A stretch of DNA of 32,000 bases from Nitrososphaerota archaeon. GTDB taxonomy: Archaea; Thermoproteota; Nitrososphaeria_A; Caldarchaeales; Calditenuaceae. The notes under the pieces were generated by a model. That model did not search any database and was not told where the DNA came from. It worked only from the letters and a program-made list of their open reading frames with translations. Shown piece by piece: positions 1 through 32,000 of this stretch. The DNA lies in NCBI GenBank assembly GCA_041641295.1, contig JBEPYO010000001.1, positions 1,318,038-1,350,037 on the forward strand, written 5' to 3'. The translations under genes were made by a program, and so were the position numbers. Positions within the stretch are counted from its first letter, which is position 1. Each line of letters opens with the position of its first letter.

Positions 1-56
1 TCAGTGTCCGACTGAGAAATGAGTAGTCCATTTGAAAACGCATAATCAAAGTATAT

Positions 57-1754
57 ATGCCTGTACAATTCAAAAGATACTGCATGTCTAGGGATGGGAA
101 AATTTCAAGACGTGCTGCGCTAAGCACAGGAGCTAAGGTCGCTACAGCGGCGGTCGTAACCGGTGTTGTGGGCGGAATAGCGGGCTACCTCGCAGGGACC
201 TCCGCCCAGCCGGCCAGAGAGGTCACGAGGACTCTGACACAGACCGTGACGCAGCCCGGAGCCGGAGCCCAAACAGTAACACAGACCGTGACTAGAACAC
301 AGACAGCAACTGTAACAGCCACCGCACCAGTAGGCGAGATAAAGCCGGAGCTGTCCATCACTTTCGCCTCACCGGAGTGGCTGCCAGGAAGGCTCACAGG
401 CCTCATAGCTAAAGACTTCCCCGCTTGGTCTAAGGCCACAATCGGGAAGGCGGTAGAGGTAAAGATGGACCTGATTCCCTGGGACGCTATTTTCGACAGA
501 CTTTCAACAGTACTGGCTGCCAAGTCCAAGGAGCCAACACTTTTGATATCTGACAGCCAGTGGCTCGGCCAGTTCTATGTTGGTGGACATATACGAAGGC
601 TAAACGATATTATCGCGAGGGACCCCGAACTCCAGCAGCTACTCAACAGGTTCGACCCCTCTCTAGTCTACTTCTACATGACGTACCCCCAGGGGAACAC
701 CAATAACATAGTCGGCTTCGCGCATGAGGGTGATGTACTGCTATTCGTCTACAGGTATGACTTATTCTCTCACCCGACAGAGAGGGAGAACTTCAAGGCA
801 CAGTACGGATATGACCTTCCGCTAAACTATGAAGACTGGTACCCAGCACAGCTCGACTGGTACCAGATACGCGACATAGCCAAGTATTTCACTAGGAAGG
901 CTGGTGATGAACTGGCCGGGAAGCGTTTAGAGGAGGACTTCTATGGAATAGCTCTACACATGTCAAGAGCCTACGACGCCATCGCCTGCCCGTTCGGCTC
1001 AATACTGTACAGTCACGGAGAGTATTGGTGGGACCCCGAGACGGGAGAAGTTGAGGGATGGATTAATAGTCCGAGGGCGAGGCAGGCTCTCGAGTTCTAC
1101 GTCTCGCTGGTTCCCTACTCACCACCGAACGCCCTCGAGATATGGTTCGACGAGGCCAATGCCGTGATGCAGGCTGGCAGAGTGGCCATGATCTATAACT
1201 GGGCTGGATTCCTGCCAAGCCTCTTCGACCCCGCGGCATCTAAAGTATACAACGTGATTAGAGTAGTGCCGCCACCTGGTCACAAAGGAGAGGATGGAAT
1301 CTTCAGAAGGTATAGTGGAATTGGAGGACAGCCAATGTGTATAAACGCCTATAGCGACTATGCCGAGGAGGCTCTTGCCTTCATAAAATTCTGGTTCCAG
1401 CCTCAGAATCAGCGGAAATGGGCTGAGGGTGGTGGCGGTGTCTGCATCAGGGACATCATCCAGACCGAGTGGTTCAGAAACCTCACACCATACAACCGGG
1501 CCTATGCCGACTCCATAGCATTCCAGGTCGACTTCTGGAACGTTCCGTTCTTCTTCGAGATGCTGACGGTCGTACAAGAAGAGATACATGCAGCACTAGC
1601 GGGCAGTATTAGTCCACAGACAGCACTAGACAACATGGCACGTCGGCACAAGGAGATAATTGAGAGGGAGAACTACCCCGCAGCGTTTGAGAAATATGGG
1701 AAGCCTGCGAAGAACGTGGCGCAGCTTATAAGACAAGGACTACCCATCGGCTAA
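57..1754 (+). CDS. ABC transporter substrate-binding protein (family 1 / CUT1 sugar-type) with Tat-like signal anchor
   Basis: 565-aa ORF. It has a twin-arginine motif SRRAAL followed by a hydrophobic helix (AKVATAAVVTGVVGGIAGYLAG), then a Thr/Gln-rich linker (TQTVTQPGAGAQTVTQTVTRTQTATVTATAP). It is the first gene of an SBP-permease-permease-ATPase cluster. The true start is probably ATG at 84 (MSRDGKISRRAAL), about 30 nt downstream of the A/T box AAAGTATATAT near 48-58. Confidence 0.85.
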   Translation: MPVQFKRYCMSRDGKISRRAALSTGAKVATAAVVTGVVGGIAGYLAGTSAQPAREVTRTLTQTVTQPGAGAQTVTQTVTRTQTATVTATAPVGEIKPELSITFASPEWLPGRLTGLIAKDFPAWSKATIGKAVEVKMDLIPWDAIFDRLSTVLAAKSKEPTLLISDSQWLGQFYVGGHIRRLNDIIARDPELQQLLNRFDPSLVYFYMTYPQGNTNNIVGFAHEGDVLLFVYRYDLFSHPTERENFKAQYGYDLPLNYEDWYPAQLDWYQIRDIAKYFTRKAGDELAGKRLEEDFYGIALHMSRAYDAIACPFGSILYSHGEYWWDPETGEVEGWINSPRARQALEFYVSLVPYSPPNALEIWFDEANAVMQAGRVAMIYNWAGFLPSLFDPAASKVYNVIRVVPPPGHKGEDGIFRRYSGIGGQPMCINAYSDYAEEALAFIKFWFQPQNQRKWAEGGGGVCIRDIIQTEWFRNLTPYNRAYADSIAFQVDFWNVPFFFEMLTVVQEEIHAALAGSISPQTALDNMARRHKEIIERENYPAAFEKYGKPAKNVAQLIRQGLPIG

Positions 1755-1798
1755 ACCCAAAATAAACTCAAATACACCATTAATTACGTGATTTTTGT

Positions 1799-2677
1799 AT
1801 GACTTTACAAACCGCTACTGGTAGTCGGCTAGTGAAGATTTTCCCCATACTACTCATACTACCTGCAGTTGCACTTGTTACGTTCTTGGTAATCTTCCCA
1901 CTAATCTGGGCTCTCGGCCTTAGCTTCTACTCATATAACGTTATTCGCGGAGAAGCACCTGTTTTCGTCGGTGTCGAGAATTATTACAGGCTCTTAAATA
2001 GTCTGGAGGTGTGGAGGAGATTCGTTTTAACCGGGCAATTCGTCTTCTACGTAGTAAGTATTGAATTCCTAATTGGATTTGGGCTTGCTCTTCTTTTCTA
2101 TAACCAGTTCCGTGGTAGGCGGCTTGCAATAACACTTGTAACAACACCCCTACTAGTGGCACCTGTGGCGGTGGGAATCTTCCATCGATACCTCTTTGAC
2201 GCAACATTTGGCGTCTATAGCTATTTTGCACAGCTGATAACGGGACAGTCAGTCAAGATACTCTCTCAGCACCCAATGTTCGCAATTGTATTCATGGACG
2301 TCTGGCAGTGGTCGCCATTCATGATGCTCTTCATACTTGCTGGCCTCGAAGCAATTCCGAGACACATGTTGGAGTCATCAGAGATTGACCGATTGTCTAT
2401 ATTCAATAAATTCCGATATGTCATCTGGCCCACGATTAGACCGTTGGTGGCTCTTGCCCTTCTTTTTAGGACGATGGACGCCTTCAGGACCTTCGACACA
2501 ATCTTCACTCTGACCGGTGGTGGGCCTGGAACTGCTACTGAGGTGTTGTCAATACAGATTTACCGCATAGCCTTCCAGTTTTTCAGGACAGGTGAGGCCA
2601 CCGCGCTAGCATTTATATTCTTAGTAATCATAGTGCTTTTGACGAACATATATCTCAGGTTGGCGAGGAGGGAGTAG
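1799..2677 (+). CDS. ABC sugar transporter permease (MalF/UgpA-like)
   Basis: 292-aa polytopic membrane ORF with about 6 hydrophobic helices and an EAA-like loop (LESSEIDRLSIFNKFRYVIWPTIRP). It lies immediately after the SBP gene. Confidence 0.9.
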   Translation: MTLQTATGSRLVKIFPILLILPAVALVTFLVIFPLIWALGLSFYSYNVIRGEAPVFVGVENYYRLLNSLEVWRRFVLTGQFVFYVVSIEFLIGFGLALLFYNQFRGRRLAITLVTTPLLVAPVAVGIFHRYLFDATFGVYSYFAQLITGQSVKILSQHPMFAIVFMDVWQWSPFMMLFILAGLEAIPRHMLESSEIDRLSIFNKFRYVIWPTIRPLVALALLFRTMDAFRTFDTIFTLTGGGPGTATEVLSIQIYRIAFQFFRTGEATALAFIFLVIIVLLTNIYLRLARRE

Positions 2678-2679
2678 AG

Positions 2680-3585
2680 ATGGCAAATCATAGAAACAAC
2701 AGGCGTGGCAGGCACAAGGTCGTGAAAACTGTTCTCATCTATCTATTCACCATTATCGCTGTCATCTTCTTCATCTTTCCCATTTACTGGCTCGTAGCCA
2801 CATCGTTGAAGACAAGGGCTCAGGCCTTCAGCACACCGCCACTCTTCGTCTGGGAGCCGACATTTAGAAACTTCATCGATATTTTCCTGAAGAGGCAGAC
2901 AGAGATCGAGGCAATAACCGGGCAGGAGCTAGAGTTGGCCACTGGTGCTGAGACTTTCTTCTACAATAGCTTCGTAGTTACTTTCTCAAGCATCATCATA
3001 GCTACAGTTATAGGGGTTTTCGCCGCATACAGCTTCTCCAGATACAAACCTGCAGGAACTAACACTCTAATGTTCTTCATCCTCTCCACGAGGATGCTGC
3101 CAGCCATCGTAGTTGCCATTCCCATCTACTTCTTTTACAGGAGTCTAGGCCTCTACAACACGTATATCGGACTCATTCTGCTCTACACAATGTTCAACCT
3201 CCCATTCGCGGTCTGGATGATGAAAAGCTTCTTCGACGAGGTGCCTCGTGACATTGAGCAGGCTGCTCTAGTTGATGGCTCAAACCCGGTCAAAGTCTTC
3301 TACAAGATCGCCCTCCCACAAGTGTTGGTGGGCCTGGGGGCAACGATCGGTTTCTTGATAATCAATGTCTGGAACGAATTCCTTTTTGCCTTGCTGCTGA
3401 CAGAGAGGGCGACTCGGACGGTGCCAGTCATGATAGCGGGTACCAGGGGAGAAGTTGGCATCAACTGGGGTCTAATCGCAGCTATAGAGACGCTCTACAT
3501 TCTGCCGGCTCTCGTTCTCATATTCGTTCTTCAGCGCTTCTTACTGAGGGGTATGACGTTCGGTACGGTGAGGGGTGCGAAATAG
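2680..3585 (+). CDS. ABC sugar transporter permease (MalG/UgpE-like)
   Basis: 301-aa membrane ORF with an EAA loop (DIEQAALVDGSNPVKVFYKIALPQ). It starts 3 nt after the previous stop. Confidence 0.9.
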   Translation: MANHRNNRRGRHKVVKTVLIYLFTIIAVIFFIFPIYWLVATSLKTRAQAFSTPPLFVWEPTFRNFIDIFLKRQTEIEAITGQELELATGAETFFYNSFVVTFSSIIIATVIGVFAAYSFSRYKPAGTNTLMFFILSTRMLPAIVVAIPIYFFYRSLGLYNTYIGLILLYTMFNLPFAVWMMKSFFDEVPRDIEQAALVDGSNPVKVFYKIALPQVLVGLGATIGFLIINVWNEFLFALLLTERATRTVPVMIAGTRGEVGINWGLIAAIETLYILPALVLIFVLQRFLLRGMTFGTVRGAK

Positions 3586-4674
3586 TTGACAAGGGTCGAG
3601 ATACGTGGCTTAAAGAAGTCTTTTGGGGCTGTTGAGGCGCTTAGGGGGGTTAACTTGGAGGTTGAGTCTGGCGCTCTAGTAGCGCTATTAGGGCCGACAG
3701 GTGCTGGAAAGACGACCCTCCTTAAGTGCATCGCCGGTGTTGAAGAGCCTGATGCCGGGGATATACTCTTCGATGGACAGAGTGTGTTGAGAACTCCAGC
3801 TTGGAGACGAGATGTGGCCATGTTCTTCCAAACTTATGCGCTCTATCCCCACATGAGTGTATACGACAATATAGCTTACCCGTTAAGGGAGCGTAAATGG
3901 AGCCGACAAGACATTGACAGGTCGGTGAAGGCTGTGGCAGAGAAGCTGAGGATAGCCCATCTCCTGGACAGGAAAGACCCGTCTACACTTAGCGGTGGCG
4001 AGATGCAGCGTGTAGCACTTGCACGTACACTGGTCAGGAATCCGAAAGTCTTTCTCCTCGATGAGCCCATCTCGAACCTTGACGCCAAGCTTAGGGAGGA
4101 GATGAGGACAGAGTTCAAAAGGCTGCACAGGGAGTTGAAACAGACAATCATTTACGCTACCCCCGACTTCTTGGAGGCTTTTGCAGTTGCCGAGAAAGTA
4201 GCGGTGATAAAGGACGGCGTGATATTGCAGTATGATACTCCCATGAATTTGCTGAGAAGGCCGAAAAACAGGTTTGTAGCCACTTTCATTGGCAGTCCCA
4301 CCATAAACATTATGCGTGGCGTCATTAGGCGGGTGGCTCATGGCTGGGAGTTCTCAACAACAGGTCTGAAAATCCAGCTGAGCAACATAGGAGCCTCTTC
4401 CAAGCTCTTGGACGGCTCCGAAGTGGAGCTTGCGGTCAGACCCCAAGATATAGTCTTGGAGGCTTCTAAGAACGGCAATGCCTTCAAGGCAAAGATTCTG
4501 GCCGCGGAGAGGCTGGGATATGAAACGATAGTTACCCTGAGTCTCGGCGAGGTCGAGTTGAAGGCAGTGACTAAGGGGATGAGGTCATATAAATATGGTG
4601 ATGAAGTGACAATCAATATTCCGGGTGATAGGGTCATCCTATTTGACGTGTCAAGTGGGGAGGCGATGTATTAG
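3586..4674 (+). CDS. ABC transporter ATP-binding protein, MalK/UgpC type (NBD-1, non-canonical H-loop)
   Basis: Walker A GPTGAGKTT, Q-loop MFFQTYALYP, signature LSGGEMQRV, Walker B VFLLDEP, D-loop SNLD. The switch region is IIYATPDFLEA where the consensus is YVTHDQ.EA, so His is replaced by Pro. The MalK-type C-terminal domain begins FIGSPTINIM. TTG start directly after the upstream stop. Confidence 0.9.
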   Translation: MTRVEIRGLKKSFGAVEALRGVNLEVESGALVALLGPTGAGKTTLLKCIAGVEEPDAGDILFDGQSVLRTPAWRRDVAMFFQTYALYPHMSVYDNIAYPLRERKWSRQDIDRSVKAVAEKLRIAHLLDRKDPSTLSGGEMQRVALARTLVRNPKVFLLDEPISNLDAKLREEMRTEFKRLHRELKQTIIYATPDFLEAFAVAEKVAVIKDGVILQYDTPMNLLRRPKNRFVATFIGSPTINIMRGVIRRVAHGWEFSTTGLKIQLSNIGASSKLLDGSEVELAVRPQDIVLEASKNGNAFKAKILAAERLGYETIVTLSLGEVELKAVTKGMRSYKYGDEVTINIPGDRVILFDVSSGEAMY

Positions 4675-4947
4675 ATGAAGAAGAACTTACTAGAAAGGGT
4701 TGGGCTTGCCTTGTCCTTCATCGGTCTTGGACTCGTATTCCAGCCCTTTAGTAGCGAGCTACTATACTATGGTTTTATCCTGATAGGAATCGGAGGGTTC
4801 ACATACGTCTACTCGACCTACTTGCCGAATAATCCTAGCGGTGAGGTCGGTCTCAGAACTATGGTGAGGTGGCTCGTGACACTCGTGGGTGTTGTAGTAT
4901 TCTTTGTTATGCTATCGATTTATCTTGTCCCTCTCTTGGTGGTGTAG
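4675..4947 (+). CDS. small integral membrane protein (3 predicted TM helices), unknown function
   Basis: 90-aa ORF. Its ATG abuts the stop of NBD-1 (TAGATG) and its stop lies 5 nt before the likely start of NBD-2. Three hydrophobic stretches: VGLALSFIGLGLVF, LLYYGFILIGIGGFTYVY, WLVTLVGVVVFFVMLSIYLVPLLVV. Confidence 0.5.
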   Translation: MKKNLLERVGLALSFIGLGLVFQPFSSELLYYGFILIGIGGFTYVYSTYLPNNPSGEVGLRTMVRWLVTLVGVVVFFVMLSIYLVPLLVV

Positions 4948-4952
4948 GTGGT

Positions 4953-6047
4953 TTGGTGAAGGTACGCGCTGAGAATGTAACCAAGATTTTCAAGACGTTG
5001 AAGGCGTTAGACAACGTCTCAGTAACTGTTGACCATGGGTTATTCTTTTGTCTTCTTGGACCTAGCGGGTCGGGCAAAACTACTTTGATGAGGATTATAG
5101 CCGGTCTGGAGACCCCTACGAGCGGCTCAATATTCTTCGACGATGAGGATGTCACCGGCTTATCACCGTCTGAGAGGAATATAGCTATGGTTTTCCAGTT
5201 CCCCTCAATATATCCGAGCCTAAACGTGTACGACAACATCGCTTTAGCCATCAGACGAGAGGTCAAAAGCAAGCAGGAGGAGCGTGAAAGGGTTAAGTGG
5301 GCTGCCTCTCTTCTCCGCATAGAAGAGCATCTGAATAAGAGGCATCATGAGATTGACTTTGGGATACTGCAGCGCGTATCCATAGCTAAAGCGATAGTGA
5401 GGAATGCGCAGGTATACATATTCGACGAGCCACTCAGCAACCTCGACACGAAACTGAGAGAATCTTTGAGGTCCGAGTTCCAGCGCATACACAGGGAGGT
5501 CGGAGGCACCTTCATCTACGTCACCCATGACCAGTTGGAAGCCATGGCGATAGCTGATAAGATAGGTATACTTCGAGATGGACGGCTCCAGCAGGTGGGA
5601 ACTCCTGACGAGATCTACTACCATCCCGTTAACAAGTTTGTCGCCTATTTCATAGGTTCACCCACTATCAACTTCATCGATACGAGACTGAGGCTGGTTG
5701 AGGGTAGGCTCTATGCTATGGTTGGGGACTCGCATATAGAGTTAGGAGAGGCGGCTAAACTCGCGCTACAGTCGCGACAGGACAAGCTAGAAAATATGCA
5801 GCTGGGTGTGAGGCCTCACGACATCAGCATATCTACCACTCCAGTAAGCGGCTCAATTCCATGCCTCGTAAATTACATAGAGTCGCTTGGTACAGAGCTC
5901 CTTGTAGAGTTAAAGAGTGGGTCTGCAACATTCAAGTGTCTCTGCGACGCGGCCCTAAACATTAAAGAGGGTATGCAGGTTTATGCTGTTTTCAACAAGG
6001 AGCACATCCACGTGATAGACCCTGAGACGGAGAAGGTAATTATTTAA
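4953..6047 (+). CDS. ABC transporter ATP-binding protein, MalK/UgpC type (NBD-2, degenerate signature motif)
   Basis: Walker A GPSGSGKTT, Q-loop MVFQFPSIYP, Walker B VYIFDEP, H-loop IYVTHDQLEA. The signature position reads IDFGILQRV instead of LSGGQ.QRV. MalK-type C-terminal domain FIGSPTINFID. The ORF track starts at 4869, but that extension overlaps the small membrane gene. TTG 4953 or GTG 4956, just after its stop, fits better. Confidence 0.9.
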   Translation: MVKVRAENVTKIFKTLKALDNVSVTVDHGLFFCLLGPSGSGKTTLMRIIAGLETPTSGSIFFDDEDVTGLSPSERNIAMVFQFPSIYPSLNVYDNIALAIRREVKSKQEERERVKWAASLLRIEEHLNKRHHEIDFGILQRVSIAKAIVRNAQVYIFDEPLSNLDTKLRESLRSEFQRIHREVGGTFIYVTHDQLEAMAIADKIGILRDGRLQQVGTPDEIYYHPVNKFVAYFIGSPTINFIDTRLRLVEGRLYAMVGDSHIELGEAAKLALQSRQDKLENMQLGVRPHDISISTTPVSGSIPCLVNYIESLGTELLVELKSGSATFKCLCDAALNIKEGMQVYAVFNKEHIHVIDPETEKVII

Positions 6048-6052
6048 GATAT

Positions 6053-6637
6053 TTGGGTAGAGTTTGTGGCCGAGGTATATTGTCGGGGCTTGTCCCGCCT
6101 TGGTGGCGTGTTTTTTGCGAGCCGGGGTCGGAATGGATTGTTGACGATTTTGCAACCGTGCTTTCCGAACTTGAGAAGAGGCCGCCGAATAGACAGCTCC
6201 TCAGTCCTGTGGTGAGTAGCTTCATAGCGGGATTACTCCAAGCCTCAGGCGGGCTGGGATACTTACAGGTCTCTGAAAACCCAATGATCTTCACCCCATT
6301 CGTCGCGCTGAGCTGTGACGAGGATACGGCCTCTTTTGTTATTAGGCAGGTGGGTGATGCGTGGCTGTCAAAGAGGGGCTCGAGGACGGTGGTTTACATC
6401 TTGGGGCTGAGGGCCGTGATACTGTTAAAGGTCATAGGCCCCTACCTCCGCGGCTTTAAGCACATAGTTTATGACGCTCTGGTTAGCTATGGTTACAAGT
6501 TGGGCGAAGATGGTCCCTCAAGGGTTGCTCGGAGGCATGGCTTGTCTTTCCGCTCCTCGATAGTTACCTTAGAAGGTAGGCGGTTAAGGCAAATAATTTT
6601 TGAGGGGCTTAGAAGACAGAGAGTCTCCTCTACTTGA
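6053..6637 (+). CDS. hypothetical protein with a single degenerate LAGLIDADG-like motif
   Basis: The 194-aa ORF contains FIAGLLQASGG (compare LAGLIDADG) followed by a pattern typical of the LAGLIDADG fold: beta hairpin GYLQVS..FTPFVALS, helix DEDTASFVIRQVG, strands RTVVYILG, helix LRAVILLKVIGPYLRGFKH. There is no in-frame ATG before the motif, so the start is uncertain (TTG 6053, GTG about 6158 or about 6209). Confidence 0.35.
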   Translation: MGRVCGRGILSGLVPPWWRVFCEPGSEWIVDDFATVLSELEKRPPNRQLLSPVVSSFIAGLLQASGGLGYLQVSENPMIFTPFVALSCDEDTASFVIRQVGDAWLSKRGSRTVVYILGLRAVILLKVIGPYLRGFKHIVYDALVSYGYKLGEDGPSRVARRHGLSFRSSIVTLEGRRLRQIIFEGLRRQRVSST

Positions 6638-7040
6638 CAGCATATATCTTGAGTTTAAGGCCGTCGGGACCAGCTACTCCCTCAGCAAACCCCAAAGTCC
6701 AGTTCAGATGTCTGAGCTCGGGTATCGCTGTCTGGAAAAGAACAAACGCCCTTACATTGTATCCCTGGCCAGCGGGGACGGCGTATCCGCGCCTGAGTGC
6801 CGAGATTACACCCTTATCTGTCTTTATAGTCTCGTGCACATGGACATAGACACCGTCTCCACGATCCGTCTTAACCGTTGACCCATAGTCTACCCCCTCA
6901 TATGAGCCATTTATTTTCCCCGAGACCTTTCCCTGCAGGTAGAAGTCGGTCCTACCACCTGTAGCTCCGCCACCGACCTCAACAGTCCTAACTATCTTAG
7001 CTTCCAGCTCATAGAGAAGCTCTAAATCCATCGATATCAC
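6630..7040 (-). CDS. DUF3237-like small beta-barrel protein
   Basis: 136-aa ORF. The pattern LELLYELEAKI..VEVGGGATGGRTDFYLQGKVSGKINGSYEG......DGVYVHVHETIKTDKGVIS....NWTLGFAEG...LKLKIYAV resembles my recollection of the DUF3237/UPF0311 family. Its ATGA overlaps the stop of the upstream hydrolase gene. Confidence 0.5.
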   Translation of the reverse strand: MISMDLELLYELEAKIVRTVEVGGGATGGRTDFYLQGKVSGKINGSYEGVDYGSTVKTDRGDGVYVHVHETIKTDKGVISALRRGYAVPAGQGYNVRAFVLFQTAIPELRHLNWTLGFAEGVAGPDGLKLKIYAVK

Positions 7041-7867
7041 CTCTCCACAAACCAGGCTGATTCTGCGACGTATCTTAGACTCTCTCCTGGATTGAGGAAA
7101 ACGAGGTTAGTGGATGGCGACATGACAGAGACGGCCTGTCTAAGTTTCTCTTTATCAAGCCTCTGCCTCGGGAATGTATCGTAGTGGCATGGAATGGCTA
7201 TCTTTGGTTTCAATATCTTGCACGCATATGCAAACTCTCTTATGCCCATGTTATACTGGCCTCCGGCGGTCATTATGCATATTTCAGGGCTGTATAACTC
7301 CTGAATCATGTGCATCTCCATCGAGACTCCCGTGTCTCCTGATGCATAGATCACAGGGCCGTCGGGGAATGATATCACATACCCAGCCGCGGCGTCCGGA
7401 TACCTAGTCTTGTTTTTTACATAGTCGTAATGCATAATGCTGCTTGAGTGGAATGCAGGAACCATGGTGTATGTGACTCCCCTAATATTGCAGCTTCCAC
7501 CCACATTGAGTGGGTACATCCAATAGTTCCTCCCCGATTTTGGGTCTGGGTCTGAGTCGTATGGTATTCCATGTATGTCGGCATACATTCCAACCTCTGG
7601 GGTGCATATCAGGCATGCGCCGGTCTTCTTCACGATCTCGATAGCGTGTCCAATATGGTCTATGTGGCCGTGTGTGACAAGGACCACAGTCGCCTCCTTT
7701 ACATCGTCAAGGCCGATAGGGCTTACAGGACTGGTCCATCCACCTGCGATTCCGGGAGACTTGAGCCACGGGTCGAGATAGATCTTCTCATCTTTCCACT
7801 CGATATAGAATGATGCGTGCCCGATATATTGTATCTTAACTTCTGGCATAGCGTTGTGAAAAAGCAT
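7037..7867 (-). CDS. metallo-beta-lactamase-fold metal-dependent hydrolase
   Basis: 276-aa ORF with the HxHxDH motif (VLVTHGHIDHIGH) and downstream His/Asp ligand positions (FHSSS, SGDTG, PCHYDTF). Confidence 0.8.
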   Translation of the reverse strand: MLFHNAMPEVKIQYIGHASFYIEWKDEKIYLDPWLKSPGIAGGWTSPVSPIGLDDVKEATVVLVTHGHIDHIGHAIEIVKKTGACLICTPEVGMYADIHGIPYDSDPDPKSGRNYWMYPLNVGGSCNIRGVTYTMVPAFHSSSIMHYDYVKNKTRYPDAAAGYVISFPDGPVIYASGDTGVSMEMHMIQELYSPEICIMTAGGQYNMGIREFAYACKILKPKIAIPCHYDTFPRQRLDKEKLRQAVSVMSPSTNLVFLNPGESLRYVAESAWFVER

Positions 7868-7910
7868 CTGGATGATATATAAGCGTTATACTCTATACTC
7901 GTTGCACTGA

Positions 7911-8924
7911 TTAGTGCTTCTCCCTCAGAGCCTTCAACACTTTTTCAGGGGTTATGGGTAGCTCGGTAATCTGTACACCAATGGCATCGTAGATCGCATT
8001 AACGATCGCTGGTGCTATGCCGTTTGCCACCATCTCGCCCACGCCCTTAGCACCATATGGGCCTGTCTGGGTGGGCGATTCTACAATTTTGTAGATAATC
8101 TTTGGTACGTCGCCTGCTGTGGGTAAGACGTATTCGCGGAAGCTCGTGGTTTGATGTGTTAGTTGCGGGTATCGGGGATAAACTGTCTCTCTAAGGGCAG
8201 CGCCCAGACCCATAACCGCGCCACCTATTATCTGGCCCTCAACTAGTTTTGGATTAATGGCTCTGCCAACTTCGTAGACTGTAACTAGCTGAAGGACGGT
8301 CACCTCTCCGGTCTCGGTGTCAACCTCTACATCTGCCACTACACAGCCATGAGCCATCGTAGAATGAGGGTCGGACTCTCCAGTGTCGGGATCTACAAGG
8401 CTTTTGGGCTTGACATAATGACCCTTACCTACGACCGGAGTATTGTAGACGAACTGCGCTTGGCTAGCGACCTCCCTCACGGTTAGGGACTTATCTGGCA
8501 CACCCCTAACCCATATCTTACCATTCCTAATTTCTAGGTCTTGCGGTGAGACCTCCAGTATTTTCGACGCTACATCCAGCAGTATCTGCCTTACCTCCTG
8601 TCCAGCTTTTATAATTGCATTTCCCATCCTGTGTGTTGTTCTACTGGCAAATGTACCTGTATCGTGAGGGGCTAATTGTGTATCTCCAAATCTGACTTCA
8701 ACGTCTTCAACAGAGGCTCCGATGGCTTCGGCCGCGATCTGGGCCAGTACTGTTCTCAAACCTTGGCCCAGCTCGACGCTCGCTACATTTACCACGAATG
8801 TGCCGTCCGGCTGGGCTACTATAACTGTCTGGCTAGGGTCTCCACCAAGGTTCATGCCCGTTGGATAGCATATGGCCGCGATGCCCCGACCCCTAAGCTT
8901 CGCCACTTCCCCCTTCACCCCCAT
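7911..8924 (-). CDS. molybdopterin-dependent hydroxylase large subunit, C-terminal part (xanthine dehydrogenase/aldehyde oxidoreductase family)
   Basis: 337 aa. Begins ..RGRGIAAICYP.. and contains SVELGQGLRTVLAQIAAEALG..V.V..GDT...P.DTGTFASRTT and GAKGVGEM, typical of the second MoCo-binding domain. Overlaps the N-terminal ORF by 10 nt. Confidence 0.85.
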   Translation of the reverse strand: MGVKGEVAKLRGRGIAAICYPTGMNLGGDPSQTVIVAQPDGTFVVNVASVELGQGLRTVLAQIAAEAIGASVEDVEVRFGDTQLAPHDTGTFASRTTHRMGNAIIKAGQEVRQILLDVASKILEVSPQDLEIRNGKIWVRGVPDKSLTVREVASQAQFVYNTPVVGKGHYVKPKSLVDPDTGESDPHSTMAHGCVVADVEVDTETGEVTVLQLVTVYEVGRAINPKLVEGQIIGGAVMGLGAALRETVYPRYPQLTHQTTSFREYVLPTAGDVPKIIYKIVESPTQTGPYGAKGVGEMVANGIAPAIVNAIYDAIGVQITELPITPEKVLKALREKH

Positions 8925-10285
8925 GAACTCATCTGAAGCAGGTGACTAGGTAGACTAACACCTGCGAGTGCAGCCGCTTCCTTCATGACTTCGATAAGGT
9001 AAGCATCGTCTATCAGCCTACCCGTGGCCGAGACCTGTCCATTCTTGTAAGCGTTCTTAAACCTGAACTCCCACGAATCAATACCCAGCTTCCTGGCATC
9101 CCTCTCTATCTGCAACTCCACGGCGTAAGAGACTTCAAAGACTCCGTATCCCCGCATGGCACTCGAGGGCTGCCTATTAGTGTATACACAGTATCCCTCA
9201 TAGTATACGTTGGGGATTTGGTACGGTCCCGAGAGGTTAACTGTTGCCTTTATGACACCGTATGGAGACGTTCTGGTGTACGCTCCCGAGTCGTGGAGGA
9301 GTCTCGCCTTTCTCCCTAGGATCAGACCATCACTTGATAGAGCGTCCTGAATCTCAATCTTAACGGCTGGGCGCGTAGTAGACACGGTGAACTCCTCCTC
9401 CCTAGTCCACCTCCATTTGACAGGTCTCCCAACACACATCGCGGCAACAGCGACCTGCATCTCAAATTCTGGGTCCACCTTGCCTCCGAACCCTCCACCC
9501 ACCGCTGGGGCAACAACCCGTATATTCGACGCGGGAATCTTGAGGATTGTAGCTACATTATCCCTCACAAAATACGGCGCCTGGGTCGTAGTGTATATTG
9601 TGAGCCTCTGCCCCGGCTCAGGCTTCGCCACACATACATGTGGCTCAATCGGCGCATGCTCGATTGGCGGAATCAGGTAGCTGCCCTCGACCACGTAGTC
9701 CGCCCTCTTAAAAGCCGCCTCCACATCACCCCTCTTCACCAAGAAGAAGGGCCTGCCAGGCCTGCCGGGCCTAGTTGCTCCGTCCATTCCTGAGCCATAG
9801 ATGAAGGCGTTTATACCCCACTTCGTGATGACGGGCGCACCGGGCTTCAGTGCCTCCTCCATGTCGAGAACAGGGGGCAGCTCCTCGATCTCAACTTCCA
9901 CCAACTGAGCCCCCTTAGCAGCAGTTTCTTCATCTTTAGCGACTACGAGGCATATTGCCTCTCCCTTATAGTTAACCTCACTCTCTGGAAGAACAGGCTC
10001 ATCAGGCGGACCTATACCTATTCCAGCCATGTTGACGTGAATGTTATTAGGCACATCTTTAGCGGTAATTATCCGCACGACACCCGGCAGCTTTTCAGCC
10101 TTCGAAGTGTCAATCTTCTTGATCCTACCACGTGCCACGGGGCTGCGAACAGCCTTTACCCAAAGCATCCCTGGGAAAGATATCTCATCGACGTATTGTG
10201 TGGCGCCGGTGACGTGGCTCAACAGCTGGACATTCTTAACAGGTGAGCCTACAACCGAGAACTGACTCGACATTGCCTCTCTCAC
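8915..10285 (-). CDS. molybdopterin-dependent hydroxylase large subunit, N-terminal part (a/b-hammerhead plus first MoCo-binding domain)
   Basis: 456 aa. GATQYVDEISFPGMLW, GVVRIITAKDVP, GGGFGGK, and SSAMRGYGVFE at the active-site loop position. The latter is not the VAYRCSFR loop of genuine form-I CO dehydrogenase. Confidence 0.85.
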   Translation of the reverse strand: MREAMSSQFSVVGSPVKNVQLLSHVTGATQYVDEISFPGMLWVKAVRSPVARGRIKKIDTSKAEKLPGVVRIITAKDVPNNIHVNMAGIGIGPPDEPVLPESEVNYKGEAICLVVAKDEETAAKGAQLVEVEIEELPPVLDMEEALKPGAPVITKWGINAFIYGSGMDGATRPGRPGRPFFLVKRGDVEAAFKRADYVVEGSYLIPPIEHAPIEPHVCVAKPEPGQRLTIYTTTQAPYFVRDNVATILKIPASNIRVVAPAVGGGFGGKVDPEFEMQVAVAAMCVGRPVKWRWTREEEFTVSTTRPAVKIEIQDALSSDGLILGRKARLLHDSGAYTRTSPYGVIKATVNLSGPYQIPNVYYEGYCVYTNRQPSSAMRGYGVFEVSYAVELQIERDARKLGIDSWEFRFKNAYKNGQVSATGRLIDDAYLIEVMKEAAALAGVSLPSHLLQMSSWG

Positions 10286-10746
10286 CTCTTAGCTACTGAC
10301 TTGATAGCGTTTATGATTGGAATATAGCCTGTACATCTGCAGAGGTTGCCCGCCAGTGCGTCAAACAACTCCTCGTCAGAGGGGGTCGGGTTCTTTTCGA
10401 GGAGAACTTTGGCCGTCAAGATCATTCCGGGAGTGCAATATCCACACTGCGCCGCATCGTTCTCGAGGAAGGCTTTCTGTATTTCACTCAATTCACCGTC
10501 GCGAGCCAAGCCAGCCACGGTTGTGACTTCCTTCCCGTCAACATAGCCGGCAAGTGTAAGGCATGAATACCTGAGCCTCCCGTTGATCAAGACCATGCAC
10601 GCGCCGCACGACCCTTCCCCGCATCCGAAATTCACAGAACCCACACCTATCTTGTCCTTCAATACTTTCAGGAGAGTGTCTGTATGCTTTACGTCAACCT
10701 CGACGTCTTGACCATCAAGTTTGAATCTTATTCTCAATTCAATCAC
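10282..10746 (-). CDS. molybdenum hydroxylase [2Fe-2S] small subunit (CoxS/CutS-like)
   Basis: 154 aa with CGEGSCGAC (plant-type cluster) and CGYCTPG ... CRCTGY (second cluster). 4-nt overlaps with both neighbouring genes. Confidence 0.9.
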   Translation of the reverse strand: MIELRIRFKLDGQDVEVDVKHTDTLLKVLKDKIGVGSVNFGCGEGSCGACMVLINGRLRYSCLTLAGYVDGKEVTTVAGLARDGELSEIQKAFLENDAAQCGYCTPGMILTAKVLLEKNPTPSDEELFDALAGNLCRCTGYIPIINAIKSVAKR

Positions 10747-11591
10747 CCCCGAGAGATGAAGTCATATAAAATCCTTTTGAAAAGGACTTGTGCAAGCTCC
10801 CTCCTATACCATGAGGACGCCAGAGCATCGTCGATTACCTCCACTCCATCGGTTAACTGTTGAGCCGCCCCGTCTATAAGCTGCTCTGTTAACTTCTTGC
10901 CCGTAAACATTTTTTCGACCTTCTTAGCGCGGTATGGATGTGTTGTCAGGCCCCCTAGTGCCACCATTGCTCTGCGCGCTTTGCCATTCCTGTCCAAATC
11001 AAGGCTAACAGAGACAGAAGCTATTGTTGGCCCGCTATACTTCCAAGGAGTCTGCTTCAGGAATGCGGAATGCTTTGGCGGCTTGTTAATCTTGACCGCT
11101 GTCAGTATCTCATCTGGTCTGATGTTGAACTGTAGCGGGCCTTTGTAGAACTTGGATAGTGGCACACTTCGCACACCGCCGCCCCCTCTCAGAATGAGTA
11201 TCGCGTCAAGGGCTAGGAGGGCAGTTGCTATGTCTCCTGCGGGTGCAGGTGTGAAGATGTTGCCGCCAACAGTGGCCATGTCTTTGAGTGCAAGACCGTG
11301 TATACTTTCTGCAGCTCTCTTCAATGCATCCGGGAGACCTCTGCTCCGAATTAGCCTCGCGATAGGGGTTGTGGCGCCTATCTCGATACTGTTCGCCCGA
11401 ATTTTCACATAGTTGAGGGGGACTTTCTCAAGAGATATTATGGCTTGAGGCTCAATTATCATTTTGCTAATTAGCTGTACGGCGGCTGTTCCACCGGCCA
11501 CGACTAGTGCCTTATCCCTGAGCTTTCTCTTAAGCGACACGACCTCTTGCACGTTTGCAGGCGTAAGATAGCCACTCGCAATTAGACTCAT
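10743..11591 (-). CDS. molybdenum hydroxylase FAD-binding medium subunit (CoxM/CutM-like)
   Basis: FAD-binding PCMH-type pattern (VVAGGTAAVQLI, ATVGGNI, AGDIATALLALDA). I prefer ATG 11591 (MSLIASGYL) because a T-rich box (GCTATTTTTTTGAG on the minus strand, about 11613-11625) sits about 25-30 nt upstream. The ORF track extends to 11630. Confidence 0.85.
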   Translation of the reverse strand: MSLIASGYLTPANVQEVVSLKRKLRDKALVVAGGTAAVQLISKMIIEPQAIISLEKVPLNYVKIRANSIEIGATTPIARLIRSRGLPDALKRAAESIHGLALKDMATVGGNIFTPAPAGDIATALLALDAILILRGGGGVRSVPLSKFYKGPLQFNIRPDEILTAVKINKPPKHSAFLKQTPWKYSGPTIASVSVSLDLDRNGKARRAMVALGGLTTHPYRAKKVEKMFTGKKLTEQLIDGAAQQLTDGVEVIDDALASSWYRRELAQVLFKRILYDFISRG

Positions 11592-11770
11592 ATCATCAAA
11601 CGCCTCGCATCTCAAAAAAATAGCTAACATTTAAGCATTCTGACAGCCTATCACAGATACCGCGTTGAATAAACCGAGTAACCCCTCTATCTGCATTGTA
11701 GAAATACTCCTATGAGGGCGATTCACATATCCCGTTAAACCAATTGGCAACGATTGAGTTTTCGAAAGAG

Positions 11771-11842
11771 TGGACCGGGCGGGATTCGAACCCGCGACCT
11801 CCCGGGTGCAAACCGGGTGATCTACCGCTGATCTACCGGCCC
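11771..11842 (-). tRNA. tRNA-Ala (anticodon UGC)
   Basis: The reverse complement reads GGGCCGG TA GATC AGCGGTA GATC A CCCGG TTTGCAC CCGGG AGGTC GCGGG TTCGAAT CCCGC CCGGTCC A. This is a complete 72-nt cloverleaf with the G3:U70 Ala identity pair and discriminator A. No CCA is encoded and there is no intron. Confidence 0.95.
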
Positions 11843-11864
11843 CTATACTCAAGCTTGGCTCGAG

Positions 11865-11876
11865 GAAAATATAAAG
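11865..11876. promoter_or_regulatory. shared A/T box (GAAAATATAAAG) between divergent tRNA-Ala and atpF
   Basis: The box centre is about 29 nt from the tRNA 5' end (11842, minus strand) and about 31 nt from the atpF ATG (11902, plus strand). Confidence 0.4.
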
Positions 11877-11901
11877 TGTGGATGTGGGTGTGGGTGATTG
11901 G

Positions 11902-12198
11902 ATGAGGGCAGTGGCTGTGGGTGGCAAGCTTTTCGTCGCTTCGTTCCGTATTGCGGGGATGGGTGGTGTGGTTGTGGAGGATGGGCGTGAGGCTCTAAGG
12001 GTCATTCAGGAACTCTCTAGGGACCCTGATGTCGGCTTGATACTTGTGAGCGACGAGTTTGGGCCCGAGTTTGCCAGCAGGGTCGGGCAGCTCAGCTCTA
12101 CCCTTCCAAAACCAGTGGTCTATCTCCTCCCGAAACCGGGTGAAAAGCCCTCCGAGGTAGACTACAGGGCGATGCTTAGGAGGATACTAGGTATTTAA
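11902..12198 (+). CDS. atpF: A/V-type ATP synthase subunit F
   Basis: MRAVAVGGKLFVASFRIAGMGGVVVEDGREALRVIQELSRDPDVGLILVSDEF is the typical subunit F pattern. ATG 11902 is preferred over the track's GTG 11878, which abuts the TATA box. Confidence 0.8.
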   Translation: MRAVAVGGKLFVASFRIAGMGGVVVEDGREALRVIQELSRDPDVGLILVSDEFGPEFASRVGQLSSTLPKPVVYLLPKPGEKPSEVDYRAMLRRILGI

Positions 12199-12225
12199 CG
12201 TGGCGGGCTGAGCGGTTGATGGGTT

Positions 12226-12834
12226 ATGCCCCCGATGAAGCTTGAGGATGTTTTGAAGAGTGTCGTTGAGGACGCCCTGGTAGAGTTTAGGGCGAAGATC
12301 CGGGAGATTGAGGAGGAGGGTCTGAGGCGGCTTAGGGAAGGTGCTGATGAGCTGGGAAGACAGGCCGCCGCCGCTTCGCAGGCTATTCAGAGAGAGTCCA
12401 CCGCATTGAGAATGAGGCTTGTCAGCCAAGCCATGCTTGAGGCTAGACGCGAATACTTAGAATCGGTTGAAAAATGCGTCGATACAATCATCAAGGAGGC
12501 CCTAGACCGTATACCCTCCCTGAAGAAGAGCGGGGAGTATCGCCAGGCCCTCAGCGCTCTTCTGAGGGAGGCCTTAGAGGTTGTTGGGAGTGATGAAGTA
12601 GTGGTCGAGTGTTCGAGAGAGGATCAGCGGCAGGTACGTGAGCTTGCGGGAGAGCTGGGAAAGGAACTTGGTGTAAAGATTAGGTTATCGGAGAATTCAC
12701 TTGACAGTGTGGGTGGGGTTAGAGTGATTAGAAGTGATGGCTCCATGATTTATGATAATACTGTCGAGGCTAGGCTTGAGAGGATGCGTGAGGAAATTCG
12801 TAGGGAAATAATCAAGCGGCTCCTCGCCTCCTGA
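12226..12834 (+). CDS. atpE: A/V-type ATP synthase subunit E
   Basis: 202 aa with a long charged N-terminal helix. The C-terminal globular part contains [35 protein letters not shown] (compare GGv....dG.i..dnT.e.rl). Located between atpF and atpA. Confidence 0.8.
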
Positions 12835-12880
12835 AGATAGTCAAAGTTTTTTAGCTGGATATGTGCTGAAACCATTAGTT

Positions 12881-14653
12881 ATGCCTGTTAAGGGAAAGAT
12901 CCTCTGGATATCTGGTCCGACGGTTAAGGCTGGAGGAATGACGGGAGCTAAGATGTACGAGATGGTATATGTCGGTGAGGAGAAGCTTGTCGGCGAGGTC
13001 ATCAGACTCAGCGGGGACAATGCCTACGTGCAGGTATATGAGAACACTTCGGGATTAGCCCCCGAAGAGCCCGTCATAGGTACGGGCGGCCCCCTCTCCG
13101 TCACCCTCGGGCCCGGCGTAATAGGTAGCATCTATGATGGTGTTCAGAGGCCGCTTGACAGGATAGCTCAGCAGGTCGGCGCCTTTGTGAAGAGGGGTGT
13201 ATCGGTTCCGAGCATCCCGCTGGATAAGAAGTGGAGGTTCAAGCCCCTGGTCAAGGTGGGGGCACGGGCTGAGCCTGGGACCGTGATAGGTGAGGTTGAG
13301 GAGACACCTCTAATCAAGACGTACATCATGATTCCGCCAGACGTTAAGCCGGGAACGATAAAGTATGTTGCACCGGAAGGTGAGTACACGGTGCAGGAGA
13401 CTGTGGCCGAGATAGAGGGCAAGGAGGGCAAAGTAGCTGTATCAATGATGCATAGGTGGCCCGTGAGGAGTCCACGCCCAATAAAGAGGAGGCTTGACCC
13501 TGTCGTCCCCCTGATAACTGGTCAACGCGTCCTAGACATTCTCTTCCCAATGGCCAAGGGTGGGACAGGCTGTATACCCGGAGCTTTTGGGACTGGGAAG
13601 ACGGTCACGCTACATCAGCTGGCTAAGTGGAGCGATGCGAAGGTTATACTCCACATAGGGTGTGGTGAGCGTGGGAATGAGGAGGCTGAGGTCCTGAAGG
13701 AGTTTCCGCATCTGACAGACCCTCACACCGGCAGACCCCTCATGGAGAGGACTGTGCTGATAGCTAACACTAGCAATATGCCAGTCTCGGCTAGAGAGGC
13801 CAGCATCTACACTGGTGCAGCATTGGCAGAGTATTATAGGGATATGGGGTATGATGTCCTGCTTGTGGCCGATTCGACGAGCCGGTGGGCTGAGGCTCTG
13901 AGGGAGATTAGCGGGCGGTTGGAGGAGATGCCAGCCGAGGAGGGTTATCCAAGCTATCTAGCAAGCAGGCTTGCGGAGTTCTATGAGAGGGCCGGACGAG
14001 TAGAGGTCCTCGGAGAACCCAGCAGGGTTGGAAGCCTCACAATCGTGGGGGCTGTCTCACCCCCCGGCGGAGACTTCACAGAACCGGTCACTACACATAC
14101 GCTCAGGTTTGTCAGGGTCTTTTGGGCGCTCGACCCCAACCTAGCATATACACGGCACTATCCGGCCATAAACTGGATAATGAGCTACTCCGCATACGTA
14201 GACACCGTGGCGGAGTGGTGGAGCAAGATAGGCGGAGACTGGTATGAGGCGAGGGCCAAGCTATACAGTATCCTGAGGAGGGAGGAGGAGTTGCTAGAGC
14301 TTGTGAGGCTACTGGGCCCCGAAGCACTCGCGGATGAAGAGAACCTGATCCTAGATGTTGCAAGGATGATCAGGGAGGGATTCCTACAGCAGAGCGCCTA
14401 CGATGAGGTGGACTCCTACTGTAACCCGCAGAAGCAGTTTAAGATGCTCAAAATGTTTGTAAACTTCTATGAGCAGGCACTCGCAGCCATAGGCAGGGGG
14501 GTGAAAATCGAGGACATAAGAGCGCTCAAGGTCATTACAAAGATGCTGAGGGCGAAATACATGATAAGAAACGAGGAGCTCGATAAGTTCGACGAGCTGG
14601 AGGCCGAAATAAGGTCGGAGATTGAGGCGTTAAAGGCCGAAGTCCCTGCGTGA
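12881..14653 (+). CDS. atpA: A/V-type ATP synthase catalytic subunit A
   Basis: [18 protein letters not shown]-terminus, Walker [52 protein letters not shown]. No intein insertion is evident. ATG 12881 is preferred (T-rich box at about 12843-12855); the track start is GTG 12863. Confidence 0.95.
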
Positions 14654-14658
14654 AGAAA

Positions 14659-15222
14659 TTATCTGAGCCGTAAAAGGTCCTTCGATGCTATCAAAACCTC
14701 AGTCGCCTTAACTATTGCCAAGACCTCTCCACCTTCGCGGATGTTCAGCCTATCAACACTCTGTGTCGTAACTATTGCCCTCAGAGGCTGTCCCGGCTCC
14801 AGCTCCATTTCAACCATACTCAATATCTCGCCCCTCTGAACATACTTTACTCTGCATCTTAAGATGTTCCGCGCACTCAGAAAGCTTTCTATGAAGGTGG
14901 TAATGAAGCCCGGCCTAGTAACCGTCCTAGCTGAATAATAGCTCTCAAGCAGTCTGTAAGCATGCTCAGTTAACGCGCTTCCACCCCCACCCCTGCCACC
15001 CCTCCTAACCTCCACGAGTTTTACTCCGAGTCGAGACTCAAGAAAGCGAATCCATTTCAAACCAGTCTTGAGCGTCACGCCAACCTCGCGGCATGCCTTG
15101 CTCAGACTTCCATACCTCCTCACACTATCCAGTAGCTCAAAGTAAGGTATACCCACGCTTATGTAACTGTCCCCGTCAACCTTCAAAACCACCTTGCCCT
15201 CACGAACTTCGGTTACCGACAT
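14659..15222 (-). CDS. ModE-like molybdate/tungstate-responsive regulator (HTH plus one Mop/TOBE domain)
   Basis: N-terminal ModE-type HTH (FELLDSVRRYGSLSKACREVGVTLKTGLKWIRFLESRLGVKLVEVRRGGRGGGGSALTEHA). C-terminal TOBE-like domain (ARNILRCRVKYVQRGEILSMVEMEL...LRAIVTTQSVDRLNIREGGEVLAIVKATEVLI). ATG 15222 leaves room for the promoter; the track start is 15246. Confidence 0.75.
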   Translation of the reverse strand: MSVTEVREGKVVLKVDGDSYISVGIPYFELLDSVRRYGSLSKACREVGVTLKTGLKWIRFLESRLGVKLVEVRRGGRGGGGSALTEHAYRLLESYYSARTVTRPGFITTFIESFLSARNILRCRVKYVQRGEILSMVEMELEPGQPLRAIVTTQSVDRLNIREGGEVLAIVKATEVLIASKDLLRLR

Positions 15223-15246
15223 GTATCGTTGAGTAATATGCTGCAT

Positions 15247-15266
15247 ATATTTAAATAGTTTATAAG
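15247..15266. promoter_or_regulatory. compact divergent promoter region (ATATTTAAATAGTTTATAAG) between the modE-like and wtpA-like genes
   Basis: This is the only A/T-rich sequence in the 33-57 nt between the two start codons. It lies 22-33 nt upstream of GTG 15280 and 25-44 nt upstream of ATG 15222. Confidence 0.4.
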
Positions 15267-15279
15267 GCTGTTAAGCCAT

Positions 15280-16149
15280 GTGTTAAGTAAATTTACCCTA
15301 CTGTCAATAATTGCGGCGGTTATCATGACCTTAGCCGCCGCGGCATTTCTTACCTTAAACACGTTAGGGGGGAGGGGTGTCGTCGTCTTTGCGGCACCTA
15401 CCTTGATGGGGGTTGCTAGGGGGGCCGCGGACCTATATGGCTCTGGCTCAGTTGATGTGCGATCGATAGGTAGTGTGATGGGGGTCAGGTTGATTCAGGC
15501 CGGTAATGTGCCGGATGTCTTCCTTAGTGTAGACTGGGAGCTCTTGAAGTTTATTCAGCCCCGCAGAGTCCTCGATCTGGGACACTTCAGACTACTACTC
15601 GTCTGCAGAGATAACTACACCCTAGCCGACCTAGGACATGTCAAGCTAGGCATAGCTAACCCCAACCTCGCACCCATAGGATACAGATCCCTAGCTGCAA
15701 TTTACTGGCTCGGCACTAAATACAAATCGCTCACGCTTGACGAGGTAAGCCTTAGTCTTAACATAACTTATATTCACAACTCTTCCGACCAAAGTGTCTG
15801 GATCTATGCCCGCAACTTCGAGGCAAATGGGCGGTTTACAGCGCGGGACGATCTAGCAGGCGTGGCCGCGTTGCTGGAGGGCGGGGCTGTTGACTGCATA
15901 TTCGCCCACTCACCCTTTATAGTTGCGAGGGGTTATGCCGGTCGTTTCAAGATAATCGAGATGCCAGAAGAGATAACATTTCTCCAAGACCCTCCAATAA
16001 AGTTCATAGCAGTAACTGAGTCCGGCCCCATAGAGGTTAAGGCGTTCCGCGCATTCGCTGTCTCATTCACGCCTGCGGGAGATGACTTTCTAGATAAGAT
16101 GGAGCAGATAGATTTGGAGAAGTATGGTCTGTGGAGGGGCCGTGGATAG
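15280..16149 (+). CDS. wtpA: tungstate/molybdate ABC transporter substrate-binding protein (WtpA/ModA family)
   Basis: N-terminal hydrophobic anchor. GIANPNLAPIGYRSLAAI resembles the WtpA block G.SNPN.DPCGYRSL.AI, and PDVFLSVDWEL resembles ADVIATADYTL (recalled from Pyrococcus WtpA). Permease and ATPase genes follow, and a ModE-like regulator is divergent. Confidence 0.65.
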   Translation: MLSKFTLLSIIAAVIMTLAAAAFLTLNTLGGRGVVVFAAPTLMGVARGAADLYGSGSVDVRSIGSVMGVRLIQAGNVPDVFLSVDWELLKFIQPRRVLDLGHFRLLLVCRDNYTLADLGHVKLGIANPNLAPIGYRSLAAIYWLGTKYKSLTLDEVSLSLNITYIHNSSDQSVWIYARNFEANGRFTARDDLAGVAALLEGGAVDCIFAHSPFIVARGYAGRFKIIEMPEEITFLQDPPIKFIAVTESGPIEVKAFRAFAVSFTPAGDDFLDKMEQIDLEKYGLWRGRG

Positions 16150-16840
16150 AATACTTCTCCTCGCAGTTGCAGTCTCAATGGCATATTTTATACTACTGTC
16201 GTTACCGGCCGTTATAGTGTTTGGCGCCACCCCTTCGCCCAGTTTCTTCTGGATCGTCGCATCCACAGCGACGTACGCGACAGTATCCTCACTCATAGTC
16301 CTCCCTATATCCTTCATACTAGGTTTCGCCCTAGCGTTCAGAGCCTCAGGCAGCTATATAATGCCACTCATACTATTCTCAACCGCCATTCCACACACTG
16401 CCCTCGGCGTACTACTCGCTCCGACAGTCTTCAGCCTCAAGATTACAGACACTGCCGCCGCAGTTGTTCTGGGAATGTTTGTTGTATCGCTGCCCATCGG
16501 GGTTGGAGTTATGAGGGCATCATTTGCAGCTCAGGGGGTTGAGTTAGAGGAGTTTTTGCGGAGTATGGGTGTGAGGGGTGTGAGGCTGCAGTGGTTCTAC
16601 CTCAGAGCATCCCCTACAAGTGTCATTCTCGCGGCCCTCTTATCATGGTTTAGAGCCTTCTCTGAGCTGGGCGTCTTCCTCATAGTGGCGCAGAGGCCCC
16701 AGACGGTGGGTATATACATCTTCGAGGAGTTTCTCAAAAACGGGCCTACAGCGGTCGTCTCCGCTTCACTAGTGCTCTTAGCGGTCGCTATAGTGCTGAC
16801 TTTAGTTGCGGTGATGCTGGAGCGTGCTCGAAATCCGTAA
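16124..16840 (+). CDS. wtpB: tungstate/molybdate ABC transporter permease
   Basis: 238-aa polytopic membrane ORF with an EAA-like loop (ELEEFLRSMGVRGVRLQWFYLRASP). The start could be ATG 16124 or GTG 16142; both overlap the wtpA stop. Confidence 0.7.
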   Translation: MVCGGAVDRILLLAVAVSMAYFILLSLPAVIVFGATPSPSFFWIVASTATYATVSSLIVLPISFILGFALAFRASGSYIMPLILFSTAIPHTALGVLLAPTVFSLKITDTAAAVVLGMFVVSLPIGVGVMRASFAAQGVELEEFLRSMGVRGVRLQWFYLRASPTSVILAALLSWFRAFSELGVFLIVAQRPQTVGIYIFEEFLKNGPTAVVSASLVLLAVAIVLTLVAVMLERARNP

Positions 16841-24360: not shown

Positions 24361-24629
24361 AATGAAGTGCCAAGGATTCTATGAGCTTGTAGAGTGTAAG
24401 GGGGAGAGTTGGAGAGGTCCTCGAGGAGAAAGTCATGGGAGAGGTTGATAATACTGATGTGGAGGTTGTCCACCATAAGAGCTATGAGGATGTGGCTGGA
24501 GGAGATTGGGGTGCAGATTACGAATTAGGCGTCCTACATAAAGAGTATGAGTGTGGATACGATGAGGGGGAGGTGGTTTAGAGGCAGACAGTACCCCAGC
24601 ACAACTTTAAAAGGTTGAACTATTCTTTA

Positions 24630-25244
24630 ATGGTTGTGCAGCAGGGCTACTACATTATTCCAGGGGCCACTACTGTCGGGATAAAGGGTGCCGACAGCGT
24701 TGTCTTAGCCTCTGAGAAGAGGCTGTCCTATGGCAACTTCGTCGTCTCCAAGAATGCTCAGAAGGTCTTCCAGCTGACAAAGAATGCGGGGGCGGCCTGC
24801 GCCGGGTTGGTCTCAGATATGCAGGGTCTCATAAGGGAGGCCAAGGCATTGATAAACCTCTACATACTCGAGCAGGGCAGGCTCCCATCCGTAAACACAG
24901 TCGCAAAAGTCCTATCCACCTACCTATTCGGAAACAGATTCTTCCCATACTTCACTGAGACGGTTGTGGGCGGCGTCGACTCGACCGGCCCCCACATATA
25001 TGTGCTAGACCCGCTCGGCTCCATGATCGAGGATGACTACACGGCTGTTGGCAGCGGGGCTGAGATAGCTGCCGGTGTGCTTGAGACTTGGTTTAAGCCG
25101 GGGGCAAGGTCTGAAGAGATAAGTGAGCTAGCAGTGAAGGCTGTCAAGGCAGGGGCTACGCGAGACGCGGCTAGTGGGAATGGGATAGACATTCTTGTGA
25201 TCGGCCGGTCTGGGGTTATCAGGATGGAGACGATCCCGTTCTAG
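24630..25244 (+). CDS. psmB: proteasome subunit beta
   Basis: Short propeptide followed by the catalytic Thr (PGA/TTVGIKGADSVVLASEKR), then GLVSDMQ and AVGSGAEIA. ATG 24630 is preferred because CTTTAAAAGG at 24605-14 lies about 20-25 nt upstream. The track start is TTG 24615. Confidence 0.95.
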   Translation: MVVQQGYYIIPGATTVGIKGADSVVLASEKRLSYGNFVVSKNAQKVFQLTKNAGAACAGLVSDMQGLIREAKALINLYILEQGRLPSVNTVAKVLSTYLFGNRFFPYFTETVVGGVDSTGPHIYVLDPLGSMIEDDYTAVGSGAEIAAGVLETWFKPGARSEEISELAVKAVKAGATRDAASGNGIDILVIGRSGVIRMETIPF

Positions 25245-25373
25245 ACCTGAGATTTAATCCCTATCAATCTGGGCTTAGGAGGGAATAATTTTAGAAGCGG
25301 GGGTCGCCCAAAGTCTTTTAGGGGCCGCCGGGTAGGAATAGATTAATGAGGGAGTATAACGCCGTAATATTAG

Positions 25374-26114
25374 ATGAATCTAAACAAAATGCAGCTCCGC
25401 CTCCTACTCTACCTCTACGAGAGAAACGGCTTCAGTAACGGAGTCCAAGTCACAACACCAGCCCTAGCAAAGTTCCTAAACACTTCACAACAGTCCGCAT
25501 CCCGCATCATGATAAAGATGGAGAGGGAAGGGTTTATTGAAAGGCGGATGGTTGGTAGATCGTGCTATGTGAGGTTGACCGAGAAATCCATCAATGAGCT
25601 GTCTGAGTTGTATGCGGAGTTGAAGAGGATAATTGAGAAGCCTGTCGAGGTGGTGCTTGAGGGCCGGGTCTTCAGCGGGATGGGTGAGGGCGCGTATTAC
25701 ATCTCCCTGCCTTGGTACAGGGAACAGATTAGAAAGAAGCTGGGCTTCGACCCGTACCCGGGGACGCTTAACGTGAATCTCTTGTCATGGGACTCGATCC
25801 AGAATAGGAGGCTTGTCAGCAAATACGCTGACATATGGATAGAAGGGTTCAGGGACAGGAACCGGACCTATGGTGGAGCGCGGGCGATACTCGCGTCCTT
25901 CAACAACTCCGACCTCTGCGCGATCCTATACATCGAGAGGACGCATTATGGAGAGAACGTCATAGAACTGATATCTCCCGTGTATCTGCGGGGCAAGTAT
26001 GGGCTATCTGATGGCGACAAGGTCAAGATAACCGTAACACTCCCCACAGTCAATTTTTCGGCCACTGGACAGATTTCACAGGAGGATAAGGGTCAAATTC
26101 TGCCTAAAACTTGA
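25374..26114 (+). CDS. RbkR-type bifunctional wHTH regulator / CTP-dependent riboflavin kinase
   Basis: N-terminal winged-helix domain (TPALAKFLNTSQQSASRIMIKMEREGFIERR). C-terminal archaeal riboflavin kinase block (GRVFSGMGEGAYYISLPWYREQIRKKLGFDPYPGTLNV). Confidence 0.85.
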   Translation: MNLNKMQLRLLLYLYERNGFSNGVQVTTPALAKFLNTSQQSASRIMIKMEREGFIERRMVGRSCYVRLTEKSINELSELYAELKRIIEKPVEVVLEGRVFSGMGEGAYYISLPWYREQIRKKLGFDPYPGTLNVNLLSWDSIQNRRLVSKYADIWIEGFRDRNRTYGGARAILASFNNSDLCAILYIERTHYGENVIELISPVYLRGKYGLSDGDKVKITVTLPTVNFSATGQISQEDKGQILPKT

Positions 26115-26123
26115 TTTCACGAG

Positions 26124-26762
26124 TTGTCGGAGGCTTTCCAGAAGGCTGCCGAATGGGTTCTCAAGCAATCTAGGGAAGGAAAGAGTCTCGCAGACATCCA
26201 AGCATCATTTCCAGTCTTTAAAGACAGCAACATAACCATCAACAGAGTCCTCTCCAACAATCCGCTCCTCCTCGGATACTTTGACGAGAAGCTGAAGCTG
26301 AAGATTAATGATCGTGTCATAAGGGCCGCCGCGCTGGTGGCGAAGCTGCGCGGGTTTGACGTCTTTACCTCCCCTCCCGAGATTAGGATAGTGAAGGATG
26401 GAGTGCTCCATGGATTATTGAGGGAGGACGGATTCGCTGCCAGCGACCCACTCCTCTTCAGAGACATCGCGGTAAAGGTTTATGGGATAGGCGGGTCTCC
26501 TGAGCTTGAGGTTCCTGTGAAGGATAGCTGGCTTGACTCATTGGCGCGGCTCCTCTCGGAAAGAGGCTTTGTGGAGACGGTCTTCTTCGCAGCCCTAGTA
26601 ATACTGTTGCCACCCACGCTTGCGGCACTCTCCCTCCTAATCACTCCTTCAAGGTTTGTGCCGGACCCGCTGAGACTGGGGATCAGCATAGTTATTTTGC
26701 TTGCGGCACTCTATCTTGCGCGGCTCTATATCAGAGAAAACCTCAGACAACGGCAACAGTAG
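26124..26762 (+). CDS. hypothetical protein with a C-terminal double TM anchor
   Basis: 212-aa ORF with a TTG start 9 nt after the rbkR stop. Soluble N-terminal region of about 150 aa, then VFFAALVILLPPTLAALSLLI and LGISIVILLAALYLARLYI. I recognise no family. Confidence 0.45.
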   Translation: MSEAFQKAAEWVLKQSREGKSLADIQASFPVFKDSNITINRVLSNNPLLLGYFDEKLKLKINDRVIRAAALVAKLRGFDVFTSPPEIRIVKDGVLHGLLREDGFAASDPLLFRDIAVKVYGIGGSPELEVPVKDSWLDSLARLLSERGFVETVFFAALVILLPPTLAALSLLITPSRFVPDPLRLGISIVILLAALYLARLYIRENLRQRQQ

Positions 26763-26774
26763 CCCGTTATTGGT

Positions 26775-27128
26775 TTAGATGATTCGGTCTGGTTTCCTAG
26801 CTGCTTTAGCGTAGTCTTCTCGGGCCGGGTTAAATACGTCGAGTGCGAGGGCCTCCTCCGTTCCATTGTTTATCACCTCATGCAGCTCCCAAGGCTCAAT
26901 GAGGTAGGAATCACCCTCTCTCAGGACGCTCTCGCCCCGCTCGGTCCTGAAGAGCAGAGAGCCTCTCAACACAACCCCTGCCTGAAGATGTGGATGGTTA
27001 TGCCTCGGCACAACCGCACCAGGTAGAATTCGCACCAGCATGAGCATTGTTGAGGGGTGGTGAGCCAAGACGGAGCGGTAGACACCGGGGAATAATTCAT
27101 CCCACACCCTGTTTTGCCAGATCTCCAC
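26775..27128 (-). CDS. cupin-domain protein
   Basis: 117 aa with the cupin motifs PRHNHPHLQAGVVLRGSL and GDSYLIEPWELHEV. Confidence 0.75.
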   Translation of the reverse strand: MEIWQNRVWDELFPGVYRSVLAHHPSTMLMLVRILPGAVVPRHNHPHLQAGVVLRGSLLFRTERGESVLREGDSYLIEPWELHEVINNGTEEALALDVFNPAREDYAKAARKPDRII

Positions 27129-27199
27129 GGCTTCGTGTGTAGAGTGGGGCCTATTTCAATCTAGTGGCAGGCGGCTCTTCACTGTTAAGGGCACACCCC

Positions 27200-28384
27200 T
27201 CAGTTGTGGGCTAGCTCCTTCACAATCTTTGTCAAGATGTCTGATGGAGCGTCTGTCTTTACGGCGGCCGGGTCGTAGTGGGTGGGTGAGGCGCGGTAGC
27301 CCACCTCTCTAAGCCTCTCTATCACATTTTTTGTCTTGGGGGGTGAGGTCTTGGCGCGCCTGGATACCTCCGAGATTTGGAAGGACCACGGAATGTCGTC
27401 CAACTCCTCTGCAATAGTTTTAACGATCTTTATGGCCTCCCTGTATATCGGGTCGGACAAATATCTTGAGTTCAGGATTTTCTCGACGAGGTTCTTATCG
27501 CTGAGCGCTCCTGTCCACACTGGCCCAACGAGGACGTTGGGGTTGCCGCATATGCTGCACTTCTCTCGCCACTCGGAGACATCACTCATCACAGAGGTGT
27601 TGAGGCAGTATTTGCAGTGGATGAGATATCTAACCTGTGACCTGGCGTGATAAGCCCTCCGCTTCCCCCGCTCCACTCGCAGAAACACTCTGACGAAGTG
27701 CCTGTAGGCGACTGAGAGGACTGGCTCGGCTCCCAGGCTCAGGCGCGAAGCAGTCATTACGGCGAAACCAGCTAGGGCCCTGATCGCTGTCTCTCTATAG
27801 AAGTTGGTCTTTACGAGTGTTAGGCCATACTTCCAGTATGCTGTGCGTCGCGAGGATCCTGAGAGGGCTGCAAGATCTGTGGCGGAAACCCCTAACAGCC
27901 CCCGCCTCTCAGTGGCCCTAAACCCGTTCTCAAGAAATCTCACAGGTGAGCCGAATGGGTCGATGTCTACGTAGCCGGCCCGACCCTCAACCGCCAATCT
28001 GGATAAGAGTAGGTTTGCATCTGAGTGCTCGATCCTCAGCCTCTCAACCAATCCGTTTCTCTCCCTATTGACCTCGCTGAGCCGGACCGCCCACTCGGAA
28101 ATATCTCCAGCCAACCCCTCCGTCACAGAGCCTGACTCTAGGAGTAGCCTGATAATCCGGGCCCCAGTCCCGGCAAGAGGCTCAGCGGCCAGACCACATG
28201 ACCTCCCTGAGAAGTAGGAGTCAACAACGATGACCGCCAGGTCTCTCGAGACCTTTGAGAGGGGGTTATAGAATGCTGGGAGCCTAGTCGTCGCTTGGGC
28301 CTCTCCAGTCTCTGGAACTATCAGCTCGGCCAACCCCTCCTTGACAATCTTTACCGGAAAAGGTAGAGGGGGAACAGTCTCCAC
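27200..28384 (-). CDS. trm1: tRNA (guanine26-N2)-dimethyltransferase Trm1
   Basis: KEGLAELIVPE...FYNP....RDLAV, SAM-MTase core, and a Zn module CKYC...CSICG. GTG 28384 (VETVPP..) lies 8 nt after the NTPase stop and gives the usual short N-terminus. The track's ATG 28447 would overlap the NTPase gene by 56 nt. Confidence 0.88.
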   Translation of the reverse strand: METVPPLPFPVKIVKEGLAELIVPETGEAQATTRLPAFYNPLSKVSRDLAVIVVDSYFSGRSCGLAAEPLAGTGARIIRLLLESGSVTEGLAGDISEWAVRLSEVNRERNGLVERLRIEHSDANLLLSRLAVEGRAGYVDIDPFGSPVRFLENGFRATERRGLLGVSATDLAALSGSSRRTAYWKYGLTLVKTNFYRETAIRALAGFAVMTASRLSLGAEPVLSVAYRHFVRVFLRVERGKRRAYHARSQVRYLIHCKYCLNTSVMSDVSEWREKCSICGNPNVLVGPVWTGALSDKNLVEKILNSRYLSDPIYREAIKIVKTIAEELDDIPWSFQISEVSRRAKTSPPKTKNVIERLREVGYRASPTHYDPAAVKTDAPSDILTKIVKELAHN

Positions 28385-28391
28385 ACCATCC

Positions 28392-28931
28392 TCACCCCTC
28401 TCCCGTAAGTATGTCCACAATCTCTCTAGCAGCGGTTTGGGCCTCACCGCGCTTGAGAACTATCAGCCTTGTCACAGCCTCTCTCGCCTCTAGAAGTAGC
28501 GGGTCGCGGGAGCGAAAATGAAGCGTGAGAATAGCGTATCTCGCATCCCTCAGAACTCTTCTCAATACATTCCTAAATCGCTGGCTCATCAGCTCCATAG
28601 GCCCCACCTCGTCGATTAGGACGATGGCCCCAGAGCTTAGAGCCTTCTCAATGATGTCAGATGCAAATCCATCGAGGTTTTCAACATAGACTCTGTATCG
28701 CCCAATCCGCGGGCCGGGCTCCCCCGACTCCCTAGCTAGCGGTACAGACGCTTGAGTCTCGATGTCTATTATATCGAACCCGACACGTTTGCCCCCAGCT
28801 CTAACCTCTCTCGACAATATCCCTCCGACACTCTTACCCATAGATCTCAGAATATTCGCAGCCATCTCTACTGTGGTTGTCTTTCCACATCCAGGAGGGC
28901 CTGTGACTCCGACCAAAACTCTAGCTGTCAA
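28392..28931 (-). CDS. THEP1/COG1618-type nucleoside triphosphatase
   Basis: VLVGVTGPPGCGKTTT (P-loop), VGGILSREVRAGGKRVGFDIIDI, IGRYRV, LIDEVGPMEL (Walker B). 179 aa, TTG start. Confidence 0.85.
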   Translation of the reverse strand: MTARVLVGVTGPPGCGKTTTVEMAANILRSMGKSVGGILSREVRAGGKRVGFDIIDIETQASVPLARESGEPGPRIGRYRVYVENLDGFASDIIEKALSSGAIVLIDEVGPMELMSQRFRNVLRRVLRDARYAILTLHFRSRDPLLLEAREAVTRLIVLKRGEAQTAAREIVDILTGEG

Positions 28932-28952
28932 AACTAATCAGCGTAGGCGCAC

Positions 28953-30461
28953 TCACCTTTCCAACCCTCTATATATGTCGTTGAAGATTAGCTCCTCGAG
29001 CTCATCTATCTTTACCCTAACCTGTGCCGCAGTGTCTCTATCCCTGACTGTAACAGTGTTATCCTGTAGTGTCTGGTGGTCAATCGTTACGCAGAGGTTG
29101 ACGCCCGCCTCATCTGCCCGCGCATATCGCCGACCAATAGAGCCCCGGTCATCATATACAGTGTAGATGGGCAGCCTACTTGCCCTGAGCTTGGTGTAGA
29201 TGTCCCAAGCCTTCGCGACTAAGTCTTCTCGGTCAAGTAGAGGGAGTATGGCCGCCTTTATTGGTGAGACTATTCTGGGGAGCATCAATAGTGGCCAGTC
29301 TCTAACCCCCTCCCTGTAGGAATGCTCAAGGATCGCGTAGAGGATTCTTTCAACACCGAAAGACGGCTCAACCACATGGGGAACTACTTTCACGCCATTA
29401 TCATCTATTGACAGGTCTTCTCCCGAGTGTTTTGAGTGGACTGTGAGGTCATAGTCCCGTCTGTAAGCGTTCCCCACAACCTCCTTCCATCCAAAGGAGA
29501 ACTTGACCTCGAGGTCAAAATTCCCACCCGAATAGTGTGGCGTCTCCTCCGGCAGCAGGTGTCTGAACCTCATGTTTTCAGGCGGGATGCCGAGGGACTG
29601 GAAAAACCTCACCTCCTTGGCGAGATAGTAGGCCAAAAACTTGTTAGGTACTATGCCCTCCTCGACAGCATCTCGGGCCTTCAGCTCTATTGCCTCCCCA
29701 CCATCGCCACGCCTCTGCTCCTCCCGCGTCAAGATACGTATCACAGTATCACCAACCTCGTCGAACCTTTTGGGCCCGTCGCCTCGAATAGGCGAGAAGA
29801 AGACCTCAATCTCCATTTGACTGAATTCTCGGAGTCTTATAATGGACTGGCGGGGGGAGATCTCGTTTCTGAACGACTTCCCAACCTGGGCTACGGCGAA
29901 GGGTAGCTTAGCCCTCATGGCATATGCTATTCTCTTAAAGTTTAGGAAGATGTTTTGGGCCGTCTCCGGGCGGAGGAATGCGGTCTCCTCTCCTCCCCCT
30001 ACTGAGAGTTTGAACATCAGGTGGTGCTCCTTAAAGCCTGTCAGCTCGCCTCCGCAATTGGGGCATTTAACCCCGCGAGCCTTCACCACTTCTTGCAACT
30101 CCTCAATACTCTTCCCCTCCACCTTCAATCCAAGAATATCCTCGATGAGCTGATCTACCCGATGGATTCTGCCACACCTCGCACACTCCGCCTTAGGATC
30201 GGTAAACTTGTCAACGTGGCCGGAAGCCTTCAGTGCTTCGAATGGGAGTATCAATGAACCGTCGATAAGGTATACTTCAAAGGATGTCTCTCTCTTCACG
30301 AAGGTGTCTAGCCAGTAGTTGATGAGGTTGAGTTTCATCAGCGTCCCCAGAGGGCCTAGGTCGTAGAAGCCTGCGGGGCCCCTGTATATCTCGGCTGTGG
30401 GGTTGAAGAACCCCCTTCTCAACGCGAGCTGGACAATGCTCTCGGCGAGCTGCTCAGGCAT
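28953..30461 (-). CDS. glyS: glycine--tRNA ligase (archaeal/eukaryotic alpha2 type)
   Basis: RRGFFNPTAEIYRGPAGFYDLGPLGTLMKLNLINYW, class-II motif 2 FRNEISPR, motif 3 region PSFGVERI, and a C-terminal anticodon-binding domain. TATA GCTATTTATTGC (minus strand, about 30486-30497) lies about 27 nt upstream of the ATG. Confidence 0.9.
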   Translation of the reverse strand: MPEQLAESIVQLALRRGFFNPTAEIYRGPAGFYDLGPLGTLMKLNLINYWLDTFVKRETSFEVYLIDGSLILPFEALKASGHVDKFTDPKAECARCGRIHRVDQLIEDILGLKVEGKSIEELQEVVKARGVKCPNCGGELTGFKEHHLMFKLSVGGGEETAFLRPETAQNIFLNFKRIAYAMRAKLPFAVAQVGKSFRNEISPRQSIIRLREFSQMEIEVFFSPIRGDGPKRFDEVGDTVIRILTREEQRRGDGGEAIELKARDAVEEGIVPNKFLAYYLAKEVRFFQSLGIPPENMRFRHLLPEETPHYSGGNFDLEVKFSFGWKEVVGNAYRRDYDLTVHSKHSGEDLSIDDNGVKVVPHVVEPSFGVERILYAILEHSYREGVRDWPLLMLPRIVSPIKAAILPLLDREDLVAKAWDIYTKLRASRLPIYTVYDDRGSIGRRYARADEAGVNLCVTIDHQTLQDNTVTVRDRDTAAQVRVKIDELEELIFNDIYRGLER

Positions 30462-30550
30462 TCCCTCTCAAACCATCAGGCCTGCGCAATAAATAGCTGA
30501 TGAGCTGGGCTGATACTTTAGACGGCTGTCCAGTCCTTACCCAGTAGGCT

Positions 30551-31300
30551 TTAGCCTCGGAGTTCTCCGCCGCATGAGGGGCACTTATTTCCTAAATCAA
30601 CCCACACATTCATGCAGTCCCTGTGAAAGACGGCCCCGCACGAGCGGCAAGACTCTGTCTCACCGCCTGAGATGAGGTCGCCACATATCATGCACTGTCC
30701 TGTCCCCGCCGTCTCCATCCTCCTCTCCTCCCTCTCAGGAGCCGGTTCAAGAACGGTTGTCTGGGTCTCGACTGCCGGCTCAGTAATCTCTGCGACTGGC
30801 TCGGTCTCCTCCGTTGCAGTTGCCCATAGCGGTGATGGCGCCATAGAGGTTGTAACACGCGTCCTCATGGCGGCTATTAAGGCCAGCACCGAGGCTCCCG
30901 CTATTGCTATCCCTGTGAAGAGGGCTGCGAATAGCCCCAGCTCGGGGATGAAGTTCAGGCCACTGAAGCTCGGGAGCTTTATCAGGTATGTGTAGAGGGG
31001 TGAGAAGAGGGCTAGGCCCGCAGCGGTAAACGAGAGGAGCGGCATGACGAGTCTAAGCTTCGTGAGATCCTTAAGGTTTGAGGCGAATACACCTGTTGCG
31101 CCGGCAGCACCGCCCGCGGCCAAGGAGAACAGTAGAGGCTCCATGAAGGTATACCCGGTGATCAAGGATCGGCCAACATTGTCATAGTTTATAGAGAACC
31201 AGTTGAGGATCAGGCTTAAGGCATGTGTAGCGCCTAGGAGTGAGATTAGGGCTCCGATCCTGCTGAACCTGGCCAAAGCCTCACTTGTCTGAGTTATCAT
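30551..31300 (-). CDS. four-TM membrane protein with a C-terminal RING-like (C4HC3) zinc finger
   Basis: Four hydrophobic helices, an acidic Thr/Glu/Pro linker, then C-x2-C-x11-C-x2-C-x4-H-x2-C-x10-C-x2-C (CMICGDLISGGETESCRSCGAVFHRDCMNVWVDLGNKCPSCG). TATA-like TTATTTATATA (minus strand, about 31327-31340) lies about 27 nt upstream of the ATG. Confidence 0.6.
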   Translation of the reverse strand: MITQTSEALARFSRIGALISLLGATHALSLILNWFSINYDNVGRSLITGYTFMEPLLFSLAAGGAAGATGVFASNLKDLTKLRLVMPLLSFTAAGLALFSPLYTYLIKLPSFSGLNFIPELGLFAALFTGIAIAGASVLALIAAMRTRVTTSMAPSPLWATATEETEPVAEITEPAVETQTTVLEPAPEREERRMETAGTGQCMICGDLISGGETESCRSCGAVFHRDCMNVWVDLGNKCPSCGGELRG

Positions 31301-31421
31301 TGACCTGCACTTTCATCGTGTAGCCTGTATATAAATAAGTCTCGCCGAATCCGAGAGAAGGTTTGGCCAACAATGGGAGGAATATAGATTTATATCCGAA
31401 GAAATAGAGAGATTACCAAGG

Positions 31422-32000
31422 ATGGGCTCGATAATAGGGCGGCGATCAGAGGAGCTGGAAGCGATATCCCAGAATTTAAGGAGTATTATGACGCAGCTCC
31501 AGAATATTGAGTCGCAAATCTCGGGAAACGTTATTAGCCAGATAAGGGCTGCCGCCCAAGAAATGATTTCTAGGTTCGACGCCCTAGCCTCGACTCAGCC
31601 AGAATATCTCATAAAAGAGTTCATCGAGGGCGTGAATGTCCTAAAGTCCCTGACTTCATACCTCGTTATCTTCCAAGAGCAGCAGGAGGAGCTGGCGAGG
31701 CTACTGGAGTTTCAGAGAGAGCAGGTAGAGGTCTTGGAGAAGGCCAGGCAGGCAATATTGAAGGAGAGGGAGAGGCTGGAGCAGGAGAAAAATAGCCTCG
31801 AAGCACTGCGCCAAGAACTGATCCAGCTCAGGCAGGAGGTGGAGGAGAAGGATAGGGCCTTGAAGAGTTTTGAGAAGGAAGTCCAAGAACTGGAGGAGAG
31901 GAAGGCGTACCTAGAGGAGAAGATTAAGGAGCTTCAAAACTCCTATCTCTCTGCGCTCCAGTCCGCGGTTGAGGGCATTGAGAAGACTGTGAAAGAGCTG
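31422..32000 (+). CDS. coiled-coil protein, 5' part (ORF runs off the window end)
   Basis: I translated 193 codons from ATG 31422 with no stop: MGSIIGRRSEELEAISQNLRS...LLEFQREQVEVLEKARQAILKERERLEQEKNSLEALRQELIQLRQEVEEKDRALKSFEKEVQELEERKAYLEEKIKEL. It has a heptad-like Glu/Leu/Lys/Gln-rich composition. An A/T box AATATAGATTTATAT at about 31381-31395 lies about 30 nt upstream. It is absent from the supplied ORF track because it lacks a stop codon. Confidence 0.5.
   Translation, partial: MGSIIGRRSEELEAISQNLRSIMTQLQNIESQISGNVISQIRAAAQEMISRFDALASTQPEYLIKEFIEGVNVLKSLTSYLVIFQEQQEELARLLEFQREQVEVLEKARQAILKERERLEQEKNSLEALRQELIQLRQEVEEKDRALKSFEKEVQELEERKAYLEEKIKELQNSYLSALQSAVEGIEKTVKEL

Follow-up and report, generated by a model that had tools for sequence, protein, structure and literature searches.

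Organization of the operon

The window, a stretch of 32,000 nucleotides from a Caldarchaeales archaeon, contains an operon encoding a substrate-binding protein, two permeases, two MalK-type ATPases (called here NBD-1 and NBD-2) and a small membrane protein, all on the forward strand. The features, with their coordinates in the window, are as follows:

57-6047, + strand: the operon, from the gene of the binding protein to that of NBD-2
57-1754, + strand: substrate-binding protein of the CUT1 type, 565 aa, with a Thr-rich linker at the N-terminus (Pfam SBP_bac_1, 8e-21)
1799-2677, + strand: permease 1, 292 aa, MalF/UgpA/GlcT-like (Pfam BPD_transp_1; top NCBIfam models UgpA and GlcT, both below cut-off)
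2680-3585, + strand: permease 2, 301 aa, MalG/UgpE/GlcU-like (Pfam BPD_transp_1; top NCBIfam models GlcU and MalG)
3586-4674, + strand: NBD-1, a "P-type" MalK-like ATPase, 362 aa (Pfam ABC_tran and TOBE_2/OB_MalK)
4675-4947, + strand: small membrane protein, 90 aa, starting immediately 3' of the NBD-1 stop codon
4953-6047, + strand: NBD-2, an "S-type" MalK-like ATPase, 364 aa from the TTG at 4953 (Pfam ABC_tran and TOBE_2/OB_MalK)
6053-6637, + strand: conserved ORF, 194 aa, starting 5 nt past NBD-2; its membership of the transporter system is uncertain

The start of NBD-1 directly abuts the last codon of permease 2, and the tight junctions between genes at 3585/3586, 4674/4675 and 4947/4953 are those expected if the genes are co-translated. 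For NBD-2, the GTG at 4956 is an alternative start, and the longer ORF which begins at 4869 is a mere upstream extension. The solved chain nearest to the binding protein is 1eu8, the trehalose/maltose-binding protein of Thermococcus litoralis (6e-19). The 194-aa ORF has no match in Pfam or NCBIfam; its counterparts follow NBD-2 in the orthologous loci of both families in which orthologues were found (192 aa at L006 and 187 aa at L009). Among the ORFs up to position 10000, the only long neighbors of the operon are an MBL-fold-like hydrolase and a molybdenum hydroxylase, both named from their translations. Neither glpK nor glpD was seen among the ORFs adjoining the operon up to the same position (no dedicated search was made), and the substrate is thus not established.

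The two ATPases and their composite ATP sites

NBD-1 and NBD-2 share 39% identity and match the Pfam model ABC_tran at 1e-37 and 6e-29, respectively; in both, TOBE_2 is above the cut-off and OB_MalK below it, and the FIGSPTIN motif is present. The positions of the ATPase motifs were set by phmmer alignment to solved MalK-type chains (AlgS 4tqu, 2it1, 2d62 and 1v43) at E-values of 1e-80 to 1e-83; with solved chains of the MalK, AlgS and PH0022 type, the two proteins align over their full length, at 40-47% identity and E-values of 1e-70 to 1e-83. The motif G[IV]RPE[DH], described for the NBDs of CUT1 importers (PMC11519228), has counterparts in AVRPQD of NBD-1 (residues 283-288) and GVRPHD of NBD-2 (residues 285-290): both retain the core VRP.D, with another residue instead of the Glu and, in NBD-1 only, instead of the Gly. 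None of the NCBIfam models UgpC, MalK and GlcV reaches its cut-off, the UgpC subfamily being the best with 341 and 323 bits against 432, and the two NBDs, the binding protein and the bacterial relatives, P-type as well as S-type, all stay below the cut-off of every NCBIfam model.

In NBD-1, the Walker A (GPTGAGKT, 3691-3714), the Walker B (FLLDEP, 4051-4068), the Q-loop (FFQ, with Q82), the D-loop (SNLD) and the signature (LSGGE, residues 135-139, bases 3988-4002) are canonical, and Lys42, Gln82 and Asp159/Glu160 are retained. The H-loop reads ATPDF (bases 4156-4170): the segment iiyatpdfleaf is aligned with viyvthdqveam, which puts Pro193 (codon 4162-4164) in the place of the H-loop His. In NBD-2, the Walker A (GPSGSGKT, 5058-5081), the Walker B (YIFDEP, 5415-5432), the Q-loop (VFQ), the D-loop (SNLD) and the H-loop (VTHDQ, 5520-5534, with His192) are all canonical, and it is the signature that is altered. 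The segment heidfgilqrv is aligned with relsggqrqrv, so that LSGGQ becomes IDFGI (residues 134-138, bases 5352-5366) and the Ser and Gly which contact the gamma-phosphate become Asp and Phe. Misalignment was ruled out as the source of these readings, since a proper alignment restores neither the His nor LSGGQ.

The NBDs of ABC transporters dimerize head-to-tail, a geometry established for MalK. With this geometry, the site that we call A combines the Walker A/B, Q-loop and H-loop of NBD-1 with the signature of NBD-2 and is degenerate (Pro193 and IDFGI), whereas site B combines the Walker A/B, Q-loop and H-loop of NBD-2 with the LSGGE of NBD-1 and is fully canonical. Because either homodimer would double its own defect, only the heterodimer yields one complete site. 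The first-pass annotation had described two paralogous MalK-type NBDs, both with FIGSPTIN, and this is confirmed by Pfam and the alignments; the gene calls also put both genes at the positions it had given. It had further claimed that NBD-1 keeps LSGGE and has exchanged the H-loop His for Pro, that NBD-2 keeps its H-loop and carries IDFGI as signature, and that both defects fall in one composite site and leave the other canonical; all of this held upon alignment to the solved chains, which could have refuted it by restoring the His or LSGGQ and did not.

Conservation and selection

Both lesions are unchanged in all eight orthologous pairs recovered from other genomes (65-93% identity), five of them from the seven genomes of the same genus and three from the four genomes of another family; they are thus identical across two families, in orthologues as distant as 65-69% protein identity. 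Relative to the closest orthologue, at a dS of ~0.8, the dN/dS is 0.048 for NBD-1, 0.041 for NBD-2 and 0.063 for the small ORF. Both NBD genes are therefore under purifying selection. In the trees, NBD-1 falls within clades containing only P-type sequences, bacterial ones included (18 rows, 98/92; 33 rows, 96/89), and NBD-2 groups with GlpT-like and Bathyarchaeota S-type NBDs (6 rows, 99/97), the P-type and S-type lineages being common to Bacteria and Archaea.

These data bear on an alternative explanation, according to which one gene of the pair is a duplicate on its way to a pseudogene and the lesions are neutral damage. Its sole support is the departure of the motifs from consensus. Against it stand the reading frames, both intact in every orthologue, the dN/dS of 0.04-0.06 at an unsaturated dS, the identity of the lesions at the distances just given, and the presence of both lineages in the two domains of life; the orthologues are, moreover, not assembly copies of one sequence, with dS values from 0.8 to >2. 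A pseudogene or recent duplicate was ruled out by the dN/dS and by the conservation of the lesions across families, and neutral decay is all but excluded. The first-pass annotation had named a decaying second ATPase as an outcome that would refute it, which was not borne out (dN/dS 0.04-0.05, motifs kept across two families), and the survey of related archaeal genomes that it had proposed found the two-ATPase operon with both substitutions in each of the eight pairs.

Pairing of the ATPases goes with degeneracy

A census of 31 genomes of the order, which constitutes a neutral sampling, shows that pairing and degeneracy go together: none of the 52 solitary MalK-like genes departs from the canonical signature or H-loop, and 21 of the 23 adjacent MalK-like pairs are reciprocally degenerate. 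Reciprocity was found in 81 of the 82 two-NBD loci examined, a figure that is not an estimate of prevalence since the loci outside the order were retrieved through their similarity to NBD-2. The pairing of P-type and S-type genes is widely distributed and occurs also in Rhizobiales, Spirochaetota, Atribacterota and Bathyarchaeia. In these two-NBD loci the S-type NBDs invariably present GPSG[CS]GKT, [VI]FQ, DE[PA] and VTHDQ, and the P-type NBDs invariably xSGGE, whereas the degenerate site occurs in 24 signature, 18 H-loop and 15 Walker A variants; DEP is kept in 28 of 28 P-type motif combinations. The motifs of the consensus site are thus nearly frozen and those of the degenerate site drift across families.

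One locus, L099, was considered as a counter-example: both of its copies carry LTAGE and ATPDQ and are identical over residues ~45-250, with N-termini that are S-like in one and P-like in the other. It is likely an apparent gene conversion or a mosaic of MAG assembly, and not a genuine exception. A PotA-like subgroup of solitary NBDs, presumed to be homodimers, also shows a Q-loop Gln-to-Glu exchange, and some of the deviations counted as P-type need not be disabling.

A second alternative holds that the two ATPases are not partners and that they form alternative homodimers depending on conditions, or that one of them is regulatory or moonlighting. MalK-type ATPases can be shared between transporters, as is the case for MsmK and MsiK, and this counts in favor of the alternative, as does the XacGHIJK pentose importer of Haloferax volcanii (Johnsen et al. 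2019, in PMC11519228). The latter is an archaeal CUT1 system which has, like the window operon, two adjacent MalK-type ATPases after the permeases; unlike in the window, neither XacJ nor XacK deviates from the canonical motifs (LSGGQ; VTHNQ and VTHDQ), there is no degenerate site, and alternative homodimers are not excluded. Two ATPase genes alone therefore do not imply asymmetry, and the generalization that all two-ATPase CUT1 operons are asymmetric was rejected. For the window operon, however, homodimers would be doubly defective, that of NBD-1 lacking the H-loop His and that of NBD-2 carrying IDFGI at both sites. The P-type and S-type genes occur together in the 81 loci mentioned above, the two genes are tightly packed within one operon, and the strict LSGGE of the P-type and the perfect Walker A, Q-loop and H-loop of the S-type are sensible only as complements. 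We consequently hold this second alternative to be very unlikely and retain the heterodimer.

The small membrane protein

In the 90-aa protein encoded between the two ATPases, Q23-P24 is invariant and G33 nearly so. The protein is kept in all orthologous operons, and almost every bacterial or archaeal locus has a homologue of it after its two NBD genes; in a reverse test starting from the small protein alone, three of three homologues lay within operons with P-type and S-type ATPases. No match was obtained in Pfam or NCBIfam, nor any to DUF2160 by hmmscan up to an E-value of 10. A homology with DUF2160/GlpU was considered and rejected, as an iterative search recruited no DUF2160 proteins; the model PF09928 (DUF2160) has no match in the source genome, which is 93.8% complete, and has matches in four of four rhizobial genomes. 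Inferring from conservation and co-occurrence, we consider this Gln-Pro membrane protein a likely sixth subunit of the transporter. At least 1838 database clusters match it, all without annotation; the transporter family brings to light an extensive group of small membrane proteins that lack annotation and are seemingly parts of such transporters.

Comparison with known ABC transporters

The glycerol importer GlpSTPQUV, which was characterized genetically (Ding et al. 2012, pmid 22343359, via PMC7912956) and has a homologue in Cupriavidus metallidurans (Rmet_2229-2234), consists like the window operon of a binding protein, two permeases, two MalK-like ATPases and a small integral membrane protein (PMC7912956), a six-component layout present also at the rhizobial loci L113 and L114. 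Rhizobial operons with the glpSTPQUV layout reproduce the reciprocity of the window: their GlpS-like ATPase has the P-type motifs GPTLSGKT, LSGGQ and ATTEP, and their GlpT-like ATPase is of the S-type, its Walker A, Q-loop and H-loop being canonical and its signature reading LTADQ. The NBD-2 of the window groups with the GlpT-like sequence (99/97), but NBD-1 does not group with the GlpS-like one. The binding proteins are long in both systems (~570 aa) and only 20% identical (E 3e-13, comparison with the long GlpV-like protein of a Rhizobium glp-type operon). The gene order differs, being NBD-NBD-TMD-TMD-small-SBP in glp and SBP-TMD-TMD-NBD-small-NBD in the window, and the small protein is a DUF2160 (PF09928) in the former and belongs to a different, unannotated family in the latter. 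It is possible that the six-component design had more than one origin after the duplication of a MalK-type gene. The motif asymmetry is not mentioned in the Glp literature searched, which excludes the original report of Ding et al. 2012.

The well-described CUT1 importers MalFGK2, AlgM1M2SS, LpqY-SugABC and GlcSTUV share with the window the NBD fold, the domain order, SBP_bac_1 and two BPD_transp_1 permeases, but they have one ATPase gene and two identical canonical sites where the window has two genes and one canonical site. The motor of CUT1 transporters is described as "two NBDs forming a homodimer" (PMC11519228, citing Schneider 2001), a criterion that the window operon does not meet, with two NBD genes which each carry a lesion. 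Among type I importers, the peptide transporters OppDF/DppDF (E. coli DppABCDF, PMC12136057) have heterodimeric NBDs, as we infer for the window; these NBDs belong to a different subfamily, with Fe-S C-terminal domains, and in DppABCDF both sites bind ATP-gamma-S and hydrolysis at both was proposed (PMC12136057).

Degenerate ATP sites are a central theme of the mechanism of ABC exporters. The asymmetric exporters TM287/288, TmrAB, BmrCD, TAP1/2, CFTR and ABCC/ABCG5-G8 have, like the window, two NBDs with the deviations gathered in one composite site (PMC7756269, PMC3971661): one NBD deviates in its H-loop and its partner in the signature, the second site is canonical and the arrangement is conserved. 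These exporters are of type IV/V fold, their NBDs being fused to the transmembrane domains, whereas the window system is binding-protein-dependent and has separate NBDs with TOBE/OB C-termini. Loss of the catalytic Glu of Walker B was called a "hallmark" of the degenerate site (PMC7544095), and the change of this Glu to Asp or another residue, seen in many exporters, is absent from the window, where Glu160 of NBD-1 is kept. The likeness to asymmetric exporters put forward in the first-pass annotation thus held, except for this Glu. Its further claim, that such a feature had not been described in type I sugar importers, is in line with the literature searched, where no paper reporting a degenerate site for a CUT1 or type I importer turned up, most subscription journals being outside the scope of the search. 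Two exporter reviews (PMC7756269, PMC3971661) and a review on structural diversity treat degenerate sites as belonging to exporters, without naming any importer.

A proposed importer with one canonical ATP site

We propose that the operon likely codes for a type I importer of the CUT1 type, driven by two MalK-like ATPases that form an obligate heterodimer with one degenerate site; the heterodimerization, the use of ATP and the substrate are inferred. At site A, the binding of ATP may persist because Lys42, Gln82 and Asp159/Glu160 are kept, hydrolysis would be slow or absent and the bound ATP would help to keep the dimer together. Hydrolysis at site B would then reset the transporter, from which a consumption of about one ATP per cycle is predicted, and the small Gln-Pro membrane protein would probably be the sixth subunit of the complex. 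The catalytic asymmetry of the two sites is inferred from sequence alone, without biochemistry or structure for this system or its relatives. Some hydrolysis at site A remains possible, since the catalytic Glu of Walker B is retained, unlike in many asymmetric exporters.

In a third alternative, the heterodimer forms but both sites are competent, Pro-for-His and IDFGI being tolerated or compensated (e.g., through the Walker B Glu or the D-loop), so that the asymmetry is only kinetic or regulatory. In its favor, NBD-1 keeps the Walker A Lys, the Walker B Asp-Glu, the Q-loop Gln and the SNLD of the D-loop, and the solitary NBDs with a Q-loop Glu indicate that some deviations are compatible with function. 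Against it, the signature residues contacting the gamma-phosphate are changed to Asp and Phe and the H-loop His to Pro; in model ABC ATPases, the HlyB H662A, MalK H192R and signature mutants each alone nearly abolish hydrolysis. The drift of the degenerate site (24 signature and 18 H-loop variants) next to a frozen consensus site is also what is expected if only one site is constrained. We regard two competent sites as unlikely and prefer the importer with a single catalytic site.

On balance, and as a joint claim of which we are only slightly persuaded, a bolder reading may be put forward: the operon would belong to an extensive class, of ancient origin, among the type I (MalK-type) importers of Bacteria and Archaea, a class which includes the glycerol system of Rhizobium, is made of six components (binding protein, two permeases, P-type and S-type ATPases and small membrane subunit), and has a single catalytic site, the second site serving as a permanent ATP-binding latch. 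If true, importers would have in this class their own equivalent of TM287/288, TAP and CFTR. The number of ATP molecules used per importer cycle, and whether the two sites act alternately or jointly, have been debated for decades on the basis of single-site mutants of homodimers such as MalK and HisP. A natural, conserved and widespread family of importers with one canonical site would, if the reading is correct, be a ready-made test system; it includes mesophilic, genetically tractable members (the Glp systems of Rhizobium and Cupriavidus) and thermostable archaeal ones suited to structures.

The feature first noted in the window is thus not peculiar to this operon and extends to a large family of Bacteria and Archaea, operons of the glpSTPQUV layout included, and the initial list of components is completed by a conserved sixth one, the small membrane protein with the invariant Gln-Pro. 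A rule for annotation also emerges, namely that P-type and S-type MalK-like ATPases occur as pairs: genes of the two types are practically never found alone, the only two unpaired cases both lying at contig ends.

Operon structure and motif states of the two ATPases

The genes of the operon are closely packed and all lie on the + strand:

57-1754, +, binding protein (Pfam SBP_bac_1)
1799-2677, +, permease 1 (Pfam BPD_transp_1)
2680-3585, +, permease 2 (Pfam BPD_transp_1)
3586-4674, +, NBD-1 ATPase (Pfam ABC_tran and TOBE_2/OB_MalK)
4675-4947, +, 90-aa membrane-protein ORF, its ATG immediately after the NBD-1 stop codon
4953 (TTG) or 4956 (GTG) to 6047, +, NBD-2 ATPase (Pfam ABC_tran and TOBE_2/OB_MalK)
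6053-6637, +, conserved 194-aa ORF, starting 5 nt past NBD-2

The best match of the binding protein is the trehalose/maltose-binding protein of T. litoralis (6e-19). We assign the nearest relatives of the window to the order Caldarchaeales (Aigarchaeota). The MalK-type ATPases NBD-1 and NBD-2 share 39% identity, and FIGSPTIN is present in both. Their motifs were located by phmmer alignments to the solved MalK-type chains AlgS 4tqu, 2it1, 2d62 and 1v43, which were full length (E 1e-80 to 1e-83) and gap-free around the motifs. In NBD-1, 'iiyatpdfleaf' stands opposite 'viyvthdqveam', so that Pro193 replaces the H-loop His; the protein is canonical elsewhere (GPTGAGKT, Q82, LSGGE, D159-E160, SNLD). 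In NBD-2, 'heidfgilqrv' stands opposite 'relsggqrqrv', with IDFGI in place of LSGGQ, the other motifs being canonical (GPSGSGKT, Q82, D158-E159, SNLD, VTHDQ).

An ABC ATP site combines the Walker A, Walker B, Q-loop and H-loop of one NBD with the signature of the other, and this head-to-tail geometry is established for the MalK dimer. Both lesions consequently fall in one composite site, formed by the NBD-1 motifs and the NBD-2 signature (site A), and the reciprocal site (site B) is complete. The first-pass annotation had claimed precisely these reciprocal defects within one composite site, the other being canonical, and the alignments upheld it.

Conservation and reciprocity of the ATPase pairs

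Among 31 genomes of the order that we searched, orthologous pairs occur in five of seven other congeneric genomes (81-93% identity) and, for another family, in three of four (65-69%). This survey of related archaeal genomes, which the first-pass annotation had proposed, showed the Pro-for-His and IDFGI substitutions to be conserved in all orthologues: NBD-1 always keeps ATPD[FY] and LSGGE, and NBD-2 always keeps IDFGI and VTHDQ. Against the closest orthologue (dS ~0.8), dN/dS is 0.048 for NBD-1, 0.041 for NBD-2 and 0.063 for the small ORF, indicating purifying selection. The alternative of a decaying duplicate is refuted by this motif conservation and low dN/dS.

The same genomes contain many further adjacent pairs of MalK-like genes, in which each NBD was aligned to one common HMM. 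One partner (S-type) has perfect Walker A, Q-loop, Walker B and H-loop in every Caldarchaeales pair and a degenerate signature (LPAGE, LNIGE, LSLSE, LTVGE, LDVAT, LDVGG, ITAGQ). The other (P-type) keeps xSGGE and is degenerate in the H-loop (STPDD, STFSV, ISSDP, ATFDS) and/or the Q-loop (MFE, LFE, TFE). Among wider loci, drawn from 185,579 species genomes with NBD-2 as the query, the P+S combination also occurs in Rhizobiaceae, Mesorhizobium, Inquilinus, Geminicoccaceae, Spirochaetota, Atribacterota, Entotheonella, Bathyarchaeia and Thermoplasmatota. It was found in 81 of 82 two-NBD loci, a figure that is not a prevalence, because the loci were chosen through NBD-2. At the sole exception, L099 (G022:C21:14500-17300), both copies read LTAGE and ATPDQ; they are 87% identical overall and fully so over residues ~45-250, with S-like (GPSGCGKT) and P-like (GPPGAGKT) N-termini, which probably reflects gene conversion or a mosaic in the MAG assembly.

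A neutral census covered all remaining matches (E up to 1e-40) in the 31 genomes, one stop-interrupted fragment being excluded. Solitary genes with readable context carried xSGG[QE] and the H-loop His in 52 of 52 cases, and 21 of the 23 adjacent pairs were reciprocal P+S, the others being L099 and one partial case (L162, LSGGM and LSRGM). Degeneracy and pairing therefore go together. Two degenerate genes lay at contig starts, where partners could not be assessed.

At contig starts, the S-type gene L170 (G010:C17:1-2600) and the P-type gene L171 (G010:C6:1-2500) are both truncated in the Walker A region. Assemblies apparently break where the two partners of a pair have almost the same Walker A coding sequence, which could hide pairs in fragmented MAGs.

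A Q-loop Glu was present in 7 of the 52 solitary genes, all of a PotA-like subgroup (L157, L159, L161, L163, L165-L167; MMLENYALFPH) with canonical signature and H-loop. As these presumably homodimeric NBDs would carry Glu at both sites, the Gln-to-Glu change alone need not disable a site or mark it as dead.

Across distinct motif combinations, S-type NBDs invariably show GPSG[CS]GKT, [VI]FQ, DE[PA] and VTHDQ, and P-type signatures are invariably xSGGE; the parts of the degenerate site differ by lineage (24 signature, 18 H-loop and 15 Walker A variants). Such variation is what would be expected if catalytic constraint acted on the consensus site only, an inference from sequence alone. P-type sequences keep the Walker A Lys with a single exception, and they keep the Walker B Asp-Glu as well, suggesting that nucleotide binding persists at the degenerate site.

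A co-encoded small membrane protein

In an iterative search among the compared loci, almost every system, bacterial or archaeal, had a homologue of the 90-aa ORF directly behind its NBD pair, with a start codon that overlaps or abuts the stop codon of the NBD gene before it. Q23-P24 is invariant and G33 nearly so, within the consensus QPF[ST]..L[FY]..GF. Searched with a profile, a set of 5.8 billion proteins yielded at least 1838 clusters, all 'hypothetical' and almost none with a Pfam domain. In a reverse test, three homologues picked by sequence alone all overlapped by 4 bp the end of an NBD(P)-SBP-TMD-TMD-NBD(S) array with P+S motifs.

Identity with DUF2160, the small membrane protein of the genetically characterised glycerol importer GlpSTPQUV (PMC7912956), was rejected: DUF2160 did not match the 90-aa ORF, and PF09928 is absent from the window genome.

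Comparison with known systems and phylogeny

Two ATPases also occur in XacGHIJK, a CUT1 pentose importer of Haloferax volcanii that has been studied experimentally (PMC11519228). Unlike the degenerate pair of the window, XacJ and XacK are both canonical, so two ATPase genes alone do not imply asymmetry. Operons of Glp layout were found through the DUF2160 gene in four rhizobial genomes, with a glpD-sized ORF, two NBDs, two permease-sized ORFs, DUF2160, a ~574-aa binding protein and a glpK-sized ORF, the flanking genes being inferred from position and size only. In the two of these that were examined, P-type motifs mark the GlpS-like ATPase (GPTLSGKT, LSGGQ, ATTEP) and S-type motifs the GlpT-like one (LTADQ, VTHDQ), so that one genetically characterised importer type already falls in the P+S class. 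This asymmetry is unremarked in the open-access Glp papers that bear on it. The window's binding protein shares only 20% identity with the GlpV-like protein, and no NCBIfam model's cut-off was reached by the window, bacterial P-type or S-type NBDs.

In Mesorhizobium, a tandem P+S importer (L059, 9307-11911; LPPGA paired with VFE and ATHDY) lies directly upstream of the dihydroxyacetone kinase subunits Dak1 and Dak2 and a DeoC-type aldolase, neighbours suggesting that this rhizobial branch takes up a triose, polyol or ketose.

In a tree of 93 sequences (IQ-TREE, LG+G4), NBD-1 falls inside P-type-only clades with bacterial members (18 rows, 98/92; 33 rows, 96/89) and NBD-2 in a six-row S-type clade with GlpT-like, Bathyarchaeota and Terraquivivens sequences (99/97). 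The P-type label needs only 2 changes on the tree and the S-type label 5, against ~30 when the labels are shuffled. The pair is therefore old and common to both domains, presumably with transfer. In a second Caldarchaeales group (L010, L093-L098, L100-L102, L104), a single 14-row clade (70/98) holds the P and S members as sisters, and it stands apart from the large clades that also contain Bacteria. The arrangement is a hint of separate origin, with reciprocal degeneracy possibly evolving more than once, but neither the deep nodes nor the root is secure.

Proposed mechanism

NBD-1 and NBD-2 are predicted to form an obligate heterodimer, with the small protein as a putative subunit of the complex. 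Site A would bind ATP with little or no hydrolysis and stabilise the dimer; site B would hydrolyse ATP and reset the transporter, at about one ATP per cycle. Mutations of the H-loop His and of the signature nearly abolish hydrolysis in HlyB and MalK. Many asymmetric exporters have lost the catalytic Glu, whereas NBD-1 retains Glu160, so site A may still have some activity.

Degenerate sites are frequent in exporters (PMC7756269, PMC3971661). We found none described for a type I or CUT1 importer in the open-access literature searched; most subscription journals were outside its scope, and absence is not proof. The P+S systems most likely constitute a widespread, apparently undescribed class of six-component MalK-type importers with one consensus site, a conclusion drawn only from sequences and without biochemical proof. 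The interpretation in the first-pass annotation, an asymmetry known from ABC exporters and here extended to type I importers, is thus supported and widened from a single operon to this class.

Neighbouring genes

The 194-aa ORF (6053-6637) has no Pfam or NCBIfam match. It occupies the same position in the orthologous operons of both families (192 aa in L006, 187 aa in L009); any connection to the transporter is no more than possible and remains unexplained. On the - strand, at 6630-7867, a convergent 136-aa ORF and a 276-aa ORF resembling an MBL-fold hydrolase adjoin the operon, and both are recurrent neighbours in the orthologous loci of both families (L002-L009).
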